This document shows positions 1 to 64,000 of a DNA stretch of 64,000 bases, in pieces. Location: positions 121,184 through 185,183 of the forward strand of contig CALVCV010000001.1 of assembly GCA_944326155.1 (NCBI GenBank), in the 5' to 3' direction. The notes beneath the pieces are model-generated. The model had not been told where the DNA came from. It searched no databases and saw nothing but the letters and a program-made list of their open reading frames with translations. A program made the position numbers and the translations under genes. This stretch comes from an uncultured Bacilli bacterium (GTDB taxonomy: Bacteria; Bacillota_I; Bacilli_A; ML615J-28; CAG-313). Positions within the stretch are counted from its first letter, which is position 1. Each line of letters opens with the position of its first letter.

Positions 1-1324
1 CAACATATCGATGTTCTTCTTCACTATATTCAAATAATGGCCAATTGACTACCCATAAAAAATTAAATTTAGATTGATCAATTAAATTCATTTCTTTAGC
101 GATTTGTAGTCTTAAAGCGCCTAAAGCAAAATTACATACTTCAAGTTTATCAGAAACGATTAAGATCAAATCTTCATTAGAAATTGCAAATTCATCAACT
201 AATTTTTTTGTTAAGTCTTCATTTAAAGTTTTAATAAATGAACCACTAAATTTAAAATCTTCATATTTTAACCAAGCAAGACCATTTGCATGATATTTCT
301 TTGCTAATTCAGTAAGACGATCAATTTCTTTACGTGAATATTTTTGAGCACCATGATGTACAATAATACCTTTTACTTTATTACCTAAACTAATCTGTGT
401 TTGAAAAATATTAAAAGGTACTCCACTTGCCCATTCTGTCATATCTGTAAGAAACATATCAAATCTTGTATCAGGCTTATCTGAACCATATTTATTCATT
501 GCTACATCATAATCCATTTTAATAAATGGTATTTGAATATCTTGATTTAAAACCTTTTTCCATACATATTTTAACATTTTTTCAGTAATATCTTGAACAT
601 CAAGTTCATCAACAAAACTCATTTCAACATCGACTTGTGTAAATTCCAATTGACGATCGGCTCTTAAATCCTCATCACGAAAACATTTTGCTATTTGAAA
701 ATACTTTTCAAATCCTGCAACCATTAATAATTGCTTATACATTTGTGGTGATTGTGGTAAAGCATAAAATGAACCAGGATAAATTCTAGAAGGAACTAAG
801 AAATCTCTTGCTCCTTCAGGAGTTGATTTCCCTAAATATGGAGTTTCAATTTCAATAAAACCTTCTTCATCAAAAAAGTTACGAATGGCAATAACAGCTT
901 TATGTCGCATCATTAAATTATATTGCATAACAGGTCTTCTTAAATCTAAGTAACGATACTTCATTCTAGTATCTTCTAAAGCGTCTGTTTGATCTTGAAT
1001 CAACATTGGTGGATTTTCAGCTTCATTTAAAATAGTTAATTCACTCACATTAATTTCAACATCACCTGTAGGAATGTTTTTATTCTTGTTTTGTCTTTCT
1101 ACTACAATACCTGTTACTTTTAAAACATATTCATTTTTTACATCTAATGCTTTATTATAATTAGCATTATCTGGTTCAACTATCAACTGAGCAATTCCTG
1201 TGCGGTCTCTTAAATCTATAAAAATGAGCCCTCCAAGATTTCTTTTTTTACTACACCAGCCTAGTAATGTAACGTTTTCTCCTACATTTTCGATTCTAAG
1301 TTCACCATTTGTTCTAGTACGCAT
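1..1324 (-). CDS. aspS: aspartyl-tRNA synthetase, N-terminal ~440 aa; C-terminus lies beyond the window start
   Basis: Manual minus-strand translation from ATG (rc of 1322..1324): MRTRTNGELRIENVGENVTLLGWCSKKRNLGGLIFIDLRDRTGIAQ... Class-II AspRS motifs FYALPQSPQMYKQLLM and FRDEDLRADRQLEFTQVD. Absent from the ORF track because it runs off the edge. Confidence 0.85.
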   Translation of the reverse strand, partial: MRTRTNGELRIENVGENVTLLGWCSKKRNLGGLIFIDLRDRTGIAQLIVEPDNANYNKALDVKNEYVLKVTGIVVERQNKNKNIPTGDVEINVSELTILNEAENPPMLIQDQTDALEDTRMKYRYLDLRRPVMQYNLMMRHKAVIAIRNFFDEEGFIEIETPYLGKSTPEGARDFLVPSRIYPGSFYALPQSPQMYKQLLMVAGFEKYFQIAKCFRDEDLRADRQLEFTQVDVEMSFVDELDVQDITEKMLKYVWKKVLNQDIQIPFIKMDYDVAMNKYGSDKPDTRFDMFLTDMTEWASGVPFNIFQTQISLGNKVKGIIVHHGAQKYSRKEIDRLTELAKKYHANGLAWLKYEDFKFSGSFIKTLNEDLTKKLVDEFAISNEDLILIVSDKLEVCNFALGALRLQIAKEMNLIDQSKFNFLWVVNWPLFEYSEEEHRYV

Positions 1325-1334
1325 ATTATTTTCT

Positions 1335-1575
1335 CCTTATCAATAAAAGGGTAATGTCAAAAATATAATTTCTTCATAATTTATGAAAAAGACACTACTT
1401 TATTTTTCTAATTTTTTAATAAAAAATAGAGCGACTTATTATCATCTTAAGGACGAAGATTACTCCGCGGTACCACCTTAGTTTGGACAAGCCACTCTCT
1501 ATTATTGCTTAACGTGCAAAATGCGTTTTCTCCCAATTTGTCAGATTGTTCAACGAAAAAAATGTTTACTAAAAT
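1335..1575 (-). promoter_or_regulatory. T-box leader upstream of aspS, candidate Asp (GAC) specifier
   Basis: Minus-strand RNA contains AAGGUGGUACCGCGG (rc of + 1466..1480), matching the conserved T-box sequence. A UGACA motif (GAC at + 1540..1542) is a candidate specifier. An AGAGA motif lies just before it. I did not resolve the terminator/antiterminator pairing by eye. Confidence 0.5.
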
Positions 1576-1603
1576 ATTATACTCAAAATTATTTTTATTT
1601 CAA
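1576..1603 (-). promoter_or_regulatory. sigma-A-type promoter for the aspS leader
   Basis: Minus strand TTGAAA (rc of 1598..1603), 16-nt spacer, TATAAT (rc of 1576..1581). Confidence 0.45.
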
Positions 1604-1619
1604 GTAAATTTACTTGTAA

Positions 1620-2831
1620 TTATTTTTTATCACGCCATGATTTATCAAATTTATCAAATTTTTCATTTTTGGTTTTAGTTATTTTTGGCATTCCTTTTTT
1701 TAAAATATTCATACCAATATCAGAATTAATACTTTTAATTAAATGATCAATTTGATATTCTTTTTGTTCGCTATCTAAAGAATCAAAAATTGAAAATTGC
1801 TTAATTTCATCTTTCGCTTCAATAAGTTTATTTGCTGAAACCCCAATAAGACGTAAAGGTGAAGCATCATCATAAAATTCATCAAATAAATTTTCAAAAA
1901 GTTTATAAATTCTACGATTATCAGATGTTGGATTGACCATACTAACACTTTTACTCATCGTTTTAAAATTACTATATTTTAATTGTAAAACAAAATTATA
2001 AGCTTTAAAATTATGTTTTTCCATTCTATTGCACATCGTATTGGTAAGCAATTTAATAATTAATTTCATATTATTTACATCATACTCATCATGATCAAAC
2101 GTTTGAGAATTACTAATTGATGAAACATCATTAAAACGATTAGCATCTACTTCATTTGAGCCATTTCCATTGGCATGTGAATAAAGGCTTACCGCATTCG
2201 TTTCACCAATTACTTCCTTTAATAATTCCATATTGTTAAAATTAGCCAAATCACCTATTGTTTTAATTCCTATTGTTAAAAGTGTAGCAAGAGTTTTTTT
2301 ACCTACACCATACATTTCTTGAATAGGAAGTGGCCATAATTTTTCTCTAATTTCTCTTTTTCTTAAAACAGTGATTCCTAATGGTTTTTTCATATCAGAA
2401 GCCATTTTGGCAAGAAACTTATTTGGAGCAATTCCGATACTACAAGGAAGACTAAATTGACGTAATAAATCCTGTTGAATCTTTTCTGCTAAAGAAAGTG
2501 CCTCATCTGGTTTACAAACATCTGTAATATCTAAATATCCTTCATCAATACTGGCTGGTTCTACAAGGGGAGTAATTTTTAAAAAATATTCAAAAAATTT
2601 TCTAGAATATTCACTATAAAGTCCCATTGAAGGTTCAACTATAATTAAATCAGGGCACTTACGTTGTGCATCACTAACACGCATTGCAGAACGTACGCCA
2701 TATGGTCTTGCTTCATAACTTGCCGCAAGAATAATACCCCTACGATTGTTAGCATTTGGAGCAACTGCTATTTTTTTACCTTTTAAACTAGGGTTTTGTG
2801 CTATTTCACAACTTGCAAAAAAGCAATTCAT
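1620..2831 (-). CDS. dinB: DNA polymerase IV (Y-family, DinB)
   Basis: 403 aa. MNCFFASCE aligns to the DinB motif (D)MDCFFAAVE. The palm and little-finger regions are recognisable. The frame stays open upstream of the annotated ATG up to a TAA at 2895..2897 (see findings). Confidence 0.9.
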   Translation of the reverse strand: MNCFFASCEIAQNPSLKGKKIAVAPNANNRRGIILAASYEARPYGVRSAMRVSDAQRKCPDLIIVEPSMGLYSEYSRKFFEYFLKITPLVEPASIDEGYLDITDVCKPDEALSLAEKIQQDLLRQFSLPCSIGIAPNKFLAKMASDMKKPLGITVLRKREIREKLWPLPIQEMYGVGKKTLATLLTIGIKTIGDLANFNNMELLKEVIGETNAVSLYSHANGNGSNEVDANRFNDVSSISNSQTFDHDEYDVNNMKLIIKLLTNTMCNRMEKHNFKAYNFVLQLKYSNFKTMSKSVSMVNPTSDNRRIYKLFENLFDEFYDDASPLRLIGVSANKLIEAKDEIKQFSIFDSLDSEQKEYQIDHLIKSINSDIGMNILKKGMPKITKTKNEKFDKFDKSWRDKK

Positions 2832-2934
2832 GTCAATATGAAAAATAATTCGATTTTTTTTAATGCTAACACTTCCCTTTTTAAAAAAAATATGTTATAA
2901 TATATTCGTAATTTTATGTGAGGTGAATAGTAAT

Positions 2935-3144
2935 ATGAGTAAAAAACTTGAGAAAAATGGAAAAACTCCTAAAAAAATGGTTCAAAAAAATAGAAAAGCT
3001 GATGGTACAGAAGAATATTACATCACCACAGCACCTCAAAAAACTTTAACTGGTAAAATAATTATTTGGACATTAGTAGCTTTAATGGCACTTGGAAGTG
3101 TAGGGAGTTTAATCGTTGCAATTATTCAAATCATGAGTAAATAA
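2935..3144 (+). CDS. small membrane protein, 69 aa from MSKKLEKNG with one C-terminal TM helix
   Basis: ORF-track entry 2863..3144, trimmed to Met 2935. A GAGGTG RBS lies 9 nt upstream. Extended -10 TGtTATAAT at 2893..2901. Basic N-terminus followed by TM segment IIIWTLVALMALGSVGSLIVAII. Confidence 0.4.
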   Translation: MSKKLEKNGKTPKKMVQKNRKADGTEEYYITTAPQKTLTGKIIIWTLVALMALGSVGSLIVAIIQIMSK

Positions 3145-3152
3145 TACTTACT

Positions 3153-3184
3153 AAAAAATAGAAGTTAAAAACTTCTATTTTTTT
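3153..3184. terminator. bidirectional intrinsic terminator between the small + gene and spo0A
   Basis: Hairpin AATAGAAGTT-aaa-AACTTCTATT (3157..3179), flanked by an A-run on the left and TTTTT on the right. Confidence 0.7.
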
Positions 3185-3968
3185 ACGCTAGATATCTCAT
3201 TTTCTTTTGACGTTTATGTTCTAAACGAAGTTTATCAGCAATCATAGCAATAAATTCAGAGTTCGTAGGTTTAGATTTATTATAACTGATTGTATAGCTA
3301 AAAATATCACTAATTGCGTCAACATTACCCCTTACCCAAGCAATTTCAATTGCATGACGTATTGCCCTTTCCACTCTTGAGGAAGTTGTTCCAAAAGATA
3401 TAGCAATTTCTGGATATAAAACTTTTGTAATTGAACCTAATATCTCAACATTATCATAAACCATTGCAATAGCTTCTCGTAAATACATATAACCTTTAAT
3501 ATGAGCTGGTACACCAACCTCATGTAATATCGAAGTAATTTCGCTATCTAAATCGGCATCAATATCATTTTTTACACTTTCTTCGCCTTCAGTGGTCATT
3601 CCTAAAATCAGTTGATATAATTTTTTGCCATCTACAGGTTTCATAATGATGTAATCCACATTTAATTGATTTAATTTTGTATTTACATAATTACTAATAA
3701 ATTGTGTCATCACAATAATGCGACGAGGTTGATGATATAATGTGGTATCTTTTTTAATGTTTTCAATTAAATTAATACCATCTACACCATTTAAGAATAA
3801 ATCAACAATAAGTACATCAACTTGTGTTACTTTTAAAGTGTTATAAAGATTGGCTTCGTTATTGTATGTACCTATTAAATTAATTTCTTCATATTTTTTT
3901 AGGAATGTACTAATTCCAGGTTCGTTATCATCGGTATTTTCTACGACAACCATTTTCAATTTTTGCAT
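3183..3968 (-). CDS. spo0A: sporulation master response regulator Spo0A
   Basis: Receiver domain with an acidic pocket (TDDNEP), the phospho-acceptor Asp in VLIVDLFL, and conserved Lys in IIMKPVD. The C-terminal Spo0A-specific DNA-binding domain carries the signature [16 protein letters not shown]. Confidence 0.9.
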
Positions 3969-4154
3969 AATATTTCCCCCTTTATTATATTATATGCAGT
4001 AATATTTTATCAAAAAAGAGGGTATTTAGCAAGTAATATATCTTTTTTATAAGTTTTTTAGAATATTTTTTAGTAATACTATGTTTTTTTATAGTAATAT
4101 TTTGTTAAAATAAAGGTTAATATTTATATTTTTGTTATTTATAGCACTTTTTTG

Positions 4155-5153
4155 TCAATTTCTTAAATCAACAATTTCATTAATCATCCATTCTATATGC
4201 ATTCCATAGCCATAAATTGGATTTTCGACAGTTACGTGAGAAACTGCACCAATTATTTTACCATTTTGAACAATTGGACTACCACTCATTCCTTGAATGA
4301 TGCCACCTGTTTCGTGAATTAAATCACTATCTGTTACTTTATAACGAATTCCTTTAGTTGCTTTTTGATTTTGTAAATTAACATCTGTTATTTCAATATC
4401 ATAGGATTCAATATCTTTACCACTAATTGTAGTATAAATTTGTGCCTTGCCTTTTTTGATTTCATTTTGCTCTGCTACTGCTAGTTTAGTCTTATTTTGC
4501 GTATTAGTCATAAATTTTCCATACAATCCTGAAACATCATTTAATAAAATTTTACCAATTGCAAGATTTTCCATTGAAGCTCTTTTTTCTCCTGCAATAC
4601 CAGGTTCTGCTTTTTTAATAGATGATACTGTTGAATAATATAAACTTCCACCATTATTTTTTAATAAAATTTGATTTTCATATATGGCATGTCCTAGTGA
4701 ACCAAAATAATTGTCATTAGTAATAAAGGTAAGTGTACCAATACCTAAAATTTGATCTCTAATATATAAACCAATTGATGGTTCAGCATTTTTGTTTTTA
4801 ATAATATCAATTTTAGTCGTTAAATTTTTTTCACCTCTACAAATAAAAAGTTCAACACTTTCACTATTACACTTTTTTAAATAATCCTGTAACTGATTGT
4901 TATTTTCAATTTTAATACCATTAATACTTTCAATTTTATCACCTAATTCAACATTTGATTCTTTCCATGGTATTTTTTTTCCATTTGATGTTTGAACTTG
5001 GTATTTACCAACAACATATACACCTGTTTTCATCTTTATGCCAATGGAATCGCCACCTAAAAAAACATAATCATCACTTTTTGCGTCCACTTCTAATGTC
5101 AAAGTTAGACTAAAAAATAGTAGAATTAGAAAAAATTTGATAATTTTTTTCAT
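4155..5153 (-). CDS. spoIVB: SpoIVB signalling serine peptidase (S55 family, PDZ domain)
   Basis: Signal/TM N-terminus, a PDZ-like middle region, and the catalytic motif QGMSGSPI. It sits immediately upstream of spo0A, as in Bacillus. Confidence 0.85.
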   Translation of the reverse strand: MKKIIKFFLILLFFSLTLTLEVDAKSDDYVFLGGDSIGIKMKTGVYVVGKYQVQTSNGKKIPWKESNVELGDKIESINGIKIENNNQLQDYLKKCNSESVELFICRGEKNLTTKIDIIKNKNAEPSIGLYIRDQILGIGTLTFITNDNYFGSLGHAIYENQILLKNNGGSLYYSTVSSIKKAEPGIAGEKRASMENLAIGKILLNDVSGLYGKFMTNTQNKTKLAVAEQNEIKKGKAQIYTTISGKDIESYDIEITDVNLQNQKATKGIRYKVTDSDLIHETGGIIQGMSGSPIVQNGKIIGAVSHVTVENPIYGYGMHIEWMINEIVDLRN

Positions 5154-5237
5154 TTTTGTCCTCCTTTCTTATTTATTATTGCCTAAATAAAAAAAATAAA
5201 AAGTGTTTTTATATGGTTGTAAAAACACTTTTTTCTA

Positions 5238-6914
5238 TTATTGCCTATATATCATATTTTTTGCTAACTCTTTACTTTTGCCGGTTTTGTCGGTTGGCGA
5301 AATCATTTTAGCAAGTTCTTCAATTCTTTCATCATCATTTAATTCTTTAATCATTGTAATAGTCTTATTATCAATTATTTTTTTTGTAATTAATAATTGC
5401 GTATCCGATTGACTTGCTACAATTGGTAAATGCGTAATCGCTAAAACTTGTGTATGCTTAGAAATTGATTTCAATTTTTGCGCAACTTGATAAGCAACTT
5501 CGCCACTAACACCACTATCAATTTCATCAAATATAATTGTTGAAAGACTGTAATTGGCAATTAAATGTGTTTTAATTGCCAACATTACTCGTGACATTTC
5601 ACCACCTGATGCAATTTTTGATAAATCCATCATCTTTTCACCAGGATTAAATGATATCATAATATTAACAATATCTATGCCATTTTTTAAAAGACTATTT
5701 TTTTGGTTTTGATTTAAATTAGAAGTAAAAACAAAATTAATTTGTACTTTATTTAACATTAAATCACATAAAGTCTTTCTGATATTTTCAACTAATTTAT
5801 TTGCATTTTCTTTACGCAATTGACTTAAATTAATCGCCTTGTCAAGAGCAAGTTTGTAATATTTTTCAACCTTCTCTTTCATTTGTTTTTGAATATAATC
5901 ATCATCTTCTAAAATTTCCAATTTATTTTTTAAACTATCACGATAATTAATAATTTCTTCAACTGACATTTTATATTTATATTTCAAGTCTTTTAAAAAA
6001 TTGATACGTTCAATTAATTCATTGAAATAATCTTGATTGAACTCTAAATTATTTAATTTTTGACCTACTTCAGATGCGACATCTTTTAAATCATAATAAG
6101 CATTTTGAACAACTTCTGACAATTTTTGATACTTTGTATCAATATTGCCTAATTTTTCTAAAGCATTTGAAATTTCATATAGTGTAGTATTTATATTATT
6201 ATCATCAAAATCTTTTTTTATATTTGACAAATTTTTGAAAATAAGTTCATAATTGTTAAGTAAATTATATTCTGACTCAAGTTTTTCTAACTCACCCTTT
6301 TTCAAATCTGCTCTTAAAAGCATTTGATACTGATACTCTAAATATTCTTTTTCTTTATGGTAATTTTCAATGTTTAAAGTTAGTTCTTCATATTCTTTTT
6401 GAGCATCTAAATACACATTACGCAATTTTTGATACTCTTTTAATAATAAAATAGTAGATTGATCATCAATAAAAGATAAATAATTCTTAGGTTCGAAAAG
6501 TTTTTTAGTATCATTTTGTGTATGAATATCTGCAAGTGTTTGACCTAGTTGTATAATTTGATTCATCGTAACGACAGCACCATTAACTCTTACTAAACTT
6601 TTACCATTGCTAAAAATTTCTTTTCGAATGATCAGCAAATCATCCTCTAAAAGATTATATTCTTCTAAAAGTTCTTTAGTATAAGTTCCTAAATTAGTAA
6701 AAACTCCTTCAATAGTTGCTTTTTGCTCACCAGTTCTAACCATACTAGCAGAAGCTCGATCTCCTAGCAATAAACCAATTGCATCAATTAATAGTGATTT
6801 ACCAGCACCAGTTTCACCTGTAATTGCTGTAAAGCCTTCATTAAAATCAATACATAAATTATCAATAATGGCAAAATTTTTAACTGTTAAACTTTGCAAC
6901 AACTTAATCACCAA
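5238..6914 (-). CDS. recN: DNA repair protein RecN
   Basis: 558 aa. N-terminal Walker A GETGAGKSLLIDAI, a long coiled-coil middle, and a C-terminal SMC-like signature. Conserved position next to spoIVB. Confidence 0.9.
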   Translation of the reverse strand: MVIKLLQSLTVKNFAIIDNLCIDFNEGFTAITGETGAGKSLLIDAIGLLLGDRASASMVRTGEQKATIEGVFTNLGTYTKELLEEYNLLEDDLLIIRKEIFSNGKSLVRVNGAVVTMNQIIQLGQTLADIHTQNDTKKLFEPKNYLSFIDDQSTILLLKEYQKLRNVYLDAQKEYEELTLNIENYHKEKEYLEYQYQMLLRADLKKGELEKLESEYNLLNNYELIFKNLSNIKKDFDDNNINTTLYEISNALEKLGNIDTKYQKLSEVVQNAYYDLKDVASEVGQKLNNLEFNQDYFNELIERINFLKDLKYKYKMSVEEIINYRDSLKNKLEILEDDDYIQKQMKEKVEKYYKLALDKAINLSQLRKENANKLVENIRKTLCDLMLNKVQINFVFTSNLNQNQKNSLLKNGIDIVNIMISFNPGEKMMDLSKIASGGEMSRVMLAIKTHLIANYSLSTIIFDEIDSGVSGEVAYQVAQKLKSISKHTQVLAITHLPIVASQSDTQLLITKKIIDNKTITMIKELNDDERIEELAKMISPTDKTGKSKELAKNMIYRQ

Positions 6915-8700
6915 TCTCTTTCTGTAAATCTTCTAAAGAAATATGATATTCTTTTAGCAATTCATGGCGCAAACCAACTTCTAAGAATGTATTTTTTAAA
7001 CTTAATAATTTCACTTTAGGATACAAGTTAGTTTGATTATAAAAGCGTAAAATAGCATCGCCCAAGGAACCTTTTTCATATACTTCTTCATACACAATAA
7101 TTTTTCTCTTATCTAATGCAAGTTTAATTAAAACTTCTTCATCTACTCGTGATAGAATACTAGCATTTACTAATGAAATTTTTAAATTATGGACTTTAAT
7201 AAATTCTTTTGTCTCTTGATATAAAATACCATATGTTATAATAGCAATATCACCATCGTTTTCAACTGTCCATTTTGGTTGATAACAATACTTTACAACT
7301 TCTTTTGCTATTTTTTCTTTCGAATAACGAATCACTACAGGTCCTGTTAGACTGTTTATAGCATAGTCAAGCATCGATAATGCTTCGCTACCATTTTTGG
7401 GTGCTAAGATTGTTATATTAGGAATTGAACTAAGATATGATAAATCAAAAATACCTTGATGAGTATCACCATCATTACTGACAATACCTGCATGATCAAT
7501 ACAAATAATAACGTGTTCACTAGAACGTGCTATATCGTGTACAATTTCATCATATGCTCTTTGTAAAAATGTAGCATAACAAAACAAAATAGGTATCAAG
7601 CGGGCATGTGCCATGCTTGCAGCCATAACAGCCGCGTTTTCTTCGGCAATCCCCACATCAATAAATTGTTCAGGACATGCTTTAGCAAAAAATTCTAAAC
7701 CACTGCCTAACATCATTGCGGGAGTAATGACACGCAATAGATTGCCTTTTTTATTGTTTTTTACAAAATCTACAAGAAAATTTGCTAAGAGATGCCCATA
7801 TGTAGTGTAATTTGTATCTATTTTAAAGATACCTTTTTCAATGTCAAAAGGTGGAACACCATGCCATGCACCAAACTGATCTTCTTCAGCAGGCAAATAA
7901 CCTTTTCCTTTCTTAGTTATTACATGTAATATAATAGAATGATGACAATTTTTTGCATATGAAAGATACTTCACTAATTCTTTGATATTATGACCATTAA
8001 TATTTTCAAAATATTCAAATCCTAATGACTGAAATAAATTAATCTCGTCGGAATTTGCTTCAATCATTTTATGTAAAGTAACTGGTGTAATCTTACGTAT
8101 GAAACGCATTTTACCCTTGGTTCGTACACTACTAAAACTTTTAGCAAGCGAACCGACATTTTTAGAGATACCCATTTCATTGTCATTTAAAATAATAATC
8201 ATCTTTTGGTCTTGATGATCACCCAAATAATTCAACGCTTCAAATGATAATCCATTCACAATTGAAGCATCACCTACTATCGCTATAACTTCACCGATTT
8301 CATTTGGAAAATTTTTTTTGGCCTCAAGATATCCAAGACCTGCAGAGATAGCTGTTGAACTATGTCCTGCTTCAAAAGCATCATGAGATGATTCAGCATA
8401 TCTAGCAAACCCACTAAGACCCTTAAATTTTCGAAGACTCGCAAATTCTTTTGCGCGGCCAGTTAATATTTTATGGGCATATGTTTGATGTGAAACATCA
8501 AAAATAATTTTATCTTTTGGACTATCAAATACTTTATGAATAGCAATTGTTAATTCAACAATTCCTAAATTAGATGCCAAATGACCACCATTTTTACTAA
8601 CCACTTCTATGATTTTCTGGCGTATTTCTTGTGCTAAAGAGTCTAATTGCTCATAATTTAGTTTTTTTAATTCTGTCAAATTGATTTCATCCAACATCAT
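6904..8700 (-). CDS. dxs: 1-deoxy-D-xylulose-5-phosphate synthase
   Basis: 598 aa. TPP-binding GHSSTAISAGLG / GDASIVNGLSFEALN and the transketolase-like C-terminus. Confidence 0.9.
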   Translation of the reverse strand: MMLDEINLTELKKLNYEQLDSLAQEIRQKIIEVVSKNGGHLASNLGIVELTIAIHKVFDSPKDKIIFDVSHQTYAHKILTGRAKEFASLRKFKGLSGFARYAESSHDAFEAGHSSTAISAGLGYLEAKKNFPNEIGEVIAIVGDASIVNGLSFEALNYLGDHQDQKMIIILNDNEMGISKNVGSLAKSFSSVRTKGKMRFIRKITPVTLHKMIEANSDEINLFQSLGFEYFENINGHNIKELVKYLSYAKNCHHSIILHVITKKGKGYLPAEEDQFGAWHGVPPFDIEKGIFKIDTNYTTYGHLLANFLVDFVKNNKKGNLLRVITPAMMLGSGLEFFAKACPEQFIDVGIAEENAAVMAASMAHARLIPILFCYATFLQRAYDEIVHDIARSSEHVIICIDHAGIVSNDGDTHQGIFDLSYLSSIPNITILAPKNGSEALSMLDYAINSLTGPVVIRYSKEKIAKEVVKYCYQPKWTVENDGDIAIITYGILYQETKEFIKVHNLKISLVNASILSRVDEEVLIKLALDKRKIIVYEEVYEKGSLGDAILRFYNQTNLYPKVKLLSLKNTFLEVGLRHELLKEYHISLEDLQKEIGD

Positions 8701-8717
8701 TAGACCCCCTATTTTAT

Positions 8718-8912
8718 TTAAGCATTCGTTACGTCATCTTTTTTTACGATAACTTCCTTTGCTTCATCTAATCTTTTTTTACATTCTAAGCTGATTTCCA
8801 TACCTTTTTGATATTTTTTAACAGATTCTTCTAGTGATAATTTACCGCTTTCTAAACTCGTAACAATTTCTTGTAATTCATTTAAAAGTTCTTCAAATGT
8901 TTTATTTTCCAT
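8718..8912 (-). CDS. xseB: exodeoxyribonuclease VII small subunit
   Basis: 64-aa helical protein directly downstream of xseA. FEELLNELQEIVTSLESG is typical of XseB. Confidence 0.85.
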   Translation of the reverse strand: MENKTFEELLNELQEIVTSLESGKLSLEESVKKYQKGMEISLECKKRLDEAKEVIVKKDDVTNA

Positions 8913-8921
8913 TTTGCGCTC

Positions 8922-10313
8922 CTATTTTAAGATAGCATCAATCGTGCCATCACTCATTTTTATTTTAATATTGTCATCCTTTTGCAACTTCTTTATCGAA
9001 TTAATAATGACATTATCTTTATAAACAATACTATATCCTTTATCCATTAGATTAAAAGGATTTAAAATAACTAGTTTGTCTAATAGTCCATTTAGACTGA
9101 CTCCTAAATTATTGATGTTTGTTTTTATCATTTTTTCGATAGTAATCTTATTTCTAGCTGTCTGTTCATCATAATAGTCAATTTTTTCTAAAAGTAAAGC
9201 AGGTCTAAAGCGACTACTAAACCCATTATATTTAGCAAGATTGGCATCATAAATTTTGTCAATTGCATTTGTTAATTTTAAATTACATTCATTTAGCGCA
9301 TTTTCCATATTTTTAGTAATCATCTTAGGACTATAATTTTTTAATTTTTCTAACAGATAATCCAATTCCTTTTTTTTACTATCAATGATTTTGTCAAAAT
9401 TGCTTAAAACATAAGAATAAGCAGACGTTTTCCAGTTATTAAAAGATGTCACTAAAATATTTTGAATGGCTGAGGATAAACGTTTTGAATTAGCAACTAA
9501 TAACTGAATCACGTCTTTTTTATCTTTGCTAAGCAACATTGCAGCGCCGGTTGGTGTTGGTGCCCTATGTGAGGCAACAAAGTCACAAATGGTGTAATCT
9601 CCTTCATGACCAACCGCACTAACTGTAGGAATGGGAGAGGCAAACAAAGTTCTCGCAAGATTTTCATCATTGAAACAAGATAAATCTTCAAAACTACCAC
9701 CACCACGACCAATAATGATTACATCAGCATCATGATCTTCATATACTTTTTTTAATGCTCTAATTAAATCTTTAGGTGCATCAATTCCTTGGACTAAAGC
9801 AGGATATAATTTTATTTTTACAAGAGGAAATCTTCGATTAAAAGTAGAAATAATATCACGAATTGCCTCACCTGTAGGTGCTGTAATAACAGCTATCTTT
9901 TCAGGGTACTCAGGAAGTGGTAATTTCTTACTTTCATCAAAAAGTCCCTCTTTTGCAAGTTTATCCTTTAAATCAATAAATTGTTGATATAAAAGTCCAA
10001 TTCCCGTTTCTACCATCTTTTTTACAACAATTGCATAAGTACCTTTTCTTTGGTAGACTTGAATTTTACCTACTACTTGGACACTCATGCCATCAACTGG
10101 TTTAAAGTTTAAAGTTGTATTATATGGATAAAAAAACATTGCAGAAAGTTCTGACGTATCATCTTTTAAAGAGAAGTAACAATGTCTGCCAGAGTATTTA
10201 AAATTAGAGATTTCTGCTTGAATATAAACTTCTTGCAAATTTATATCTTCATCAAATTTAAAACTAATATATTTATTGATATCACTAACTGTTACAAATC
10301 TTGTATTATTCAT
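8922..10313 (-). CDS. xseA: exodeoxyribonuclease VII large subunit
   Basis: 463 aa. N-terminal OB-fold (YFSLKD, VVGKIQVYQRKGTYAIVV) and the catalytic core. Confidence 0.9.
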   Translation of the reverse strand: MNNTRFVTVSDINKYISFKFDEDINLQEVYIQAEISNFKYSGRHCYFSLKDDTSELSAMFFYPYNTTLNFKPVDGMSVQVVGKIQVYQRKGTYAIVVKKMVETGIGLLYQQFIDLKDKLAKEGLFDESKKLPLPEYPEKIAVITAPTGEAIRDIISTFNRRFPLVKIKLYPALVQGIDAPKDLIRALKKVYEDHDADVIIIGRGGGSFEDLSCFNDENLARTLFASPIPTVSAVGHEGDYTICDFVASHRAPTPTGAAMLLSKDKKDVIQLLVANSKRLSSAIQNILVTSFNNWKTSAYSYVLSNFDKIIDSKKKELDYLLEKLKNYSPKMITKNMENALNECNLKLTNAIDKIYDANLAKYNGFSSRFRPALLLEKIDYYDEQTARNKITIEKMIKTNINNLGVSLNGLLDKLVILNPFNLMDKGYSIVYKDNVIINSIKKLQKDDNIKIKMSDGTIDAILK

Positions 10314-10737
10314 AAACGTTTTTGGCGATTACATCAAGTAATCGATTATTAAATTTCACTTGCGCATTATTTTCCAAATTACTATATTCACGCGTAATCA
10401 ATAACGCTTCATCAATAACAATATTTTTCGCAATTTTTTCAAACTTCATTTCATAGGTTGCACTCCTGATGATAGCTCTATCTACATAGGAAAGCCGATC
10501 AAGGGTGTAGTTTGTTAAGGATGCACTGATGATTTGATTAATTTCATCAAGATGGTCAAGTGTTCCTCTAAATAGTTTTTCACTATATTTATAATCAATT
10601 TCAACTTGATATTCGTATTCCATTTCTAAATTTTTAATATCATCGAAACATTTTATACTTTCATCATAATTATAATTATTTAAATCCATATTATAGAGTG
10701 CTAATACAGTTAAAATTCTTCCATTATGTCTTTTCAT
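10306..10737 (-). CDS. nusB: transcription antitermination factor NusB
   Basis: 143 aa, all-helical, with a RILTVLALYNMDL-type N-terminus. Conserved position upstream of xseA. Confidence 0.75.
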   Translation of the reverse strand: MKRHNGRILTVLALYNMDLNNYNYDESIKCFDDIKNLEMEYEYQVEIDYKYSEKLFRGTLDHLDEINQIISASLTNYTLDRLSYVDRAIIRSATYEMKFEKIAKNIVIDEALLITREYSNLENNAQVKFNNRLLDVIAKNVYE

Positions 10738-10754
10738 TTTTGCTTTTTCCTTAC

Positions 10755-12389
10755 TTAATTAAGTATAATTTCAAATGGGATAACACCAATTTGATTGGCA
10801 CTAAGATTATTACCATATATAAAACTATCTTGAGCATAACATATTTTTGATAATTTAATATAAGTCAGTTCTTCAGACGGCGAACTTATTGTGTCATCTA
10901 AAATAGATACTTGATCTGTTTCGACTGCTAAAAGATCAATGATAATTTGATTATGCTCAAAAGTATATTTAACCTCTACTTCCTCACCTTCAATATCATA
11001 AAACTTTAAGCCTTGGATTATATCATATTTATCAAAACTATTTACATTTGTAAATACAAGTCTAATTCTCACTTGTGCATCAGTAGAATCATATTCTTTT
11101 ACAGCATTATTTAACATTGGGGCATGATGAGCATTGATACTAAATTGATATAGTCTGCGACAAACTTTCATATAGTCAAGACCTAAAATTTGTAAATTAG
11201 CTAGATTTTCACTATCAATTTCGTATGCTTCTAAATATTTATCATTTACTGAATCATAAACAACGGCTAAATCATATGTTGGTACAATTTCAAAGCGATT
11301 ATAATAATTACATGTATTACTTTGTATTAATCTCAAAATTGCAGCATTGGCAACTTGATTGGTACCTTCTTGAAGATAAAAAATCCTATTTTCAACTAAA
11401 AAACTATTTTCAATTTCGGATAACATAGTATATAACATTTGACTATACACATTTTGAAAAGTATTGATATCATAATTTATATTATTATTCGCATCTATTA
11501 AGTCAGCAAGGCCTTGATGAATAACGATATTTGCATAACTCATCCCTTGCAATTTAGTAAGATACCTTTCTGATAAATAGGACATATCATCTTCTTCTAA
11601 AACTTGTGAATTTGTATATAAGTTCTTACTTACTAAATAATCTTTAATTACTTTTCGTGAGTCAATAATCTCACGACTTAGCCACTGATAAATATTTGAA
11701 TCTTGACTTGTAGCAAAAACAACTGAAATTGGTCTGCGATTCCAACTATTAAAAGTACTTTCAATTTGTCTAATCAATTGATAACCAAAATGAGATATTT
11801 CACGCTGAGCAGGAACCCATTCTTCGTTTAAATAAAACATAAAAGAATAATCTAATTGTCCATTTGCAGGTAAAAGGCTAGTATCAACAGGCACTTCTTC
11901 TTGAATTGGAAAATCGACATTTTCTAATTCATCTCCCATTATCATCCAAACTTCACCAAATTTGATATTGGTATATGTTTCATGATAAATTTCAGTTGAA
12001 TCATAAATTTTTAGTGTATATTCTTTCATACTAGCATCAGGAGTAGCTAAAGATAATCTCCAAAATCCATCATTATCAGTATTACCATAAACCTCACTGA
12101 CTAAAGAATTTTTATAGTTATATAATGCCGCAACCATCACAACACCAGGATTGGATTTACCTTCAATTTTTAAAGTTGAAGAAGCTTGAAAAACAGCATC
12201 ATCTTTCACATATTCGGTGACTGTAAATTTTTCAGTTGGTTTAGAACCGATAGGAATTTTTATGCGATGAACACATCCGCTCGCAAATAAACACCATGCG
12301 AATGTATTGATGATTAAAATTATTTGAAATATTTTTTTCATTATATCACTCCTTCTATGTATTATATCATAAAACATCACTTTAATCAA
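10755..12389 (-). CDS. large secreted lipoprotein of unknown function
   Basis: 544 aa. Signal peptide with lipobox LFASGC. No motif I can place. Cotranscribed with nusB across an 18-nt gap. Confidence 0.5.
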   Translation of the reverse strand: MIKVMFYDIIHRRSDIMKKIFQIILIINTFAWCLFASGCVHRIKIPIGSKPTEKFTVTEYVKDDAVFQASSTLKIEGKSNPGVVMVAALYNYKNSLVSEVYGNTDNDGFWRLSLATPDASMKEYTLKIYDSTEIYHETYTNIKFGEVWMIMGDELENVDFPIQEEVPVDTSLLPANGQLDYSFMFYLNEEWVPAQREISHFGYQLIRQIESTFNSWNRRPISVVFATSQDSNIYQWLSREIIDSRKVIKDYLVSKNLYTNSQVLEEDDMSYLSERYLTKLQGMSYANIVIHQGLADLIDANNNINYDINTFQNVYSQMLYTMLSEIENSFLVENRIFYLQEGTNQVANAAILRLIQSNTCNYYNRFEIVPTYDLAVVYDSVNDKYLEAYEIDSENLANLQILGLDYMKVCRRLYQFSINAHHAPMLNNAVKEYDSTDAQVRIRLVFTNVNSFDKYDIIQGLKFYDIEGEEVEVKYTFEHNQIIIDLLAVETDQVSILDDTISSPSEELTYIKLSKICYAQDSFIYGNNLSANQIGVIPFEIILN

Positions 12390-12415
12390 TTAAATGATTA
12401 TGAAGATAATATAAA

Positions 12416-12456
12416 AGTGTATAGGAAACCATTGTCCTATACACTTATTGTTTTTT
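12416..12456. terminator. intrinsic terminator between trmL and the lipoprotein gene
   Basis: Hairpin AGTGTATAGGA-aaccattg-TCCTATACACT (12416..12445), followed by a T-rich run. Confidence 0.55.
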
Positions 12457-12635
12457 AGATACTCTAGTAGTTGAATCAAATACTTCTATTTCTTCTTCTA
12501 AATGATTACGATACATTTCAGGATGACGATAAAAATATTCATCGTTTTCAACTACTGAATGAATTGGTTTTGTCACTTTATCTTGCAAATTATCACTTCC
12601 AGTAATAGTTTATGGAAATACAAGTGGCTTATACT

Positions 12636-13154
12636 TTATTTTAAAAGCCAATCTTTACCTTTTAATGTTTCTGGTTCAAATCTTGATAAATCATTATAAT
12701 CTTGTTGCCTTAATGCCTCAAAAATGACGATTGCAGCAACATTACTGATATTAAGTGAACGAATTTTATCATTAATTGGTAATCTTATACAATCATCTAA
12801 ATGTTGTCTCAAAATTTCTTTAGGAATGCCAGTTGATTCTTTACCTATAACAAAATAGTATTTTTCATTAGAATCATTTAATTTTAATTCATGTGGAGTA
12901 TGAAAGCCATAACGTGTAAAAAAATACATTTTTCCATTGTTTTGACTTATAAAATCTTCCCAATTTTCATATACCTTAAAATGCACATTTGGTAAATAAT
13001 TTACAGCAGCCCTTTTTAGGCTTGCATCATCTACTTTAAAACCAAGAGGTTTAATTAAATGCAAAAAAGTATCCGTACCTACACAAGTTCGCATAATATT
13101 ACCAGTATTTTGTGGAATTTCTGGTTCAAACAAAACAATATTATTTTTTGCCAT
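12636..13154 (-). CDS. trmL: SpoU-family tRNA (cytidine/uridine-2'-O)-methyltransferase, TrmL-like
   Basis: 172 aa. N-terminal LFEPEIPQNTGNIMRTC and SPOUT-type C-terminal motifs (ESTG..., NVSNVAAIVIFEALRQ). Confidence 0.75.
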   Translation of the reverse strand: MAKNNIVLFEPEIPQNTGNIMRTCVGTDTFLHLIKPLGFKVDDASLKRAAVNYLPNVHFKVYENWEDFISQNNGKMYFFTRYGFHTPHELKLNDSNEKYYFVIGKESTGIPKEILRQHLDDCIRLPINDKIRSLNISNVAAIVIFEALRQQDYNDLSRFEPETLKGKDWLLK

Positions 13155-13162
13155 AACAATTT

Positions 13163-14584
13163 TTAATTTACTCCTTCATGAATTTTAACAATTTTTTCTT
13201 GCATTTTTGACACTTTAGGTTTGAAATCAATAAATTTATAAAGAAATGTGCCTAAAATGGCTGCGCCAAAATTACTAATAACCATGGCATACCAAACACT
13301 TGCTGGACCAATCTTAATAATGTTCATTAAAAACCAAATAAGTGGTAATCTAAATACCCAAAGTCGAGCGCTAGCAAGCAATAAGCTTAAACCAGTTCTA
13401 CCTGCACCTTGAAAACATCCTGTCCAAATTTGGAATATCCCCATAAGAGGTAAACCTAATATTAAGAAATATAAAAAATAAACACACATATTAAAAGCAC
13501 GTGGATTATCAGTTTTGTCTATAAAGATACTTACAAGCGGTCCTCTTAAAAACATCAAAAAAACTGCTCCCCCTATCGTTATCACAAAAGATATTAACAT
13601 CGACATCCATAGGCTTCGTTTTGCTCGATTAATTTGACCAGCCCCAATATTTTGACCTATAAAAGTAGCCAATACTGTTCCGACTGACATTGCAGGAAAT
13701 AGTAATAATGAATTGATACGATTACCAACACCAATTGCATTAATAATATATCCATCAAAATCTGCAACTAAACTATTAATTAAAAGAAAACCAAAGGAAG
13801 TAAAGGCTTGTGATATAGCAGCAGGCATACCTATGACAAAGAGCATTTTAGATAGTCTATAGTCAAATTTTAAATCTTTCCATTTTAGTGGCAATATGTT
13901 ATTTTTCTTTTGCATCATCAAAATAAAGCATACAGGAATAACAATCATATTTGCCACAACTGTAGCAAGAGCTGCTCCTTTAATATCCATTCCAATAATA
14001 TCAACTAAAAACCATGTTAAAATAATATTTAAAACTACGGAAACAACGTTTAACACAACAGGTGTTACCGTATCACCAGTTGACTGACGACTTGCTTGAA
14101 AAGCATAAATGATAAAAAGACCAGTTTGTTCAAATGAACGGAATTGTACATATTCAACTGAATATTTGTACAAATCACTGTTTGTATCTATTCCCATATA
14201 TTTTATGATTAAAGGAGTAAAAATGAACAATAGGATATTAAATACTACACCCACAATAATCGATAATAATAATAATTGTCCACTTGCTTTTTTGGCTTCT
14301 GCTACTTGATTTGCACCAAGATATTGACTCATAATCGCCGTTCCAGCAACCATTAAACCAAGCGCAAGAGCTTGACAAATTTGCATGATAGGACCAGTAA
14401 TGGTAATTGCTGAAACTTGTGCTTCTACAATCTCTATAGTATCATCAATATTGCTAATAAAATACATATCAACAATATCATGTAGCGATTTAAATATATT
14501 ACTAAACATAATTGGTAAGGCAAGTAAAATGATACTTCTTACAATTCTTTGATCTTTTAAAATTAAATAACTTTTATTTTTCAT
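13163..14584 (-). CDS. MATE-family multidrug efflux transporter
   Basis: 473 aa, 12 predicted TM helices, MATE-like internally duplicated topology. Confidence 0.85.
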   Translation of the reverse strand: MKNKSYLILKDQRIVRSIILLALPIMFSNIFKSLHDIVDMYFISNIDDTIEIVEAQVSAITITGPIMQICQALALGLMVAGTAIMSQYLGANQVAEAKKASGQLLLLSIIVGVVFNILLFIFTPLIIKYMGIDTNSDLYKYSVEYVQFRSFEQTGLFIIYAFQASRQSTGDTVTPVVLNVVSVVLNIILTWFLVDIIGMDIKGAALATVVANMIVIPVCFILMMQKKNNILPLKWKDLKFDYRLSKMLFVIGMPAAISQAFTSFGFLLINSLVADFDGYIINAIGVGNRINSLLLFPAMSVGTVLATFIGQNIGAGQINRAKRSLWMSMLISFVITIGGAVFLMFLRGPLVSIFIDKTDNPRAFNMCVYFLYFLILGLPLMGIFQIWTGCFQGAGRTGLSLLLASARLWVFRLPLIWFLMNIIKIGPASVWYAMVISNFGAAILGTFLYKFIDFKPKVSKMQEKIVKIHEGVN

Positions 14585-14724
14585 AATGTTATCTTTTCAT
14601 CCTATTATTTTTTAATTTTATATTATTATATCATTTTTTTTCTTTTTAATAAAGTAATTTATTTTCTTTTTTAGTGTATTTTTTTAACAATTATGATAAA
14701 ATATGAAAAAAAGGAGATTTTAAT

Positions 14725-15984
14725 ATGAAACCACTTGCATATTTAATGAGGCCTCATAGTTTTGATGATATCGTAGGTCAAGACCATCTAGTAGGTGAAA
14801 ATGGTGTAATTAGAAAAATGATTAATTCCAATCATCTTTTTTCCTTTATTTTATATGGAAATCCTGGATGTGGTAAAACAACTATTGCTCTTGCAACGTG
14901 TGAGATGGCCAAAATTAAATCCTTTAAATTTAATGCTTCTACTGACAATAAAGAAATATTAAAACAAATTATGAATGAGACAAAATTTCTTGATAAAGCC
15001 ATTATCATTGTTGATGAAATTCATCGTATGAAAAAAGATATTCAGGATTATCTATTGCCTTTTGTCGAAGACGGCACTATTATATTAATAGGCCTTACTA
15101 CTGTTAGTCCATATCATTCGGTTAACCCTGCTATTAGAAGTCGTTGCAATATCTATCGTCTAAATGATTTGACAACTGATGATTTATTAAAAGTTTTAAA
15201 ACGTGCCCAAACATATATTGACCGCCCTTTAAAAATTGATGCGGATGCTTATAATTATATTATTTCTACCGCAAATTCTGAAATTAGAACATTGATTAAT
15301 AATTTTGAGACCATTGCTTTTACTTCGACTGAAAACCATATTACTCTTGATATTGCAAAAAGTTATATTCAAAAACCAAATGTTGCAATTGATGCCAATG
15401 GTGATAGTTACTATGATACACTAAGCGGTTTACAAAAATCTATTCGAGGTAGTGATGTAGATGCTTCCTTGCACTATTTAGCTAAACTCATCATCGCAGA
15501 CGACTTAACAAGCCTAAGTAGAAGACTTTTAGCAATAGCTTATGAAGATATTGGACTTGCCAATCCTACAATAGGTCCCCGTGTCAAAGCAGCAGTTGAT
15601 GCCGCAATTGACCTTGGAAATCCAGAAGCAATGTTGCCCCTTAGTGTAATTGTTATTGAAATGGCATTATCTCCTAAATCAAATTCGGCTTATCTTGCAA
15701 TTCATAGTGCTTTAGATGACGTGAATAATGGAAATACTGGTAATTTACCTCTTCACTTAAAAAATTCTTATTCTTTTAATCCTAGCCAAGGCCCTTATTT
15801 ATATCCTCATGATTATCCTAATGCTTGGGTATATCAACAATATTTACCAGATGCTATCAAAAATCGCAAATATTATTATCCAAAAGATAGCTCTAAAATT
15901 GAGATTGGTCTAAAAGAACGTTATGAATTAATTGAAAAATATAAAATGGATGCTATCGCAAAATTACATGCAAATAAAAAATGA
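14725..15984 (+). CDS. rarA: replication-associated recombination protein A (AAA+ ATPase RarA/MgsA)
   Basis: 419 aa. Start MKPLAYLMRPHSFDDIVGQDHLVG, Walker A GNPGCGKTT, Walker B IIIVDEIHR, and the MgsA C-terminal domain. Confidence 0.9.
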   Translation: MKPLAYLMRPHSFDDIVGQDHLVGENGVIRKMINSNHLFSFILYGNPGCGKTTIALATCEMAKIKSFKFNASTDNKEILKQIMNETKFLDKAIIIVDEIHRMKKDIQDYLLPFVEDGTIILIGLTTVSPYHSVNPAIRSRCNIYRLNDLTTDDLLKVLKRAQTYIDRPLKIDADAYNYIISTANSEIRTLINNFETIAFTSTENHITLDIAKSYIQKPNVAIDANGDSYYDTLSGLQKSIRGSDVDASLHYLAKLIIADDLTSLSRRLLAIAYEDIGLANPTIGPRVKAAVDAAIDLGNPEAMLPLSVIVIEMALSPKSNSAYLAIHSALDDVNNGNTGNLPLHLKNSYSFNPSQGPYLYPHDYPNAWVYQQYLPDAIKNRKYYYPKDSSKIEIGLKERYELIEKYKMDAIAKLHANKK

Positions 15985-15990
15985 TGTACT

Positions 15991-17646
15991 TTAAAACATA
16001 TCATTTTTTTTTGGATTTATACTTGATTGTTCACTTTCAGTCATTTGTAATAGAGTCATTCGCAGAATAATACTTTTGTATAATAGATAACCTTCAACTT
16101 CATGATTTAATAAATCAAATCTTTGATAACCTAAATATTTTTTAGAATATTCGCTTTCTTGATCTAAGAAAATTTTATATTGAAATAAATTTAATAAGTT
16201 TTGATATTTTAAAGTTGTATCATTTAAATGAAAAATAAAAAAATAACCATAAGTTGTTGTCACTTCTATCATATACATAATTTTTTCTAACAATTTACTA
16301 TCAGTCAAAATTTTTTCACAACCAGTAATAATAATTAGTTCGTAACTTATTTTGGTCGAATTTTTGCGATTGTATTCTTCAATCGTTGAAATATTTAAGG
16401 TATTAAATTTATTAATTCGTTCACTTACTTTCACCAAAATATGATCTAATTCACCAATATCAGTGCTAGTGGCAAAATTACTACTTTTTAGTAAATCAAT
16501 ATAGTAATATTTGATATTGGATTTATAATACATCATAGCAAGAATTAAGCTATCAATATAAAGGCTTACCCTTTTAATATTACTTCCAAAAATAACAAGT
16601 CTTGTATTGGTCGCATCAAGAGCTACTAATTCATTTCTATCATCAATGCCAAAGATGATTTCATTATCTGATATATTTTGTAATTCATATATTCTTAAAG
16701 GTGTAGGAACTAAATTATTGATTTCTACTAATAATTCTTTTGTATTTTCGTCTTTTTTTAGTTGGAAATTGTGAATGTAATTTTTTAAATTTCTGTCAAA
16801 AACCTCATAACTAAAGTTATAATGAGAATTAATAAAATAAACTGTAATATTGCGACAAATAAGATATGTGATGTCATTGTAAAAAACATTCATACTATTT
16901 AAAACTTTTTTAATGGTATCAACATTTCTTTTGGCAAATTCAAATTCACGGCTATAATATTCAGTACTATTTACTTTGCTAATTTTAAATTTTATTTTGG
17001 TTTTGGTATATGATTTATCATATTCATCTACTTTATTTTTTAAATTCTTGGTTATTTTTTTATAGGAAAAATAAATTTTTTTACCAAAATCAATTATCAT
17101 TTTAATGAAATCTTTTATCGTTTTTTTACAGATGAAAACAATACCTAAAAAAAATAATAAGATGCTAATAAAAATAACTCCTATTTCTGATAATAAATAA
17201 TAACATAGATAAAATAAAATTGCTCCAATAATACCGCCACCACTAATAGAATCAGCACTTTCAGTACTAAAACTATTAACATATAATTTTATTGTTGTAA
17301 CTAAAATATTTCCTTCATACGATTTAAGATAGCGATGCATACTAAAATGTGATAAAAGAATTAAAGATAAAATCATCATAAAAATTCCTAAATAGCGAAT
17401 ATTATTAATTTTTAATCTAGTATGCACAATGATACATCGAATTGCATATAGTATCATAAGTAAAAAAATTAAAAAATACCAATCACCAAATAAGACTTTT
17501 GTAATAAGCATTAAATATTGGCCTACTAGACCCATTTTAGAAATAGCCAACATTGATAATACCAATAGTACGATACCTAAAATTTCATAATGAAAAAGTC
17601 TTTCTTTTTCTTTAATTCCAATATTTTGTACTTTTTCTTTTGCCAT
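15991..17646 (-). CDS. FtsK/SpoIIIE-family membrane protein with degenerate ATPase motifs (predicted pseudo-translocase)
   Basis: 551 aa. The N-terminal 4-TM domain aligns to the SpoIIIE/FtsK N-terminus: FHYEILGIVLLVLSMLAISKMGLVGQY, FGDWYFLIFLLMILYAI, SGGGIIGAILF. The C-terminal region aligns to the motor core, but Walker A reads LVIFGSNIKRVS and Walker B reads YELIIITGCEKIL. There is no gamma domain. Confidence 0.6.
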   Translation of the reverse strand: MAKEKVQNIGIKEKERLFHYEILGIVLLVLSMLAISKMGLVGQYLMLITKVLFGDWYFLIFLLMILYAIRCIIVHTRLKINNIRYLGIFMMILSLILLSHFSMHRYLKSYEGNILVTTIKLYVNSFSTESADSISGGGIIGAILFYLCYYLLSEIGVIFISILLFFLGIVFICKKTIKDFIKMIIDFGKKIYFSYKKITKNLKNKVDEYDKSYTKTKIKFKISKVNSTEYYSREFEFAKRNVDTIKKVLNSMNVFYNDITYLICRNITVYFINSHYNFSYEVFDRNLKNYIHNFQLKKDENTKELLVEINNLVPTPLRIYELQNISDNEIIFGIDDRNELVALDATNTRLVIFGSNIKRVSLYIDSLILAMMYYKSNIKYYYIDLLKSSNFATSTDIGELDHILVKVSERINKFNTLNISTIEEYNRKNSTKISYELIIITGCEKILTDSKLLEKIMYMIEVTTTYGYFFIFHLNDTTLKYQNLLNLFQYKIFLDQESEYSKKYLGYQRFDLLNHEVEGYLLYKSIILRMTLLQMTESEQSSINPKKNDMF

Positions 17647-17704
17647 TATTTCACCTTCTACACTAGTACTATTTAATCATATTGCATTCGTTTTTTTTGT
17701 AGAA

Positions 17705-17741
17705 AAAGAAAAACACTCTAGAAATACTAGAGTGTTTTTAC
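17705..17741. terminator. intrinsic terminator downstream of rpmG
   Basis: Hairpin AACACTCTAG-aaata-CTAGAGTGTT (17712..17736) with flanking A and T runs. Confidence 0.7.
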
Positions 17742-17896
17742 TACTTTTTAGTTTTTTCTTTGTGTAAAGTTGTTTTTTTACAACGTGGGCAATATTTTTT
17801 TTGTTCTAAACGATCTGGAGTATTACGTTTATTTTTTTCGGTTAAATAATTTTCTTCGCCACATTCAGTACACTTTAAAATAAAATTAATACGCAT
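17741..17896 (-). CDS. rpmG: 50S ribosomal protein L33
   Basis: Not in the ORF track (51 aa). Manual translation: [51 protein letters not shown]. Carries the L33 CxxC...CxxC zinc ribbon. GGAGGAA RBS. Confidence 0.85.
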
Positions 17897-18011
17897 TTCT
17901 GAATTCCTCCCGATAAATCATATTAATTATACACCAAAATATTTTATTTATCAAGAGATTAGAACTAAAATTTACACTATTTTTAACAACTCGTCTACCA
18001 TAAAATACGTT

Positions 18012-19172
18012 TTATTTAGCAAGTTCAAAAATTCGCATAACATCTTGATAATCTAATTCTTTTACACCTATAATTTTTTTCGTTTGATTTTGAGTTGCAA
18101 GATTTGCAAGTCGCGCAAATTCTTCTTCATATATTTGTTCATCGGATAATCTAATTGGCATATTTAAAGTTTTAAAATAGTCTTCTAAAGTATCAATGGT
18201 TTTAATTACCACATCACCTTCAGTTATATGAAAGACTTCAGCACCCAATTTTTGCCATTTATCAAGAAAAAGTTCTTTAGTATATCTTGCCCAAGCAATA
18301 AATAAAATTGATAATCCAGCACCATGTGCAACACGATCATACGCACCACTTATGATATGTTCAAGTTTGTGAACTGTAAAATACATTTTTGATCCAAGTC
18401 CTGTTAATCCATTATGAGAAAAACTACTTGCAATCATTAAAGTAGCTCTAGCATTATAATCTCTAGGATTAATCATTACTCTTTTTCCTGCCTTCACAAC
18501 AGATTTGATTAAGCCAAGGCTAATTTCATCTGTAAAAATTAAATCGTCTACATCAGAGAAATATCTTTCAAGTGTATGCATCATGATATCAACGATACCA
18601 CATGCAGTTTGGAATGGTGAAACACTAAAGGTGAGTATTGGATTCATAATAGCAAACTTTGGTCTAATTAAGTCACTATTAAAACCATTTTTAATATGAA
18701 TTTTACCATTGGTTATGACACATGAATTACTAAGTTCGCTGCCTGCTGCACTAATAGTTAAAATAACACCTACAGGGAGCACCTTTGTTGGTAATTTTTC
18801 ATGTGCATTAAAACACCATGGATCATCATCAATTAGTGCACCACAAGCAATTGATTTACCTGAGTCAATTACTGAACCACCACCAACAGCTAATATAAGC
18901 TCAATTTTTTCAGTTTTGACAAGTTTTACTCCCTCACGAACTAATTCAATTTTTGGATTAGGTTCAACACCACCAAGTTCAACATATTCAATATCATTTT
19001 TTCGAAGTGAATTGGTAACAATATCATATAATCCACTTTTAAAAATGGATGATTTACCATAATGTAGTAAAATTTTTTTATAACCCTCTTTTTTTAAGAT
19101 TTCCCCAATTCTTTTTTCTTCATCTTTACCAAAATAGATTTTTGTAGGTGATACAAATTCAAAATTATTCAT
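18012..19172 (-). CDS. iron-containing (group III) alcohol dehydrogenase
   Basis: 386 aa. NAD-binding motif GGGSVIDSGK and the Fe-ADH His cluster. Confidence 0.85.
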   Translation of the reverse strand: MNNFEFVSPTKIYFGKDEEKRIGEILKKEGYKKILLHYGKSSIFKSGLYDIVTNSLRKNDIEYVELGGVEPNPKIELVREGVKLVKTEKIELILAVGGGSVIDSGKSIACGALIDDDPWCFNAHEKLPTKVLPVGVILTISAAGSELSNSCVITNGKIHIKNGFNSDLIRPKFAIMNPILTFSVSPFQTACGIVDIMMHTLERYFSDVDDLIFTDEISLGLIKSVVKAGKRVMINPRDYNARATLMIASSFSHNGLTGLGSKMYFTVHKLEHIISGAYDRVAHGAGLSILFIAWARYTKELFLDKWQKLGAEVFHITEGDVVIKTIDTLEDYFKTLNMPIRLSDEQIYEEEFARLANLATQNQTKKIIGVKELDYQDVMRIFELAK

Positions 19173-19812
19173 AAATTACCTTTCTAATAAATGGCACAAA
19201 AAGTCCACCAAAACTATTACCTAAAATAATGAATAAAAGTGCAAGAAAACTTTCCCCACTATAAACCCCAGCTAAAGAGAAATAAAACATATCTGCGACA
19301 CAGTGTTCAAAACCACAAATAATAAAGCCTGCTACACATAACATTAAAACAACATATTTACCAAAGTTATTATTTAATTTTGCAAAACCTTCGACTGCAA
19401 AATAGATTAACATACCGCAAAAGAAACCTAAAATAAGTAGTTCCCACCAGCTGTAATCAAGTTTTGTAAGAACAATATTTTCAATAATTTTACTTCCCAA
19501 AGTTTTATTCATCAAAAAGCCTACTAAAACAGCACCTACATAATTTCCTATTAAACCAAGTAACAATTGAATACTATAGGTTATACCTTCTTTTTGACCA
19601 ATTTTATCTGCAAGATAGCAAATTTTACCAGTATATAGGAAAAAGCCAAAATTACAAATTAATATTAGACCAATGGTAAACAAAAAAGCAGGAACGATTA
19701 TAAGTGAGGTAGTCTCTTTGGCTTTAATAAACAAGAATCCACCAATTCCAATACAAATTCCAGCTAAAATAGCCTTGATAAAAATCACACTATAAAATCT
19801 AACTTTAGTCAA
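19165..19812 (-). CDS. formate/nitrite transporter (FNT) family membrane protein, short form
   Basis: 215 aa polytopic protein with an FNT-like signature CGFEHCVADMFY. Overlaps the adh start by 8 nt. Confidence 0.5.
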   Translation of the reverse strand: MTKVRFYSVIFIKAILAGICIGIGGFLFIKAKETTSLIIVPAFLFTIGLILICNFGFFLYTGKICYLADKIGQKEGITYSIQLLLGLIGNYVGAVLVGFLMNKTLGSKIIENIVLTKLDYSWWELLILGFFCGMLIYFAVEGFAKLNNNFGKYVVLMLCVAGFIICGFEHCVADMFYFSLAGVYSGESFLALLFIILGNSFGGLFVPFIRKVIYE

Positions 19813-19824
19813 TATATCACCTCC

Positions 19825-20472
19825 TTACTTAAATTTTTCATTTGATATAAAAATATTCTTGATTGCAATAGGTTCAACAGGAAAATTTTGAAATGCATAA
19901 TGTGGAGTATATGTTTGTACTTTGCTAATTTCAAGAATTACATCAATGCTTTTACTATCGGTTACTTTACCAAATGCAGCATATTGACCATCCAAATAAT
20001 CACATTTTGCACTACATAAGAAAAATTGTGAAGTGGCTGAGTTCATAACATTCGTTCTAGCCATAGAAATAACGCCAACTTCATGTGTAATATCATTTTT
20101 ATCCCATCCATTGGCTTTAAATTCGCCATAAATTGCTTCAGTTTGAGGCAATTCTTCTAAAATATTATTTGTAATTTTATATCCTCCTGTTTGAATCATA
20201 AAATCTTTGATTATTCGATGAAAAATCGTATTTTGATAGTATCCCTCACTAGCTAACTTTACAAAGTTTTCAACCGTAAGTGGAGCTTTATCATGAAATA
20301 ATTCTAAATTAATAGATTCTTTGTTTTCTAAAACAATTTGTGCATATATTGGTTTATCCATATCAATACTTCCTTTCTTACAAGATGACATCATGACACT
20401 TACAATTATTGTAATAAAAACAATACAAATTTGATACAATTTTCTCCTACATATACCCTTATATTCTATCAA
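19825..20472 (-). CDS. cyclophilin-type peptidyl-prolyl cis-trans isomerase, lipoprotein
   Basis: Cyclophilin motifs FHRIIKDFMIQTGG and MARTNVMNSATSQFF. The ORF-track start is a TTG. A lipoprotein signal (...IIVSVMMSSC) suggests the internal TTG near 20439 is the real start, preceded by AGGAGA. Confidence 0.8.
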   Translation of the reverse strand: MIEYKGICRRKLYQICIVFITIIVSVMMSSCKKGSIDMDKPIYAQIVLENKESINLELFHDKAPLTVENFVKLASEGYYQNTIFHRIIKDFMIQTGGYKITNNILEELPQTEAIYGEFKANGWDKNDITHEVGVISMARTNVMNSATSQFFLCSAKCDYLDGQYAAFGKVTDSKSIDVILEISKVQTYTPHYAFQNFPVEPIAIKNIFISNEKFK

Positions 20473-20506
20473 ATTTCAACAACAAATTTCAACAAAAAAG
20501 TAAAAC

Positions 20507-20536
20507 AAAAAAAATAGATAATATATTATCTATTTT
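20507..20536 (-). terminator. intrinsic terminator after recO
   Basis: Palindrome AAAATAGATAAT-at-ATTATCTATTTT overlapping the recO stop codon, followed by a U-run on the minus strand. Confidence 0.65.
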
Positions 20537-21296
20537 AAACAATTTTTTTTAAAATTTTTTTTGCAATTGAACGAAAATCCAGATATTTTTCATAATATTT
20601 ATCAATGAAACTATCAAAATTTAAATGTGTATTCGCGATTAATGATAAAAATATATCATCAATTTTGTCTAGTTTAATTAGATATAAATATTTAAAAATT
20701 TGCGTTTCCTCTTCATCTAACTCACAATGAGTAAAATAAGAACAATCTATGCAACAGCCTCCACCAAGATTAATTGATAAAAGTAAGTTGGTAGTTTTTT
20801 TATGACATCTACAACATCCTTCTAAATTAGGGGCAATCCCTAGCAAATAAAGTAATTTAATTTCAAAAATTTCTAAAATAACTGTATGATAGTCATACTG
20901 ATTAAGTAATTCAAAGATTTTCTTTACAAAATTATATAAAAGTTCATGATCTAATACATGTTCAGTAAAAGTAAGTACTTTTTCAATAATCACTTGTGCA
21001 ATCATATTTTTTTCATATACATTTTTTAAATTTGTAAAATTTTGAGTAATATATCCTTCAGTAAAGGTAGATAAATTCTTTCCTTCAGCTATCAAAAAAT
21101 CAACTTCGAGGGGTACAATCGTATATTTTTTGTTACCACTGTTCATTTTATTAGCACCTTTTAAAATAACATGATCTAAACCATCTATTGTTAAAATATT
21201 CAGTATTTTATAATTTTCCTTAAAATCCTTTGAACTTAGAATAATTCCCCGTTTCTTTATCAGTGTTTTCATAAGCTTCTTCTTTCTTTTTAGCAA
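20535..21296 (-). CDS. recO: DNA repair protein RecO
   Basis: 253 aa. N-terminal OB-fold region and C-terminal Cys cluster (CCRCHKK...CCIDC). Conserved era-recO order. Confidence 0.7.
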   Translation of the reverse strand: MLKRKKKLMKTLIKKRGIILSSKDFKENYKILNILTIDGLDHVILKGANKMNSGNKKYTIVPLEVDFLIAEGKNLSTFTEGYITQNFTNLKNVYEKNMIAQVIIEKVLTFTEHVLDHELLYNFVKKIFELLNQYDYHTVILEIFEIKLLYLLGIAPNLEGCCRCHKKTTNLLLSINLGGGCCIDCSYFTHCELDEEETQIFKYLYLIKLDKIDDIFLSLIANTHLNFDSFIDKYYEKYLDFRSIAKKILKKIV

Positions 21297-21442
21297 ACTT
21301 ATAATTCAAATAATCTTCAATATGACCTGTCGTCATAAATTTATCCCAGCATTGTTTGGCACTCTTTTTAGGCAATTTTATCACTCCTTAACTTTAGGAT
21401 GAATTAAAATTGCCATTTTATACTTTGGTAAATCTTGCAAAT

Positions 21443-22348
21443 CTAATCTTTAGGTTTAAAATAACCCAATTCTTTTAATTGACTTTTTTTGTTGCGCCAA
21501 TCTTTTTCAATCTTGACAAATAGTTCTAAGTGGACCTTGCAATTTAAGAATTTTACCATTTCTTTACGCGCTTCAGTACCAATTTTTTTTATCATTGATC
21601 CTTCTTTACCAATAATAATTTTCTTTTGTGAGGCTTTTTCAATAATAATTGTAGCGTATATTTCAATTAAATTAGTATATTCTTTAAAACTTTCAATTAC
21701 CACCGCAACGCTATATGGAATTTCTTCTTTGGTATTTAAAATAATTTTTTCTCTAATTATTTCAGAAATAACAAATCGTTCTGGTTGATCAAGTAATTGA
21801 TCTTCAGGATAAAACATCGGACCAAATGGTAAATGATTTTTGATAAGTTCTATTAACAAATCAATTTGATAGCCACTATGTGCACTAATTGCTAGACTCT
21901 CTTTAAAAATATTATTTTCTTTATATGTAGCCATATTTTTTGTAAGTTCTTCATTATTTTTCACTAAATCAACTTTATTAGCTATCAAAAAGATTGGAGT
22001 TTTGACACTTTTTAAATTTTCAATAATAACTTTATCACTTAGGCCAATTGGTTTTGTGGCATCTATCAAATATATAATTAAATCAACTCCCGATAAGGCA
22101 CCGTAAGCAAATTGATTCATCACTTCACCAAGTTCATTTGTAGGTTTATGAATTCCTGGGGTATCAATAAAAATAATCTGTTCTGTATTTGTTGTATAAA
22201 TACCTTGAATTTTATTACGTGTCGTTTGGGCTTTTGGGGATACAATAACAACTTTTTCTTGTAAGATTTGATTTAAAAGTGTGCTTTTACCTACATTTGG
22301 TCTACCTATTATACTTACAAAACCAGATTTAAAATGTTTATTTTGCAT
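21443..22348 (-). CDS. era: GTPase Era
   Basis: G1 GRPNVGKST, G3 DTPG, G4 NKVD, and a C-terminal KH domain. Confidence 0.9.
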   Translation of the reverse strand: MQNKHFKSGFVSIIGRPNVGKSTLLNQILQEKVVIVSPKAQTTRNKIQGIYTTNTEQIIFIDTPGIHKPTNELGEVMNQFAYGALSGVDLIIYLIDATKPIGLSDKVIIENLKSVKTPIFLIANKVDLVKNNEELTKNMATYKENNIFKESLAISAHSGYQIDLLIELIKNHLPFGPMFYPEDQLLDQPERFVISEIIREKIILNTKEEIPYSVAVVIESFKEYTNLIEIYATIIIEKASQKKIIIGKEGSMIKKIGTEARKEMVKFLNCKVHLELFVKIEKDWRNKKSQLKELGYFKPKD

Positions 22349-22745
22349 CTAAATCACGCTCAGAAAAAATAAATGGCATTAAATCTTTTACATATACCTT
22401 TTTATAAGTTTTATCAAGTCTAAATAAAGTAATTCTACTATTAGGCATCATTAATTCTAAAATAACTTGTCTACAAGCACCACATGGATATAAAAATTCA
22501 TCGCTTTTTCCAATTAACACTAATTCTTCAATATCTTCTTTGCGATACCCATTTGAATACGTTGCGAAAAGCGCACTTCTTTCTGCACAATTTGAAAGAC
22601 CATATGAAGCATTTTCCACATTAGCACCCAAGAAATAATCACCATTTTTTAAGATAACTAGTGCACCAACGTTAAATTTTGAATATTTTGCATATGCATT
22701 ATTATATGCTTTTAATACTAATTCATATTTTTCATTTATTTCCAT
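22338..22745 (-). CDS. cdd: cytidine deaminase
   Basis: 135 aa. Zinc ligands CAERSA and PCGACRQ. Confidence 0.85.
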   Translation of the reverse strand: MEINEKYELVLKAYNNAYAKYSKFNVGALVILKNGDYFLGANVENASYGLSNCAERSALFATYSNGYRKEDIEELVLIGKSDEFLYPCGACRQVILELMMPNSRITLFRLDKTYKKVYVKDLMPFIFSERDLDAK

Positions 22746-22763
22746 ATTTTTCCCTATTCTTCA

Positions 22764-23213
22764 TTATCTAGTAATTTTTAATTCGTTTAAAATCCGATCT
22801 TGCAAATCAAACATAACTTTTTCTTCTTCTTTTTCTTCATGATTGTATCCTAAAAGATGTAAAATACCATGCGTCATTAAAAAAGAACATTCTCGTAAAA
22901 GTGAATGTTGATATTCATTCGCTTGAGCAATGATTTTTTCTTTACATATAAAGACATCCCCTAATTCATAAGGTAACGCACCAGTTGGCTCAGCATCGAC
23001 ATACGCAAAAGATATTACATCAGTTGGTGCATCTTTTTGGCGATATTCTTTATTAATCCTATGTATTTGTTCTAAATCAACAAAAATGTAACTCATAATA
23101 TGTCTAGTTTTAATATTTAGAATTTTCGATGTTCTTTTTAGGATTTTTTTGGATAATTTATATAAATTAAAACCAAGATGAATTTGATTGTCCACTACAT
23201 TGCTTTTTATCAT
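22764..23213 (-). CDS. ybeY: endoribonuclease YbeY (rRNA maturation factor)
   Basis: Metal-binding motif HGILHLLGYNHEE and NVLSF-type motif DVISFAY. Overlaps phoH by 47 nt. Confidence 0.85.
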   Translation of the reverse strand: MIKSNVVDNQIHLGFNLYKLSKKILKRTSKILNIKTRHIMSYIFVDLEQIHRINKEYRQKDAPTDVISFAYVDAEPTGALPYELGDVFICKEKIIAQANEYQHSLLRECSFLMTHGILHLLGYNHEEKEEEKVMFDLQDRILNELKITR

Positions 23214-24195
23214 ATACTTCCTCGTATCGCTCTATAATTTTTGAAACCAATGGATGTCTCATTACATCATATTTAGTAAATTGAATATGTTTAATCCCTT
23301 CGATATCTTTTAAAATTTGTGTAGATTCAAATAAGCCACTTTGGACTTGATGTGGTAAATCTACTTGAGTAATATCACCAGTTATCACCATTTTAGAGTG
23401 AAATCCAAGACGCGTAATAAACATTTTCATTTGCTTAGTTGTTGTATTTTGTGCCTCATCGAGAATGATAAAGGCATTATCTAAGGTTCGACCACGCATA
23501 TAGGCAAGTGGCGCAATTTCAATTACACCTTTTTCGATAAGTTTATCAATGGTTTCTTTGCCCATAAATTCATAAAGAGCATCATAGATTGGGATTAGAT
23601 AGGGATCTACTTTTTCTTTTAAATCACCAGGAAGAAAACCTAATTTTTCACCAGCTTCAACAGCCGGGCGTGTAATAATAATTTTTTTAATTGTATTTTT
23701 CTTGAGGCAGTTTACCGCATAGGCTACTGCTAAATAAGTCTTTCCTGTACCGGCAGGTCCAGTTACAAAGATGATATTGGCTACATCTAACGCATCAATA
23801 TATAACTTTTGAGTTAAAGTTCTGACAATAATTTGTTTACTTTCAAAAGTATTTAAAATAATTTTTTTATTTAAATAGAAATTTTTAATTTGGTCGTCAA
23901 TAATATCTTCATTAATACTATCTTTAAAAAGCATGATTATATGCACAAGATCTCTTTCTTCAAGATTAATCCCATTTTTAATAAGCCAAAAAATTGTTTC
24001 CAAAATACGTTTTGTTTTTAAAAATAATTCCAAATTATTTTCCTGTAATTCTTTATCAATCGTAATAAAGCCACTAATATGATTTAATTTGATATTTAGT
24101 TGAGAGGAAATAACTTGCATATTTCGGTTATTTGGACCTAGGAATTTTTTTTCAATATCTATATTTTCAAATTGTAATATGGTTTGAAATGCCAT
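23167..24195 (-). CDS. phoH: PhoH-like ATPase (YbeZ)
   Basis: Walker A GPAGTGKTYLAVA. Conserved phoH-ybeY-cdd-era-recO block. Confidence 0.85.
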   Translation of the reverse strand: MAFQTILQFENIDIEKKFLGPNNRNMQVISSQLNIKLNHISGFITIDKELQENNLELFLKTKRILETIFWLIKNGINLEERDLVHIIMLFKDSINEDIIDDQIKNFYLNKKIILNTFESKQIIVRTLTQKLYIDALDVANIIFVTGPAGTGKTYLAVAYAVNCLKKNTIKKIIITRPAVEAGEKLGFLPGDLKEKVDPYLIPIYDALYEFMGKETIDKLIEKGVIEIAPLAYMRGRTLDNAFIILDEAQNTTTKQMKMFITRLGFHSKMVITGDITQVDLPHQVQSGLFESTQILKDIEGIKHIQFTKYDVMRHPLVSKIIERYEEVYDKKQCSGQSNSSWF

Positions 24196-24284
24196 TGAAT
24201 CACCATTCTTTCACAATTATTATAACAAAAAAAAGAAAAAATATAAAGCAATTAACTAATTTGTCGTTAAAATTATCATTTTTT

Positions 24285-24334
24285 TTGACAATATAACAAT
24301 GTTATGGTAAAATGTTTAGTGTAACATTGTTACA
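24285..24334 (+). promoter_or_regulatory. sigma-A promoter with two related palindromic operator candidates
   Basis: -35 TTGACA 24285..24290, 17-nt spacer, extended -10 TGgTAAAAT 24305..24313. Palindrome ATAACA-a-TGTTAT (24293..24305) lies inside the spacer. Palindrome TGTAACA-t-TGTTACA (24320..24334) lies between the -10 and the RBS AAAGAGG. Confidence 0.6.
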
Positions 24335-24346
24335 AAGAGGTATATT

Positions 24347-24955
24347 ATGATTTCAAAAAAAGATTTACTTATTAAAACAAATATTTCGTATGGTCAACTA
24401 TATCGGTGGAAACGTCAAGGGTTAATTCCTGAAGAATGGTTTGTTAAAACTAGTTCTATAACAGGACAAGTTACTTTCTTTGATGAAGATTTAATAATAC
24501 CTAGAATCCAAAAAATCTTAGATTTAAAAGATGAATTTTCTATTGATGAAATCAAACAAATTTTAAACCCTTCGCCAAGCGAAATTACCTTTTCCCTCAG
24601 TAAACTAAATAAATTACAATGCTTTGATGGACGAATTTTAAAAAAACTTGTTGATCATGAAACCGATTTGAATATTAACGAAGTAGTAATTTTGTACGCT
24701 TTATCTAAAGCACGAAAGGATATTGAAAAACATTTTTATAAAATTAAATTTGATATTACACTTTCTGAATTTAAAAATTTTGATTTTACTAACGCGAAAA
24801 TGGCACTTATTTCTAAAAAAAGAGAAGGATATATTCTTTTTTTCAATGATTCATTGATTGCTTCAGATAGTGAACTTGAAATCAAACATTATAATTTAAG
24901 TGATTTACAACAAGAACTTTTAGAAATTATTCGCAAATTATCTTATCGAAATTAA
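24347..24955 (+). CDS. YhbD-like protein with an N-terminal MerR-type helix-turn-helix (DUF4004-like)
   Basis: 202 aa. N-terminal KKDLLIKTNISYGQLYRWKRQGLIPEEWF resembles a MerR-type HTH. Followed by a bactofilin-like gene, as in the Bacillus yhbD-yhbE-yhbF arrangement. The family name is recalled from memory. Confidence 0.45.
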   Translation: MISKKDLLIKTNISYGQLYRWKRQGLIPEEWFVKTSSITGQVTFFDEDLIIPRIQKILDLKDEFSIDEIKQILNPSPSEITFSLSKLNKLQCFDGRILKKLVDHETDLNINEVVILYALSKARKDIEKHFYKIKFDITLSEFKNFDFTNAKMALISKKREGYILFFNDSLIASDSELEIKHYNLSDLQQELLEIIRKLSYRN

Positions 24956-24964
24956 GGAGGCAAT

Positions 24965-25660
24965 ATGGAAGATTTAAAAATTAGTGGTTATGGTAAAGCA
25001 AATGGAGGCAATTTTAAAAAAATCGTCATTACAGGCTTTGGCGAAATTTTTGAGGATGCAATTTGTAGCGACTTTCATGGTTCTGGTTCAGTTAAAATTC
25101 GTGGCAAATTACAAACTGAAAATTTAAAATATAATGGGGATGTCAGTGTCGATAATAATCTAATTACAAATACTTGTGATGTCACAGGTAAACTTAGTGT
25201 AAAAGGAAATATTATATCAAATAATATTTCGATATTCGGTGATATAGGTATTCTTGGCAATTGTAGCAACAGCAATTTCATTAAAATAAATGGAAATTTA
25301 TCATGTTATGGTAATATTACTTGTGAAAGTTTTAAATTAAATGGAGGATCAATTTCTATTAATGAAGAATTATGTGCTGAAATAGTCGAAATTAAAAGCA
25401 CACAAATTGATATAAATGAAATTCATGCTACCAATGTTGTAATTAGCAAACCATTTATCCTTAGTATGAAGAAAAAGCACATAAATATTAATGAAATTGA
25501 ATGTACATCAATTGTTGCTGCTCAGTTAAACTGTAAAAAACTATGTGCACAAAATGTAAAATTATCAAAGAACTGTATTGTAGATACATTAGAATATAGT
25601 GGAAACCTAGACCTTGAAGATGGCTGCATCATAAAAGAACTCATTAAAATTGAAAAATAG
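24965..25660 (+). CDS. bactofilin-like polymer-forming cytoskeletal protein (YhbE/YhbF-like)
   Basis: 231 aa of repetitive beta-helix-type segments: G.V.V.N..I.G...V.GK. Asn/Gly/Ile/Val-rich periodicity. GGAGG RBS. Confidence 0.55.
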   Translation: MEDLKISGYGKANGGNFKKIVITGFGEIFEDAICSDFHGSGSVKIRGKLQTENLKYNGDVSVDNNLITNTCDVTGKLSVKGNIISNNISIFGDIGILGNCSNSNFIKINGNLSCYGNITCESFKLNGGSISINEELCAEIVEIKSTQIDINEIHATNVVISKPFILSMKKKHININEIECTSIVAAQLNCKKLCAQNVKLSKNCIVDTLEYSGNLDLEDGCIIKELIKIEK

Positions 25661-25685
25661 TTATGATAACATAACTATTTTTTTT
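25658..25685. terminator. bidirectional intrinsic terminator
   Basis: Hairpin TAGTTATG-ataa-CATAACTA followed by T8. Overlaps the convergent gene ends. Confidence 0.7.
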
Positions 25686-26317
25686 ATCTGATCTTCATAA
25701 TCTTTTTCGCTATAGGAAATTTTAAAAATTTCAACATCTGCTTGTTTTTTAAAATCATGCTTTGGAAAATCACATAAATATAATTTTTTTATATTACTAG
25801 AAAAATCTAAATTAAAATTTGGATTACTACTAAATAAATAAAGTTTTTCATGATATTTAAGCATAATTTCAATTAAATAACTTTTTTTATCATCTAACAG
25901 TTTAGCACCATAACATATAGTAAAGATATTTTGATATTGAGTAAGTAAGAAAAAATATAAATTAATAGCTAATAAAAAAGTTTCATATATAAAATATTGC
26001 AAATGAAAATTTTGATGAAAATGAAGAATAATAAACTCTTTTTTATAAATAATTTTATCAATTACACCAATATTTAAATAAGCTTTTAGTAATTCAAATA
26101 GATAACTGAGTTTATTAAACTCAATGGTTTCAATATGAATGATACCTGTTGTATCACGAAAATAACTAATTTCTTTTTTACAAATAATTTCTTTAACTAA
26201 ATATCGCCACATAAAAGGATATTTTTTTAAATATTGATAAGAATATTTTAAAAATTTTTCATCAACTGGTGATTGTTCAATAGAAGTTATGATATAGTTT
26301 TTATCAATTATTGTCAT
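25661..26317 (-). CDS. hypothetical protein
   Basis: 218-aa ORF. No motif recognised. The start codon immediately follows the rnj terminator. Confidence 0.4.
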   Translation of the reverse strand: MTIIDKNYIITSIEQSPVDEKFLKYSYQYLKKYPFMWRYLVKEIICKKEISYFRDTTGIIHIETIEFNKLSYLFELLKAYLNIGVIDKIIYKKEFIILHFHQNFHLQYFIYETFLLAINLYFFLLTQYQNIFTICYGAKLLDDKKSYLIEIMLKYHEKLYLFSSNPNFNLDFSSNIKKLYLCDFPKHDFKKQADVEIFKISYSEKDYEDQIKKIVMLS

Positions 26318-26349
26318 AAAAAAATCACCTCATTATATTTATGAGGTGA
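26318..26349 (-). terminator. intrinsic terminator after rnj whose 3' arm contains the RBS of the next gene
   Basis: Minus-strand RNA UCACCUCAU-aaauaua-AUGAGGUGA followed by U7, then AUG directly. The GAGGUG in the 3' arm doubles as a Shine-Dalgarno. Confidence 0.6.
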
Positions 26350-26364
26350 GACTCTTTTTTAATA

Positions 26365-28032
26365 CTATTTACTTATATCAATTAATGTACACATAATAAC
26401 AGGACGGTGTTTTGTCAAACGTAGAACCAATTTGGATATTTCTTCTTCCACTACATTAGATACTTCATTAGAAGAAAAACGCTTTTTTACTAAATTATTA
26501 TTTACAATTTTAGTTGCAAGTTCTTCAATTTTTACATCTAATTCACATTGTTTAGTAGAAAAACCTTTGGTAATACAACTTGGAACAGAAATGACTTTTC
26601 GTAATCTACTATCAAAATTAATAAGTAAAATAATTACTCCTTCTTCAGCTAATGTTTCGCGATCATTAATAATTTCCTCATTCACATTACCGAGCAATGA
26701 GCCATCAACAAAGATATCGCCAACATGAATATGACCATCTTTCACCATTTTGCCATCCACAAAATTTACAATTTCACCATTTTGTAATAAAATGATATTT
26801 TCATCTTTAAACCCTGCATCTTTGGCAACCAATGATTGTTCATACATATGACGATATTCACCTTTAATAGGAATAATATATTTTGGTTTCAACATGGAAT
26901 ATAATAATTTTAAATCATCTTTATTTGCATGTGAACTTGACAAAATCTTTTTATCAAAAACTTCAATGTTTATATCATAGCGATATAATTCATTTAGTGA
27001 TTTGATTGCATATTTTTCCGTACCTGGTACTGGTGGACACATCATGACAACTGTGTCTTTCGCATTTAATTTAATAAATTTATCATTGCCAGATGCCATT
27101 TTTAAAATACGTCTATATGGTTCATTGCGAATACCAATGGAGATGATTACTAAATCTTTTTCGGTGTTTTTATCATAATCATCTACTATTGAATCAAGAT
27201 ATACTAATTTTTCACTTGGAATAGTTAAATAATGATTATCAATAGCAATATTAACAATTTTTTCTGATTTTTTACCAATTATCGCAATTTTACGATTCAT
27301 TTCAAGTGATAAACTAATAATTTGTTGAATTCTTCGCAAATCAGACGAATAAGCCGAAACAATAATTCGATTGTCAGTATTTAATAAAATATTTTTATAT
27401 GTATGATTCAAGATACTATCATTTTTAATGCGATTGATTGCACCAGAGCCTATACTTTCACTTAGTACTGCAAGCACTTTTTGCTTACTCAAATCAGTTA
27501 TTTTGTCAAAAGAAGTTTGATATTTCTCATGACTATTTGGTGTAAAATTAAAATCCGTACAATAGACAATTGCACCATCCTTGGTATGAATTGCTATGCC
27601 AATTGATTCAGGTATACTATGTGTCGTATTGAAAAAAGATACGCTAACCTCACCAAATTTTAACATTTTATTCTCATTAATTCTAAATAGTTTAAAATCT
27701 TTTATATTCATCTTATTATCAGAAAGTAAATTTTCAATCAGTGAAATTGTAAAATGAGTTCCATAAATTCTAGTAGGAATTAATTTTAATAAATATGGTA
27801 AAGCGTTGATATGGTCTTCATGTCCATGGGAAATAAAAATGCCTTCAACTCGATCTTTATTTTCGACTAAATAGCTCATATCAGGAATTACTGCATCAAC
27901 TCCATACATGTCAATATCAGGATACTTTATACCAGCATCTAGAATAAAAATGGATTTTTCAACTTCAACAATATACATGTTTTTACCATTTTCACCTAGA
28001 CCACCTAATGCGAAAACTTTAATATTTGCCAT
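26365..28032 (-). CDS. rnj: ribonuclease J (metallo-beta-lactamase / beta-CASP)
   Basis: 555 aa. Motif HGHEDH and the MANIKVFALGGLGENGKNMY N-terminus typical of RNase J1/J2. Confidence 0.9.
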   Translation of the reverse strand: MANIKVFALGGLGENGKNMYIVEVEKSIFILDAGIKYPDIDMYGVDAVIPDMSYLVENKDRVEGIFISHGHEDHINALPYLLKLIPTRIYGTHFTISLIENLLSDNKMNIKDFKLFRINENKMLKFGEVSVSFFNTTHSIPESIGIAIHTKDGAIVYCTDFNFTPNSHEKYQTSFDKITDLSKQKVLAVLSESIGSGAINRIKNDSILNHTYKNILLNTDNRIIVSAYSSDLRRIQQIISLSLEMNRKIAIIGKKSEKIVNIAIDNHYLTIPSEKLVYLDSIVDDYDKNTEKDLVIISIGIRNEPYRRILKMASGNDKFIKLNAKDTVVMMCPPVPGTEKYAIKSLNELYRYDINIEVFDKKILSSSHANKDDLKLLYSMLKPKYIIPIKGEYRHMYEQSLVAKDAGFKDENIILLQNGEIVNFVDGKMVKDGHIHVGDIFVDGSLLGNVNEEIINDRETLAEEGVIILLINFDSRLRKVISVPSCITKGFSTKQCELDVKIEELATKIVNNNLVKKRFSSNEVSNVVEEEISKLVLRLTKHRPVIMCTLIDISK

Positions 28033-28096
28033 AATATCCTCCTTTTTTTTATTATACTAAAAAAAAGGCTTTTTTGCAAGAATTTCGTATAGTATA

Positions 28097-29479
28097 TCAT
28101 GATTTATCTATTCTTTTATTCTTATAAGGCTTACGAAATAACTGATTTAACAATGCTTTAAAATAAAACGGGATAAAAGGATATAAATAAGGTTTGCCAA
28201 AACTTTTTAATAACGACAAATAGAGTAGTAAAAAGGTAAGACTTAAGACTAGCCCGTAAATGCCAAAACAAAATACCATTAAAATGATGACTAATTTAAC
28301 AATTTTATTTGCCAAACTTAATTCATAACTTGGTGTGATATATGAACCTATTGCACTGATTGCGCCAAGTAAAACAATTTGTTCAGAAATTATACCAATA
28401 TCAATTGCCATTTCACCTATTATTATTCCTGCTATAATACCCATCGATGTAGATAAGGCATCAGGAGTATGAATTGATGCCATTCGAATAAATTCTATTC
28501 CAAGTTCCATTATCAGTAATTGGATAAAAATAGCCAAATGATTATTTTCTACTTCAAAAATTTTACCAAAATAAGTAAAATGAAAATTTTCGTATTGTAA
28601 AAAAGTAAACCAAAGTGGCACTGCTAAAAAAGATAAAATAATACCGATAAAACGAATAAAACGTAAATATGAACCAGATATCAATGTTTGTCTAAATTCT
28701 TCAGCATGCTGCATATGGTCAAAAATAGAAACTGGACCTAAAATAGCACTGGGTGATGTATCTACTATAATACCAAACATGCCTTGATATAAGTGTGAAG
28801 CAAAGGTATCCGGACGCTCTGTATATTTTACCAAAGGATATGGAGTATATGCATTTTTGATTAATAATTCTTCTAATGCTTTATCACTCATCGTTAGTTC
28901 ATCTACTTTTACATCTTCCAGTCGCTTTTTAATTTCGTTTAAATATTTTGAATTTACATAATCTTCAATATAAACCAAAGCAATATTTGTTTTACTAATT
29001 TTTCCTATCGTGTAATTAATAATTTTAAGATTTCCACTTTTTATACGTCTTCTTAAAAGGCCAATATTAATAGCAATATTTTCGGTAAAACCATCTCTAC
29101 TTCCTCTCACAACTTTTTCGCCATCTGGCTCCTCAATACCACGTGATGGATAATTTCTTACTTCTGCTATAATAGCACGTGGATCATCATCGACAAAAAT
29201 TGCTACATTACCATATAAGATAGCATCATAAATTAGTTCATAATTTTTTTCTATTGTAATACTTTCGTTTAATAATACTTTAGCAATTTGATCTATACCT
29301 AAAGTTGAGGTGTAGTTATCTAAACTATATATAATATGAATTACACCTTCGCTTTTTATTAAAAAATTTAAAAATACAAGCGTATAATTATGATATGAAG
29401 TCTCAATTTCTCGAAATGTAACATCAAATGATTCCTTATATGATAAGTCTTTTTTTAGTTTTTCAACGTATGCATTCAT
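28097..29479 (-). CDS. spoVAF: stage V sporulation protein AF (GerA-family A-subunit paralogue)
   Basis: 460 aa. GerAA-like soluble N-domain plus C-terminal TM bundle. It sits last in the spoVA operon. Confidence 0.7.
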   Translation of the reverse strand: MNAYVEKLKKDLSYKESFDVTFREIETSYHNYTLVFLNFLIKSEGVIHIIYSLDNYTSTLGIDQIAKVLLNESITIEKNYELIYDAILYGNVAIFVDDDPRAIIAEVRNYPSRGIEEPDGEKVVRGSRDGFTENIAINIGLLRRRIKSGNLKIINYTIGKISKTNIALVYIEDYVNSKYLNEIKKRLEDVKVDELTMSDKALEELLIKNAYTPYPLVKYTERPDTFASHLYQGMFGIIVDTSPSAILGPVSIFDHMQHAEEFRQTLISGSYLRFIRFIGIILSFLAVPLWFTFLQYENFHFTYFGKIFEVENNHLAIFIQLLIMELGIEFIRMASIHTPDALSTSMGIIAGIIIGEMAIDIGIISEQIVLLGAISAIGSYITPSYELSLANKIVKLVIILMVFCFGIYGLVLSLTFLLLYLSLLKSFGKPYLYPFIPFYFKALLNQLFRKPYKNKRIDKS

Positions 29480-29480
29480 A

Positions 29481-29831
29481 CTATCCTCGAGGTTTACAAA
29501 CTAAAGCGATAAGAAAAGAAAAGAAAATTGCAGCAGCAATACCTGTTGAAGTTAAATCAAAAATTCCTGTAAATAATCCCAAATAATCAGTGTTCATAGC
29601 TCCTTCTACTGCAGCATGAGTCAAAGAATGACCAAAACTTGCAATTGGCATTAGGGCACCTGCCCCTGCAAAAGCAATAATTTTATCATATAGTTGAAAT
29701 GCTTCTAAAACAGAACCCAAAACAACGAATAAAACGACTAACTGAGCAGGCAATAATTTAAAAATATCCATACATAGTTGTGCTAAAAGGCAGACCAATC
29801 CACCAAATAAAAAAGCATATAAAAAAATCAT
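29481..29831 (-). CDS. spoVAE: stage V sporulation protein AE (AEb-like)
   Basis: 116-aa membrane protein of SpoVAEb size, between spoVAD and spoVAF. Confidence 0.75.
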   Translation of the reverse strand: MIFLYAFLFGGLVCLLAQLCMDIFKLLPAQLVVLFVVLGSVLEAFQLYDKIIAFAGAGALMPIASFGHSLTHAAVEGAMNTDYLGLFTGIFDLTSTGIAAAIFFSFLIALVCKPRG

Positions 29832-30841
29832 TGTTTGCTCCTTTCTAGAGAAATTGCATGTGCGATAGCTGGAATTGTTTCACCTTGCGCAATCATAATA
29901 GGATTCATTAAAGCTCCCGTTGCAATTAATAAAACTTTACGATAAATACCTTTTTTGAGTGCATCTACAATATATCCCATGGAAACAAGACTAATACATC
30001 CACTACCGCTTCCACCCGCAAAAACCTCTTGATTTTCTAAATCATATAGCATCTTACCTGCATCATTATGATTAGTTGTTACGTTATAATTAAATTCTTT
30101 CATAATTTGTAAAAAAACTTCTGAACCATATTTAGATAAATCACCTGTTAAAATTAAATCATACTCATTGATATCAATTTCAAAATCTTCTAAATGTTGT
30201 TTCAGTGTCATTGCAGCAGCTGGAGCCATGGTTCTACCCATATCTTGAGTATCTGATAGTTCAGGATCAATAATTCTACCGATAGTTGCTCTTCTAATCT
30301 TTATGGGTGATGCAACACTAGACAAGATAGCTACTCCTGCACCTGTTGCAGTAAAAGTCATGGAATTTGGTTTTTGGCCACCATATTCAGTAGGATATCT
30401 AAATTGTCTTTCGCTTGTTGAATTGTGACTTGAGCTGACGACAAGAACATTTTCACCGAATTCCCCGTCAACTAACAATGATCCCACAATTAATGCTTCC
30501 GTACATGTTGAACATGCACTATATACTCCGAGATAGGGAATATTGAAGTCTCTTGAAGCATAGTTTGTTGCCACAATTTGATTATTTAAATCTCCTCCTA
30601 CAATAGCTTTCATATCATCAATTTTAAGTCCCAATTTTTTTAAAGCGCATAAAATGGCATCTTTTTGTAAGCGAATCTCTGCTTTTTCCCAACTTTCTTC
30701 CCCACAATATGAGTTTTCATAACTATCATCAAAATATTTACCTAGTGGACCTTTTCTTTCTCTTGGCCCAGAAATAGTTGCCGATGAACGTAAAAATACA
30801 TTATTAAATTCTATACTATTTTTTCCTCTTGCAAACATCAA
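29828..30841 (-). CDS. spoVAD: stage V sporulation protein AD
   Basis: 337 aa, thiolase/KAS-like fold, conserved position. Confidence 0.8.
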   Translation of the reverse strand: MMFARGKNSIEFNNVFLRSSATISGPRERKGPLGKYFDDSYENSYCGEESWEKAEIRLQKDAILCALKKLGLKIDDMKAIVGGDLNNQIVATNYASRDFNIPYLGVYSACSTCTEALIVGSLLVDGEFGENVLVVSSSHNSTSERQFRYPTEYGGQKPNSMTFTATGAGVAILSSVASPIKIRRATIGRIIDPELSDTQDMGRTMAPAAAMTLKQHLEDFEIDINEYDLILTGDLSKYGSEVFLQIMKEFNYNVTTNHNDAGKMLYDLENQEVFAGGSGSGCISLVSMGYIVDALKKGIYRKVLLIATGALMNPIMIAQGETIPAIAHAISLERSKQ

Positions 30842-30842
30842 A

Positions 30843-31331
30843 TCACCTAAATAAATAAATTACGTTTCCGACAATAAAAGCACTAAGCACTCCTGCAACA
30901 ATTACCGCTCCCGCAAGTTTAAACATATTAGACATTATCCCTAAAATAATACCTTCACTTTTACTTTCTAATGCTGATGAAGTCATCGAATTAGCAAAGC
31001 CAGTAATTGGAATGATAGTACCAGCACCTGAAAATTGACCAATTTTATCAAAGATACCAATTCCTGTTAAAAGGCTTGTTATACCTACAATCACAATATA
31101 CATCAAACTTATTGCTTTATCTTTTTCAATATTCAGTAAATCTTTAAAAAACCATAATATTCCTTGTGCAAATAAACAAATTGTACCACCTACAAGAAAT
31201 GCTTTAATAGAATTTAAAAAGATAGGTCTTTTAATAGTATTTCTATCCAATACTTTTTTAAAAATACTTTTTTCCATGAAATTACTTCCTTTCATGTTTT
31301 TAGTATTAGTATTTTTTACCATTGTATACAA
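30843..31331 (-). CDS. spoVAC: stage V sporulation protein AC
   Basis: 162 aa, 4 TM segments, glycine-rich GAGTIIPITGFANS. The ORF-track start is a TTG; the in-frame ATG is at 31322. Confidence 0.8.
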   Translation of the reverse strand: MYTMVKNTNTKNMKGSNFMEKSIFKKVLDRNTIKRPIFLNSIKAFLVGGTICLFAQGILWFFKDLLNIEKDKAISLMYIVIVGITSLLTGIGIFDKIGQFSGAGTIIPITGFANSMTSSALESKSEGIILGIMSNMFKLAGAVIVAGVLSAFIVGNVIYLFR

Positions 31332-31343
31332 AAAAGTGAAAAT

Positions 31344-31649
31344 TTACTTTTCACTTTTTGAAATTGTGGTTGTAGTTTGAATAAATTCCCATGTTTCATC
31401 ATATTGAATATCAACTTTTCGCAAACTTTTTTTTATTGCTTGCAAGATAATTGGAATAGCAAATTTTGCAAAATTGCAATTTTTTTGTAAATCATATAAT
31501 CTAACCGCTTGAATTAATCCTCTAAACCCAGCTTGTAACAAAATTTCTCTATTTTGATATGGAACATTCATCTTATCCACTAATAGATAAACTAAAATTA
31601 GATTCTCATTGATGATATACTCATAATTATGATAGTTCCATCTGTTCAT
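31344..31649 (-). CDS. sigF: truncated sigma-F-like protein (sigma region 2 only, 101 aa); possible pseudogene
   Basis: It aligns to SigF/SigG region 2.1-2.4: ILVYLLVDKM..., LLQAGFRGLIQAVRLYDLQKNCNFAKFAIPIILQAIKK. It overlaps spoIIAB by 23 nt, as native sigF does. It stops 12 nt before spoVAC. Regions 3 and 4 are absent. Confidence 0.6.
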   Translation of the reverse strand: MNRWNYHNYEYIINENLILVYLLVDKMNVPYQNREILLQAGFRGLIQAVRLYDLQKNCNFAKFAIPIILQAIKKSLRKVDIQYDETWEFIQTTTTISKSEK

Positions 31650-32064
31650 TATACTTTTTCACCATTAATACTTTTGTTCCTTCATTTAGTTTTGATTTCA
31701 CCTCTAGTTTATCCGTAAAAACCTCCATAATTGTAAATCCTAATCCAGCTCTTTCTTCTTCTAATTTAGTTGAAAAAAGAGGTTCTCTTGCTTTTTCAAC
31801 ATCTTCAATTCCCACTCCGTCGTCGATTACTTCAATATAAATATTTTTGGCATCATATGATAAATTTAATTGTACATATTTATTTTCATTAGATAGACAA
31901 CCATGTACAATGGCATTTGTTACAGCTTCAGAAATAACTGTTTTTACCTCATTTAGAAAATTAAGTGGTAAGTCTAGCCCTACTAAAAATCCCACTCCTA
32001 CGGTTCTTGCTAACATGACATTATCTACTTTTGCCAAAAAGGATGTTCTAATTTCATTATACAT
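31627..32064 (-). CDS. spoIIAB: anti-sigma F factor (serine kinase SpoIIAB)
   Basis: 145 aa. Close match to the B. subtilis SpoIIAB pattern: EIKTVISEAVTNAIVHG, GVGIEDVEKAREPLFSTK, GLGFTIMEVFTD. Confidence 0.85.
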   Translation of the reverse strand: MYNEIRTSFLAKVDNVMLARTVGVGFLVGLDLPLNFLNEVKTVISEAVTNAIVHGCLSNENKYVQLNLSYDAKNIYIEVIDDGVGIEDVEKAREPLFSTKLEEERAGLGFTIMEVFTDKLEVKSKLNEGTKVLMVKKYNEQMELS

Positions 32065-32414
32065 TACATTACCTCCACAATTTTAGCTGCCTCTGTTTCG
32101 TTTGCAGCAACACTACAAATTTTTTTTAGCCCTGACAAATTAAAAATTCGCTCAATTAGTCGATTCATTGAACAAATTACAATTCTACCATTTCTTCTTC
32201 TTACCTGCGAATACCTTCCGATTATAAAACCTACACCACTACTATCCATAAAATTTAATTTTTCAAAATTAAATATTAAATATTTTATCTCATATTTGTC
32301 TATTAGTTCACTTATCCTAATTTTCAATTTTTCAGTTACTGCTTGATCCAATTCCCCATTTAAGCGAACAAATAACATATTTTTTCTAATTGACATTTGT
32401 ATATTGACTGACAT
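32064..32414 (-). CDS. spoIIAA: anti-sigma F factor antagonist (STAS domain SpoIIAA)
   Basis: ORF track gives 32064..32606. Trimmed to MSVNIQMSIRKNMLFVRLNGELD at 32414, with a GGAGGGG RBS. STAS motif FMDSSGVGFIIGRY carries the phosphorylatable Ser. Confidence 0.8.
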   Translation of the reverse strand: MSVNIQMSIRKNMLFVRLNGELDQAVTEKLKIRISELIDKYEIKYLIFNFEKLNFMDSSGVGFIIGRYSQVRRRNGRIVICSMNRLIERIFNLSGLKKICSVAANETEAAKIVEVM

Positions 32415-32535
32415 CTTATCCCCCTCCATTAAAATTTTAACATAAATTATTACTTGATACAAAAAGAATTGATTACCAAAAATAAAGCTCTCATAAAACG
32501 ACATTTTATTAAGGGCTTTATTTATCAAAAAATAT

Positions 32536-32576
32536 ATAAAAACAGAGTTTTTTGTATAATAAACTCTGTTTTTATT
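32536..32576 (-). terminator. intrinsic terminator after dacF
   Basis: Hairpin AAAACAGAGTT-ttttgtataataa-AACTCTGTTTT (32538..32572) followed by a U-run on the minus strand. Confidence 0.65.
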
Positions 32577-32577
32577 A

Positions 32578-33738
32578 TCATAATATCTTAGAAAATATAA
32601 TTGCAAATAATTCTAAAAAATTACTCTTTTTAACTTTTTCTTTTAACTCTAAATCAATAATTTTATATAGTTTATCATCAATATAAACGTATAGCTTACC
32701 TATTTTTTGTCCTTCACCACTAGTAATTTTTTGATCATCAATTCTAATTTCGTAGTTAATTATGCCATCTTTAGCATTTTTCTCAATCATCCTTGCGATG
32801 TCTTGCGATAAAACGATATTATAGATAGATGGATTCATTAAAATATTTTCTTCTGTTTGTACGATTGAACCTTTTGGACTAATTAATTGTTTTTCGAAAT
32901 TAGCAAAAGTATAGTTTAACAAATTGATGGTATCTTGATTACGACCATCAACTGTAGGAGCACCCATGACAACTGAAATAATACGCATTCCATTTGCTTT
33001 TTTAGTAGCTACAAGACAATATCCTGCTTGATTTGTCCACCCTGTCTTGAGACCATCAATTTCATTTTTTCCTTTAATCAATTTGTTCGTGTTGACAAGC
33101 CAAAAAGGCTTATCAGTGTCTTTTCGTAAATAAGTTTCATACATTGACGATAGAGGGATAATCTCATCACCATATTTTGCAAGCAATTCTCTAGCAATGA
33201 TTGAAAGATCATGTGCTGTAGTAACATGACCTTCTTCATGAAGACCTGTTGCATTTAAATAATGTGTATTTTTCATACCCAGATTAATTGCTTCCTCGTT
33301 CATTTTCTTAACAAATAGTTCCTCAGTACCTGCAACAGCTTCTGCTAGTGCTACTGCAGCATCATTGGCAGAAGCAATAACAACAGCTTTTAGCAAATCA
33401 TCAACTGTCATTTGTTCATTTGGTGCCAAATAGATTTGACTACCTCCCATAGAAGAGGCATATTCTGAAGTGGTAATCAGTTGATCATGCTTTAATTTTC
33501 CATCATGAATGGCATCCATAATTAACTTAATTGTCATAATTTTAGTTGTACTTGCAGGAAATCTTACTTCATCCATCTTATATTCATATAGAATGTCACC
33601 CGTATCTAACTCAATAACAATACCACTTTTTGCTGATTTTAATAAATTGTCTTCTGCATGAACCCAAATTTTATTACAAAATATCATTACCAAAAATACA
33701 ATAACTATGAGTAAACCTTTTTTACATCCTTTTTTCAC
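32578..33738 (-). CDS. dacF: D-alanyl-D-alanine carboxypeptidase (PBP5-like; DacF by position)
   Basis: 386 aa. Signal peptide, SxxK motif ASTTKIMT, and SxN/KTG-type motifs. It lies immediately upstream of spoIIAA, as in Bacillus. Confidence 0.85.
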   Translation of the reverse strand: MKKGCKKGLLIVIVFLVMIFCNKIWVHAEDNLLKSAKSGIVIELDTGDILYEYKMDEVRFPASTTKIMTIKLIMDAIHDGKLKHDQLITTSEYASSMGGSQIYLAPNEQMTVDDLLKAVVIASANDAAVALAEAVAGTEELFVKKMNEEAINLGMKNTHYLNATGLHEEGHVTTAHDLSIIARELLAKYGDEIIPLSSMYETYLRKDTDKPFWLVNTNKLIKGKNEIDGLKTGWTNQAGYCLVATKKANGMRIISVVMGAPTVDGRNQDTINLLNYTFANFEKQLISPKGSIVQTEENILMNPSIYNIVLSQDIARMIEKNAKDGIINYEIRIDDQKITSGEGQKIGKLYVYIDDKLYKIIDLELKEKVKKSNFLELFAIIFSKIL

Positions 33739-33800
33739 TATATCACCACTTTAATGTATGAAAAAAAGCAAAAAAATATAACAAAAAAGCATAAACCTTT

Positions 33801-34718
33801 CTAAGATTTATGCGGAATAATAAAATTAATTTTTTCTTTATGAATTGTAACTTCAAAAGTTCGATTGATTCTAGTTTCACCATCTAGGCAACCAACTAAA
33901 TCATTTTTAGCAATAATTCGAATATTTATTCCTCTTCTATATACTAATAATTTTTGAAAACGTGGATTATTAACATGTAACCCTTTTTTATAAAATTTAA
34001 TAAGTCTTGCAAAAGTAAAAATTGAGACTTTCTTTACAACTAATATATCAGCAAGTCCATCTTGATATTCAGCATTGGGTGCGCATTTATAACCTCCGCC
34101 ATAATATTTCGCATTTGCGATAGTAGCAAGCATCATTTTTCCACTAAAAATTAGTTCATCATCAACATATACATCAACAACATCTCCTAATTTAGGCGAA
34201 ATAATATTTTTAAATAGTGCATAATTATATGCTTTTTTAATAGTTTTAAATTTTCTACGATACCTAATTTGATCATAATTGGCACGTGCGTCAAAACCAA
34301 AATTGGCAACATTTAAAATATATTCTCCACTTGATTCTAAAACATCAATTTTCATTTTTTTGCCAGTCAATTGCTTTTCTAAAGTATAGAAATCATATTC
34401 AGGAAAAGTTTTTAAAAAATCATTACATGATCCAACAGGAATAATACCAAAATTAACATGTGGATAATTAATAATTCCATTTAAGACTTCAAATGATGTA
34501 CCATCTCCGCCACAAGCAAATACATTAATATCTTCTCCTTGATGGATTTCACATATTTTTTTAGTTAATTCTGTAGCATTATGGGGTGATTTTGTTATCA
34601 ATATTTCAAATTCATTACTGTTTTTTAATTCTAATTTTATTTCATCTAGTTGTTTTTGAACTATTTCTACTCCTTTGCCCTCCCCTGCAACTGGATTAAC
34701 AATAAAAAAATTCTTCAT
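33801..34718 (-). CDS. DAGK-catalytic-domain lipid kinase (YegS/DgkB-like)
   Basis: 305 aa. Motifs NPVAGEGKG and GGDGT. Confidence 0.8.
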   Translation of the reverse strand: MKNFFIVNPVAGEGKGVEIVQKQLDEIKLELKNSNEFEILITKSPHNATELTKKICEIHQGEDINVFACGGDGTSFEVLNGIINYPHVNFGIIPVGSCNDFLKTFPEYDFYTLEKQLTGKKMKIDVLESSGEYILNVANFGFDARANYDQIRYRRKFKTIKKAYNYALFKNIISPKLGDVVDVYVDDELIFSGKMMLATIANAKYYGGGYKCAPNAEYQDGLADILVVKKVSIFTFARLIKFYKKGLHVNNPRFQKLLVYRRGINIRIIAKNDLVGCLDGETRINRTFEVTIHKEKINFIIPHKS

Positions 34719-34735
34719 AAACTCCTCATGTATCT

Positions 34736-35872
34736 TTAATTGTTATATTGAATATTGTTATAATCTTTTATAATATGTTCTAAATCATCACGAATTGTTA
34801 TATGCTGTGGGCATAGAGTTTCACATCTACCACATTTTACGCATTTATCAGCAAATTTATCATTTTTAATAAAATGATTTACGCGATTTTTAAAGGTTTC
34901 TTTGTTATCATACATACCATATTGATTCCAAATAGCAAAATTTCCTGGAATATCAACTCCAAAAGGACATGGCATACAATATCTACAAGCTGTACAACCA
35001 TTTTTAAGGCGCTTTCTTAGGTTTGTAACTACTTTTTCATACATTATTTTTTCATCATCTGATAACTTTTGATAATGTGAAAAAGTATCTACATTATCTT
35101 TTACTTGCTCCAAATTAGACATACCACTCAAAATAACATTGACATTATCTAAATCTGCAACATACCTTAATGCATAAGATGAATCAGATTTACGGTTTTC
35201 TCCAATACCAAAAATATCACTAATTTCTTTAGGTAATCTTGCTAAAAGACCACCTTTAATTGGTTCCATAATTACCATTGGAATATGTTTTGCTTTAGCA
35301 AGTTCATATCCTTTGATACCAGCTTGTGTATCCTTATCAATATAATTGAATTGAATTTGACAGAAATCCCAATCATAATAATTTATTAATTCTTCAAATA
35401 CACTATATTTATCATGAAAAGAAAAACCTAAATATTTAATTTTTCCCTCTTTTCTAAATTGTTCACATATTTCAACAATACCTAACTCTTTAACTTTATC
35501 TAAAGATTCTTGATTCATTGAATGTAACAAATAAAAATCGATATAGTCAACTTTTAAACGATGTAATTGATCATTAAAAATACGATACACATCTTCTTTA
35601 GTATTGATTTGCCAAATTGGTAATTTTGTAGCTAAGAAAAAACTATCCCGAGGGTATTTGCTTAAAACTTTGCCTACAAAAGGCTCAGATGCACCACCAT
35701 GATAAGGATAGGCTGTGTCAATATAGTTTACACCATTTTTAATTGCAAAATCTAACATTTCTTCAGCTTTTTCTTCATCTATTTTGCCATCGACCATTGT
35801 AGGAAATCTCATGCAACCAAAGCCAAGAAGTGATGTTTCGATATTTAACTTATCAAATTTACGATATATCAT
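34736..35872 (-). CDS. aldo/keto reductase with a C-terminal 4Fe-4S ferredoxin domain
   Basis: 378 aa. AKR TIM-barrel N-domain, then CRYCMPCP... and CVKCGRCETLCP cysteine clusters. Confidence 0.8.
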   Translation of the reverse strand: MIYRKFDKLNIETSLLGFGCMRFPTMVDGKIDEEKAEEMLDFAIKNGVNYIDTAYPYHGGASEPFVGKVLSKYPRDSFFLATKLPIWQINTKEDVYRIFNDQLHRLKVDYIDFYLLHSMNQESLDKVKELGIVEICEQFRKEGKIKYLGFSFHDKYSVFEELINYYDWDFCQIQFNYIDKDTQAGIKGYELAKAKHIPMVIMEPIKGGLLARLPKEISDIFGIGENRKSDSSYALRYVADLDNVNVILSGMSNLEQVKDNVDTFSHYQKLSDDEKIMYEKVVTNLRKRLKNGCTACRYCMPCPFGVDIPGNFAIWNQYGMYDNKETFKNRVNHFIKNDKFADKCVKCGRCETLCPQHITIRDDLEHIIKDYNNIQYNN

Positions 35873-35992
35873 ATAGACCTCCTATCTTATAAGATTATAT
35901 CACACATTTATTTTTTTTTTTAAAAGAATGCATTAAATAGACATTTTCATATTAAAATATGTTATAATTATCATAAATTTGGAGGTAAAATT

Positions 35993-36982
35993 ATGAATCA
36001 ATATAAGACAAAATTAGATTTATTAGAAACAGAGATGGCTATAAAATTTATTAAAGATAATTTTGAAAGAGATTTTAGTGAAGCTTTAAATTTAACTAGA
36101 GTATCTGCTCCTTTGATGGTTTTACCCGAATCAGGGTTAAATGATTATCTAAATGGCTATGAAAGGCCTGTTAGTTTTGATGTTCTTAGTTTGAAAAAGA
36201 ATGTTGAAATTGTACAATCTTTAGCAAAATGGAAAAGAATGGCTCTTGCCAAATATGGTTTTTGTCCAGAAAGTGGTCTATATACTGATATGAATGCAAT
36301 AAGGCGTGATGAAGAATTAGATGAGATGCATTCTGCTTATGTTGACCAATGGGACTGGGAAAAAATTATTACTAGAGATGAACGTAATTTTGATTATTTA
36401 AAAAAAACAGTTCAAAAAATTTATAGTGTGATTCGTCTTTTAAGTTATAAAGTTGCCAATCGTTATCCTGAACTCGCAATAGAACTACCAGCTGATATCT
36501 TCTTTGTTTCAACAACTGAACTTGAAAAATTATATCCTACTTTGTCAAGAAAAGAACGCGAAAATGAAATTACAAAAATCCATAAAGCTGTATTTATTTA
36601 CCAAATTGGTTGGAATTTAGCCGATGGTAAACCCCATGATGGTAGAGCCGCCGACTATGACGATTGGCTTTTAAATGGAGATATCGTTTTATGGTATGAT
36701 GTTTTAAATCGTGCTTTTGAGATTTCTTCAATGGGTATTCGAGTTGACGAAACATCAATTGTTAAACAATTAAAAGAACGTAACGAAGAATATAAAATTA
36801 GTAATCCATTTGTTCAAGGTATCCTAAATAACACTTTACCACTTACAATAGGTGGTGGTATAGGTCAATCTAGACTTTGCATGTATTTTTTAAAGAAAAA
36901 ACATATTGGTGAAGTTCAATCATCAGTCTGGGGTGAAGAATATCTAAAAAATTTAGCAAAGGAAAATATTCACTTGTTATAA
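35993..36982 (+). CDS. asnA: aspartate--ammonia ligase (asparagine synthetase A)
   Basis: 329 aa. AsnA-type class-II aaRS-like fold and SSMGIRVD motif. Extended -10 TGtTATAAT near 35957..35965. RBS GGAGG. Confidence 0.9.
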   Translation: MNQYKTKLDLLETEMAIKFIKDNFERDFSEALNLTRVSAPLMVLPESGLNDYLNGYERPVSFDVLSLKKNVEIVQSLAKWKRMALAKYGFCPESGLYTDMNAIRRDEELDEMHSAYVDQWDWEKIITRDERNFDYLKKTVQKIYSVIRLLSYKVANRYPELAIELPADIFFVSTTELEKLYPTLSRKERENEITKIHKAVFIYQIGWNLADGKPHDGRAADYDDWLLNGDIVLWYDVLNRAFEISSMGIRVDETSIVKQLKERNEEYKISNPFVQGILNNTLPLTIGGGIGQSRLCMYFLKKKHIGEVQSSVWGEEYLKNLAKENIHLL

Positions 36983-36994
36983 AAGAAGGCAAAA

Positions 36995-38179
36995 ATGCAA
37001 AAATTATTAGTAAAATTATTTATTAAGGATTACCAAAAGATTCATGATCCTAAAGTTCGTAGCAAATATGGCACGCTATCAGGAATTACGGGAATTGTTA
37101 GTAATATAATCTTGTGTAGCATTAAAATTATTCTTGGTATTATTACCGCAAGTCTGTCCATTCTTGCAGACGGAATCAATAACTTAACAGATGCTGGTTC
37201 TTCTGTTATTACCCTTGTTGGTTTTAAATTATCAAGTATACCAGCTGATGAAGATCATCCTTTTGGTCATGAAAGAATTGAATATATTACTGGTCTTATC
37301 ATATCATTTTTAATCTTAATTATTGGTTTTACCCTAGGTAAAGAATCAGTTACAAAGTTAATCACCAAGGAAGTTACACAAACAATTTCATTTAGTATTA
37401 TTATTATAATGATTCTATCGATTTTAATTAAACTTTGGCAATCGATATTCTACCGTAAAATGGCTAAAGCTATTAATTCAGAAGCCCTATTTGCAAGTTC
37501 AAAAGATAGTTTAAATGACTGTATTTCAACATCAGCAGTTATTATTGGATTAATTATTTTTAAATTTACAAATTGGGAACCAATTGATGGTATTTTAGGA
37601 ATAATTGTTGCCATTTTTATTTTAATTTCAGGTATAAAAATGGTCTTTGAAACAGTCAATCCATTAATTGGCACAAAACCCACACAAGAAGAAATTAATA
37701 GTATTACAAAAAAAATTTTAAGTTACCAAGGTGTTATTGGCGTTCATGATTTAGTTATTCACCATTATGGTAGTTGCACTACTTTTGTAACAGCCCATGT
37801 TGAAGTACCAAGTGATGAAGATATTGTTATTAGTCATGATATCATTGACAATATTGAAAGAGAATTACGTACTCAATTGGGCATTGATTTAACGCTTCAC
37901 ATGGACCCCGTCGATATCAAAAACCCTAGAACCAATGAATTACGTCAAAAAGTTGTAAATATTATAGAAAGTATTAGTAAAGATTTATCTATTCATGATT
38001 TTAGAGTTGTATATGGTGATACACATACCAATTTAGTATTTGATGTAGCTATGCCAATTAAATTTAGTTGTAGTAAAAAAGAACTAAAAGATTTAATTAC
38101 TAGCGAAATTAAAAAATTAGATGAAACTTATTTTCCAGTAATTCAAATTGATCAACTATATAATCGTAATGAAGAATAA
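36995..38179 (+). CDS. cation diffusion facilitator (CDF) family metal efflux transporter
   Basis: 394 aa. 6 TM plus a C-terminal cytoplasmic domain. LADGINNLTDAGSS with HD/His sites. Confidence 0.85.
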   Translation: MQKLLVKLFIKDYQKIHDPKVRSKYGTLSGITGIVSNIILCSIKIILGIITASLSILADGINNLTDAGSSVITLVGFKLSSIPADEDHPFGHERIEYITGLIISFLILIIGFTLGKESVTKLITKEVTQTISFSIIIIMILSILIKLWQSIFYRKMAKAINSEALFASSKDSLNDCISTSAVIIGLIIFKFTNWEPIDGILGIIVAIFILISGIKMVFETVNPLIGTKPTQEEINSITKKILSYQGVIGVHDLVIHHYGSCTTFVTAHVEVPSDEDIVISHDIIDNIERELRTQLGIDLTLHMDPVDIKNPRTNELRQKVVNIIESISKDLSIHDFRVVYGDTHTNLVFDVAMPIKFSCSKKELKDLITSEIKKLDETYFPVIQIDQLYNRNEE

Positions 38180-38213
38180 AAAATTCACAAATTAATTGTG
38201 AATTTTTTATTTT

Positions 38214-38948
38214 TTATAAAAGTATTTCCGAAAAATTTACATATTCTAAATCTAATATATCTTGTATTACTATATTTGCATTCTTATTCCATGAAACCAT
38301 ATTAATAGTATAAACACTAAGTCCTGAATTGGCATATGAACTATTATAATCAACTAGATTAATCTTACCACCTCTAGTCCTTATGTAATCAATTAATTTT
38401 TTTAAATCAGATCTTGAAAATAGTTCAACATGAATTTCAAGTGTATTGGAATTCTTAGTAAAGATTTTTTCCAATCTTGGTAAGAAAACAAAGGCAACTA
38501 AAGCAAATATTGTACCAATAATACCAACTGTATAAAAACCGATACCAATTGATAAGCCAATACATGCTGAAACCCAAAGACCTGCTGCCGTCGTTAATCC
38601 TTTAATTTGACTTCTTGATGTTACTAAAATTGTACCTGCACCTAAAAAACCAATACCGCTTATAACTTGTGCACCAAGCCTACCAATATCTCCTTGACCA
38701 TATACCTCAAAAATATATTGATTTGTAAAAATGGCAATCATTGCACCAAGTGACACCAAAATATATGTTCTAAATCCTGCTGCATGTCTTCTTCTTGCTC
38801 TTTCCAAACCGATTAAACCAGCACAAATAAATGTTAAAATAAAACGAACTAATATAGACCAAATTGAAATATCGCCAATAAGATCTTCAAGTCCTAGCCA
38901 ATTTGTAATCGGATCAATATAATTTATATTACTCATTTCAAACATCAT
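38214..38948 (-). CDS. mgtC: MgtC/SapB family membrane protein
   Basis: 244 aa. N-terminal MgtC TM domain, C-terminal ACT-like domain. Confidence 0.75.
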   Translation of the reverse strand: MMFEMSNINYIDPITNWLGLEDLIGDISIWSILVRFILTFICAGLIGLERARRRHAAGFRTYILVSLGAMIAIFTNQYIFEVYGQGDIGRLGAQVISGIGFLGAGTILVTSRSQIKGLTTAAGLWVSACIGLSIGIGFYTVGIIGTIFALVAFVFLPRLEKIFTKNSNTLEIHVELFSRSDLKKLIDYIRTRGGKINLVDYNSSYANSGLSVYTINMVSWNKNANIVIQDILDLEYVNFSEILL

Positions 38949-38979
38949 TCAATTCTCCTTCATTTTTCTTTATATTTTA

Positions 38980-41022
38980 TTAATATTTAAAAACGATAAT
39001 TCCAGGTTTATCAATTACATAAGTTTGTACTTCTTCATCAACTATTTTTGTTCCATCAAATACTAATCTACTACCAGGTGCTAAAATTTTTATATGTTTT
39101 TCATAGTCATTGCTAATAATCATTTTATATATATCTTTATCATTACCAAAAAACCATAATTGAGGTAATTCAAAAGAAGTATCTAATTTAATATATTTTT
39201 CAACATCTAAATTATTACTACAAGATAAAGCAAATATTCTACTTCTTAGCAGTAGTAAATCTTCTAATATTTTGCTTAAATTAGGATTATGATCCCATAT
39301 GATACCATTAATTTCATCACTTGCATTATAAGAATTATCAATAAATTTTTTAGTTCTTAATAATTCTTGGCCAGCATGAATAAAAGGTATACCACAAGAT
39401 AATAAAACCATTCCTAAAGCTAATTTTAAGTAATCTAAAATTTCTTCGGTTGAAAAATTGGGCCTTTTTAATCTAATTAAATCATATAAAGTGTAATTAT
39501 CATGACATTCGACATAATTAATTGATTGGTTAGTAGACAAAAAAGCTTTATTATTATAACGAGCCGTTAAAAGATTGAAAATTTCAATTTGATTTAATTT
39601 TTCACCTATTAAATAACCACTACTATTATCAATGCCTCTTAATTTATTTCTAAAATAATCATTAAAGAACGAAATAGATGGTAATTTATCAAAATTATTT
39701 AGATTTGCTCTTTTGTTTTCATCCAAAACAACATCCATATTCCATCCTTCACCATAAAGCATCGTCTTAGGATTAATCTTTTTCGTATGATCTACAATTA
39801 GTTTCATTGTATCAATATCAATTAAGCCCATTAGATCAAAACGAAAGCCATCAATCTTATAAAATTTTTGATAATACTCTATAGTATCTAAAATTAATTT
39901 TCGTACCATTAAATGTTCAGTACATAAATCATTCCCACACCAAGATGAATTGGTCAAATAACCATATGCGTTGGTTCTAAAAGTATATCCTGGAACTAAT
40001 TTTTCAAATGGAAACCACTTATTATCATATACATGATTAAAAACTACATCCATATTAACTCCCATGCCAATTTTATGAATCGTATCAATTAAAACTTTAA
40101 GCTCATTGATTCTTTCATAAGGATCATTGGGATTTTTACTAAAAAAACCACTGGGCACCATATATTGCATGGGATTATAGCCCCAATTGTATAAAAAACC
40201 ATCTTTTTTTTCATCACGAATATTTTCATCGACACCACCAAAAGCAAAAATCGGTAATAATTGAAGATGCGTAAATGGCATTTTTTTAATATATCCTAAA
40301 CCATAGGTGGAATTTAGCGAATCTATTAAGGCATCATATGTTCCTTTATTTTGTGAAGTAGTTAGTGATGTTGCATCTCTAATATTCAGTTCATAAATAC
40401 ATGCATTTAATTCATCATCATTTAATTTTCGATAATAATCATGTTTCATCACGTAAGTTTGTTTTTTATCAATTACATAATTGAATTCATTATTAGCATT
40501 TGATGAAATAGCATAAGGATCTAACGTTTCATCAAAAGTTTGATTAACTCTAAATTTATAATAATATTTACAACCTTCTAAATCTTTATGAATGGTAACT
40601 TCCCATAAACCTTTTTGTTGATAAATCAATTGATAACTAATTTGATCAATAATAACCGATATTTCTTTTATAACAGGCGACCATATTCTAAAAATCGTTT
40701 TTTCTTTACTATATTTAAAGCCAAGCCAATCATCAAAATAATATTTCTTATCAAAATTGTGTGATCTGGTGATTTTGCCTAATTGTAAAAATTCGCTTCC
40801 GATATTTTGAATTTCAATGTATGTATCAATATTAGGTTCTAATTCCTCTAAACTTTTTAAATATACATGCTGATAAGAATCTTTAATTTCCAAACGTTGA
40901 ATAATTAATGGTATTTTTTTGTCTAAAACTTTTGCATAAATCAATTTACCACTAATATTCATATTATTAGAAATAATAATTTTAACATCATTAAAGTCTT
41001 CTAAATATGCGGAAAAAATCAT
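38980..41022 (-). CDS. type I pullulanase-like glycoside hydrolase (GH13)
   Basis: 680 aa. N-terminal CBM-like region. GH13 catalytic motifs GFRFDLMG, EGWNM, YVECHDN. Confidence 0.8.
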   Translation of the reverse strand: MIFSAYLEDFNDVKIIISNNMNISGKLIYAKVLDKKIPLIIQRLEIKDSYQHVYLKSLEELEPNIDTYIEIQNIGSEFLQLGKITRSHNFDKKYYFDDWLGFKYSKEKTIFRIWSPVIKEISVIIDQISYQLIYQQKGLWEVTIHKDLEGCKYYYKFRVNQTFDETLDPYAISSNANNEFNYVIDKKQTYVMKHDYYRKLNDDELNACIYELNIRDATSLTTSQNKGTYDALIDSLNSTYGLGYIKKMPFTHLQLLPIFAFGGVDENIRDEKKDGFLYNWGYNPMQYMVPSGFFSKNPNDPYERINELKVLIDTIHKIGMGVNMDVVFNHVYDNKWFPFEKLVPGYTFRTNAYGYLTNSSWCGNDLCTEHLMVRKLILDTIEYYQKFYKIDGFRFDLMGLIDIDTMKLIVDHTKKINPKTMLYGEGWNMDVVLDENKRANLNNFDKLPSISFFNDYFRNKLRGIDNSSGYLIGEKLNQIEIFNLLTARYNNKAFLSTNQSINYVECHDNYTLYDLIRLKRPNFSTEEILDYLKLALGMVLLSCGIPFIHAGQELLRTKKFIDNSYNASDEINGIIWDHNPNLSKILEDLLLLRSRIFALSCSNNLDVEKYIKLDTSFELPQLWFFGNDKDIYKMIISNDYEKHIKILAPGSRLVFDGTKIVDEEVQTYVIDKPGIIVFKY

Positions 41023-41038
41023 CTTTCATCCTCCCTAT

Positions 41039-41599
41039 TTATTCGTCAATATTAGAATCATCATAACTTTTTTTATTACTTTCAATCACAATTAATGTGC
41101 CAATTCCCACACAAGCCGTAGTAAGTAAGGCAAAAAATATTGAAATCGTCCAATTTACTTCTTCTTTTAACCATCTTCCTGCAGGTATATAAAATTTTTT
41201 ATCATTTTTTTCATAATTATCTACATTTATATAACTAATTTCAAGTTCCAAAGTGCCAGTTTGCCAATTTTCAATCGTGTAATTAATTTGATAATAATGT
41301 TTGTGTTTATCATTTTCATTATCGACTTGATGATAATATTCAATATTTGAAAAAATTTGTTCAATATCGGCAATTTTAGAAGTAATTGCTGTGATAATAA
41401 TTTCTTTTTCGGTACTCCAGCTTAAAGATAATTCAACTTTTAATTTTCCATGCTCACGAATTTTAGCTGTTTCAAATTCAAAATTTTCAAATTCTACATC
41501 ATCTTCTATAGCAAACACCTCATTTGATGATTTGCAACAAATACAACAACAAATCGTTAAAACTAATAATAATAATGCTATTTTATTTATTTTTGTCAT
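41039..41599 (-). CDS. membrane-anchored protein with an N-terminal Cys cluster (CCCICC) and a C-terminal TM helix
   Basis: 186 aa. Signal-like N-terminus LLLLVLTICCCICCKSS. C-terminal TM segment ISIFFALLTTACVGIGTLIVI. Confidence 0.4.
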   Translation of the reverse strand: MTKINKIALLLLVLTICCCICCKSSNEVFAIEDDVEFENFEFETAKIREHGKLKVELSLSWSTEKEIIITAITSKIADIEQIFSNIEYYHQVDNENDKHKHYYQINYTIENWQTGTLELEISYINVDNYEKNDKKFYIPAGRWLKEEVNWTISIFFALLTTACVGIGTLIVIESNKKSYDDSNIDE

Positions 41600-42045
41600 T
41601 AACGATCACGCTCCTTAAAATTTTTTAAGTATTTATTCAAGGAAGCATTACTAATTTTAACTCTCAAAACGGAAATTAAAACAATAATAACAAGACCAAT
41701 TACTAAAAACATAATAGTCGCGATAAATAATTTAACATTATAAATTAAGTCATAAAAATAAAGCAAATAACCTGTTATTAAAATAATGGCTGATAAAAAT
41801 AAATAGATTACAATAACTTGAACAACAATCGAAATTTTATTTATTTGCAAAAACCCCAATAAAAACAAACTAGCAACTGATGAAATAATAGCAAAAATGA
41901 TTAAATTCTTACCAAAACTAATATCTTGATAAATATACTCCGAAATACTTGCAAAAATAATTGTAATAATGGCAAAAATTGTTAGGGTCATAACAAAATA
42001 ATTGGTAACAAGACTTTTTATTGGTAGTTTTTTCTTCTGTTTCAT
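41599..42045 (-). CDS. small polytopic membrane protein (candidate LytTR-system membrane partner)
   Basis: 148 aa, about 4 TM. Lies 13 nt downstream of the LytTR gene. Confidence 0.45.
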   Translation of the reverse strand: MKQKKKLPIKSLVTNYFVMTLTIFAIITIIFASISEYIYQDISFGKNLIIFAIISSVASLFLLGFLQINKISIVVQVIVIYLFLSAIILITGYLLYFYDLIYNVKLFIATIMFLVIGLVIIVLISVLRVKISNASLNKYLKNFKERDR

Positions 42046-42057
42046 TATTTTATTCTC

Positions 42058-42495
42058 CTATCCATTTAATTTTTGCTTAAAAGCTCTTGCATATACTCGA
42101 GTAATAATCATACGCTCATTGTTTATTAGTACAGCACTAATTCTTCCATTAACAAGAGTACTAACTTTTTCAATTTTATTGATATTTAAAATAATAGTTC
42201 TTGCAACTTGTATAAAAGATGTTCTAGCCAATATCTTAGTTAATTCTTGAAGTTTATAATTTACTTCATAGACATTTTTTTCTACATATGCAAAGACGCG
42301 ATTTTCCACAGCTTCAAAATAAAAAATATCGTCTAGGTTTAAAACATACGTTTCGCCATCCAATTTTCCATTAATCGTAATATAGCTTGTACGGATATAA
42401 TTACTAATTTTATGGATTTTATCATCTATTTTTTTACATTTAATGAAAATTTCTGTTTCTTCTAAATTTGAAACTTCATCAATTTGTAATTTCAT
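42058..42495 (-). CDS. LytTR-family DNA-binding protein (stand-alone, no receiver domain)
   Basis: 145 aa. LytTR-like pattern in KISNYIRTSYITINGK...FIQVARTIILNINKIEKV. Confidence 0.65.
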   Translation of the reverse strand: MKLQIDEVSNLEETEIFIKCKKIDDKIHKISNYIRTSYITINGKLDGETYVLNLDDIFYFEAVENRVFAYVEKNVYEVNYKLQELTKILARTSFIQVARTIILNINKIEKVSTLVNGRISAVLINNERMIITRVYARAFKQKLNG

Positions 42496-42512
42496 AAGTC
42501 ACCTCGCTGCTT

Positions 42513-43337
42513 CTATTTAAAACGGTTGCGGTATGTGCATTTCTTACACAATTCAAAATAGGGCTTCCGATTATTAAAGCCTAAAAGAGCTTCTTGACAA
42601 GTTTTACTAGCAAGTAAAGTAGGTAAATCATTAGTTAATAAATTACCAATTTTCGTTTTTCCCTGATAATCAAGGCAACACAAACAAAGCGTACCATCAT
42701 TTAAAATAGCAAACTGTTTTTTTCCACCATAACAGTTTGTTAAAGTGGTATTATAACTATGTTCTAGGGAAGGCCAAGTAAATTCGTCTGCTTTTGAAAT
42801 ATTAATATTAATACTACTTTTTACTATAGGTTGATAAATTTGTAATACTTTTTGTGTTAACAATAAATTAGTCAAATAATTTTTATTATTCCATAATCTT
42901 AAATTTATAGCAATCAAATGTTCTTTTTTTGATCTTTTTTCTAAAAATTCATTTAAATGCTTAAAATACAAATCTTGCTCAGCTTCATCAAAATTAATTA
43001 AACACTGGAGAGAAATATTTAATTTTTGTAAATATTGATATTTTAAGAGTTGATTTTCATATTTATATAACAACACTCCATTGGTAGTGATACCAAAAGG
43101 AATTTTATGTACTTCACAATAATCTAATATTTTGATAAAATTAGGATGCAAGGTAGGTTCGCCTAAAACATGAAAATAAAGAATTTTAATATACTCATGA
43201 ATTTTATCAATAAGTTGTATAACCATTTCAAATGGCATAAATTTATGTTTTTTAACATTAGATGATGGACAAAAAGGACATTTTAAATTACATGCTGTAG
43301 TAATTTCTAAGTAGAAATTATATTTTCTTTTGTTCAT
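42513..43337 (-). CDS. radical SAM enzyme with a C-terminal Cys-rich (SPASM/twitch-like) extension
   Basis: 274 aa. CNLKCPFCP is the CxxxCxxC motif. C-terminal Cys pattern: C-x15-C-x-CC...C...C-x2-C. Confidence 0.8.
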   Translation of the reverse strand: MNKRKYNFYLEITTACNLKCPFCPSSNVKKHKFMPFEMVIQLIDKIHEYIKILYFHVLGEPTLHPNFIKILDYCEVHKIPFGITTNGVLLYKYENQLLKYQYLQKLNISLQCLINFDEAEQDLYFKHLNEFLEKRSKKEHLIAINLRLWNNKNYLTNLLLTQKVLQIYQPIVKSSININISKADEFTWPSLEHSYNTTLTNCYGGKKQFAILNDGTLCLCCLDYQGKTKIGNLLTNDLPTLLASKTCQEALLGFNNRKPYFELCKKCTYRNRFK

Positions 43338-43894
43338 TTGTCAATTTCTTCAAATTCCGCATCAATAAAACTATTACCATTTGCTTGTTCCTCTTGCTTT
43401 TTAAAATGATTATTCGAAATAAATAGTAAAATAAATCCGTATGCTATAATCAAAATAGATATAATACGTAAAACCCACATACCTATATTTTCAATACCAC
43501 AAAAAATTAGCATTAAAGAAATAATGATTTTATATATTGCAATGCTAAATAAATCTTTTATTTTTTTAGTAAAAATTGCCATCAAAATTGTATAAAGCAA
43601 AAAACAAATACCTAAAATTAATGATACTAATCTCGATGAAAAAAACAATATAAATATACCAAAAATTATTTTAATAATACCATCATATAAATAGTTTTGA
43701 TGAAATGAAAAATTTATTTTCTTAATATTTATATGAATATATATAATGATACCACCAATAATGATTAAGCAAATTCCTAATATTTTTACAATTGCGTTGA
43801 TGATTGCGTCTCCAAAAGGCCATACAATGAGTGCAAAAATGGTACCTAAAATAATATAATACATACCAATCATAGATTTTTTATTCATAAACAT
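43334..43894 (-). CDS. polytopic membrane protein
   Basis: 186 aa, 5-6 TM. 4-nt overlap with the radical SAM gene. Confidence 0.5.
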   Translation of the reverse strand: MFMNKKSMIGMYYIILGTIFALIVWPFGDAIINAIVKILGICLIIIGGIIIYIHINIKKINFSFHQNYLYDGIIKIIFGIFILFFSSRLVSLILGICFLLYTILMAIFTKKIKDLFSIAIYKIIISLMLIFCGIENIGMWVLRIISILIIAYGFILLFISNNHFKKQEEQANGNSFIDAEFEEIDK

Positions 43895-43904
43895 ACGTTA
43901 ATCC

Positions 43905-44243
43905 TTATATAGTAGTTTTAGCAAAAAGTTTCAAATTTTTATTTGGCATAACTGACTCATTAAATAAAGTCATACATTCTTCATCTAAATACCAAGTATC
44001 TATATCTTGATAAGAATAAGAAAGAATTATATCTTTTTGTTTATAATATTTTGTATAGACTAGTTTTCCATCTACATAATAACGAATACGAAACTTTTTA
44101 AAAAAAATTAAGTATGCAATTAAGATAAACCATGGTAAAATGCCTAAAGTAAGCAAAATAATTTGAAAAGCATACCAATTTTTGCCTAATTCGTCAGCGG
44201 GAACATTTTCTAGTAATAAAAAAAAGCATCGAATATTAAACAT
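43905..44243 (-). CDS. small single-pass membrane protein
   Basis: 112 aa. One TM helix (FQIILLTLGILPWFILIAYLIFF) and a Tyr/Lys-rich C-terminal domain. Confidence 0.4.
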   Translation of the reverse strand: MFNIRCFFLLLENVPADELGKNWYAFQIILLTLGILPWFILIAYLIFFKKFRIRYYVDGKLVYTKYYKQKDIILSYSYQDIDTWYLDEECMTLFNESVMPNKNLKLFAKTTI

Positions 44244-44964
44244 TATTTGTCTCCTTTAATTCTAAAATACGATATTTCCATTTTTTATTCAATATAGTTA
44301 AATATTTTTTTGATGTTAATAGTATTAATTTTTGATACACAAAAAGCAAATCATTTTTTGCTCCTTCATCTAAAAGTTTTTGATATACTTTTTCCATATG
44401 AAGAGCTACTAATCGGTAGTAATAATATGCATTAATTGGTTTATTTAAATTATAAAAAGCATTAGCTAAAAACAATTTAGATAAAACTATAAATTTTAAA
44501 TCTTCATTGGTTTTGGTCTTTTTATATAATTGTTTTGCCTTATGTAACATTTTTTTACTAGTTATAACAATATAATTGCCATCATTATTATCAAACATCA
44601 AATTAATCGTTTTGATATACCAATCAATTAAATATCTTAATTCATCCATGCTAGAATTAATTTCTGATGAATCTTGCAAAATACCAATAATTTTTTGATA
44701 CCAACGTTGAACTAAATCTTTTCTTGAATTATTCACATAATACTCACTTATTTTTTGATAACATTCTATCACTTTTAGGCGATCTTTATGAGAAAAGGTG
44801 TGGCGATATAGATTTTCAGCAATTCTACAAGTTTTTAAATATAACTTTTCAGCTTCAATCATGTTTCCATTTAGTTCAAAATTATTTGCTTGTTGCAAGA
44901 TTTCAGAAAGCTTTATTCTTTTTTCATTGTTTGTTAATTCTTTTTTGTCAATTTTAGTTTCCAT
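44236..44964 (-). CDS. soluble all-helical (TPR-like) protein, first gene of the operon
   Basis: 242 aa. AAAGGG RBS. Overlaps the next gene by 8 nt. Confidence 0.4.
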   Translation of the reverse strand: METKIDKKELTNNEKRIKLSEILQQANNFELNGNMIEAEKLYLKTCRIAENLYRHTFSHKDRLKVIECYQKISEYYVNNSRKDLVQRWYQKIIGILQDSSEINSSMDELRYLIDWYIKTINLMFDNNDGNYIVITSKKMLHKAKQLYKKTKTNEDLKFIVLSKLFLANAFYNLNKPINAYYYYRLVALHMEKVYQKLLDEGAKNDLLFVYQKLILLTSKKYLTILNKKWKYRILELKETNNV

Positions 44965-45234
44965 TTTTACTACCCTTTCTAATTAATTATATCATTTATT
45001 CATATTTTTTTCAATTTATTTATCAATAATTAAATAAAAAAGTATTTAACTAAACAATTTACTCCTGTTTTTGATAGTGTTTTTTCTACTATTTGCAAAA
45101 AATCTTATAAATTACATCCATATTTTTAACCATCTTTTATTTTTTTATGATAACTCTAATGCAAGTTAGAAAAAATAATTATATAACTTTGCCTATATCT
45201 AAACTTTTTATCTTTTTACGAAACTATTTTTTTC

Positions 45235-45264
45235 ATTATACACTTATTTTTCACTATTTGTAAA
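45235..45264 (-). promoter_or_regulatory. strong sigma-A promoter driving the 44964..41039 operon, with an upstream duplicate element
   Basis: Minus strand TTTACA (rc of 45259..45264), 18-nt spacer, TATAAT (rc of 45235..45240). A 20/23-nt near-copy of the -35/spacer element (TTTGCAAATAGTAGAAAAA) recurs at 45081..45106. Confidence 0.5.
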
Positions 45265-45460
45265 AATTTTTAATCTAAATAATTCTTTTTCAATGCTAGC
45301 ATAAAATTATTACTTAAAATATAAATCACAATACTACTTTTGTTATTGTATGTCAATACTTTTATATAAAACAAAAAGAAAAGCGCTCATAGATGACCCA
45401 AATATTGGTATTCTATTATCGCTTTTTCTTTTTGCTTTTATAAGCCTTATCAAATTTTAT

Positions 45461-45895
45461 CTAGTGGATTTGTTCACTAAAATTATTTTCATTTAAAATT
45501 ACTATTCCATTTTTATATAATAAATCAGCTGTAATTCCATTCCCACCTACTAAATTTGAAGAGAAAGTTCCATCATATATTTTGCCAAATCCACAAGAAG
45601 GACTATTGCTTTTTAAAATGGCAATTTCACATTGATTCTCATTGGCAATATCCAATGCACGAAGCGCACCTTTTATAAAATTTTTGGTAACATCAAGATT
45701 ATTTTTAGTAATAACCTTATTTTGTCTTACTTCGCTTGGTACTCTAGGAGTTTTTAATCCACCCAAAACTTCAGGACATATCGGTATGAGATGATAGTTT
45801 TTTTCTAAATTCTTAACACTAGGACATAGATTATTTTTACCATTATATTTACAATTAATACCTAATAAACAACTGCTCACTAAAATATTCATCAA
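45461..45895 (-). CDS. DUF523-family protein
   Basis: 144 aa. N-terminal ILVSSCLLGINCKYNGKNN matches the DUF523 signature. Confidence 0.65.
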   Translation of the reverse strand: MMNILVSSCLLGINCKYNGKNNLCPSVKNLEKNYHLIPICPEVLGGLKTPRVPSEVRQNKVITKNNLDVTKNFIKGALRALDIANENQCEIAILKSNSPSCGFGKIYDGTFSSNLVGGNGITADLLYKNGIVILNENNFSEQIH

Positions 45896-45902
45896 AATCT
45901 CC

Positions 45903-46568
45903 TTAATTATTATTTTTAACTATAGGTGAATAGTTTCCTAACATAGTATGATCTAAGTTATCTTTGGCAAGACAAAGTTGCATTTGATATTGTAAAATAT
46001 CTCTTTTATAGTCTTCCATTCCAAAATTATCATATAGATATTTTGCATAATCATAAGCTTCTTCAAACATCGAAATTCTACGATATAAGTCAACAATAAT
46101 TAATCTAATATTTTGATTATCTTCGTCCTTTAGTGATAATTCCAAAAAATGAATTGCTTTACTGCGCGTTTTTAAAGCAGTAGTTGTATCTTTGCTATCG
46201 TCAGCCATCCAACTTGCTCTTAGATAACTCATACCAGCTTTTTTAGCATCCCTTTTTTCTAATAATAAAGCAATTAACATAAATTTTTTTAATGCAAAAT
46301 TAATATTAGCATTGTTTAATATAAGTTGATAATGTTCATCATCAAGTTCACTCTTTTGAAAATCAATTAATATTTGACGAATATCATAATTGGTGTATCC
46401 ACATTTTGGACATTTTTCAACCATCAAATGCATGAAAGTTCTAGCTATTCCTGGAGGTCTTGTATCTAAATCACGCATGCCAAAAGTTTCATCATTATAT
46501 AATTTTTGATAATGATAGTTATACCCACAAACTGCACATTTCTTTTCAATATTTTTAATAGTATTCAT
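45903..46568 (-). CDS. zinc-ribbon + TPR-like protein (DUF2225-like)
   Basis: 221 aa. N-terminal CAVCG...CPKCG zinc ribbon, helical repeat C-terminus. Confidence 0.45.
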   Translation of the reverse strand: MNTIKNIEKKCAVCGYNYHYQKLYNDETFGMRDLDTRPPGIARTFMHLMVEKCPKCGYTNYDIRQILIDFQKSELDDEHYQLILNNANINFALKKFMLIALLLEKRDAKKAGMSYLRASWMADDSKDTTTALKTRSKAIHFLELSLKDEDNQNIRLIIVDLYRRISMFEEAYDYAKYLYDNFGMEDYKRDILQYQMQLCLAKDNLDHTMLGNYSPIVKNNN

Positions 46569-46575
46569 TTTTTTA

Positions 46576-47511
46576 CTATCTTAAATCCAAAATCGGTTTC
46601 AATAAAGGAGCAATTTCCGTAATTGAAATTGGATCTAAGATTCCTTCTTCTTCTTGATATTCTTGGGAATATTCAAATGACATCTTTGCAACAATATGAA
46701 CCCAAGATTTATTCTTGAGTTTTAAACCTAAGGTTTTTGTACATAAATGGCCATATAATTGTACATCATTTGCGCAACAAGTCATAGCATATCTTCCTGC
46801 AATAAAACTATTTTTTGGTAACTTTCTAGATATGGTAACCATTGCATTAAATTCAATAATGCGATTTTCATACCTTTTAGGATTTTCAAAAGTATCAATA
46901 TACCAACGACCATAATCTTCATCTTTGATTTGAATAATTTCAGCATTTAAATCATATGGAAGTGGTTCTTCAAAAGCTTGCTGTATAATTCCCTCACTAT
47001 TCATTATCATAAATTGTGCATTACTATTCATCAATTTTAGACTAGTTTGGTATGGAGCCAATTTTGAAGAATCATCACACCGATTGAAAACTATTAAATC
47101 AGAAAGTGCTATCATATCTTTAAACTTTTGTCTTAAATTATTGTAGTATATTTCAAATGTTGAAGCATTAATAAAAGTAATCGATTGAGCTATTTGATAA
47201 CCATCAGGGAAAAAAACTTTATTCATATTCCACATACAATTCATCTCAAAAATTACTCTATCAGGTAAATATCGAGCAGCCAATTCACTTAAATATTCAG
47301 GCGTTAAATCTTCTTGAGAATCAATTTTTACTAAACTAGTATTATATTTTCTAGCAAATTCTTCGGCTAATTCTATTTCACCATCTTCACATTGAATGAC
47401 AAGAGTTCGACCATTTTTAGAAAATCCATCTTTTTCGATTGCGTCAATAATAAAAGTTGTTTTACCAGAATCCAAAAAACCATTAATTATAAAAATTGGT
47501 ATTTCCATCAT
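46576..47511 (-). CDS. COG0523 (CobW/G3E) GTPase paralogue lacking the CxCC motif
   Basis: 311 aa. Walker A GFLDSGKTT and a CobW C-terminal domain. No CxCC metal-binding motif. Confidence 0.75.
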   Translation of the reverse strand: MMEIPIFIINGFLDSGKTTFIIDAIEKDGFSKNGRTLVIQCEDGEIELAEEFARKYNTSLVKIDSQEDLTPEYLSELAARYLPDRVIFEMNCMWNMNKVFFPDGYQIAQSITFINASTFEIYYNNLRQKFKDMIALSDLIVFNRCDDSSKLAPYQTSLKLMNSNAQFMIMNSEGIIQQAFEEPLPYDLNAEIIQIKDEDYGRWYIDTFENPKRYENRIIEFNAMVTISRKLPKNSFIAGRYAMTCCANDVQLYGHLCTKTLGLKLKNKSWVHIVAKMSFEYSQEYQEEEGILDPISITEIAPLLKPILDLR

Positions 47512-47521
47512 TAGTTTTTAC

Positions 47522-48670
47522 CTACTTTACTAAAATGATTTTTTCAAGATTTTCTTTATTAAGTTTTGAACCAATGACTACAAATCTACCAATAAAATCT
47601 TCCGTGCCTTCATTAATTTGATAATCTCCACATACATAATCAAAATAATACCATTTAACATTATCGCTAGCCTTAAGAATCCCTTTAGCACGTAAAACTA
47701 TACCACAGTTATTTTCATCTTTTAGTGCTTCTAGAATTTTAGTAAGTTCTTCTTTTGAATATGATTTTGCACTTTCAAAACCATAAGAAACAAATACTTC
47801 ATCGGCATCATGATGATGATGTTCACCTTCTTCATCATGATGATGAGAGCATCCTTCACCTTCTTCATCGTGATGATGATGACAGCATCCTTCACCTTCT
47901 TCATCATGATGATGATGACAGCATCCTTCACCTTCTTCATCATGATGATGATGACAGCATCCTTCACCTTCTTCATCGTGATGATGATGACAGCATCCTT
48001 CACCTTCTTCATCGTGATGATGATGACAGCAATGATGTTCATTTTCTAATTCTTGTTTCATTTCATCAGTAATTGAAGCATTCTTTTCTAAAATTTCAAG
48101 TAACTTGAATGCATCTACATTAGGTAAATTTGCTAAAACAATATTTGCATTCGGATTTTGTGATTTAATTAGATTATAAACTTCAATTATCTTATCATCA
48201 GCCAATTTTTCTACTTTACTAATAACAATTGTTCTTGCGTCCTCTACTTGATTATTAAAAAATTCACCAAAGTTCTTAATGTATATTTTACACTTTGAAC
48301 CATCTACAACAGTTGCAACAATATTCAAGACTATATCTAATTTTAATTTTTCAACAGCTTTGATAATATCTGAAAGTTTACCTACACCAGATGGCTCAAT
48401 GACTATTCTTTCAGGATGAAAAGTATCAATTACTTCTTTCATTGATTTTGAAAAATCACCAACTAAAGAGCAACAAATACATCCAGAATTAATTTCTCTA
48501 ATATCAATTCCTGATTCTTTTAAGAAACTGCCATCTATGCCAATTTCACCAAATTCATTTTCTATTAAAACAATTTTTTCATCATTAAATCTAGTTTTTA
48601 AAAGTTGTTTAATTAAAGTTGTTTTACCAGCTCCTAAAAAACCTGAAATAATATCAACTTTTATACTCAT
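47522..48670 (-). CDS. COG0523 (CobW/YciC-like) metallochaperone GTPase with a His/Cys-rich repeat insert
   Basis: 382 aa. Walker A GFLGAGKTT and metal-binding GCICCS. Insert HHCCHHHHDEEGEG(CCHHHHDEEGEG)x4...HHHHDADE lies between the GTPase and C-terminal domains. Confidence 0.85.
   Translation of the reverse strand: MSIKVDIISGFLGAGKTTLIKQLLKTRFNDEKIVLIENEFGEIGIDGSFLKESGIDIREINSGCICCSLVGDFSKSMKEVIDTFHPERIVIEPSGVGKLSDIIKAVEKLKLDIVLNIVATVVDGSKCKIYIKNFGEFFNNQVEDARTIVISKVEKLADDKIIEVYNLIKSQNPNANIVLANLPNVDAFKLLEILEKNASITDEMKQELENEHHCCHHHHDEEGEGCCHHHHDEEGEGCCHHHHDEEGEGCCHHHHDEEGEGCCHHHHDEEGEGCSHHHDEEGEHHHHDADEVFVSYGFESAKSYSKEELTKILEALKDENNCGIVLRAKGILKASDNVKWYYFDYVCGDYQINEGTEDFIGRFVVIGSKLNKENLEKIILVK
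47813..48028. repeat. 36-bp tandem repeat (about 5.5 copies) inside the COG0523 gene
   Basis: Unit gcatccttcaccttcttcatc[a/g]tgatgatgatgaca repeated head-to-tail. It encodes CCHHHHDEEGEG on the minus strand. It also generates spurious antisense ORFs (47731..48042, 47755..48072, 47810..48049). Confidence 0.9.
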
Positions 48671-48699
48671 ATTTTTTAATACTCCTTTTATACTTTACT

Positions 48700-48752
48700 T
48701 TACTTAACTTTACAAATTATACCATAAAATCAATATTGAATGTAATTGTTAC
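48700..48752 (-). promoter_or_regulatory. promoter of the COG0523 operon with an overlapping palindromic operator candidate
   Basis: Minus strand GTGTAAC-a-ATTACAT (rc of about 48734..48750) overlaps the -35 TTACAT. 18-nt spacer, then TGgTATAAT. The 7-1-7 inverted repeat resembles Fur-family (Zur/Fur/PerR) box architecture. Confidence 0.45.
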
Positions 48753-48758
48753 ACCAAA

Positions 48759-49568
48759 TTATTTTGCATGAATATCTAATTGCGGATAAGGAATTGTAAT
48801 ATTATTGGCATCAAAAACTTTATGAACATCTCTCTTTAAGTCAAAATAAACGGTCCAATAATCTTCATTTTTTACCCATACTCTTGTAACAATATCAATT
48901 GAACTTGACGCTTGTTCTTGTTCTTTTACAAATGGAGTAGGCTCTTTTAATATTAATTCATTTTCCAGACAAACTTTTTCAATTAATTTAATTGCCAAAT
49001 CTACATTATCATCATATGAAATTGAAAATACCACATCCACTCTACGAAGTGGCTTTCTTGAATAATTAATAATTACATCGTTTGCTAAAGTACCATTCGG
49101 TATCATTACAACTTTATTATCAGGTGTAACTAGATTTGTATAAAATAACTTAATCTCCTCTACTGTTCCTCCAACATCACCTGTTTCAATATAGTCATCT
49201 AGTTTAAAAGGTCTAGTAAGAATCAAAACAATTCCACCTGCTAAATTAGCAAGTGATCCTTGGATACCAAGACCAATCGCAACACCTGTTGAAGCAACCA
49301 ACGCCGCAAGTCCTGCAGTATCAATACCTACAGTACTTGCATAAGCTAAAATTAAAAAAATTCTAATTCCCCATAAAATACATGTAAAAATAACTATCGT
49401 TATTAATTTGTCTACTTTTCCTCTTTTAATTGTTATTTTTCTTATTTTATTAATAATAATTGTTGATAACCACCATAGTAAAATAAATATTAAACTACTT
49501 ACCAATACTTTTATAAAAACATTATTCCATAATTTTGTAATAAATTCTATTATATTATTCCAATTCAT
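48759..49568 (-). CDS. small-conductance mechanosensitive channel (MscS family)
   Basis: 269 aa. 3 TM plus MscS beta-domain (GTVEEIKLFYTNLVTPDNKVVMIPNG). Confidence 0.8.
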   Translation of the reverse strand: MNWNNIIEFITKLWNNVFIKVLVSSLIFILLWWLSTIIINKIRKITIKRGKVDKLITIVIFTCILWGIRIFLILAYASTVGIDTAGLAALVASTGVAIGLGIQGSLANLAGGIVLILTRPFKLDDYIETGDVGGTVEEIKLFYTNLVTPDNKVVMIPNGTLANDVIINYSRKPLRRVDVVFSISYDDNVDLAIKLIEKVCLENELILKEPTPFVKEQEQASSSIDIVTRVWVKNEDYWTVYFDLKRDVHKVFDANNITIPYPQLDIHAK

Positions 49569-49577
49569 TTTTTTCTC

Positions 49578-51113
49578 CTACATTAATGGTGAAAAGATAG
49601 TAATTAGCCTTGAAATTACATTTTCATGCCATTTTAATTTAAAAGTAAGAGGATTAATGTAAATGGAATCATTTAATATAACTTCAAAATCTTGTTTAAT
49701 ATCTTTGATAGACTCTGTATTATACATCCAAATACCACATTCATAATGGTGCACTAAACTACGATAATCTAAATTGATTGTGCCAACTATCGCAAGTTCA
49801 TCATCTACTAAAAAGTTCTTTGTATGTAAAAAGCCTTTTTCATATTCATAAATTTTTATACCATTTTTTAATAAATCACGATAATTTGATCTCGTTAATA
49901 TAAAGATGATTTTTTTATCCGGTATATGAGGTGTAAATATTTTTACATCTACGCCTCTTTTTACAGCCATTATAAGAGCATTTTTCACTAATGAATCGAT
50001 GATTAAATATGGTGTAGCAATCCGAATTGTTTTCTTTGCTTGATTAATCATATTTAAATAAACATTTTCACCAATTAAATCAGGAAAAATAGGATTTGGT
50101 CCATCACAATATGGTTGCATAAAACCATCTGATTGATAATTATCCATTTGCACATCAGTATATTTACCATACTCTTCTTCTTTTCTAATCTGTAAATCAA
50201 AAATTTGTAAAAAGAAAACTGTTAATTGTCTAACGGCATCGCCTTCAATTCTAAGTGCACAATCTTTCCAATATCCATATTTTTCAACTAAATTGATATA
50301 TTCATCTGCGCAATTGATACCACCAACATAACCAATCTTACCATCTATTACAATAATTTTTCTATGATCACGATTATTGTGGACAGCACTTACAAAGGGT
50401 AAAAATGGACCAAACTTTACACAGTTGATTCCAATAGCTCTTATCTTTTTATAAAAATTAATAGGTACTTTAGAAATTGCCCCAATATCATCATAAATTA
50501 ATCTTACTTCAATACCTTCTGTAACTTTCTCCTTTAAAATATCAAGAATTGCATCTAACATTTTACCTTGTTCAATAATAAAATATTCAATAAAAATAAA
50601 ATGTTTAGCCTGTTTTAAATCTTCTAATAAACTTGGTAAAAATGTTTCTCCACTATTAAAATATTTGGTTTTTGTATTTTGAAATAATCCACTTTTACAA
50701 GTATTTGCAATATAATTAGATTGTCCTTCATAGTGATTTAATCTTGTTGCATCAACTTGATACTTTTTAATAGAATTTTGTAAGTCGTCGAATAATTTTT
50801 CAAAAAAATTTGTAAATTTTTTACGAACAACATTACGTGAAAACAAAAGATAAATAATAATTCCTGCAATCGGTACGAGCATGATTACTGCAAGCCATGG
50901 CATTTTTAAGTCAGCTGGCATATCGCGATTGACTAAATCAACAATCAATGCTACTTCAATTGTTTTTGTTAGAATTGGCATCCAAATGAAAATGGAATCT
51001 AAATATAAAAATCCATAAATAATTAGTAATACTTGCAAGATGATGATTGCTGCTGTAATTGTCATTCTACTAAAAAGAAATTTAAAAATTTTTTTCATAT
51101 ACTCTCCTACCAT
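49578..51113 (-). CDS. cls: cardiolipin synthase (two-HKD phospholipase D superfamily)
   Basis: 511 aa. N-terminal TMs. Two HxK(x)4D motifs: HRKIIVIDGK and HTKNFLVDDE. Confidence 0.9.
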   Translation of the reverse strand: MVGEYMKKIFKFLFSRMTITAAIIILQVLLIIYGFLYLDSIFIWMPILTKTIEVALIVDLVNRDMPADLKMPWLAVIMLVPIAGIIIYLLFSRNVVRKKFTNFFEKLFDDLQNSIKKYQVDATRLNHYEGQSNYIANTCKSGLFQNTKTKYFNSGETFLPSLLEDLKQAKHFIFIEYFIIEQGKMLDAILDILKEKVTEGIEVRLIYDDIGAISKVPINFYKKIRAIGINCVKFGPFLPFVSAVHNNRDHRKIIVIDGKIGYVGGINCADEYINLVEKYGYWKDCALRIEGDAVRQLTVFFLQIFDLQIRKEEEYGKYTDVQMDNYQSDGFMQPYCDGPNPIFPDLIGENVYLNMINQAKKTIRIATPYLIIDSLVKNALIMAVKRGVDVKIFTPHIPDKKIIFILTRSNYRDLLKNGIKIYEYEKGFLHTKNFLVDDELAIVGTINLDYRSLVHHYECGIWMYNTESIKDIKQDFEVILNDSIYINPLTFKLKWHENVISRLITIFSPLM

Positions 51114-51268
51114 TACTTATATAATTTATACATCCTATTTTTATACTCTATATTTTATTATTATATCATAATATAAATAAAATTCCAATAAAAATAGCAT
51201 TTTTACAAAAAAAATAAAAAAGTTTGATTTAAAATTATACCTTAAATCAAACTTTTTTATTCAAATGT

Positions 51269-52093
51269 TCATTTTTCAGCATCAGAAATAAATTGTTTCA
51301 TCTTATCAATTGCACCTTTTTCAATAATTTGTGCTCTTTGTCTAGAAATGGCAAATTTATTAGCAATATCACTAAAAGAATGAAAAATACCATCATCATA
51401 TCCATAACGATACTTAATAATTCTAGCCTCCCTTGGTGAAAGTTCAGTAAGAGCAGCTAAAATTAATTTGTTTTTCTCATCATTCAAAACAGCTTCTTGT
51501 GGCGTATCTTCATCATCTTTTATGATTTCAATTACACTTGTATCTTTATCTGAATCAATTACTTTATCAAGTGAAGCAACATTTGATATATCAAATAGCA
51601 TTCTCAATTCAGATGGTTTTACGCCCATTTGATGAGCAACTTCATCAAAAGTAACTTTTCTTTGTAAAGTAGATACCATTTGTTCTTCGGTTACAAAAAA
51701 TTGTTTTTTCAACTCTGATATGTTATTTGGTTGATCAGCATTTTTTAGAGCTTTATGTAACCCTTTACTAATGCTTTGTTTAATCCAATAACTGGCATAT
51801 GAAGCGAACTTAATACCTTTATGATAATCAAAACGATCAACCGCTTTAGAAAGGCCAATCATCCCTAATTGAACAATATCATCATTTGAAAGGGAGCCAG
51901 TTGGATAATAATTTTTAGCAATACTATAAACTAATTTAAGGTTAGCTTTAATCATAATGGTTTGAACATCTTCTCGAAGATTACTATGTTTTTCGAGTAG
52001 CATAAATATTTGTTGTTCTTCTTCGAATGTTAATAATCTTTTTTCGCCAAGTTCTTCACAAGTCAATAGTTCTGTAATTATATCTTTTTCCAC
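51269..52093 (-). CDS. sigma-70 family RNA polymerase sigma factor (compact RpoD-like, regions 2-4)
   Basis: 274 aa. Region 2.4 FASYASYWIKQSI resembles the group-1/2 sequence FSTYATWWIRQAI. Region 4 HTH: LSPREARIIKYRYG...ISRQRAQIIEKGAIDKMK. Confidence 0.75.
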   Translation of the reverse strand: MEKDIITELLTCEELGEKRLLTFEEEQQIFMLLEKHSNLREDVQTIMIKANLKLVYSIAKNYYPTGSLSNDDIVQLGMIGLSKAVDRFDYHKGIKFASYASYWIKQSISKGLHKALKNADQPNNISELKKQFFVTEEQMVSTLQRKVTFDEVAHQMGVKPSELRMLFDISNVASLDKVIDSDKDTSVIEIIKDDEDTPQEAVLNDEKNKLILAALTELSPREARIIKYRYGYDDGIFHSFSDIANKFAISRQRAQIIEKGAIDKMKQFISDAEK

Positions 52094-52105
52094 AAATTTA
52101 ACCCC

Positions 52106-52771
52106 TTATAATGACCAATCAATTGGTGTTTTATTATTTTTTACTAATATTTCATTAATTTTAGAAAAATGTTTACAACCGAAAAAACCATTATATGCTG
52201 AAAGAGGGCTAGGATGAGCTGCCGTTAAGATAAGATGATTCGGATTAGTAATCAATGCACTTTTTTCTTTAGCATCCCTACCCCATAAAACAAAGATAAT
52301 TAAATCGTTTTTTTGATTCAACAATTCAATAACTTTATTGGTAAAAATTTCCCATCCTCTATTTTTATGACTATTCGCATAGTGCTCTCTTACAGTTAAA
52401 ACAGTATTTAATAATAATACGCCTTGTTTTGCCCATTTAGTCAAATTACCAGTTTTAGGATAGGGAAGATTTAAATCATTAGTTAATTCTTTGAAAATAT
52501 TTTTTAGAGATGCAGGATAAGATACATTATCTAAAACTGAAAAGCAAAGTCCATGGGCCTGACCAATTTCATGGTAAGGATCTTGACCTAATATAACAAC
52601 TTTTACTTCATTATAATCTGTATATTTTAATGCGTTAAATATATCATACATTGAAGGGAAAATACGATAATTTTCATATTCAGATTTTAAAAATCCTCTT
52701 AATTTTAAGTAATATTCTTTTTGAAATTCATCTTTTAATAATTCATCCCAATTATTATTTAGTTTTACCAT
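52106..52771 (-). CDS. ung: uracil-DNA glycosylase
   Basis: 221 aa. Motifs GQDPYH and HPSPLS. Confidence 0.9.
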   Translation of the reverse strand: MVKLNNNWDELLKDEFQKEYYLKLRGFLKSEYENYRIFPSMYDIFNALKYTDYNEVKVVILGQDPYHEIGQAHGLCFSVLDNVSYPASLKNIFKELTNDLNLPYPKTGNLTKWAKQGVLLLNTVLTVREHYANSHKNRGWEIFTNKVIELLNQKNDLIIFVLWGRDAKEKSALITNPNHLILTAAHPSPLSAYNGFFGCKHFSKINEILVKNNKTPIDWSL

Positions 52772-52826
52772 ACTGCTATCCTACTTTCTTACTATTATTA
52801 TACCATTTATTTGTTTTTTTTGCAAA

Positions 52827-52856
52827 AGAAAAAGAAATCAAAAGATTTCTTTTTCT
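52827..52856. terminator. intrinsic terminator (13-bp perfect stem)
   Basis: AGAAAAAGAAATC-aaaa-GATTTCTTTTTCT flanked by T and A runs. Follows the CaCA transporter gene on the minus strand. Confidence 0.7.
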
Positions 52857-52865
52857 ACGTTTTTA

Positions 52866-53852
52866 TTAACTAATTATCGTCAAAACTAGATATCCTACAT
52901 AAACAAATAAAAGAATAAAACCTTGAATTTTAGTAAATTTTTTCATAATTAAAGTCGGTATTAAAGCAATAATGGTTACAATAAAACAAGCAGGAAGGTC
53001 AATTGATGAAACTGCTCCTAACATAGGTAGTGTATCACCATAGACCAAAGAACAAATAGGTAAGATTAAAGTTAAATCGATAATATTAGCTCCAATAATG
53101 TTACCTGCTGAAAGAGAGGCTTGTTTTTTGATTATAGCTGTAACGGTTGTAACTAATTCTGGTAGTGAAGTGCCAATAGCAATAATCGTGACTGATATAA
53201 TTCTAGTAGGTACACCACATACTTCAGCAAGAGTTTGACCATTGTTTTTTAAAAGTTCTGCACCTACTACAATACCAATTGCGCCAATAATAAATTTTAT
53301 AACATTTATTCCTATGCTCTTTTTGGATTTATCATATTGTTTTGTGTCATTGACATAGGATTCTTTTTTTGTCTTTTGAATAGCTATAATAATATTTTCA
53401 GTCATCGCTATAATAAAAATAATAAGTAAACAAATACTTGCTACCATTCCTACGCCATTAAAGAATTTGCCAAAAATTGCTATCACGAAAGATGATAGAA
53501 TAAGTAAGATTGATTTTAAAAGATATTCACTTCTTTTGATAGCAGTTGGTATACAAATTAATGCAATTGCCAAAATCAAGCCTGTATTAGCAGTCACACT
53601 TCCTACAGCATTGCCAATGGCCATATCGACAAATTCTGGATTAGCTTGTGTTTTTGCTGAAATTGCCGCAAAAGTTGAAACAAGTAATTCTGGAAGAGTG
53701 GTTGCAAGACTTACAATAGTCGCTCCAACTATTAATTTAGGAATGCCTGATACTTCAGCAAACCAACTTGCGGCATCAACAAACCAATCACCGCATTTAA
53801 TGATAATGATAAGTCCTAATAACAATAAAACTATACACCAAAAAATTTCCAT
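52866..53852 (-). CDS. Na+/Ca2+ exchanger family (CaCA, YrbG-like) membrane protein
   Basis: 328 aa. Two alpha-repeat regions: GNAVGSVTANTGLILA and GTSLPELVTTV. Confidence 0.8.
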   Translation of the reverse strand: MEIFWCIVLLLLGLIIIIKCGDWFVDAASWFAEVSGIPKLIVGATIVSLATTLPELLVSTFAAISAKTQANPEFVDMAIGNAVGSVTANTGLILAIALICIPTAIKRSEYLLKSILLILSSFVIAIFGKFFNGVGMVASICLLIIFIIAMTENIIIAIQKTKKESYVNDTKQYDKSKKSIGINVIKFIIGAIGIVVGAELLKNNGQTLAEVCGVPTRIISVTIIAIGTSLPELVTTVTAIIKKQASLSAGNIIGANIIDLTLILPICSLVYGDTLPMLGAVSSIDLPACFIVTIIALIPTLIMKKFTKIQGFILLFVYVGYLVLTIIS

Positions 53853-53976
53853 ATTGTAAATTACCTTTCTATTCCATCATTTAGAATTCCATCTTCTATA
53901 ATTTATATTATCAATTTAAAAAGTTTAGTACAATCGATAATAATCATTTAAATATAAAATACTATAAAAAATAAAA

Positions 53977-54052
53977 TGGTGCCGACAACAAGAATCGAAC
54001 TTGCGACCTGCTGATTACGAGTCAGCTGCTCTACCAACTGAGCTATGACGGC
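53977..54052 (-). tRNA. tRNA-Thr (anticodon CGU)
   Basis: rc = GCCGTCA-TA-GCTC-AGTTGGTA-GAGC-A-GCTGA-CTCGTAA-TCAGC-AGGTC-GCAAG-TTCGATT-CTTGT-TGTCGGC-A-CCA. Canonical cloverleaf with encoded CCA. One U-U mismatch in the acceptor stem (positions 5:68). Own TTGAAA-17-TAGAAT promoter at 54062..54090. Confidence 0.85.
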
Positions 54053-54130
54053 ATCCTAATAATTCTATCAAAAAAAGATATTTTTTTCAAGTAAAACTAC
54101 TATTTATTTTATTTATATTTCATACTTTTT

Positions 54131-54173
54131 AAAAGTAGAAAACTGGACAAATAGGTTTTTACTACTTGTCCAG
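54131..54173 (-). terminator. intrinsic terminator after nadC
   Basis: Hairpin CTGGACAA (54143..54150) / TTGTCCAG (54166..54173), followed by a U-run on the minus strand. Confidence 0.6.
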
Positions 54174-54184
54174 CATCCACAAGT

Positions 54185-55042
54185 TTAATTTTTTTTAGTA
54201 AAATTTTTATAAAATTTTAAACTTATATCTAATGATTTATAAGAATGAGTCAAAGCACCAACAGAAATGTAGTCAACTCCAATAAGGGCAACACTTCTCA
54301 CACGTTTTAATTCCATATTACCACTAGCTTCCAATTTTTTATCAGAATGCACAGTTTTTTTAATTTCTACTAATTCTTTCATCAGTTCGTTATTCATATT
54401 ATCTAACATAATAATATCAGCTGAAGTATTTAATGCTTCTAAAAATTCCTCTTTAGTTTCTACTTCAATTTCAACTTTCATTGCTTTTCCAACAGCTTTT
54501 CTAGCCATTTCAACAGTTTTGGTAATACTACCTACTGCAGCAATATGATTATCTTTAATTAAAACTTGATCTGATAAATTATAGCGATGATTTGTTCCTC
54601 CACCATCTCTTACTGCTTGTCTTTCTAAAATTCGTAAAAGAGGAGTTGTTTTTCTAGTATCTAAGATTTTACAGTTAGTCTCTGCTAATTCTTGTACAAA
54701 TTTTGCGGTTGTTGCAGCAATACCACTCATTCTTTGTAAAAAGTTTAAGGCAACTCTTTCGCCACGTAAGATATCACGCATTGGACCTTCAATACTTGCA
54801 ATAACATCTCCCCTATTAACAAATGTACCATTTTCTTTAAGTATTTGCATTTTTATCTTAGGATTAACTACTCTAAAAACTTCTTTAGCAACATCAATTC
54901 CTGATACAACACCTGTTGCTTTAACGATGAAACTTCCTGATAACATAACATCCTTATCTACTAAATTAAGTGTTGTTACATCATTTTCATATCCATCTTC
55001 TATTAATGCCATTTTAATTAATTCTGTTATTTTTTTATCCAT
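54185..55042 (-). CDS. nadC: nicotinate-nucleotide pyrophosphorylase (carboxylating)
   Basis: 285 aa, QPRTase fold (LDNM..., GVDYISVGALTHS). Confidence 0.9.
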   Translation of the reverse strand: MDKKITELIKMALIEDGYENDVTTLNLVDKDVMLSGSFIVKATGVVSGIDVAKEVFRVVNPKIKMQILKENGTFVNRGDVIASIEGPMRDILRGERVALNFLQRMSGIAATTAKFVQELAETNCKILDTRKTTPLLRILERQAVRDGGGTNHRYNLSDQVLIKDNHIAAVGSITKTVEMARKAVGKAMKVEIEVETKEEFLEALNTSADIIMLDNMNNELMKELVEIKKTVHSDKKLEASGNMELKRVRSVALIGVDYISVGALTHSYKSLDISLKFYKNFTKKN

Positions 55043-55043
55043 A

Positions 55044-56564
55044 TTAATTAATGCGTAAGTGACAACCTATGCTTTCCTTTCTAGCTTCAGCCGCATCAGT
55101 AATTAATTTTGCGACTGTGGCAATATTTAATGCTCTATAATAGTCTACTGTTGTGAAAGGGTGCTTGCACAAATTATTGTAATGTCTATCAATAATTCTT
55201 TGAGCAAGATGTAAGCCTTCAGTATCTCTTACAATAAATACATATTTACTCATTGTTTCTCTTATTTCTTCACGAATTGGATGATAATTATTATTATTTA
55301 CTGAAAAAGAAATCTCAATATCCCAACTTTCTACTTCAGATTCTGGCTTTTCATTAATCTTTTGTGCAATTTTTTTACCAAAAACAACACACTCTAAAAG
55401 TGAATTACTAGCTAATCGATTGGCACCATGAACACCTGAAGAGCAACACTCGCCATTTGCAAAAAGATTAGTAATGGAAGTTTCACCATCTAAATCAATT
55501 TGTACACCACCTATACCAAAATGTTCTACAGGAGCCACAGGAATTAAATCAGATTCCATATGATATCCTGATTCTAAACATTTCTCATAAATTGTTGGAA
55601 AACGTTTCATTAAAAATTTTTTACCTAAATGTCTAGCATCAATATAGACATATTGACTCCAAGTATCATACATTTCTTTCATAATAGATTGAGAAACCAC
55701 ATCTCTTGGAGCAAGTTCTAAGCGTTTATCATATTTTTGCATAAAACGTTCTCCATTAATATTTAATAAATAAGCGCCTTCACCACGAACAGCTTCACTG
55801 ATTAAGAATTTTTGACCCTTTATATTACCTATAACATCATAAAAAACGGTTGGATGAAATTGCACAAATTCCATACCACGAAGTTTTGCACCTGCTCGAT
55901 ATGCGGCAGCAATACCATCACCTGTTGCGCCATGAGCATTTGTAGAGTCTTTGTAGATTGCACCAATGCCACCCGTAGCAAGTAGTGTAGATGAAGCAAA
56001 AACATTGCAAAATTCATTATCCATTGATATAAGTTCACCACCATAACATACATTATCTTTCATAATTAAATTATATAACATATAATTTTCTATAATAGTA
56101 ACATTTTCCCGTTTTTTAATTAAAGCAATAAGAGTTTCCATAATGTTTTTACCAGTAGCATCACCACCAGCATGTAAAATTCTTCTTGTGGAATGTCCAC
56201 CTTCTCTCGTAAGAAGAATTTTACCATTTTCATCAACATCAAAAGGAACACCTAAGTCTATTAACATCTTCAAATTTTCTGATGCGTCATATACCAATTC
56301 CTTAATTGCATCTTTATCAAATAAACCTGATCCTGCTATTAAAGTATCTTCAATGTGTTTTGCCAATACTTTTTCATCAGTATTTAGTTCACCTGCAATT
56401 CCTCCTTGGGCAAGATAAGAGTTACTAAGACCTAAAGGTTCCTTAGAAGCGATAATAATTTTTTTGCTTTTATCAATATTAAGAGCAGTATATAAACCTG
56501 CTAATCCTCCACCAAGAATTAATACATCACTTGTTAATTTTCTTACTTTTTTCATATCACTCAC
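55044..56564 (-). CDS. nadB: L-aspartate oxidase
   Basis: 506 aa. FAD-binding VLILGGGLAGL and succinate-DH/fumarate-reductase flavoprotein-like motifs. Confidence 0.9.
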   Translation of the reverse strand: MSDMKKVRKLTSDVLILGGGLAGLYTALNIDKSKKIIIASKEPLGLSNSYLAQGGIAGELNTDEKVLAKHIEDTLIAGSGLFDKDAIKELVYDASENLKMLIDLGVPFDVDENGKILLTREGGHSTRRILHAGGDATGKNIMETLIALIKKRENVTIIENYMLYNLIMKDNVCYGGELISMDNEFCNVFASSTLLATGGIGAIYKDSTNAHGATGDGIAAAYRAGAKLRGMEFVQFHPTVFYDVIGNIKGQKFLISEAVRGEGAYLLNINGERFMQKYDKRLELAPRDVVSQSIMKEMYDTWSQYVYIDARHLGKKFLMKRFPTIYEKCLESGYHMESDLIPVAPVEHFGIGGVQIDLDGETSITNLFANGECCSSGVHGANRLASNSLLECVVFGKKIAQKINEKPESEVESWDIEISFSVNNNNYHPIREEIRETMSKYVFIVRDTEGLHLAQRIIDRHYNNLCKHPFTTVDYYRALNIATVAKLITDAAEARKESIGCHLRIN

Positions 56565-57501
56565 TCAATTCTAACATTTTATTTAATGCTTTACCAGCCA
56601 ATTCAATTGTCTCTTGATCTAATTTAATTTCTTCATATCTATTGCCTTGTTCAAGTAAAGCATTTTCAACGTCTATTAATTTTGTCATTTTCATTGTTCC
56701 ACAAACTAATTTTGGAGACAACATATAAAATTTTTTTGTGGGATTATCCTTTTCCAAACAATATCTTATTCCTTCTTCAGTACCAACAATAAATTCAGTC
56801 GCATCACTTTTCTTAACATAATCTAGCATTTCTTTCGTCGAACCTATAAAATCAGCCTTTTGTAACAAATCTAATCTAGCCTCAGGATGAAGAATTACTT
56901 TAGCATTAGGATGAAATGTTTTTTGACGAGCAAGTTCATCAACTGTAAGATTATGATGAATATAGCATTCCCCATCCCAAAAATCAATAGTTGGATTATT
57001 TTGATTTAAATAATTCACATATTTGGCTAAATTTTGATCAGGTACATACATAATCTTCTTTCCCATCTTTTTATAGTGATTAATAATTTTAATCGCATTA
57101 GAACTAGTAACACAAACATCACATAAAGTTTTTACAATTGCTGATGTGTTTACATAGCCAATAATAATATAATTAGGATTTTCATGTTTAAATTTTAATA
57201 AATTTTCATAACTAATTGAATCAGCCATTGAACATCCAGCGTTTTTAACAGGCAAAATTACTTTCTTATGGGGTGATAAAATTTTTGCTGTCTCTGCCAT
57301 AAAATGAACACCACAAAAAATGATAACCGAAGCCGTATTCGCTTTAGCGATTTTACTTAATTGATAAGAATCTCCAATATAATCAGCCACTGCTTGAACT
57401 TCAGGATTTTGATAATAGTGTGCCAAAATAATGGCATTTTTTTGTTTTTTAAGTTCTTGTATTCTTTTTGTAATTTCTAAAATTTCCATTTTTTTCACCA
57501 C
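56557..57501 (-). CDS. nadA: quinolinate synthase A
   Basis: 314 aa. ILAHYYQ motif and three-fold repeat architecture. Promoter TTGTTA-17-TATAAT at 57514..57542 (minus). Confidence 0.9.
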   Translation of the reverse strand: MVKKMEILEITKRIQELKKQKNAIILAHYYQNPEVQAVADYIGDSYQLSKIAKANTASVIIFCGVHFMAETAKILSPHKKVILPVKNAGCSMADSISYENLLKFKHENPNYIIIGYVNTSAIVKTLCDVCVTSSNAIKIINHYKKMGKKIMYVPDQNLAKYVNYLNQNNPTIDFWDGECYIHHNLTVDELARQKTFHPNAKVILHPEARLDLLQKADFIGSTKEMLDYVKKSDATEFIVGTEEGIRYCLEKDNPTKKFYMLSPKLVCGTMKMTKLIDVENALLEQGNRYEEIKLDQETIELAGKALNKMLELSE

Positions 57502-57550
57502 TGTTTCTTATATATTATATCACTTTTTGCATTTTATAACAAATGAAATG

Positions 57551-57584
57551 AAAAAAATGCACTAAATTTTTGGTGCATTTTTTT
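57551..57584. terminator. bidirectional intrinsic terminator
   Basis: AAAAAAATGCAC-taaatttttg-GTGCATTTTTTT. Follows the 57592..58710 gene on the minus strand. Confidence 0.7.
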
Positions 57585-57591
57585 CATTCTA

Positions 57592-58710
57592 TTATGAATT
57601 TTTAAATAAAATTACAAAAACAACGACAAAAATAAGCATAATAATGAAAATTAGAATTGAAACTTTTGCAATTGAAATTGGAACTTTACCAGTAATTTTT
57701 CCCGTCTCACCATTTGAAATAAAACGATAGTCTTTGTTCGCATATTTGTAGGTACCAATCCAAATAGGAATCAACACATATTTATACTTTATACTATTAA
57801 ATGTTGTATTAACATTCAAATAACTTACAACATCATGATTATAACCACGTAAAATTTCTCTTTTAATGATGGCATTCATTCTAATTTTCGCATTATCCCA
57901 TCCCATATTTAGACGAACAACATAATGTTCTGAACTAAAACCTGCTAAATACCTTTTATCATATTCGTATGAATTATTCGTATTAAAGGGTGAGATAGCA
58001 TTGATTTCGCTTTGGCTTATTTTAGATCCAGCGTTGACAATTAAATCATCAAAAGTCACTTGTTTACTACCACGTACATAAAAGTATCTAACTTCAGTTA
58101 TCGTTCTTCGATTTTTTCCAGATCCTACTGTTCTTGTATAATGTTTTCCTAATTTACCATCATATATCGAAAAGGTATTGCTATCAAATGTCCAAATAGG
58201 TAAATATACTCCACGCAATACAAGTTTAGGAATATTTTTTTTAACTTTAGATGGAACAAAAAATTTCTTTTTAATCCATAATGAATAGTTCTGTTTAGTA
58301 TTAGATTCAGAAATTTGAAAAGGAATTACGCGATGTGGTTTAATACCAACTAACTCATTTGTTTCTACTACTTGATTTGAGCCACAAAAAGGACATGTGA
58401 TACTGATTGCATTAGTATCTACAATATTATTGGCACCACAATTATCGCAATGAACAACTTTGGTTTCTTCACCCCAACTATTATCTTCTTTTGTGCCTTC
58501 AAAAAAGTCATTTTCTTCTTTACCTGCTTTTCCATCAAGTGTAATTTCTAATCCGCAATATTCACAATGTAAGGCACCTTTTTCTGGTAAATAACTAAGT
58601 GGTGCACCACAACTTGGACAACTATAATCTTCCGTTTTACAATTGCCTTCATCTAATTTTAAATTTTTATCTTCATCCATAATTATAATGCTTTTCCACA
58701 GTTTGTACAA
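57592..58710 (-). CDS. double zinc-ribbon protein with a C-terminal TM anchor (YdjG/YdjH-like)
   Basis: 372 aa. CPSCG...CEYCG and CDNCG...CPFCG ribbons, a 220-aa domain, then TM segment ISIAKVSILIFIIMLIFVVVFVILF. The start overlaps the upstream SPFH gene by 28 nt. Confidence 0.5.
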   Translation of the reverse strand: MYKLWKSIIIMDEDKNLKLDEGNCKTEDYSCPSCGAPLSYLPEKGALHCEYCGLEITLDGKAGKEENDFFEGTKEDNSWGEETKVVHCDNCGANNIVDTNAISITCPFCGSNQVVETNELVGIKPHRVIPFQISESNTKQNYSLWIKKKFFVPSKVKKNIPKLVLRGVYLPIWTFDSNTFSIYDGKLGKHYTRTVGSGKNRRTITEVRYFYVRGSKQVTFDDLIVNAGSKISQSEINAISPFNTNNSYEYDKRYLAGFSSEHYVVRLNMGWDNAKIRMNAIIKREILRGYNHDVVSYLNVNTTFNSIKYKYVLIPIWIGTYKYANKDYRFISNGETGKITGKVPISIAKVSILIFIIMLIFVVVFVILFKNS

Positions 58711-59744
58711 AATTTAGCACTTGAATCAACTTGTGTGCCACAATTTGGACAAAATTTTTTTGTTTGAACAGGTGTTCCACAATTTGCACAAAACTTTGCA
58801 CCTGGTGTTAGAGGTTGTTTACAATTTAAGCATACTCCTGCTGTATCAGCGGTTGCACTAACTGCTTGTTGCTGTGCATTCTGCTGCGGATTCATGGCAT
58901 TCATCATTGCATTACCCATTGCCATGCCTGCACCAAAACCAACTCCCATTTCAGCGATACCACCACCGTTAGGATTGTTTGCAGCATCTCTAATTGCTTG
59001 CGCAGTTTGATATTGAGTAAATTCATTTAATTTGCCACCAAGAGCGCCAAGTGATGATCTTTGGTCAATTGCTTTTTCTACTTCTTCTGGTAAGGAAACA
59101 TTTTCAATAACCAAATTAACTAACTTCATGCCAATTTTAGTGAACGTACCTTGCATTTTTTCTTTAATAATTTCACTTAATTCTATATATTTGGCCGGAA
59201 TATCTAAAATAGGTATTTTAATTTCACCAATAGCATCTGAAAAACCACTTACAACAATGCTCTTAAAATATTCTCTTAAAGACTCTGTTGAATAATTTCG
59301 ATTCGTACCAAAAATTTCTCGCATAAAAACAGGGGCATCTTCAATCTTATAAGAATATACACCACGAGCTCCTACTCTTACAATACCAAAATCGTTATCT
59401 CTGATACTTACTTTAGACGCAGTTCCCCATTTTTGATTAATAAATTGCTTTGTATTTACATAATATACTTCAGCTTTAAAAGGTGAATCAAAGCCATATT
59501 TCCAACTAGCAAGTTTTGTTATAATTGGCATATTATTCGTTGTAAGTTTGTGCTCTCCTTCTCCATAAACATCACAAATTTGACCACTGCTAACAAGCAT
59601 TGCTACTTGCGAAGGACGTACAATTAATTGACACCCATTCATAATTTCATCACGATCAGACATTGGATATCTATATACCAATGTTTCAGTTGAACTATCT
59701 TCCCATTCAATTACTTTTAATAATTGTCTTTTAATAAATCCCAT
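58683..59744 (-). CDS. SPFH/Band-7-like domain protein (YdjI-like) with three C-terminal zinc ribbons
   Basis: 353 aa. N-terminal SPFH-like domain, a Gly/Ala/Asn/Met/Gln-rich linker, then CLNCK...CANCG, CPNCG and CTNCG ribbons. Confidence 0.55.
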   Translation of the reverse strand: MGFIKRQLLKVIEWEDSSTETLVYRYPMSDRDEIMNGCQLIVRPSQVAMLVSSGQICDVYGEGEHKLTTNNMPIITKLASWKYGFDSPFKAEVYYVNTKQFINQKWGTASKVSIRDNDFGIVRVGARGVYSYKIEDAPVFMREIFGTNRNYSTESLREYFKSIVVSGFSDAIGEIKIPILDIPAKYIELSEIIKEKMQGTFTKIGMKLVNLVIENVSLPEEVEKAIDQRSSLGALGGKLNEFTQYQTAQAIRDAANNPNGGGIAEMGVGFGAGMAMGNAMMNAMNPQQNAQQQAVSATADTAGVCLNCKQPLTPGAKFCANCGTPVQTKKFCPNCGTQVDSSAKFCTNCGKAL

Positions 59745-59763
59745 TTTTTATCCTCCATTTTTC

Positions 59764-61305
59764 TTATTTATTTTTAAATTCAAGGGTTGCATCTACTGCT
59801 ATTTTCCAACCTTTTATCAATTCTTGACGTTTTTTATCATCTAGTTGACGCATAAATATTTTTTCAACTTGATGAAATCTCTTAATTTCTTCTTCACTTT
59901 CATAAAACCCTACTGTAAGGGCTGCAAGATACATGGCACCAAGGGCAGTTGTTTCTAAACATGTTGGTCTTACAATTTTAGCATCCAACAAATTTGCTTG
60001 AAATTGCATCATATAATTATTGACTGAAGCTCCACCATCAACACCTAAATAATTAATTGGAAAACCTGATTCAGCAATCATAACTTCCATAACATCTCTT
60101 GCTTGATACGGACTTGCTTCTATTGCCGCAACAGTAATATGATCTTTTGTTGTAGCTCTAGTAATTCCAAAAATAGCTCCTCTTGCATCATTGTCCCAAT
60201 AAGGGGTTCCAAGACCTACAAATGCAGGTACAAAATATATTCCCCCACTAGGATTTTTACCTCTTATGGATTTTTCACAATCACTTGATTCTTTAAATAA
60301 TTCCATGCCATCTCGTAGCCACTGAATCGCTGAACCTGATACAAAAACTGATCCTTCTAATGCATATTTAACCTTACCATTAAGTCCCCAAGCAATTGTT
60401 GTAAGTAAACCTTTATCTGAATAAATAATTTTATCATTTGTATTCATTAAAATAAAACAACCCGTTCCATAAGTACTCTTTGTACTTCCTTCGTCAAAAC
60501 AACATTGTCCAAACAAAGCAGCTTGTTGATCACCAATTAGTGAAGCAATAGGTATTTTTTCAAAATGTTTATCAATACTTGTAAGTGCTTTTGCAAAACC
60601 AAAAATGTGACCACTTGGATACACTTTAGGTAATATTTGTTTAGGAATATCAAAATAATTTAACAATTCTTCATCCCACTTTAATTCTATAATATTATAA
60701 ACAAGCGTTCTTGAAGCATTACTATAATCAGTAGCATGTATCTCACCTTTTGTTAGTTTCCAAAGTAAATAGGTATCAATCGTACCAAATAAAATATTGC
60801 CCTTATCAGCTTCTTCTTTCACATTTTTGACATTATCAAAAATCCATTTAATTTTACTTGCTGAAAAATATGGATTAATAATTAAGCCTGTTTTTTTGTG
60901 AAATTTCTCATTTAAACCCTTTTTTATGAGGTCATCACAAATTGCTTGTGACTGTCTAGATTGCCAAACAATAGCATTGTAGACAACTTTACCAGTATTT
61001 TTATTCCATAAAATTGTTGTTTCTCTTTGATTGGTAATGCCAATTGCCATAATATTGGTAGCTTTCAAATTAGCCATATTCATTGCATTTTTTATCGTTT
61101 GGACTGTTAATTCCCAAATTTCTTCTGGATTGTGTTCCACCCAACCATTTTTAGGGCAGATTTGAGTAAATTCCATTTGACTTTTGGCAACAATAGAGGT
61201 TTTAGAATCAAATATAATCGTTCTTGTACTAGTAGTTCCTTGATCAATCGTCAAGATGTATTTATTCACATTTTTCATAGTAATTTTTCCTATTAATAAA
61301 TTCAT
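59764..61305 (-). CDS. glpK: glycerol kinase
   Basis: 513 aa. FGGY family: YILTIDQGTTSTR and GDQQAALFGQ. Confidence 0.9.
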   Translation of the reverse strand: MNLLIGKITMKNVNKYILTIDQGTTSTRTIIFDSKTSIVAKSQMEFTQICPKNGWVEHNPEEIWELTVQTIKNAMNMANLKATNIMAIGITNQRETTILWNKNTGKVVYNAIVWQSRQSQAICDDLIKKGLNEKFHKKTGLIINPYFSASKIKWIFDNVKNVKEEADKGNILFGTIDTYLLWKLTKGEIHATDYSNASRTLVYNIIELKWDEELLNYFDIPKQILPKVYPSGHIFGFAKALTSIDKHFEKIPIASLIGDQQAALFGQCCFDEGSTKSTYGTGCFILMNTNDKIIYSDKGLLTTIAWGLNGKVKYALEGSVFVSGSAIQWLRDGMELFKESSDCEKSIRGKNPSGGIYFVPAFVGLGTPYWDNDARGAIFGITRATTKDHITVAAIEASPYQARDVMEVMIAESGFPINYLGVDGGASVNNYMMQFQANLLDAKIVRPTCLETTALGAMYLAALTVGFYESEEEIKRFHQVEKIFMRQLDDKKRQELIKGWKIAVDATLEFKNK

Positions 61306-61451
61306 TTATATTATAACATATTTTTAAATTTTTCAAAAGAAAAAACACTTAGTAGATTTTTCTTTCATTATATAATTTACATTTTTGCAAGGTAAAGTAA
61401 AAGCCTCAAATTTAGAATGAATTTGAGACTTATTATTTTTTTAACTTATTT

Positions 61452-62453
61452 TTATTCTTCTACTACTTTTTTAGCAATAGTTAAATCAACTAGATCACTA
61501 AAACGAACTTTAGTATCTAATTCTCCTGCTGTAATGATAATTTCTTGTAAACGATCAAATCCTATTTCTGAAAAAATGGGATTTATACACCAAGCATTTA
61601 TTGAACGATATCTTTCTACTACGCTAATCAATACATCTAATTCAATATCAGTAAAAAAAGGCCATATTTCTCTTGCAATTTCCTCATCAGTAGCATTTTG
61701 GACAAATTGTTGTCCTTTATACAATGCTCTTGTAAATTTTTCTATTACATCTTTATGTTGATTAAAATATTCTATTGAGGTAGAATAAGCCGTATAGGCT
61801 ATTTCTCCTGCATAATCAGCAGTTGCTCCTAATAAATATGCTCTTTTTTGGTTAATTAATGTTGTTGCGGTAGGTTCAAATAAACTAACAAAATCTCCCT
61901 CACCATCAAGAAATGCGCCTGTTAGCGCTGCAAATGCTACATCTGTTCTTACATTTACTTCTTTGGTATCATCATCTTGACCAACTTCTAAACCAGCTTG
62001 TTTAAGTACGTATTCCAAAGTCATTTCCGGAACGCCACCTTTTCTACCACCAAGAATTGATTTTCCTTTTAAATCATTTAACGTAAAATTATCAATCTTT
62101 TCCCTACCAAAAATAAAACTTCCATCTGTTCTTGTAAGTTGGGCAAAATTGATTAAATAATTAGCACGATTGTTCTTATATAAATAAATTGTAGGTTCTG
62201 GACCTTGAAGTCCAATTTGTACATCTCCTGAAAGCAGTGCTGCTGTTACTTTATCTGCACCATTTGCATTAATTAAATCTATTTTAAGGCCCTCTTCTTC
62301 AAAATATCCTTTGCTTAATGCAACATATTGTGGTGCATAAAAAACAGATCTTGCAACTTCAGCAAGTTTTATTTTGGTAAGATTGGTTTTTTTGCACCCA
62401 ACCATCGCAAATATCATCAAACCTAGACTTAATGTCATTAAAATTTTTTTCAT
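61452..62453 (-). CDS. ABC transporter substrate-binding lipoprotein (NMT1/THI5, SsuA/TauA-like)
   Basis: 333 aa. Lipobox LMIFAMVGC. NMT1-like periplasmic binding domain. Confidence 0.8.
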   Translation of the reverse strand: MKKILMTLSLGLMIFAMVGCKKTNLTKIKLAEVARSVFYAPQYVALSKGYFEEEGLKIDLINANGADKVTAALLSGDVQIGLQGPEPTIYLYKNNRANYLINFAQLTRTDGSFIFGREKIDNFTLNDLKGKSILGGRKGGVPEMTLEYVLKQAGLEVGQDDDTKEVNVRTDVAFAALTGAFLDGEGDFVSLFEPTATTLINQKRAYLLGATADYAGEIAYTAYSTSIEYFNQHKDVIEKFTRALYKGQQFVQNATDEEIAREIWPFFTDIELDVLISVVERYRSINAWCINPIFSEIGFDRLQEIIITAGELDTKVRFSDLVDLTIAKKVVEE

Positions 62454-63235
62454 TAATTTCGCTTCCTTTTTATTTTTTTCTCAATAATGTTAACAACTTC
62501 ATACATTAAAAAGGATATAACTGCTAAAACAAAGACTCCCATCATTACTAGATCCATATTAAATACTTGTGAACCATACATGATTAAATACCCTATTCCA
62601 TAACGTGAAACAATAAATTCTCCTACAATTACACCAACCCAGCTCATACCAATATTTATTTTTATAATATTAATAATATTGGCAATATTTGCAGGCAATA
62701 TTAGTTTAATTAAAATTTGCCACTTACTTGCATTAAAACTTTGTAACATTTTAATTTTTTCCTCTTCTACTTGGATAAAATAATTATATGCAGAAATGAT
62801 TGTCAAAATTAAAGAAATAGATATTGCAACTGTAGTTATGCCTTTAATACCAGTACCTGCCCAAATAATTAGAATAGGAGCCAATGCAGTTTTAGGAAGC
62901 GCATTTCCAACTACCAAAAATGGATCCATAACTTTTGCGAATAATTTATTCCACCATAATAAAATAGCTACAAATAAGCCTATCAAAGTTCCAATAAAAA
63001 GACCAAGTAAAGTTTCTAAAACTGATATGCCAATGTGACGATATATTTCGTTTGTCTTAATATAATTTGTCAATAATTTCAATATACTTGTTGGTTTACT
63101 AAATAAAAAAGAATCAATCCATTCTAAGCGAGAAGCAATCTCCCAAAGGGCAAGTAAAACAATAAGTAAAACAATTTGAATCAAAACAACTCGTATGGCA
63201 AGTGCTCTTTTTTGTTTTAAATAAGACTTATTCAT
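62453..63235 (-). CDS. ABC transporter permease (SsuC/TauC-like)
   Basis: 260 aa, 6 TM, EAA-like loop. Confidence 0.85.
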   Translation of the reverse strand: MNKSYLKQKRALAIRVVLIQIVLLIVLLALWEIASRLEWIDSFLFSKPTSILKLLTNYIKTNEIYRHIGISVLETLLGLFIGTLIGLFVAILLWWNKLFAKVMDPFLVVGNALPKTALAPILIIWAGTGIKGITTVAISISLILTIISAYNYFIQVEEEKIKMLQSFNASKWQILIKLILPANIANIINIIKINIGMSWVGVIVGEFIVSRYGIGYLIMYGSQVFNMDLVMMGVFVLAVISFLMYEVVNIIEKKIKRKRN

Positions 63236-63959
63236 TTAATAACCCCCAAATTTTATCAAAATAATACGAAAATTTGGTTGATTTTCTTTTTTCTAGTGGT
63301 GTTTTCCCTTCCAAATCGTTTATTACAATGACTTCTTTTAATTTTGCAGGTCTATGACTTAATACAAGAACCCGATCAGCCATTGAGATAGCTTCACTGA
63401 TATCATGTGTTACAAGAAGGGCAGAAACATTTTGATCTTTAATAATTTGATAAATATCATTACTTACGTTTATTCTTGTTTGATAGTCTAGAGCCGAAAA
63501 AGGCTCATCAAGTAATAAAATACTAGGTTCTGTTGCAAGCGTCCTAATTAACGCAATTCGTTGTCGCATGCCACCTGATAATTCTTGGGGATAATTATTG
63601 ATAAATTCAAACAAACCATATTTTGTCAATAATTTTTTGATTCGTTCAACTTTTTTTCTATCTTTATCTTTTTTAATTTCTAATCCAATTAAAATATTTT
63701 TGTAAACTGTCCGCCAATTAAATAAATGATCATGTTGAAACATATACCCAATATCACCATCAACAATGATTTTTCCACTTGTAGGTAATATTAATTTTGA
63801 AATGATATTCAATAAAGTTGATTTACCTGCTCCACTTGGACCAACAATTGCTACAATTTCACCTTCATTTATATCAAAACTAATGTCATCTATTACATTG
63901 AGTGCACCAAGTTCTGTATAAAAAGTTTTTTTGACATGAATAAGTTCTAATTTTTTCAT
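63228..63959 (-). CDS. ABC transporter ATP-binding protein (SsuB/TauB-like)
   Basis: 243 aa. Walker A GPSGAGKST, signature LSGGMRQR, Walker B LLLDEP. Confidence 0.9.
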   Translation of the reverse strand: MKKLELIHVKKTFYTELGALNVIDDISFDINEGEIVAIVGPSGAGKSTLLNIISKLILPTSGKIIVDGDIGYMFQHDHLFNWRTVYKNILIGLEIKKDKDRKKVERIKKLLTKYGLFEFINNYPQELSGGMRQRIALIRTLATEPSILLLDEPFSALDYQTRINVSNDIYQIIKDQNVSALLVTHDISEAISMADRVLVLSHRPAKLKEVIVINDLEGKTPLEKRKSTKFSYYFDKIWGLLNE

Positions 63960-64000
63960 ACCCCACCTCTTTTCAAGTACACTTTATCATATTATTTAAC

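Follow-up and report, generated by a model that had tools for sequence, protein, structure and literature searches.

A membrane-anchored FtsK/SpoIIIE homologue predicted to have lost DNA pumping in uncultured gut Bacilli

Introduction

The FtsK/SpoIIIE proteins combine a membrane or septal role with DNA pumping, and the two are hard to separate genetically. FtsK is essential for division in Escherichia coli, and sporulating Bacillus depends on SpoIIIE to stabilise the septal pore and for fission. A second, soluble FtsK of this genus, SftA, is an active translocase that carries a gamma domain and lacks a membrane domain. The transmembrane domain of SpoIIIE confers stability and septal localisation, and the translocation-dead mutants spoIIIE36 and D584A affect compartmentalisation to a limited extent (PMC13627676). 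Septal membrane fission is also ascribed to SpoIIIE (PMC4423119). In the secretion ATPases EccC and EssC, FtsK/HerA-fold domains with degenerate nucleotide motifs (the DUF domain and D2/D3) serve regulation or assembly (PMC11154593).

Here, we analyse a 551-residue protein, hereafter the pseudo-translocase, encoded in a 64-kb stretch of DNA (the window) from an uncultured member of the Bacilli. We assign a probability of roughly 60% to the reading that it is a direct descendant, probably the positional orthologue, of Bacilli SpoIIIE/FtsK, which has lost the pump and serves as a non-pumping septal structural protein.

Results

Gene and transcription unit

The gene lies between rpmG and a convergent rarA, with RNase J further upstream (coordinates are positions in the window).

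15991..17646, minus strand: pseudo-translocase coding sequence, 551 aa, from the open reading frame list
17651..17658, minus strand: ribosome-binding site GAAGGTGA, 4 nt 5' of the ATG, read from the sequence
17676..17703, minus strand: weak match to a sigma-70-like promoter, TCTACA-16-TATGAT, beyond the rpmG terminator and 5' of the pseudo-translocase gene
17709..17739, minus strand: strong intrinsic terminator, 13-bp stem and T run, closing the rpmG unit
17741..17896, minus strand: rpmG (ribosomal protein L33), 51 aa, adjoining the pseudo-translocase gene on its 5' side
14725..15984, plus strand: rarA/mgsA, convergent, its stop 6 nt from the pseudo-translocase stop
26365..28032, minus strand: RNase J gene, ~9 kb upstream of the pseudo-translocase gene, marking the SpoIIIE slot

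The ATG start is preceded by GAAGGTGA, and the gene appears monocistronic because the strong terminator closes the upstream rpmG unit. Around the promoter region, sigma-70-like matches are no more numerous than in shuffled sequence, and inspection by eye of the region 5' of the gene gave no convincing match to a sporulation-sigma promoter. Eleven contigs from several samples encode a protein identical to the pseudo-translocase.

Domain architecture and homology to FtsK/SpoIIIE

The pseudo-translocase is clearly a membrane-anchored FtsK/SpoIIIE homologue, with homology far beyond chance, and can be subdivided into four regions.

17122..17595, minus strand: FtsK/SpoIIIE-type 4TM domain, residues 18–175, with FGDWYF and GGGIIG
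16966..17121, minus strand: short, basic, helical linker, residues 176–227 (AF2 helix 177–212, pI 9.95)
16663..16965, minus strand: FtsK alpha-like domain, residues 228–328
16012..16662, minus strand: RecA-like beta domain lacking the catalytic motifs, residues 329–545

The initial annotation had assigned the N-terminus to the SpoIIIE/FtsK 4TM domain and the cytoplasmic part to the motor core, and our analysis bears out both assignments. All the strings on which it drew are present: ILGIVLLVLSMLAISKMGLVGQ (res. 22–43), FGDWYF (res. 53–58), SGGGIIGAILF (res. 135–145), LVIFGSNIKRVS (res. 350–361), and YELIIITGCEKIL (res. 435–447). The N-terminus is 30% identical to a real FtsK over 194 aa (pairwise E=8e-21, database-wide E=3.7e-17), and its AF2 helices span residues 2–36, 39–74, 83–107, and 138–173. 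As in B. subtilis-type SpoIIIE, the N-terminal tail is rich in MAK and the 4TM domain carries the motifs YE..G, FG.W, and GGG.IG. The alpha-like domain keeps the conserved E308 and N311 (VEINN), the counterpart of G-V-E-I-P-N in FtsK.

Profile searches recovered the homology at the level of the family, not of the single sequence. In a Pfam scan, the pseudo-translocase alone scored below threshold against FtsK_4TM (E=0.011, 15.8 bits, cut-off 23.1) and did not match PF01580; an NCBIfam scan returned one weak, meaningless match, and a phmmer search of the PDB returned none. PF13491 (FtsK 4TM) is matched by 28 of 50 family members, and a family profile run against 1.84 billion representatives matched canonical FtsKs over the 4TM and motor parts (E=1e-50 to 1e-33), reaching ~E=1e-47 on the canonical 4TM domain. 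Its matches in the PDB comprise FtsK (2ius, 1.2e-6) and EssC/YukB (4.5e-8). By hhalign, residues 236–545 pair with residues 276–635 of the canonical FtsK P0060 (737 aa); the AF2 alignment and profile A1 took in less degenerate family members, and the motor homology is weaker without them (E=4.9e-5, probability 68%).

The AF2 model (pLDDT 86.8) contains a single ATPase-like domain and the alpha and beta (RecA-like) motor fold that the pseudo-translocase shares with FtsK/SpoIIIE. Its best fold match is FtsK across alpha and beta, with TcpA second. Two regions differ in size from their SpoIIIE counterparts: the linker measures ~50 aa versus ~95 aa or more (~95 aa in P0060), and the family beta domain is smaller than canonical ones by ~30 aa and also more acidic (p=4e-10).

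Chromosomal position and the paralogue question

In the window and in seven of seven other lineages checked, rpmG lies immediately 5' of the family gene; rarA adjoins it in the window and, with L027 as the exception, in 19 of 20 related contexts, giving the conserved core order rpmG, family gene, convergent rarA. RNase J stands immediately upstream of rpmG and the family gene in more divergent genomes (L014/15/17/18 and L026), and the order in L026 is AA_kinase-RNaseJ-x-family gene-...-PNP-M16-M16, the downstream PNP-M16-M16 block being seen in this one lineage only. Direct look-up of one canonical SpoIIIE locus from Bacillaceae gave dapG-dapA-RNaseJ-TepA-YlzJ-SpoIIIE-GntR-M16-M16, and the canonical FtsK locus reads EzrA-FtsK-PNP-M16-M16. 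Because the family gene appears to occupy this slot of other Bacilli, following RNase J and, in L026, preceding the M16 pair, the pseudo-translocase looks like a SpoIIIE positional orthologue; synteny suggests as much for Bacilli SpoIIIE/FtsK in general. One family member, P0064, is located elsewhere, after spoIIGA-sigE-sigG. The M16 and PNP genes of L026 and L029 share 24–47% identity, a range that is uninformative on lineage relatedness. A literature search returned nothing on the B. subtilis rnjB-tepA-spoIIIE gene order.

The initial annotation called the protein a paralogue, which is unproven and, given this synteny, probably not the best description. Under this alternative, an extra paralogue would join an active FtsK/SpoIIIE as an inactive subunit of mixed hexamers or of 4TM assemblies, and so tune, anchor, or inhibit the pump. 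We consider it unlikely, although it keeps several points in its favour. Almost all Firmicutes have FtsK-like translocases, with two in Bacillus; purifying selection maintains the fold and what is probably an oligomerisation shell in the pseudo-translocase, and EccC/EssC offer a precedent for degenerate FtsK-like domains regulating active ones (PMC11154593 and PMC9436818). Against it, tblastn found no canonical FtsK in the window or in 17 related genome loci, the window and its Pfam-annotated ~10-kb flanks contain no bona fide FtsK or SftA, and the family gene appears to occupy the SpoIIIE slot itself. Moreover, the family seems to be missing from the prevalent lineages whose slot contains a canonical FtsK, the contig and prevalence profiles being non-overlapping. 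A homologue search with P0060, the closest canonical FtsK, returned a prevalent 'Tenericutes/Mycoplasmatota' FtsK clade, none of whose contigs matched a family-bearing contig in length; the canonical records P0060, P0061, P0114, and P0002 are metagenome scaffolds from assemblies other than the family-bearing ones.

A stronger form of the orthologue reading holds that the SpoIIIE/FtsK orthologue itself turned non-pumping, leaving no active FtsK-type translocase in these gut Bacilli and the septal structural function alone, and we regard this form as doubtful. If true, a clade with sporulation genes would manage division, and perhaps sporulation, with no ATP-driven pumping of its chromosome, and the septal function might be linked to RarA-dependent processing of forks or termination. 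Like hosts of SpoIIIE, the clade carries sporulation genes (spo0A, spoIIAA/AB, spoVA, gerA, and spoIVB). The sigF-like ORF of the organism is only 101 aa long, and any link between this short sigF and the pseudo-translocase would be circumstantial.

Degenerate motor motifs and missing gamma domain

Column alignment with canonical FtsKs places three degenerate segments in the beta domain.

16564..16599, minus strand: degenerate Walker A position, LVIFGSNIKRVS, residues 350–361, aligned to the AGATGAGKSV column
16306..16344, minus strand: degenerate Walker B position, YELIIITGCEKIL, residues 435–447, aligned to the LVIIDELADL column
16213..16242, minus strand: TQRPS position, FFIFHLNDTT, residues 469–478, aligned to the HLIVATQRPS column

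The Walker A position reads FGSNIKRV, without GxxxxGK[ST]. At the Walker B position, IITGCE replaces the D-E pair by T-G, and most of the window's clade has N-G (IINGL). The TQRPS motif, which we take to be the sensor glutamine and arginine finger of the FtsK-HerA superfamily, reads HLNDT and is not conserved within the window's clade. The two Walker replacements proposed in the initial annotation fall exactly on the canonical columns, and degeneration extends to TQRPS as well. GxxxxGK[ST], an in-register Walker B DE, and TQRPS are all absent from every family representative examined (493–630 aa); all three are kept in every canonical match of at least 713 aa. The gamma domain is likewise missing, as had been stated from the sequence: the protein stops short of it, at the point where the connecting linker would start (P0060 residue 635 of 737), and Pfam scans of the pseudo-translocase and family members gave no match to PF09397. 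From this motif loss, ATP-driven translocation of double-stranded DNA by the pseudo-translocase is predicted to be absent.

The loop at the Walker A position is unconserved in the window's clade (GSNIKR, SINKKR, GQNKNN, GTDKEQ, and others). A large sub-clade conserves a modified loop, G-x-x-x-S-G-I-[KR]-[TN], in which the Lys/Arg is displaced by one residue, and also keeps Arg at the TQRPS finger position; some of its members may still bind a ligand. Such conservation, together with the strong constraint on the beta domain, would fit a nucleotide-binding switch, whose non-canonical P-loop would bind, but not hydrolyse, ATP or another ligand and thereby control a conformation or assembly state. 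For the pseudo-translocase, this is improbable, as its own clade lacks a conserved loop and has N-G or T-G at Walker B.

Family conservation and selection

The pseudo-translocase is one member of a previously undescribed family, which forms ~75 clusters at 50% identity and is drawn from metagenome-assembled genomes of uncultured gut Bacilli. Pfam and NCBIfam have no model for it, and public records leave its members unnamed or hypothetical, so annotation pipelines miss the family or miscall it as a DNA translocase.

The gene is under purifying selection in every domain and is not decaying: dN/dS between L005 and L010 is 0.051 overall, 0.022 in the 4TM, 0.027 in alpha, and 0.061 in beta. Values of 0.03–0.06 in the alpha and beta domains imply that these do something specific for which the scaffold role proposed below does not account, a point against that role. 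The 4TM is the best-conserved part, with 28 of 158 columns at least 90% conserved in the family, versus 9 of 217 in beta and none in the linker. Canonical FtsKs show the reverse (beta 69–73% identity, 4TM 42–53%), and conservation in the family is therefore inverted, a further difference from SpoIIIE. With a homologous fold, lost catalytic residues, and purifying selection, the protein qualifies as a pseudoenzyme, in line with the original view of a catalytically dead yet retained protein.

The same data speak to a decaying ftsK/spoIIIE pseudogene or an assembly or frameshift error, which the missing catalytic motifs and gamma domain, and a gene region with the lowest GC content of the window (0.233), might invite. 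This reading is effectively refuted and has a negligible probability: the reading frame is intact at constant length across the ~75 clusters, dN/dS is 0.05, the ribosome-binding site is good, and the AF2 model is confident. Nor does a sequencing error account for the motifs, since the identical protein recurs on 11 independent contigs and the degenerate motifs are common to the whole family.

Equally remote is a secretion or conjugation coupling protein (EssC-like of type VII secretion, or TcpA/VirD4-like) in place of a division protein: YukB/EssC, EccC, and TcpA are matched by both the family profile and the fold, but FtsK itself is the best fold match over alpha and beta, the N-terminus is the FtsK-specific 4TM, and the surrounding genes have housekeeping roles (rpmG, rarA, RNase J, Era, and RecO, with an Fe-ADH) and keep their synteny across 17 genomes, with no WXG100/Ess or mobile-element genes among them. 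A type VII EssC/EccC ATPase would have two to three tandem FtsK-like ATPase domains, an FHA or DUF N-terminus, and WXG100/Ess neighbours, and here we find a single domain among housekeeping genes; the intact Walker motifs and mobile-element context of a TcpA/VirD4-like protein are also absent.

Discussion

A non-pumping septal protein descended from SpoIIIE/FtsK would have retained from its ancestor the 4TM domain in the membrane and a folded motor shell made of alpha and beta. It would have lost ATP binding and hydrolysis, through the Walker A lysine and glycine loop, the Walker B Asp-Glu, and the TQRPS arginine and sensor, along with the DNA-reading gamma domain, and DNA pumping should be impossible for it. 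By analogy with FtsK/SpoIIIE, the 4TM domain may target the protein to the division or sporulation septum, where its pump-independent job could be stabilisation of the septal pore or divisome, membrane fission, or recruitment of partners. The dead motor might then act as an oligomerisation or docking module, kept near the membrane by the short linker. A scaffolding function is a reasonable inference.

A functional parallel is offered by the spoIIIE36 and D584A alleles, which likewise leave a membrane-anchored SpoIIIE without pumping and reveal a separable structural role (PMC13627676). Unlike those point mutants, which fail sporulation, the family is naturally fixed, extensively remodelled, and clade-wide. 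It departs from SpoIIIE in lacking Walker A, Walker B, TQRPS, and gamma, and from E. coli FtsK in lacking the catalytic motifs, the long linker, and gamma. The degenerate domains of EccC/EssC accompany an active domain and are encoded in secretion gene clusters; in contrast, the sole ATPase-like domain of the pseudo-translocase is predicted to be dead, its anchor is an FtsK 4TM, and its context is housekeeping. With SftA and TcpA/ConQ it shares membership of the FtsK superfamily, but the coupling proteins TcpA/ConQ have intact Walker motifs, other transmembrane anchors, and mobile-element contexts.

The family can be viewed as a natural separation-of-function variant, in which the chemistry of pumping has gone along with the domain that reads DNA, the 4TM is the more constrained part, and the motor shell is still folded and under constraint. 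Its alignment points to the parts of SpoIIIE/FtsK that would carry pump-independent function, and it adds a clean bacterial cell-division case to the catalogue of pseudoenzymes. It also raises the question of how chromosomes are cleared or translocated in abundant, uncultured, low-GC gut Bacilli.

Linkage of ftsK and rarA exists in E. coli too, where the genes are co-directional and not convergent as here. To our knowledge, the functional connection behind this linkage has never been explained; its conservation between rarA and the ftsK-like genes of the family hints that there is one.

The pseudo-FtsK gene

Pseudo-FtsK is encoded on the minus strand, which holds nearly all genes of the window (GC ~28%), and its immediate surroundings contain the following features:

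15991..17646, minus strand: pseudo-FtsK, 551 aa (from the ORF list)
4 nt before its ATG, minus strand: ribosome-binding site GAAGGTGA (read from the sequence)
17709-17739: terminator after rpmG, 13-bp stem
17741..17896, minus strand: rpmG, upstream of pseudo-FtsK, with a near-consensus promoter of its own
14725..15984, plus strand: rarA/mgsA, convergent with pseudo-FtsK, 6 nt from stop to stop

Ahead of the ORF there is only a weak -35/-10 match (TCTACA-16-TATGAT), and the gene is a transcription unit of its own. Because an identical protein occurs on 11 contigs (longest 285,824 bp) from several metagenome samples and one NCBI record, the sequence is not an assembly artefact.

Descent from FtsK/SpoIIIE

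The peptide strings quoted in the initial annotation are all present in the protein (residues 22-43, 53-58, 135-145, 350-361, and 435-447). Taken singly, pseudo-FtsK stays under the gathering score of Pfam FtsK_4TM (E=0.011) and finds no match in NCBIfam, among PDB sequences, or to the FtsK_SpoIIIE motor model. A word-indexed search retrieved 68 relatives: ~55 full-length, unannotated proteins of roughly 545 aa, a few ~560-aa proteins matching PF01580, and, as the remainder, canonical FtsKs of 737-749 aa with alpha, beta, and gamma domains. The N-terminal 190 residues were aligned to the SpoIIIE/FtsK 4TM domain in the initial annotation; the first 194 are indeed 30% identical to a canonical FtsK (E=8e-21). 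In the PDB, a family profile built from 50 members, with the canonical FtsKs left out, matched YukB/EssC (4.5e-8) and the E. coli FtsK motor (2ius, 1.2e-6) as well as EccC and TcpA, every match running through the C-terminal half. An exhaustive search of 1.84 billion representatives with this profile recovered canonical FtsKs at E=1e-50 to 1e-33 over both the 4TM domain and the motor. With less-degenerate members taken out, the C-terminal half of the core clade is collinear with canonical FtsK over the whole length of alpha and beta (296 columns, E=4.9e-5; query residues 236-545 on 276-635 of P0060, a canonical FtsK), bearing out the motor-core alignment; it ends ahead of the gamma region, in agreement with the reported absence of gamma. 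At the level of sequence comparison, homology to FtsK/SpoIIIE is unambiguous in these deeper tests.

Loss of the catalytic motifs

The claimed replacement of both Walker motifs holds in the alignment, where LVIFGSNIKRVS occupies the Walker A columns (AGATGAGKSV) and YELIIITGCEKIL those of Walker B (LVIIDELADL); FFIFHLNDTT falls on the HLIVATQRPS columns of canonical FtsKs. Pseudo-FtsK has no canonical P-loop, catalytic glutamate, arginine finger, or gamma domain. The full-length members retrieved by the exhaustive search (493-630 aa; E=1e-218 to 1e-62) fall into ~75 clusters at 50% identity. In a common alignment, GxxxxGK[ST], TQRPS, and a Walker-B DE in register are missing from every member examined, while G[AST]TGSGKS, IDE, and TQRPS are present in all canonical hits of 713 aa or longer. 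Judged from this alignment, motif loss is a family trait, not a defect private to the window protein. In a large sub-clade a loop is still conserved, though shifted (G-x-x-x-S-G-I-[KR]-[TN]); the finger position is Arg, and I-I-N replaces I-D-E. In the window clade this loop is also lost and the position is variable (GSNIKR, SINKKR, GQNKNN, and others); at Walker B the clade has IINGL[DE]K and the window protein IITGCEK. Residues still conserved in the C-terminal half match structural rather than catalytic FtsK motifs: E308/N311 (G-V-E-I-P-N in alpha), G333/D335/N338 (L-G-x-D-I-x-G), N426 (the Y-N turn), G467, and R529 (R-I-Q-G).

With its 4TM, alpha, and beta domains, pseudo-FtsK belongs to the FtsK/SpoIIIE superfamily by descent; four features that define the function, Walker A, Walker B, TQRPS, and gamma, are missing from it, and annotation as a DNA translocase should therefore be avoided. 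T7SS EccC/EssC are known to contain degenerate FtsK-like domains (PMC11154593), but there they are accessory parts of multi-ATPase proteins that are active and encoded in secretion loci. No model of a 4TM-anchored, gamma-less, motif-less FtsK/SpoIIIE family was found in Pfam or NCBIfam, nor a description in a limited full-text literature search, and in public records family proteins are unnamed or "hypothetical".

Selective constraint

The gene is kept by selection, as measured by dN/dS (Nei-Gojobori) in one unsaturated orthologue pair.

dN/dS between related loci L005 and L010 (dS=0.57)
Overall: 0.051
4TM: 0.022
Linker: 0.064
Alpha: 0.027
Beta: 0.061

Pseudo-FtsK is a folded, membrane-anchored protein under constraint that is strongest in the 4TM domain, the best-conserved part of the family (columns at least 90% conserved: 28/158, against 9/217 in beta). 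Close relatives share 68% identity in 4TM and 47% in beta. This pattern is inverted relative to canonical FtsKs, where the same comparison gives 69-73% in beta and 42-53% in 4TM. The family beta domain is ~30 residues shorter than the canonical one and more acidic (net charge -4.0 vs -0.2, p=4e-10), which fits, as indirect evidence, a loss of DNA handling.

Distribution and synteny

The family is carried by 17 GTDB species representatives, all uncultured gut Bacilli MAGs (labelled 'Staphylococcus sp. CAG:324', 'Mollicutes', 'Acholeplasmatales', 'Staphylococcaceae', 'Coprobacillus', or 'Bacilli bacterium'), with one distant member in an 'Anaeroplasmataceae' MAG. A convergent rarA accompanies the family gene in 17/17 genomes and beside the distant members P0059 and P0065; adjacent, convergent rarA/mgsA is found in the window and 19/20 related contexts (L005-L021, L026, L032; 28-77% protein identity), and rpmG lies directly upstream in the window and all seven other loci checked. 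The E. coli locus likewise links the two genes (ftsK-lolA-rarA), and we know of no explanation for this recurrent ftsK-like/rarA linkage. E. coli RarA has been described as co-expressed with FtsK (PMC6458690).

RNase J is immediately upstream in the more divergent L014, L015, L017, and L018 and in L026, which reads AA_kinase - RNase J - x - family gene - rarA(-) - ... - PNP_UDP - M16 - M16. Canonical SpoIIIE (787 aa) of a Bacillaceae-like genome lies in asd - dapG - dapA - RNase J - TepA - YlzJ - SpoIIIE - GntR - M16 - M16 - ... - pgsA - cinA, and a 'Tenericutes' clade that is prevalent has its canonical FtsKs in EzrA - FtsK - PNP_UDP - M16 - M16. The family thus appears to sit in the SpoIIIE/FtsK slot and is, from synteny, best read as a probable positional orthologue rather than the add-on paralogue originally assumed. 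In the window, a phoH-ybeY-cdd-era-recO-PPIase-FNT-ADH block places RNase J ~9 kb upstream. The RNase J-phoH interval (24347..26317) holds three genes, encoding 218- and 231-aa proteins with no Pfam match and a 202-aa DUF4004 protein, and fills the region where Bacillaceae have TepA/YlzJ/SpoIIIE after RNase J. One family member, P0064, is an exception: in the region 5801-9853 of L027, its gene lies 68 nt downstream of spoIIGA-sigE-sigG, beside murG-murB-ftsZ, and could be read through from a sporulation operon.

Proposed function

We assign a probability of roughly 0.6 to the composite reading, a SpoIIIE/FtsK-derived pseudo-translocase with a septal-scaffold role. Descent as a pseudo-translocase is very probable; that the protein serves specifically as a septal scaffold has close to, at best, an even chance. 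Such a protein would not pump DNA and would reach the division or sporulation septum via its 4TM domain, and, with a short basic helix keeping it near the membrane, the dead alpha/beta shell would offer an oligomerisation or docking platform. SpoIIIE stability and septal localisation have been assigned to the 4TM/TM domain, and translocation-dead spoIIIE alleles are described as affecting compartmentalisation to a limited degree (PMC13627676); septal membrane fission is a further SpoIIIE activity (PMC4423119).

Pseudo-FtsK might instead work as a subunit that regulates an active paralogue, which we consider unlikely, as neither the window with its ~10-kb flanks nor the 17 related loci yielded an active FtsK/SftA. 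As in Firmicutes generally, an active FtsK/SftA is probably present elsewhere in family-bearing genomes; were these genomes to lack any, the finding would matter substantially more. A non-hydrolysing nucleotide switch is less probable still, and likelier for the SGI[KR]T sub-clade. A pseudogene, in the face of the overall dN/dS, an artefact, given the identical protein on several samples' contigs, and a secretion/conjugation coupling protein are each highly improbable.

Sporulation genes and other loci

The window organism carries spo0A, spoIVB, dacF-spoIIAA-spoIIAB, spoVAC/D/E, and gerA. A short ORF takes the place of sigF in the dacF-spoIIAA-spoIIAB-sigF-spoVA cluster:

32064..32504: spoIIAA
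31627..32064: spoIIAB
31344..31649, minus strand: sigF-like ORF, 101 aa
30843..31331: spoVAC, starting 13 nt after the sigF-like ORF

This ORF has a weak Sigma70_r2 match and no regions 3/4; the same short gene is present on the independent contig L023, so its shortness does not come from a single error of assembly. At 51269..52093 lies the gene for a full-length sigma factor (274 aa, r2-r3-r4).

Between spoU and nusB, a 544-aa ORF (10755..12389, minus strand) with no Pfam match on record is kept in the relatives L005, L007, and L010 at 33-64% identity. At about 41039..44964 (minus strand; also L023 6059-9984), small proteins of 242, 112, 186, 148, and 186 aa without Pfam matches enclose a radical-SAM/SPASM enzyme (42513..43337) and a LytTR-domain protein, which may constitute a RiPP or peptide-signalling locus. 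The 3075-aa protein P0265, matched by the family profile in eight separate stretches, with Walker A/B intact in the aligned stretch, looks like a giant protein with multiple FtsK domains.

Follow-up and report, generated by a model that had tools for sequence, protein, structure and literature searches.

A conserved palindrome as a candidate operator of the YhbD/BacR (DUF4004)-bactofilin operon

Promoter, genes and putative terminator of the operon

We analyzed a 64,000-nt stretch of DNA from an uncultured Bacilli bacterium, hereafter called the window, in which two genes on the + strand lie behind one promoter. The -35 hexamer TTGACA (24285-24290, + strand), located by sequence reading and a promoter scan, is separated by a 17-bp spacer (24291-24307) from the -10 hexamer TAAAAT (24308-24313), which a TG at 24305-24306 extends to TGgTAAAAT (24305-24313, + strand). 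The element spanning 24285-24313 was the top match in the 2.6 kb scanned, with 11 of 12 positions in agreement in addition to the TG, and it reproduces base for base the TTGACA-17-TGgTAAAAT promoter of the original prediction. Judged from its sequence, this near-consensus sigma-A promoter almost certainly drives both genes, which encode a DUF4004 regulator and a bactofilin-like protein.

Two related inverted repeats had been predicted, one in the spacer and one between the -10 element and the ribosome-binding site, and both were found there. The first, ATAACAaTGTTAT (candidate operator O1, 24293-24305, strandless), has its dyad centre at 24299, the exact centre of the spacer; its outer positions are A, where the consensus described below has G. 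The second, TGTAACAtTGTTACA (candidate operator O2, 24320-24334, strandless), lies 28 bp downstream, centre to centre, and abuts the ribosome-binding site AAGAGG (24335-24340, + strand), which stands 6 nt ahead of the ATG of ORF1 at 24347. The predicted transcription start falls at about 24319-24321, and O2 spans from there to about +15. Within the 64-kb window, the shared core TAACANTGTTA matched twice, at O1 and O2, where 0.29 matches were expected; two matches were reached in 3 of 100 shuffled windows. O1 and O2 were also the only two sites of the motif AACANTGTT in the window.

ORF1 (24347-24955, + strand; 202 aa) encodes a regulator of the DUF4004/YhbD/BacR family with a predicted N-terminal MerR-type winged helix-turn-helix (HTH) and a variable C-terminal domain. 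After a gap of 9 nt it is followed by ORF2 (24965-25660, + strand; 231 aa), which encodes a bactofilin-like beta-helix protein of the YhbE/BacE/Cap0036 type and whose ribosome-binding site, AAGGAGG (24954-24960, + strand), overlaps the ORF1 stop codon. The pair ends in a predicted terminator-like hairpin with A-run and T-run flanks (25652-25685, strandless), whose stem covers 25652-25683 with an A-run ahead and a T-run to 25685. It overlaps both stop codons, including the last codons of a convergent ORF, and its folding (-12.5 kcal/mol, z -5.2 on the + strand; -11.9 kcal/mol, z -6.0 on the - strand) agrees with the bidirectional terminator proposed at the outset. Because the stem has only two G-C pairs, it was missed by a consensus terminator scan. 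No Rfam family matched the region at E <= 1, and the whole window had a single tRNA match. The locus is an ordinary orthologue, in an uncultured low-GC spore-former, of an operon already known as Cap0037/Cap0036 (2016, PMC5050335) and BacR/BacE/BacF (2026, PMC13649987).

The ORF1 product scored 135 bits (E 5.6e-39) with the DUF4004 model (PF13171), whose cut-off is 27. Its N-terminus, MISKKDLLIKTNISYGQLYRWKR, fits the HTH signature of the family, ISKK.LL..T.ISYGQLYRWKR, and its 202 residues compare with about 200 in a typical member. In the DUF4004 alignment, 30 invariant columns lie within the first 61 residues, and the HTH region is nearly invariant, like the candidate operator described below. 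Fold comparison of the structure model pointed to a winged HTH of the MerR type, as expected of the YhbD-like MerR-type protein originally proposed, and the MerR relationship was visible only at this level. In the monomer model, the wing is followed by a 14-residue helix (47-60) and several short helices, and the C-terminal domain gave no structural match in the fold comparison. Against PDB sequences, a profile of the DUF4004 alignment gave only weak, Lrp/AsnC-like matches (E > 0.2). A search of both proteins against NCBIfam returned nothing meaningful.

The assignment of ORF2 to the bactofilins, also part of the original prediction, held for its family and its modelled fold but not for its own Pfam score, which at 25.7 bits (PF04519, DUF583; E 1.4e-5; residues 35-129) is below the gathering score of 27.9. 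Likewise, none of five close relatives carried a precomputed Pfam match. This reflects the detection threshold rather than a structural feature of the protein. An exhaustive search gave 871 full-length homologues (a word-indexed protein search gave 3 relatives), and PF04519 was matched by 49 of 50 sampled homologues, with a best E of 1.7e-12. End-to-end alignments were obtained with Bacillus licheniformis YhbE (E 6e-16, identity only 25%) and Cap0036 (E 6e-11), and the family profile matched BacA (2n3d; E 0.0013). The AlphaFold model is a right-handed beta-helix that superposes on BacA, with essentially its entire 231-residue length ordered and no low-confidence tails, and so departs from the canonical plan of a core of about 110 residues with disordered tails or a membrane-targeting peptide. 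Since the YhbE/YhbF/Cap0036 subgroup shares the full-length helix and a similar length, ORF2 belongs with this long form and not with the canonical architecture. By its sequence relatives and predicted structure, ORF2 is a divergent bactofilin-like beta-helix protein of the YhbE/BacE type.

Recurrence of the palindrome upstream of DUF4004 genes

To follow the palindromes beyond the window, we compared DUF4004 loci from 80 genomes, 70 orthologous promoters and metagenomes; all counts are raw and ignore the kinship of the genomes. The regions upstream of DUF4004 genes, 19.5 kb in all, contained the motif AACANTGTT 108 times, and 452 kb of flanking sequence contained it 32 times, an enrichment of about 78-fold in raw counts, and 73 of the 80 loci had at least one upstream site. 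The original prediction had named absence of the palindromes from orthologous promoters as the observation that would count against it; they are present in nearly all. Across the 70 promoters the O1-type consensus is TTgACAacGtAACAaTGTTATGTTAcAnT, with the dyad in the middle of a 17-bp spacer that separates TTGACA/TTTACA from TAnnnT. A -35 of TTGACA or TTTACA stands at the same position in 49 of them, and the spacer has the optimal length of 17 bp in nearly all. The cores of both O1 and O2 are invariant in seven syntenic relatives (DUF4004 protein identity 64-75%).

The mid-spacer palindrome was found in chromosomal loci of both Bacilli and Clostridia as well as on the plasmid pSOL1. A scan of 92 kb of this plasmid gave a single copy, at the CA_P0037 promoter, and none at the sol or adc promoters. 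A bactofilin-like gene directly follows the DUF4004 gene at 76 of 78 loci, with two such genes at 28, and the two loci that have no bactofilin neighbour (L049 and L077) also have no palindrome in the 120 nt upstream. Among metagenomes, 83 exact matches to GTAACANTGTTAYGTTA were found, of which 39 adjoin DUF4004 and bactofilin genes, all in a promoter context. The other 44 have no DUF4004 gene nearby and most have no promoter context; the majority look like chance matches in a very large collection, and four belong to a TetR/ABC-transporter operon (L095, L114, L117 and L152) in which a larger palindrome contains the same string. A wider regulon, considered through this reverse motif search, gains no support from these 44 matches.

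The palindrome is unreported in either experimental paper on the gene pair (PMC5050335, PMC13649987), and searching the literature with the palindrome strings brought up nothing but unrelated primers and sequences. Conserved in both location and sequence in Bacilli as well as Clostridia, the palindrome therefore offers a concrete operator candidate for the DUF4004 family. Comparative sequence evidence suggests that the palindrome, recurring upstream of the DUF4004-bactofilin pair across Firmicutes, is probably the family's unreported operator.

A second upstream site, with the consensus aacaaAACAaTGTTACGtta, was seen at 43 places in the upstream regions, and 33-35 loci, depending on the search span, had at least two upstream sites. 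The second copy takes one of two positions: it is upstream at 35 loci and intragenic, at +270 of the ORF, at 23 others, and no locus has both (Fisher p 2e-8, kinship ignored). The O1-O2 spacing ranges from 22 to 52 bp, mostly 28-36, and because of this variation strict helical phasing is not conserved. The mutually exclusive positions of the second copy suggest that two operators are required in DUF4004 operons. An intragenic candidate in the ORF1 of the window near +270, TTACAATGCTT, was rejected: it has three mismatches, its frame differs, and the closest relative lacks it.

Proposed autorepression and its alternatives

Little is understood of how bactofilins, which are widespread cytoskeletal proteins, are regulated. 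DUF4004 proteins (Cap0037, BacR) form the one dedicated family of bactofilin regulators, and the two experimental papers disagree on the sign of their effect (PMC5050335, PMC13649987). Our comparison suggests a need for two operators and offers a simple explanation of the conflicting result from Bacillus subtilis. With a probability of roughly 70%, we read the locus as an autoregulated two-gene YhbD/BacR-bactofilin operon, in which a DUF4004 dimer binds both palindromes, most likely represses transcription and is relieved by the bactofilin. From the comparative data, we infer that the winged-helix ORF1 product would bind both (G/A)TAACA-N-TGTTA(C/T) palindromes as a dimer. Occupancy of O1 and O2 would most likely be repressive, since the promoter should work unaided by an activator and O2 extends over the start site; repression could proceed by occlusion or distortion of the spacer at O1 together with a block at +1 by O2. 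Regulator and bactofilin would thereby come under joint negative autoregulation, as reported genetically for Cap0037, whose insertion mutant derepressed its own operon 50-68-fold (PMC5050335). BacR is a dimer, and experiments with Geobacillus and B. subtilis proteins showed that bactofilins bind it and block its DNA binding (PMC13649987). By analogy, the bactofilin here may bind the regulator and remove it from DNA, and operator occupancy would then signal the amount of regulator free of bactofilin.

Several observations sit less easily with autorepression, namely the MerR-type mid-spacer dyad, the varied O1-O2 spacing, the non-consensus A in O1, the published site data for Cap0037 and BacR, and the fall in yhbDEF mRNA upon yhbD deletion.

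Classically, a MerR-family protein whose dyad lies in mid-spacer is an activator, and MerR-type activation corrects an over-long spacer of 19-20 bp by realignment. The same protein on the same palindromes might activate when bound at the mid-spacer dyad, on the face opposite RNA polymerase, with sequestration by the bactofilin as negative feedback, a model proposed for B. subtilis BacR that we consider unlikely here. It would suit the modelled MerR-type fold, the exactly spacer-centred dyad and the weaker -35 elements of some Bacillales promoters (TTTCCA and TTAACA), and it draws on the loss of yhbDEF mRNA by log2 5-7 (about 30-150-fold) upon yhbD deletion, which the authors read as a positive effect (PMC13649987). 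However, the spacer is 17 bp rather than 19-20 bp in nearly all promoters, the promoter in the window is near consensus, O2 covers the start site, and Cap0037 represses its own operon (PMC5050335). The deletion result may itself be open to another reading. Members of the B. subtilis group have the palindromic promoter inside a long, mis-annotated yhbD ORF, at positions +23 to +51; the BacR paper uses this long form, as its R39/S41 numbering indicates, and its deletion came from the BKK library (PMC13649987). If that deletion removed the annotated ORF, the promoter would have been removed with it, mimicking the loss of an activator.

The palindromes could also be operators of some other regulator, in which case the DUF4004 protein itself would bind DNA in the manner described by the two published studies, at AT-rich sites or without specificity. 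The only footprint published for the DUF4004 family, that of Cap0037, is the AT-rich, non-palindromic ATATTTTCATATAAAT, which lies about 100 bp upstream of the palindrome (PMC5050335; 2327-2342 of locus L084). For BacR, sequence-specific binding was not found, and unrelated DNA (hag, murF) was bound with similar efficiency (PMC13649987). The TetR/ABC-transporter palindrome that contains the same string is a further point in favor of another regulator. Against this, the palindrome accompanies the DUF4004 gene in different phyla and on a plasmid, where its single occurrence is at the CA_P0037 promoter, and it is absent where the bactofilin partner is absent. Moreover, the published promoters are BPROM predictions, one inside cspR and the other about 100 bp upstream, and the protein reached 1.4 uM in footprinting and 2-16 uM in EMSAs, concentrations that make non-specific AT-rich binding plausible. 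We therefore regard another regulator as improbable. Least probable of all is that the palindromes arose by chance in AT-rich DNA or form an RNA hairpin in the 5' leader. The statistics of the window alone are modest, as the shuffles indicate, and a 6-bp RNA stem is possible at O2, but its folding (-3.6 kcal/mol, z 0) is no better than that of shuffled sequence, O1 lies upstream of the transcript, and Rfam gave no match. Conservation across the 80 genomes and 39 metagenome contigs, a comparative sequence pattern, already contradicts this reading.

Comparison with known regulatory systems

The BacR (YhbD)-BacE-BacF operon of B. subtilis and Geobacillus thermodenitrificans has the same order, with the DUF4004 regulator first and a bactofilin-like gene directly after, and BacR shares the N-terminal HTH signature of ORF1. 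The promoters of B. licheniformis, B. tequilensis and G. icigianus carry the same mid-spacer palindrome but lack the O2-like leader operator of the window, and the BacR operon has two bactofilin genes where the window has one. Membrane foci, a vancomycin response and a flagellar role (2015, PMC4627819) are known for B. subtilis only. In the BacR work a positive effect was proposed and no specific site was found, in contrast to the repression through palindromes favored here.

Cap0037-Cap0036 on pSOL1 of Clostridium acetobutylicum is likewise a two-gene DUF4004 and bactofilin-like operon, for which autorepression was shown genetically (PMC5050335). Its likely promoter, TTGCAA-17-TATATT (2422-2450 of L084), carries CGTAACAATGTTATG in mid-spacer, as O1 does in the window. 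It differs in that Cap0037 is plasmid-borne and a reported global regulator (PMC5050335), in the location of the second palindrome copy, at +270 within the gene instead of in the leader, and in its published binding motif, which is ATATTTTCATATAAAT rather than the palindrome.

A broader reading joins these observations, and we hold it as possible though short of probable. Throughout the DUF4004/BacR family, GTAACA-N-TGTTAC would serve as the specific operator, one that both experimental studies overlooked, and would be bound by a MerR-fold dimer with its dyad in mid-spacer of an optimal 17-bp promoter. A second operator would be needed, either at 28-36 bp downstream or, at a distance of about 325 bp, in the regulator's own coding sequence. 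The system would be autorepressed with a filament protein as anti-repressor, and the B. subtilis 'activator' phenotype would be due to the loss, in a library deletion, of a promoter concealed within a mis-annotated ORF.

With the promoters of canonical MerR, CueR, SoxR and BmrR, the system shares the winged-HTH fold and the spacer-centred dyad, and a dimer is reported for BacR. In contrast to them, the window has a 17-bp instead of a 19-20-bp spacer and a second operator; the ORF1 monomer model shows a helix of only about 14 residues after the wing and no long antiparallel coiled-coil helix, and its C-terminal domain is unrelated. By analogy with BacR, the effector would apparently be a protein, the bactofilin, rather than the small ligand of the canonical family.

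In GlnR and TnrA, the MerR-family nitrogen regulators of Bacillales, the DNA-binding domain is short and lacks a coiled coil. Repression by GlnR involves two adjacent operators, and a protein partner controls its activity. The C-terminal region, protein partner and regulon of GlnR/TnrA all differ from those of the DUF4004 system. Their half-site pentamers, TGTNA/TNACA, resemble TGTTA/TAACA, but the half-sites in the window are inside-out and closer together, TAACA-N1-TGTTA as against TGTNA-N7-TNACA.

Regulator, bactofilin-like protein and promoter

ORF1 (24347-24955, + strand; 202 aa) is YhbD-like, as originally predicted: it scored 135 bits against the DUF4004/YhbD Pfam model (cut-off 27), and sequence and comparison establish a MerR-type fold. 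In an alignment of 18 relatives, with identity down to 32%, 30 of the first 61 positions were invariant. The invariant N-terminal pattern in this alignment was ISKK..LL....ISYGQLYRWKR..LIP..WF.K, and the C-terminal two thirds varied freely; structure comparison found no match for the C-terminal domain of ORF1. ORF2 (24965-25660, + strand; 231 aa) follows after a gap of 9 nt, with AAGGAGG ahead of it. Its proposed identity as a bactofilin was supported. ORF2 itself reached 25.7 bits against the Pfam Bactofilin model, slightly below the cut-off of 27.9, but 49 of 50 sampled homologues matched PF04519, and end-to-end alignments were obtained with YhbE of B. licheniformis (25% identity, E = 6e-16) and Cap0036 of C. 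acetobutylicum (26% identity, E = 6e-11). Word-indexed search recovered three relatives and exhaustive search 871 homologues, most of which were full-length proteins of about 240 aa. We class ORF2 among the YhbE/BacE-type bactofilin-like proteins, as a divergent member of the long form.

Sequence and comparison further establish that a strong sigma-A promoter drives this bicistronic operon. The best-scoring promoter of the region (24285-24313, + strand; 11 of 12 positions plus TG) consists of a -35 TTGACA (24285-24290), a 17-bp spacer, an extended -10 element TG (24305-24306) and a -10 TAAAAT (24308-24313). The sequence is exactly as originally described, with one palindrome in the spacer and another between the -10 and the ribosome-binding site. 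The former, O1 (ATAACAaTGTTAT, 24293-24305), has its dyad centre at 24299, the exact centre of the spacer. The latter, O2 (TGTAACAtTGTTACA, 24320-24334), begins near the predicted start site and reaches +15, directly followed by AAGAGG and the ATG at 24347. The core common to both, TAACANTGTTA, had no other copy in the 64 kb, where 0.29 matches were expected by chance and two occurred in 3 of 100 shuffles. AACANTGTT was likewise confined to O1 and O2 within the window, and a search for GTAACANTGTTAC with up to two mismatches added only two unrelated sites, which is chance level. We regard O1 and O2 as DNA sites because O2 as RNA folded no better than shuffled sequence and an Rfam search gave no match for the O1/O2 region.

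The hairpin predicted to end the gene pair on both strands (25652-25683) was recovered, with folding energies of -12.5 and -11.9 kcal/mol on the two strands (z = -5.2 and -6.0) and an A-run and a T-run at its flanks. The two stop codons that it overlaps belong to ORF2 and a convergent 218-aa ORF (25661-26317, - strand). The stop codon of the convergent ORF directly adjoins the ORF2 stop codon, and the hairpin takes in the last codons of this ORF. Pfam and NCBIfam gave no match for the convergent ORF; four of five close relatives have a counterpart of 211-221 aa at the conserved neighbourhood position.

A conserved putative operator tied to the DUF4004 gene

We compared 80 DUF4004 loci, one genome per species, from Bacilli and Clostridia plus a few other MAGs. 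The motif occurred within 120 nt upstream of the DUF4004 gene in nearly all of them. AACANTGTT was enriched 78-fold upstream (108 copies in 19.5 kb, versus 32 in the remaining 452 kb), and 73 of 80 loci had at least one such site. Across 70 promoters the consensus was TTgACAacGtAACAaTGTTATGTTAcAnT, and the dyad centre fell in the middle of the 17-bp spacer between the -35 (TTGACA in 30, TTTACA in 19) and a TAnnnT -10. A second site, aacaaAACAaTGTTACGtta, was mostly located 28-36 bp downstream of the first, often adjoining the Shine-Dalgarno sequence. The window and seven syntenic relatives share the gene order era-cdd-ybeY-phoH / DUF4004-bactofilin / orf / rnj (protein identity 64-75%); both palindrome cores were invariant in these relatives, and the adjacent non-coding DNA had diverged. 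The palindromes, whose absence from orthologous promoters would have spoken against the original prediction, are thus widely present, and sequence and comparison establish both the conservation of the putative operator and its link to the DUF4004 gene.

A bactofilin-like gene lay directly 3' of the DUF4004 gene in 76 of 78 loci, and two such genes were found in 28. The two DUF4004 genes without a downstream bactofilin gene (L049 and L077) had no palindrome within 120 nt upstream either, and are possibly paralogues with another role. In the reverse direction, exact GTAACANTGTTAYGTTA matches were collected from metagenome contigs: 39 of 83 adjoined DUF4004 and bactofilin genes, every one in promoter context, and the remaining matches had no such context. 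Four of the 83 came from a TetR-family/ABC-transporter operon (L095, 1862-1900; L114, L117, L152), in which a larger palindrome, TAACATAACAGTGTTACG..CGTAACACTGTTATGTTA, contains the same string; this was rejected as an unrelated look-alike operator.

In 23 loci, including Paenibacillus, Fictibacillus, Thermoanaerobacterium and C. acetobutylicum, a further AACATTGTT marked a putative third operator position, located inside the DUF4004 ORF at exactly 270 nt, in codons N-I-V (for example 3271-3279 in L028, L074 and L082, and 2771-2779 in L084, the C. acetobutylicum pSOL1 locus). Synonymous positions were fixed, AAC-ATT-GTT being used by 23 of the 24 loci with N-I-V there, while the Arg codon just before it varied freely in its third base. 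Among 82 loci, 35 had at least two upstream sites, 23 one upstream plus the intragenic site, 19 a single site and five none. The intragenic site thus occurred in 0 of 35 loci with at least two upstream sites versus 23 of 42 loci (Fisher p = 2e-8, relatedness of loci ignored). From this mutual exclusion, the DUF4004 family seems to need two operators, which can be arranged in either of two ways; the close-pair layout is the one found in the window, which lacks the intragenic site. Such a need could explain why the binding of BacR (YhbD) to long fragments was better than to a 42-bp probe (PMC13649987).

Published systems and the sign of regulation

The locus is a further example of a known operon type. 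Cap0037 of pSOL1 is a DNA-binding regulator whose insertion mutant derepressed its own operon with Cap0036 50-68-fold; its footprint, ATATTTTCATATAAAT, lies near a BPROM-predicted -10 (Nguyen et al. 2016, PMC5050335). We located this footprint at L084 2327-2342, about 100 bp upstream of a palindromic promoter (TTGCAA-17-TATATT, 2422-2450, 36 nt ahead of the annotated ATG) that carries CGTAACAATGTTATG in mid-spacer. Over the 92 kb of pSOL1 covered, this was the only copy of the 11-bp palindrome core, and the promoter regions of sol and adc had none.

YhbD of B. subtilis, renamed BacR, forms a dimer whose DNA binding is blocked when BacE and BacF bind to it; on bactofilin depletion or vancomycin treatment it leaves membrane foci for the nucleoid (Velten et al. 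2026, PMC13649987). The authors of that paper state that specific binding could not be shown, and assigned the yhbDEF promoter to the inside of the upstream gene cspR. The palindrome is mentioned in neither PMC5050335 nor PMC13649987, and a text search for the string gave nothing relevant; this strongly conserved, apparently unreported putative operator bears directly on an open question in the 2026 paper. The B. licheniformis promoter is TTTCCA-17-TACAAT with TGTAACAGTGTTATG. In B. tequilensis (L211; B. subtilis group), TTAACA-17-TACAAT (1523-1551) lies 3' of the trmL/cspR terminator, 23-51 nt into the long 238-aa yhbD annotation (start 1501) and ahead of the conserved start MDEQLISKK at 1576, in agreement with the rise in transcription that the 2026 paper notes downstream of the first annotated ATG (PMC13649987).

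We propose that a DUF4004 dimer would bind O1 and O2. Although the sign of regulation is less certain, repression is favoured on three grounds: the promoter has an optimal spacer and comes close to the consensus, the start site is covered by O2, and Cap0037 represses its own operon. The main rival, MerR-like activation through the palindromes, is opposed by the 17-bp spacer. Deletion of yhbD, taken from the BKK library, lowered yhbDEF mRNA by log2 5-7 (PMC13649987); the residue numbers in that paper, R39 and S41 in the HTH, show that it follows the long annotation, which has 25 extra codons. The palindromic promoter of the B. subtilis group, as read in L211, lies within these extra codons. BKK deletions reportedly span the annotated ORF; if so, the promoter of yhbE and yhbF was removed as well, and the mRNA drop, read as a "positive" BacR effect, may be an artefact. 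Under repression, the bactofilin would relieve regulation, by analogy with in vitro data from Geobacillus.

Organism and neighbourhood

The low-GC organism is a walled spore-former, since genes for SpoVAD, a GerA/SpoVAF-type protein and a D-Ala-D-Ala carboxypeptidase lie at 28097-33738. Yet the closest genome with a name (L004, 69% identity) carries the label Anaeroplasma bactoclasticum MAG, and one relative that of Staphylococcus sp.; neither label seems reliable. No flagellar genes were seen among the 10 neighbouring ORFs scanned. The DUF4004-bactofilin pair is also present in MAGs labelled as wall-less, non-flagellated lineages (L006, Acholeplasmataceae; L014, Haloplasma contractile); if these labels are right, the pair must have a role beyond flagella and peptidoglycan stress.

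At 24219-24247 (- strand), the seven clade members all share a conserved block, TATTATAnCAAA...AAAAATATAAAGTAA. It matches a promoter in divergent orientation, TTTATA-17-TATAAT with TG, presumably that of the phoH-ybeY-cdd-era-recO gene string. A 551-aa ORF (15991-17646, - strand) had no Pfam match at E <= 1e-5. All except five of the 51 window ORFs of at least 180 aa lie on the - strand, and the DUF4004-bactofilin pair is among the few + strand units.

Follow-up and report, generated by a model that had tools for sequence, protein, structure and literature searches.

A sigF orthologue reduced to sigma domain 2 in the spoIIA-spoVA locus of uncultured gut Bacilli

The window analysed here is the whole stretch of 64,000 nucleotides (64 kb). 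Its minus strand carries, in this order, a carboxypeptidase gene in the position of dacF, spoIIAA, spoIIAB, an ORF of 101 aa, spoVAC, spoVAD, spoVAEb, spoVAF and the gene of RNase J. An earlier note on this DNA had described a dacF-spoIIAA-spoIIAB-sigF-spoVA locus, and the Pfam and NCBIfam matches of the neighbouring genes bear this description out. The 101-aa ORF, which occupies the slot of sigF, is called the stump below. The features of the locus are the following:

33753-33781, minus strand: motif TTATATT-N14-CATACATT upstream of the gene in the dacF position, found by motif matches
32578-33738, minus strand: D-Ala-D-Ala carboxypeptidase gene in the dacF position (Pfam Peptidase_S11)
32434-32444, minus strand: TATGTTAAAAT, an extended -10-like element, putative promoter of the spoIIA operon
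32064-32414, minus strand: spoIIAA, anti-anti-sigma factor with a STAS domain, 116 aa from the ATG at 32414 (TIGR02886, 114.9 bits vs a cutoff of 114.75)
31659-31663, minus strand: GGTGA, putative ribosome-binding site of the stump, within the 3' end of spoIIAB and 9 nt ahead of the ATG
31627-32064, minus strand: spoIIAB, anti-sigma F factor and SpoIIAA kinase, 145 aa (TIGR01925, 157.5 bits vs a cutoff of 135)
31344-31649, minus strand: the stump, a sigma-2-only ORF of 101 aa with an ATG start (ORF list, Pfam, slot shared with sigF orthologues of 150-212 aa)
31410-31625, minus strand: residues 9-80 of the stump, sigma domain 2 with regions 2.1-2.4 (1L0O_C alignment, AlphaFold, Foldseek)
31347-31409, minus strand: residues 81-101 of the stump, a tail, acidic and then hydrophobic, modelled as a low-confidence helix (pLDDT 45-60)
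31330-31359, minus strand: terminator-like hairpin (31331-31359) with a run of six T (31330-31335), overlapping the stop codon of the stump
31301-31329, minus strand: predicted sigmaF/G-type promoter of the spoVA operon, GTATA-N17-AATACTA, directly after the hairpin (TGTATA)
30843-31277, minus strand: spoVAC with a revised start, 144 aa, beginning MEKSIF (Pfam SpoVAC_SpoVAEB; ribosome-binding site AAAGGAAG at 31285-31292)
29828-30841, minus strand: spoVAD (Pfam, NCBIfam)
29481-29831, minus strand: spoVAEb (Pfam, NCBIfam)
28097-29479, minus strand: spoVAF, encoding a GerA-family protein (Pfam, NCBIfam)

SpoIIAA and SpoIIAB had been regarded as intact, and this judgement stands: both pass their curated cutoffs, their catalytic motifs are kept (R20 and the ATP-binding motifs are invariant in SpoIIAB, and the SpoIIAA translation contains the DSSG phosphorylation motif), and their dN/dS is 0-0.05, with 0.04-0.05 for SpoIIAB. 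SpoVAD and SpoVAEb score above their curated cutoffs and SpoVAC slightly under its own. The distance of 12 nt between the stump and spoVAC given in the earlier note is an artefact of taking the longest ORF. With the ATG at 31277, the likely start, the gap measures 66 nt and contains the terminator hairpin, the T-run and the promoter; in two relatives, L022 and L029, the sole start of spoVAC comes after the same ribosome-binding site AAAGGAAG. Elsewhere in the window, Spo0A and SpoIVB are encoded at 3183-5153 (Spo0A at 3183-3968), and inspection by eye of the region upstream of spoIVB revealed no convincing sigmaF/G-type promoter. Upstream of spoIIAA lies a TGnTAxAAT motif (TGnTAAAAT in the window) whose position is identical in relatives, several of which carry perfect Spo0A boxes, TGTCGAA, upstream of it. 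The spoIIA operon is probably switched on by Spo0A.

The first 23 nt of the stump lie within spoIIAB, whose stop codon is at 31627; almost every locus of the clade preserves such an overlap, of 8-29 nt. Pfam Sigma70_r2 (PF04542) matches residues 13-78 (E 5.4e-7, 29.7 bits vs a cutoff of 24), and the Pfam models of region 3 and region 4 gave no match to the stump. Region 2.4 is followed by 23 residues and a stop codon, after which just the 66 nt to spoVAC are left. The top NCBIfam models are SigB/F/G, SigG and SigF, matched over the N-terminal third only and at 38-43 bits vs cutoffs of 234-457; the SigF equivalog TIGR02885 gives 38.7 bits, under its cutoff of 321 bits. Among solved structures, the nearest in sequence is that of sigmaF bound to SpoIIAB (1L0O chain C, residues 31-99). 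An AlphaFold model built with 28 homologues reaches a pLDDT of about 90 at residues 11-80 and of 45-60 in the tail; it superposes on isolated sigma domain 2 structures with an rmsd of about 2 A, and Foldseek returns a target-normalised TM-score of 0.85 against 8b3z. The ORF list, Pfam and the predicted fold therefore agree with the earlier note on a 101-aa ORF restricted to sigma region 2 and overlapping spoIIAB by 23 nt. The tail, which had been called unrelated, can be aligned to those of L020 and L021, the sister species, with a variability exceeding that of domain 2, and its final codons form the 5' arm of the terminator.

By position and synteny, backed by the graded series of intermediates presented below, the 101-aa ORF is an orthologue of sigF. 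Annotation as sigma F is unwarranted, since the stump fails on region 3, on region 4 and on the curated score. At present the gene is annotated as 'hypothetical protein' or 'sigma factor' only.

At least 22 independent contigs, taken from ENA, NCBI and Logan and produced by different assemblers, carry the identical 101-aa ORF in a constant gene order; MEGAHIT, SPAdes and Logan assemblies of many samples give the same ORF and context. One extra contig encodes a single amino-acid variant of the 101-aa protein. A 97-aa orthologue occurs on more than 2,000 contigs, individual proteins being found unchanged on at least 1000, 988 and 650 of them, and the few variants among the 97-aa proteins are single conservative substitutions. 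That an assembly or sequencing error masks a full-length sigF, with regions 3-4 restorable in frame, is contradicted by this recurrence across samples and assemblers and by the thousands of contigs with orthologues; besides, only those 66 nt lie between the end of the stump and spoVAC. Such an artefact can practically be dismissed. Carriers of the ORF are common in human gut metagenomes.

The host clade consists of uncultured, AT-rich, Mollicutes-related gut Bacilli, and the public records of the relatives bear names such as Staphylococcus sp. CAG:324, uncultured Mollicutes bacterium UMGS116, Acholeplasmatales bacterium and Anaeroplasma MAG. The sigF slot was surveyed by a SpoIIAB alignment scan with one genome per species, 80 loci in total, in which the ORF after spoIIAB was measured and aligned. 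In the 53 related species the slot is found in three forms: (i) about 200 aa, with regions 2, 3 and 4; (ii) 150-181 aa, with regions 2 and 4; (iii) 68-106 aa, with region 2 only. Most of the clade possesses the longest form, of about 186-212 aa, with region 2, a short region 3 and region 4. Mycoplasmatota bacterium WC44, which has a complete genome, and Coprobacillus sp. CAG:698 carry this form as well. The form with regions 2 and 4 only characterizes one large subclade, and the pair L042/L044 reached the same state independently. A group with region 2 only (79-101 aa) is monophyletic and nested in that subclade; it comprises the window, L020 (Staphylococcus sp. CAG:324), L021 (UMGS116), L022 and L029. 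A second region-2-only branch, formed by L049 (68 aa) and L060 (77 aa), lies among forms of 190-209 aa; its SpoIIAB proteins are 63% identical to each other, and either is 50-56% identical to that of the window. The tree, a neighbour-joining tree of six flanking proteins, uses a simple distance and has gaps in its data, which makes it approximate in detail; the SpoIIAB identities agree with the nesting of the region-2-only group. Outright loss of the slot gene was found in none of the clade loci. An apparent SpoIIAB-sigma fusion at locus L062 turned out to be a normal pair of genes.

Database searches returned the same series. At 90% identity the SpoIIAB of the window clusters with very common gut MAG proteins, in whose genomes the slot holds the 97-aa region-2-only ORF. 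In a phmmer search of 1.84 billion representatives the best matches were mostly of 77-121 aa, followed by proteins of 150-206 aa; according to a context look-up, matches of 106, 168 and 199 aa occupy the same slot, as do those of 85 and 87 aa. A profile of 13 region-2-only proteins retrieved 19 clusters at 90% identity, 18 of them of 76-106 aa; the remaining one, of 158 aa, is located on a contig of 882 nt. As judged from the placement of these forms, the region-2-only state is one that arose in two separate lineages, and a history in which sigF lost region 3 and then region 4, stepwise, is well supported by the comparison. The identity of the stump and its evolutionary history as described here are held with high confidence. 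Aligning the ORF with the sigF loci of relatives, as the earlier note had proposed, has yielded a graded length series. A recent deletion, as suggested there, is at odds with a truncation common to at least five species whose synonymous divergence exceeds 1 per site, with its presence in a second lineage, and with the fixation of the ORF in thousands of metagenome assemblies. A survey of these orders has described multiple independent sporulation losses via intermediate states (PMC10868615); sigF truncation is not mentioned in it, and its supplement holds no per-gene data on sigF or sigG. Within a limited literature search, no conserved sigma-2-only SigF derivative has been found described.

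The end of the stump coincides with a terminator-like hairpin having a folding energy of -10.7 kcal/mol (z -3.95). Relatives possess hairpins at the same place with different sequences. An automated terminator scan missed this hairpin, since it required 3 G-C pairs and the AT-rich stem has 2. The hairpin is followed by the predicted spoVA promoter, which resembles the sigmaG/sigmaF consensus, GHATR-N18-CATXHTA. A search with the motif G[TAC]AT[AG]-N17/18-[AC]A[AT]A[ACT]TA revealed it upstream of spoVAC in 38 of 43 clade loci, compared with 1.5 expected from shuffles, and in all seven region-2-only species (7/7). Within the window the motif has 1 match vs 0.27-0.7 expected, which is not significant, and so only its conservation across species is informative. 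The fusion of sigF to the spoVA operon that the earlier note had considered does not agree with a hairpin, a T-run and a separate conserved promoter lying between them. The spoVA operon depends on sigmaG in both B. subtilis and C. difficile, and sigmaF and sigmaG have closely similar consensus sequences (PMC3789822). Because a -35 element that has stayed invariant while synonymous sites changed more than once each needs region 4, which the stump lacks, another sigma of the sigmaF/G type must act here; we infer that the conserved GTATA-N17/18-AATAnTA promoter is read by such a factor encoded elsewhere in the genome, which is probably sigmaG.

Regions 3-4 and further sigma genes were sought in several ways. 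A region-4 profile made from the orthologues had no match in any of the six frames of the 64-kb window (best E 0.34), in accordance with the earlier statement that there is neither room nor frame for regions 3-4, and neither the operon nor the window encodes a region-4 partner. Apart from the stump, the window contains one sigma, an RpoD-like protein of 274 aa at 51269-52093. A profile search of limited sensitivity with the region-4 halves of the closest orthologues retrieved only fragments of region-2+4 orthologues from other species, none of them linked to a region-2-only genome. A relocated 3' half of sigF, as previously suggested, thus gains no support from the window or from that search. 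Among the more than 80 loci fetched, those of the clade held no extra sigma gene. The exhaustive phmmer search yielded no full-length protein exceeding 47% identity to the stump, which makes a recently translocated intact copy unlikely. Candidate P0047, considered as sigG or sigE, proved to be a normal sigF that occupies this slot in a different organism.

Selection on the stump was assessed by the Nei-Gojobori method over its first 80 codons. In the sole unsaturated species pair, L020 vs L021, its dN/dS is 0.034 at a dS of 0.46, and nine neighbouring genes of the same pair give 0-0.13. For the window vs L020 the value is 0.195 at a dS of about 1.2, near saturation; here the neighbours range over 0.04-0.21, with 0.037 for spoIIAB and about 0.2 for two upstream housekeeping genes. 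Distant pairs give 0.3-0.5 with dS saturated. Within the CAG:324-type species, sampled as five contigs picked by SpoIIAB identity, the pairwise differences in the stump are 12 synonymous and 0 nonsynonymous. In a neutral simulation with a simple substitution model and the base composition of the window, the share of runs in which 80 codons stay open is 0.2-0.3% at 1.2 substitutions per site and less than 1% at 0.5. The truncated ORF is kept in at least 13 divergent lineages, and the other five frames of the region-2-only ORFs contain 4-21 stops. The low dN/dS, the synonymous-only variation and the improbable neutral survival indicate that the protein product is kept by selection, and this over a span of more than 1 substitution per synonymous site; it is very likely that the stump is a functional protein. 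Of the readings offered earlier, that of a retained sigma-2-only protein is the one that these data favour. A short ORF of this kind in close relatives, under purifying selection and next to a full sigF elsewhere, had been named as the sign of a novel small regulator; the short ORF under purifying selection has been found in the relatives, and the stump probably holds a new regulatory job.

The constraint differs in degree from that on a normal sigma. Expressed relative to SpoIIAB, the divergence of the region-2-only proteins is 3-4x and that of the longer orthologues about 1.5x, so the stump evolves about twice as fast as the latter. The motifs DDLxQAG (region 2.2), FSTYA (region 2.3) and GEIK (region 2.4), strongly conserved in the longer forms, are degraded in the region-2-only proteins, whereas the hydrophobic core and the glycines are retained. 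Region 2.1 (the LVY helix) is conserved about equally in both forms, and F60, F/Y63, I68 and K73 of regions 2.3/2.4 are partly retained in the stump. By these comparisons the constraint on the stump is weaker than on a normal sigma, a state of relaxed purifying selection.

After the loss of region 3 and then of region 4, the end state is a stand-alone sigma domain 2 encoded by the third cistron of the spoIIAA-spoIIAB operon, with a terminator of its own. The following consequences are proposed. Lacking the domain that reads the -35 element, the stump would have no promoter-specificity role. A sigmaG-like factor would have taken over forespore transcription, and the SpoIIAA/SpoIIAB switch would now probably gate that sigma; SpoIIAB inhibits sigmaG as well as sigmaF (PMC4383634). 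The stump itself would survive as a protein-binding module with two candidate partners, the beta-prime clamp helices and SpoIIAB. Taken whole, this explanation (a sigF orthologue, stepwise loss, a retained protein-binding module) is offered with a little less than even confidence. The beta-prime clamp helices are the universal partner of sigma domain 2, and the mechanism preferred here is one in which the stump docks on these helices of the core RNA polymerase and, as sporulation begins, acts as a competitor or modulator that does not itself initiate. Two observations weigh on this mechanism: the decay of the region 2.2 motif, which makes the beta-prime contacts in other sigmas, counts against classical core docking, and the raised rate of the stump fits relaxed constraint or a changed function better than retained classical core docking. 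Docking on the polymerase is regarded as possible and rather doubtful.

Were the stump a non-functional relic of sigF, open by chance or for the sake of translation through it (coupling, mRNA stability, a 3' terminator or promoter), one would expect several things that are in fact seen: a clade undergoing reductive loss of sporulation genes (PMC10868615), decayed canonical motifs and a raised rate, a terminator stem overlapping the last codons, and a length ranging over 68-106 aa. A need for translation alone is rejected as the cause, since it would leave the amino acids unconstrained, while the informative pairs give dN/dS of 0.03-0.2 and the within-species variation is synonymous only. The chance of neutral survival in any one lineage is, furthermore, below 1%, whereas the ORF persists in at least 13 divergent lineages and in no clade locus has the gene been lost outright, so that a relic is very improbable. 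Another alternative is a working sigma. It could be half of a split sigma, in the manner of SigO-RsoA, or a minimal sigma reading the -10 element only with the help of an activator, in the manner of gp55. In its favour, the stump has the whole fold of domain 2 up to and including region 2.4, and some of the aromatic and basic residues survive in regions 2.3 and 2.4. Two lineages converged on a truncation just past region 2.4, and sigma 2 and sigma 4 on separate proteins have a precedent (PMC8103513). Against it, a region-4 ORF was found neither in the operon nor in any frame of the 64-kb window, and the region-4 profile retrieved fragments of longer orthologues only; the -10-recognition motifs are degraded, and the conserved -35 GTATA upstream of spoVA favours a conventional two-domain sigma. 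This reading is considered improbable. If true, the stump would be the smallest cellular sigma known, still under SpoIIAA/SpoIIAB control.

SpoIIAB as the partner leads to a further alternative, in which the contact made by region 2.1 titrates or buffers SpoIIAB and so sets the threshold for release of the real forespore sigma, as PhyR captures NepR with its sigma-like domain. Such a decoy would account for the conservation of region 2.1 while regions 2.2-2.4 decay, and the stump is predicted to be co-transcribed and translationally coupled with spoIIAB in every lineage; this coupling is ancestral, and is therefore no evidence for a current interaction. In 1L0O the ordered part of sigmaF that binds SpoIIAB is domain 3, and region 3 was lost first in the clade, which counts against the decoy. 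The stump also evolves 3-4 times faster than SpoIIAB, a further point against the decoy. On the other side, N-terminal residues of sigmaF are implicated in SpoIIAB binding according to the passage of PMC3174212 that cites Decatur and Losick 1996, and sigma mimicry is an established mechanism (PMC8103513). A decoy directed at SpoIIAB is, on this evidence, unlikely, and docking of the stump on the beta-prime clamp helices is kept as the preferred mechanism.

Endospore formation has SigF as its first compartment-specific sigma, which normally ranks among the most conserved sporulation proteins. The graded series, in which region 3 and then region 4 are lost while SpoIIAA/SpoIIAB and spoVA stay strongly constrained, supplies a concrete molecular intermediate in the rewiring or dismantling of the sporulation programme in the Mollicutes-related radiation (PMC10868615). 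It would imply that the SpoIIAA/SpoIIAB switch has been handed to another sigma, and it amounts to a natural experiment on the capabilities of a lone sigma domain 2 inside the cell.

Several known systems share features with the stump. SigF itself (TIGR02885, 1L0O chain C) occupies the same slot after spoIIAA-spoIIAB with an overlapping start, and its region 2 is the best match; SigF differs in having regions 3 and 4 and in reading the -35 element, whereas the stump lacks both regions and has degraded 2.2-2.4 motifs. In the SigO-RsoA (YvrI-YvrHa) pair of Bacillus subtilis, RsoA is a small protein with sigma region 2 function only, like the stump. RsoA, however, is encoded beside SigO, its sigma-4 partner, and does not descend from SigF, and the stump is encoded in an anti-sigma operon. 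The late sigma gp55 of phage T4, a protein of about 185 aa and of phage origin, has only a domain-2-like fold and acts together with gp33 and the sliding clamp on TATAAATA promoters; as a sigma-family protein reduced to domain 2 it is comparable to the stump, as RsoA is, in architecture only. In the PhyR/NepR system a sigma-derived domain with degenerate core- and DNA-binding residues binds an anti-sigma factor; in the stump, conservation of the 2.2 and 2.3/2.4 motifs is lower than in the longer orthologues, and the residues of the fold are kept. In contrast to the stump, PhyR retains sigma 4 along with sigma 2 and carries a fused receiver domain, and NepR is not a GHKL kinase like SpoIIAB. 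Fin (YabK), which binds the beta-prime sigma docking site, is a small sporulation inhibitor of sigmaF that shares neither fold nor origin with the stump; sigmaF and sigmaG drive its expression, which is not from the spoIIA operon. As a small forespore protein, Fin modulates sigma usage (PMC5942855).

Through comparison of the sigF slot among related species (one genome per species), orthologues composed of regions 2 and 4, with region 3 absent, have been identified in loci L023-L036, L042 and L044. These proteins are 150-181 aa long, and their architecture is ECF-like and derived from a group 3 sigma factor; within the sigF slot it has at least two origins. The 97-aa orthologue, the region-2-only counterpart of the stump in common gut relatives, also has rare variants, P0146 (235 aa) and P0139 (114 aa), each present on a single contig. 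In variants of this type the stump is joined to SpoIIAB or lengthened; the contigs carrying P0146 and P0139 are very short (525-934 nt), and frameshifts introduced by sequencing are the most likely source of both variants.

The window encodes a second sigma factor, and its SpoIVB was compared with the family model:

51269-52093 (-), sigma factor of 274 aa, top matches to RpoD/RpoS-type models (regions 1.2-4)
4155-5153 (-), SpoIVB of 332 aa, matching TIGR02860 from model position 83 onward only

The 274-aa protein, whose gene adjoins ung and a cardiolipin synthase gene, is too short for a typical Firmicute SigA, and it passed no sporulation sigma cutoff. SpoIVB scores 301.7 bits against TIGR02860 (cutoff 305.25). 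Its match begins at position 83, and therefore about 80 N-terminal residues, found in the Bacillus form, are absent from the window protein. Upstream of spoIVB no clear sigmaF/G-type promoter is visible.

The start sites and upstream elements of the sporulation locus involve the following features:

30843-31331 (-), spoVAC, longest-ORF and gene-caller forms, 159-175 aa
32064-32606 (-), extended spoIIAA frame of 180 aa, uninterrupted as far upstream as a TTG
33753-33781 (-), motif TTATATT-N14-CATACATT, 5' of the dacF-position carboxypeptidase gene

The spoVA promoter lies inside the spoVAC forms of 159-175 aa; translation is likely to start at the ATG at 31277, giving a product of 144 aa, and public spoVAC annotations probably extend too far in the 5' direction. 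For spoIIAA, gene callers give 146 aa, and the family model together with the ribosome-binding site GGAGGGGG supports the 116-aa form starting at 32414. Among 40 clade loci, 8 have a motif related to that upstream of the window's carboxypeptidase gene (0.2 expected). The window motif, a putative promoter, is closer to the mother-cell sigmaE consensus than to the forespore type expected for dacF; the sigmaE-type assignment is uncertain because the resulting leader would be very short.

At the thresholds applied, neither Pfam nor NCBIfam gave a match to two large ORFs, 10755-12389 (-) of 544 aa and 57592-58710 (-) of 372 aa. Seven small genes stand in a row at 41039-44964 (-), including:

42058-42495 (-), LytTR DNA-binding protein lacking a receiver domain
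42513-43337 (-), radical SAM/SPASM protein

Four ORFs of this run have no Pfam match, and the run may represent a peptide-modification cluster.

Follow-up and report, generated by a model that had tools for sequence, protein, structure and literature searches.

LytTR regulatory systems (LRS) have a simple architecture, in which a stand-alone LytTR regulator gene is followed by the gene for a membrane protein, and the putative LRS of Staphylococcus aureus has DUF3021 as its named partner family (Zou et al. 2018, PMC6193735). Putative systems of the DUF3021 type are SACOL_RS12395/12400 in S. aureus and lmo0984-0987 in Listeria monocytogenes (PMC6193735). SPASM maturases, a class of radical SAM (rSAM) enzymes, carry two auxiliary clusters, and our use of the term twitch domain follows the definition in the same source (PMC9012708). 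In the window, a 64,000-nucleotide stretch of DNA from an uncultured gut bacterium, we describe what appears from its sequence to be a conserved composite operon, with a LytTR module set between an rSAM enzyme and a starch-debranching enzyme. Our preferred reading, held with moderate confidence, is of a nine-gene unit built around a five-gene core cassette, in which a trio of the LRS kind appears to have been inserted beside a twitch-domain rSAM enzyme that is not a peptide maturase.

Extent of the predicted transcription unit and its promoter

Seven minus-strand ORFs were found at 44236-44964 (g1), 43905-44243 (g2), 43334-43894 (g3), 42513-43337 (rSAM), 42058-42495 (LytTR), 41599-42045 (g6) and 41039-41599 (g7), exactly where a first-pass annotation had placed them. 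Its topologies for the seven proteins agree with the hydrophobic segments counted by hydropathy (0, 1, 6, 0, 0, 4 and 2 from g1 to g7), and Pfam confirmed its two domain calls, an rSAM enzyme with a SPASM-like C-terminus and a LytTR protein. The unit had been ended at 41039, which proved too early: 16 nt past g7 begins a pullulanase gene (38980..41022, minus strand), followed after 31 nt, with no terminator in between, by a gene for an MgtC-family membrane protein (38214..38948, minus strand; Pfam MgtC E 2.9e-36). This last gene of the unit occupies the final position after the pullulanase only in the window genome and in relative L007. No terminator was found between any of the nine genes, which are flanked by two strong hairpins (RNA fold, each z about -7.8). 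At the 5′ boundary, a long hairpin at 45362..45443 (minus strand; -28.1 kcal/mol; inverted repeat I1) terminates the upstream operon cobW-cobW-DUF2225-DUF523, and at the other end an AT-rich bidirectional hairpin at 38172..38213 (minus strand; -15.2 kcal/mol), followed by a U-run, ends both the unit and a convergent CDF gene. The locus is likely one transcription unit running from a promoter at 44986-45014 to the 38172-38213 terminator, and we infer that its nine genes are co-transcribed.

The proximal promoter (TTGAAA-17-TGATATAAT, minus strand) matches 11 of 12 consensus positions, carries the TG of an extended -10 element and is followed by the RBS AGAAAGGG. It is conserved where coding sequence has diverged, with the 30 nt around it identical in L007 despite 54-87% protein identity, and the same design recurs in L088, L124, L120, L087 and L119. 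The long leader that had been remarked on is not a feature of the operon as such: it measures 496 nt in the window and about 92 nt in L007, conservation is limited to the promoter-bearing proximal ~75 nt, and the ORFs of 22-48 aa in it fall within this non-conserved 496-nt leader. A search for LytTR-type direct repeats (motifs GCAnCTTAC and ACCnCTTAn) over about 7-8 kb on either side of the cassette loci found none, so that the hallmark by which LRS autoregulate is missing from the likeness. A candidate repeat, TAAATAAAT-11-TGAATAAAT, is present in the window and in L007 and is not significant in 25% GC DNA; it is possible that a divergent AT-rich LytTR site such as this one overlaps the promoter. 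Since the autoregulatory repeats are absent and the promoter is a strong extended -10 one, the LytTR targets most likely lie outside its own promoter.

The LytTR trio and its conservation among relatives

The LytTR protein is a stand-alone DNA-binding protein of 145 aa (LytTR domain at residues 48-143, E 5e-21) with neither a receiver domain nor a TM segment. It is the most conserved member of the block at 79-87% identity, compared to 45-61% for the rSAM enzyme, and an alignment of nine lineages has 39 invariant columns. Starting 12 nt past its gene, g6 encodes a 148-aa 4-TM protein, a diverged membrane partner of the DUF3021 type whose C-terminus carries a conserved motif, LNxxLKxFKERD. Four of nine g6 orthologues match DUF3021 in Pfam (best E 7.7e-6), the window's own g6 falls below threshold (13.6 vs 24.7 bits), and one distant LytTR pair exceeds it. 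This arrangement upholds the first-pass recognition of LRS architecture in the LytTR gene and the 4-TM gene behind it. The third constant member is g7 (186 aa), whose ectodomain is predicted to be an Ig-like beta-sandwich of eight strands; the protein also has a predicted signal peptide, a TM anchor at its C-terminus and an acidic tail. The CCCICC run singled out earlier is present in g7, but it sits in the hydrophobic core of the predicted cleavable signal peptide and is missing from orthologues. Together, LytTR, g6 and g7 appear to form a self-contained module of the LRS kind.

Conservation was counted over 22 related LytTR lineages, with assessable subsets as denominators. The stable core order across them is rSAM, LytTR, DUF3021-like 4-TM protein, anchored Ig-like protein and pullulanase, and the flanks of this cassette vary from lineage to lineage. 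The g6 gene lies directly 3′ of the LytTR gene in all 22 lineages and g7 is in the cassette in 20 of them; rSAM is directly 5′ of the LytTR gene in 17 of the 19 assessable lineages, and the pullulanase, the most constant neighbour, is 3′ of the cassette in 16 of 17. The first-pass annotation had left this partner out of the operon and had counted in g1 and g2, which are peripheral genes confined to the nearest relatives. The g1 product, a 242-aa soluble all-helical protein, has no Pfam or NCBIfam match; it had been called TPR-like, a description with no Pfam TPR match behind it but with a TPR protein, APPBP2, as its weak best PDB profile match (E 0.005). Orthologues of g1 occur in L007-L009, the L092-L099 group and L114, with a weak match of 28% in L128. 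The position of g2, a 112-aa single-pass membrane protein (hydrophobic segment 25-43), is not constant across relatives; its C-terminal domain is weakly a Listeria-Bacteroides repeat (Flg_new, E 0.012), and PF09479 is present in the L091 homologue. The remaining upstream gene, g3, encodes a weakly DUF308-like 6-TM protein of 186 aa whose C-terminal tail is acidic; the gene shares 4 nt at its stop with the start of rSAM, and it was found in 5 of 14 assessable lineages.

The LytTR trio is separable from rSAM. In L130 a sigma-like gene precedes LytTR-g6-g7-pullulanase, in L119 the trio stands alone next to a transposase fragment, and neither has the rSAM gene; conversely, L016 and L090 have g3-rSAM-pullulanase and no trio. 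The proposed coupling of rSAM to the LytTR pair is real within the clade as a matter of adjacency, but rSAM and module do not always occur together. The trio appears to have been inserted into a g3-rSAM-pullulanase order that is older, and the fact that rSAM and LytTR stay adjacent while the flanks change is a hint of some functional connection.

The strongest alternative, which we consider rather unlikely though not negligible, is historical juxtaposition, where in compact, strand-biased genomes genes with nothing to do with each other would have been joined into long runs transcribed together, and the rSAM enzyme, the trio and the pullulanase would have a promoter in common and not a function. 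The tight packing noted at the outset is present but not distinctive and would fit this explanation, as gaps of 20 nt or less separate 37 of 56 same-strand neighbour pairs in the window (median 12 nt) and the minus strand carries 58 of its 63 genes. The separability of the components fits too, as do the continuous run from the cobW genes onward in L008, L010 and L114, the promoter lacking LytTR-type repeats, an rSAM family without conserved partners elsewhere (see below), and the related LytTR/membrane pairs (35-50% identity) that sit with ABC-2 transporters. However, some 16-17 lineages keep the five-gene order with both flanks replaced and with rSAM identity as low as 39%, while the upstream cobW-DUF523 block is retained only by the nearest relatives, and in several lineages a dedicated promoter directly 5′ of rSAM or g3 opens the unit.

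The radical SAM enzyme, the pullulanase and possible substrates

The rSAM enzyme (274 aa) matches Pfam Radical_SAM (E 9e-14) and SPASM (7e-11), whereas no NCBIfam model reaches its cutoff and no RiPP maturase model comes near one. Its cysteines are C16-x3-C20-x2-C23, then C202, C220, C221, C264 and C267. BtrN is the best PDB profile match (1.5e-17), with C202, C220, C264 and C267 aligned to four of its cysteines and C221 as an extra invariant one, and it is also the top Foldseek match (2e-10) of an AF2 model with pLDDT 89.6. The fold match is moderate (TM 0.58-0.64), with the peptide-modifying SuiB, anSME and EpeE nearly equal to BtrN in score and the sugar-modifying BlsE, DesII, SpeY and AbmM among the further top matches. 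BtrN (PDB 4M7S/4M7T) is a twitch-domain radical SAM 2-deoxy-scyllo-inosamine dehydrogenase. The C-terminal cysteine cluster, first described as resembling SPASM/twitch, can be narrowed by these matches to a twitch-type auxiliary-cluster domain.

All five C-terminal cysteines are kept in 80 of 80 family members, about 50 positions are conserved at 90% or more, and the family motifs are HxxGEP, RxW, FxWP and CCLD. The family numbers no fewer than 591 loci across species genomes and 923 protein clusters; it appears to be large and uncurated, with one predicted auxiliary [4Fe-4S] cluster and BtrN as its nearest relative. Its members are mostly stand-alone in Bacillota and Spirochaetota (Bacillus, Paenibacillus, Clostridia, Spirochaetota), with no conserved neighbourhood outside the window's clade. 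The enzyme probably acts on a small molecule or a common cellular substrate.

The pullulanase is a type I enzyme of 680 aa with GH13 and CBM48 domains (Pfam CBM_48 and Alpha-amylase) and no signal peptide, which scores 518.5 bits against the TIGR02104 cutoff of 504.5 and whose translation contains YNWGYNP, GFRFDLM, EGW and ECHD. Its constancy beside both rSAM and the trio raises the idea of a carbohydrate module, in which g3, rSAM and pullulanase would share an alpha-glucan-derived substrate, rSAM would oxidise a hydroxyl of a sugar or cyclitol anaerobically in the manner of BtrN, and the trio would adjust the pathway in response to an extracellular glycan detected by the Ig-like protein. The BtrN and sugar-enzyme matches and the retention of g3-rSAM-pullulanase without the trio are consistent with it. 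We nevertheless judge it improbable, as the rSAM family was never seen adjoining a GH13 gene outside the clade, the pullulanase is an ordinary cytoplasmic equivalog, g7 matches no CBM family and has a generic fold match, and the unit has no sugar transporter.

The first-pass suggestion that an LRS controls an rSAM/SPASM maturase acting on a peptide or small membrane protein, in a bacteriocin-like or quorum-type system, could draw on the LRS-like pair adjoining an rSAM with an auxiliary-cluster domain, on that adjacency recurring across lineages and on the peptide-modifying fold matches, but it is now largely refuted and very improbable, given five C-terminal cysteines of which four fall on BtrN's single auxiliary cluster, a cluster motif that begins at residue 16 with no RRE or other N-terminal extension before it, a unit without a protease or exporter gene, and a family that stands alone elsewhere and is separable from the trio here. 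The earlier failure to find a precursor ORF was repeated, with no conserved small ORF accompanying rSAM; as both an RRE and a conserved precursor ORF are lacking, the RiPP-maturase reading is not supported. The cluster is not a peptide-antibiotic system.

Returning to the nine-gene unit with an inserted LRS-kind trio, the strong extended -10 promoter abutting the upstream terminator would drive the unit, and by analogy with HdrRM/BrsRM the membrane partner may hold the soluble LytTR regulator in an inactive state. A cue from the envelope or from outside the cell, probably read via the lineage-specific Ig-like ectodomain of g7, would then free the regulator, which may have a regulatory link to the pullulanase.

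Comparison with known systems

Like S. mutans HdrRM/BrsRM (PMC6193735), the module has a soluble stand-alone LytTR gene immediately 5′ of, and probably co-transcribed with, the gene for a small polytopic membrane protein. It differs in that the partner is DUF3021-like and not of the HdrM (DUF2154) or BrsM type, an anchored Ig-like protein is a third constant component, the module lies mid-operon between rSAM and pullulanase, and there are neither 9-bp direct repeats 5′ of the -35 nor bacteriocin or competence genes. The putative DUF3021-type LRS, including those of S. aureus and L. monocytogenes and the ABC-2-linked pairs in L132-L171, likewise have a LytTR protein of about 145 aa (35-50% identical to that of the cassette) with a 4-TM protein of the DUF3021 type (about 140-155 aa) encoded after it. 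Their operons contain an ABC ATPase and an ABC-2 permease, in place of which the cassette has g7, rSAM and pullulanase, and upstream GCAnCTTAC-11/12-GCAnCTTAC repeats were present in 9 of 9 checked, whereas the cassette has none.

The rSAM enzyme resembles BtrN in its small size (a 246-residue chain in 4M7T), its CxxxCxxC motif and the four aligned C-terminal-domain cysteines, but identity is about 15%, TM is about 0.6, C221 and the family motifs are additional, and no aminoglycoside biosynthesis context surrounds it. With the SPASM maturases SuiB, AlbA, SkfB and anSME it shares an rSAM core, a Pfam SPASM C-terminal Fe-S domain and fold; those enzymes are larger (PDB chains of 370-459 aa), and such maturases often have an RRE and lie beside precursor or substrate genes, unlike rSAM here. 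The pullulanase, by its domains, catalytic signature motifs and equivalog score, is itself an ordinary TIGR02104 enzyme, its conserved partners in the operon being the one unusual thing about it.

A predicted nine-gene transcription unit

The seven minus-strand ORFs read from the sequence in a first-pass annotation were all recovered at exactly the positions assigned there, and hydropathy agreed with the topologies it proposed. In transcription order they encode a 242-aa helical protein (g1), a 112-aa protein with one transmembrane (TM) segment (g2), a 186-aa protein with six TM segments (g3, 43334-43894), a radical SAM enzyme (rSAM, 42513-43337), a stand-alone LytTR regulator (42058-42495), a 148-aa protein with four TM segments (g6, 41599-42045) and a 186-aa protein with an N-terminal and a C-terminal hydrophobic segment (g7, 41039-41599). 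No above-threshold Pfam or NCBIfam family was found for g1, g2, g3, g6 or g7. The source genome is that of an uncultured gut Bacilli bacterium with a GC content of ~27%; its window proteins have identical copies on 21 metagenome contigs, and the nearest named records among the matches listed are 'Staphylococcus sp. CAG:324' and Acholeplasmatales or Anaeroplasma MAGs. The tight packing of the genes remarked on earlier is present but uninformative in this genome, where 37 of the 56 same-strand neighbour pairs in the window are separated by 20 nt or less (median 12 nt) and the minus strand holds 58 of the 63 genes.

Upstream, a long hairpin (45362-45443; −28.1 kcal/mol, z −7.8) ends a cobW-cobW-DUF2225-DUF523 operon, and after mgtC the unit ends at an AT-rich hairpin with a U-run (38172-38213; −15.2 kcal/mol, z −7.8). 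No terminator was found between the two, the sole terminator-like scan match lying inside the rSAM coding sequence. Since there is no internal terminator and two further genes follow closely, a type I pullulanase gene (38980-41022) 16 nt after g7 and mgtC (38214-38948) 31 nt after that, each with its own Shine-Dalgarno sequence, the predicted unit contains nine genes rather than the seven first proposed.

The best-supported reading of the sequence is that one strong extended −10 promoter, TTGAAA-17-TGATATAAT (44986-45014), would drive the whole unit. The 30 nt around it are identical in a related locus (L007) whose proteins are only 54-87% identical to those of the window, and other lineages share the design. 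Overall, the number of promoter-like sites is what chance would give, 70 found against 68 expected. A perfect 12/12 sigma-70 consensus, TTGACA-16-TATAAT, was also observed on the minus strand at 43317-43344, spanning both the stop codon of g3 and the start of rSAM. Transcription from this candidate promoter would miss the rSAM start codon and cover LytTR and the downstream genes.

The leader (44965-45460), at 496 nt the biggest intergenic gap in the window, is not conserved beyond the proximal promoter, as L007 has ~92 nt here and lacks the extra sequence. It carries a degenerate internal duplication of ~150-165 nt that includes the 20-mer TTTTnCAAATAGTnGAAAAA twice (45081-45100 and 45246-45265), and an Rfam E-value scan of 38000-46500 found no riboswitch or leader RNA. 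A separate observation concerns a CobW-family GTPase gene (47522-48670, minus strand), which contains 5.9 tandem copies of a 36-nt unit (47822-48031, 96% matches) encoding CCHHHHDEEGEG, a Cys/His-rich insert of metal-binding appearance. This protein has 382 aa in the present genome and its orthologue 394 aa in a second sample of the species, so the repeat copy number appears to vary.

A conserved yet modular cassette

For comparison, species genomes were scanned with an rSAM alignment and metagenome contigs with a LytTR alignment, and four exact-protein look-ups were added. Clustering LytTR proteins at least 49% identical to that of the window at 90% identity gave 22 lineages. The rSAM gene lies directly upstream of LytTR in 17 of 19 assessable lineages and g6 directly downstream in all 22; BLAST detects g7 in 20 of the 22, with a protein of the same architecture in another (L119), and the pullulanase gene follows in 16 of 17 assessable lineages. 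The linkage that the first-pass annotation had proposed to check is conserved among relatives. By comparison, just 5 of 14 assessable lineages have g3, and g1 and g2 are mainly limited to the nearest relatives.

The components of this cassette are also separable. One locus (L130) has a sigma-70-like gene followed by LytTR-g6-g7-pullulanase without rSAM, while two others (L016 and L090) carry g3-rSAM-pullulanase without the LytTR-g6-g7 trio. In L119 a putative transposase fragment is followed by the trio and then by an aldo-keto reductase gene. The ORFs directly upstream of the L119 trio (145-1344) read as transposase-like, and this is the only trio lacking both rSAM and pullulanase, an arrangement that suggests rearrangement via a mobile element.

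We consider the locus best explained as a composite operon, in which a LytTR module of the LytTR regulatory system (LRS) type, membrane-tethered and extended by the lineage-specific extracytoplasmic Ig-like protein g7, would sit between a broadly distributed orphan twitch rSAM, often accompanied by g3, and the pullulanase. The strongest rival holds that the genes stand together purely through historical juxtaposition in a compact genome. Close spacing of most neighbours and the separability of the components are what such a history would leave behind. The flanks of the cassette differ widely, with a cobW block, DUF2089/DUF4097, MFS/DUF218 or GH127 upstream and MgtC, a cyclic-di-AMP receptor or convergent ABC/FtsX genes downstream, while the order rSAM-LytTR-g6-g7-pullulanase is kept; the cassette is therefore conserved beyond background synteny, and we rate juxtaposition as unlikely, if still worth serious consideration.

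The pullulanase itself is an ordinary cytoplasmic type I enzyme, scoring 518.5 bits against TIGR02104 (equivalog cutoff 504.5) and carrying the GH13 motifs DVVFNH, GFRFDLM, EGW, ECHD and YNWGYNP in its translation. A second rival would place g3, rSAM and pullulanase in a joint carbohydrate pathway under LytTR control. The g3-rSAM-pullulanase loci fit such a pathway; we regard it as improbable. Any regulatory tie between LytTR and pullulanase in the composite operon would likewise be conjectural.

The radical SAM enzyme

The earlier radical SAM call held, with Pfam matches to Radical_SAM (E 9e-14) and SPASM (7e-11) in the 274-aa protein. Homologues are plentiful: at a cutoff of E 1e-5 they form 923 protein clusters, and at least 591 loci occur in species genomes, among which are the Bacillus cereus group and Paenibacillus. 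The matches listed are 30-37% identical and range over Bacillus, Paenibacillus, Lysinibacillus, Clostridia, Erysipelotrichaceae and Spirochaetota. About 50 positions of an 80-sequence alignment are kept at ≥90%; C16, C20 and C23 occur in 79 of the 80 sequences and C202, C220, C221, C264 and C267 in every one. Judged by this alignment, the homologues form one coherent and large family of probable twitch enzymes. It is without a curated model, as no NCBIfam model came near cutoff for the window rSAM or for members from Paenibacillus sp. TAB 01 (L029), Bacillus pseudomycoides (L050) and a further locus (L013).

A profile search of PDB sequences ranked BtrN first (E 1.5e-17, both halves aligned), and BtrN was also the top Foldseek PDB match of the AF2 model (pLDDT 89.6, pTM 0.88), followed by SuiB, BlsE, DesII, anSME, EpeE and SpeY. 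BtrN is the DOIA dehydrogenase of the butirosin cluster. Its CxxxCxxC core and truncated SPASM domain with one fully Cys-ligated [4Fe-4S] cluster are predicted in the window rSAM too, where C202, C220, C264 and C267 line up with Cys residues of the BtrN C-terminal twitch region. The two are probably not orthologues, however: identity is ~15%, and no aminoglycoside genes occur in any rSAM neighbourhood. As twitch and SPASM domains are defined by one and two auxiliary clusters, respectively (PMC9012708), the C-terminal domain is predicted to be a twitch with a single auxiliary cluster. Of the SPASM- or twitch-like Cys cluster first described, the twitch thus survives and the full SPASM does not, only five C-terminal Cys being conserved. 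C221, the second Cys of a CCLD motif, is invariant in the family and falls opposite a Phe of BtrN. It may serve in catalysis or as an additional, family-specific ligand.

The enzyme starts 15 residues before its cluster motif and has no RRE, and the small-ORF check proposed in the first-pass annotation revealed no conserved small ORF near rSAM. Leader ORFs of 22-48 aa were considered as precursor peptides and rejected because the leader is not conserved. Outside the clade, the rSAM neighbourhood is not conserved across 70 distant loci, and only generic ABC ATPases recur; the context in L013-L015 is ispD-ispF-nifU-like-TM-rSAM-S1-pgi, with essentially random neighbours in other lineages. With one predicted auxiliary cluster, no RRE or small ORF and unconserved neighbours, a RiPP or protein-maturase role specific to the operon is therefore unlikely, and the peptide-maturase reading proposed at first, to which the SPASM match lent some appeal, now seems very improbable. 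The locus does not look like a RiPP or bacteriocin cluster in disguise, so it should be left out of such counts in genome mining. No defence system was recognised by PADLOC, whose models gave only partial pVip matches to the N-terminal rSAM core and nothing for the other six proteins. In the composite operon, the enzyme would instead take a small-molecule substrate.

The LytTR module compared with known systems

LRS have been proposed as a distinct class of bacterial sensory system, and we know of their characterisation only in S. mutans. The 145-aa regulator of the window was correctly called from the start (Pfam LytTR, E 5e-21). Its LytTR domain covers residues 48-143, with no other domain, no receiver and no hydrophobic segment, and no other gene of the block is as well conserved (79-87% identity, compared with 45-61% for rSAM). 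The four-TM protein g6 begins 12 nt downstream. The LRS-like architecture recognised earlier is thus borne out, since Zou et al. defined it as a stand-alone LytTR protein with a membrane protein encoded directly after it within one operon (PMC6193735); in their S. aureus example the partner is named as DUF3021 (PMC6193735). Window g6 aligns with Pfam DUF3021 over its full length at 13.6 bits (E 0.076), below the gathering threshold of 24.7 bits. Four of nine g6 orthologues match DUF3021 (best E 7.7e-6), and the partner of a LytTR protein 38% identical to that of the window (L143) scores 40.4 bits against the same cutoff. These matches point to g6 as a divergent DUF3021 protein, which would sequester LytTR. 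DUF3021 partners are essentially unstudied, the domain being scarce in the literature searched.

The third protein, g7, begins with a signal peptide that looks cleavable and ends in a TM helix and an acidic tail; the ectodomain between them is modelled as an eight-strand Ig-like sandwich (AF2 pLDDT 81.5, with 86-95 across most of the ectodomain). Word-indexed searches returned only eight homologues for g6 and one for g7, whereas an exhaustive HMMER search raised the g7 count to 21 representatives among 1.84 billion proteins, still a tiny family. From its distribution, g7 is a constant third member of the LytTR module and would do the sensing. A sarcinarray/MAST assignment was rejected, as just 2 of 19 members gave a weak match. 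The CCCICC cluster of g7 that had been thought unusual sits in the core of the signal peptide, where orthologues have ordinary hydrophobic residues, so we discarded it as a metal or lipid site.

LRS are also partly defined by a pair of ~9-bp direct repeats, 11-13 bp apart and 4-11 bp upstream of the operon −35 (PMC6193735). Next to LytTR relatives at 35-50% identity, a four-TM protein of 125-156 aa nearly always comes after the regulator, and an ABC ATPase and an ABC-2 permease usually come before it. Loci L132-L171 (e.g., L143 2265-5227) are four-gene operons of ABC ATPase, ABC-2 permease, LytTR and DUF3021, with 2-3 tandem GCAnCTTAC repeats upstream at a period of 20-21 bp (GCAnCTTAC-11/12-GCAnCTTAC) that match the lmo0984 and SMU_1070c-type repeats tabulated in PMC6193735. 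In several lineages the cassette is directly followed by convergent MacB-like ABC/FtsX genes (L087 12434-16870; L091 12446-16834; L090 11031-15968; L119 5741-8173; L130 5109-7001), an arrangement that the window does not share and which is of interest given that LytTR/DUF3021 pairs elsewhere are linked to ABC transporters.

A scan for ACCACTTAT-type repeats found nothing at the cassette promoters of the window and 14 related loci, but also missed its positive controls. Rebuilt on the GCAnCTTAC motif of the ABC-linked relatives, the scan recovered the controls, with repeats in all nine ABC-linked relatives, and again found nothing at any cassette promoter in the window and 17 related loci. Across the 64-kb window it gave four low-scoring matches, compared with 1-11 in shuffles, and neither motif type was more frequent in the window than shuffling would produce. 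In several lineages (L007, L012 and L091) the upstream terminator abuts the cassette promoter, leaving no room for a repeat site. By the tested motifs, therefore, the module is LRS-like in its proteins but without the autoregulatory signature, although a divergent AT-rich binding site may exist at the cassette promoter. A de novo direct-repeat search of the window's intergenic regions yielded just two weak 8/9 matches, and the one at 12570 was rejected because it falls within an apparent small coding gene that lacks annotation. This region (12390-12635, minus strand), intergenic at a 100-aa ORF cutoff, reads as the 3′ part of a gene ending in TAA, with a hairpin terminator (GTGTATAGGA...TCCTATACAC) after it; its neighbours are a SpoU methylase gene on one side and the gene of a 544-aa protein without a Pfam family on the other.

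A bolder version of the composite operon would be a new three-component LytTR system, with regulator, DUF3021 tether and Ig-like extracellular sensor, that has lost autoregulation and is hard-wired to rSAM and a debranching enzyme for anaerobic glycan sensing and processing, the rSAM carrying out a new radical oxidation whose substrate is a small molecule derived from alpha-glucan or a related one. We give this only a slim chance; if true, it would offer a first route to the function of an orphan rSAM family that is large and spread across Bacillota. Our literature search found no link among LytTR, radical SAM and pullulanase. What is new here is an LRS-like module in an unusual, conserved genomic setting, with the twitch rSAM family as a by-product, and the locus merits experiment while being no surprise to a specialist. 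Compared with known LRS, the cassette has a third, extracytoplasmic component in g7 and is without the hallmark autoregulatory repeats; as a probable relative of the DUF3021-type LRS, it widens the range of forms such systems can take.
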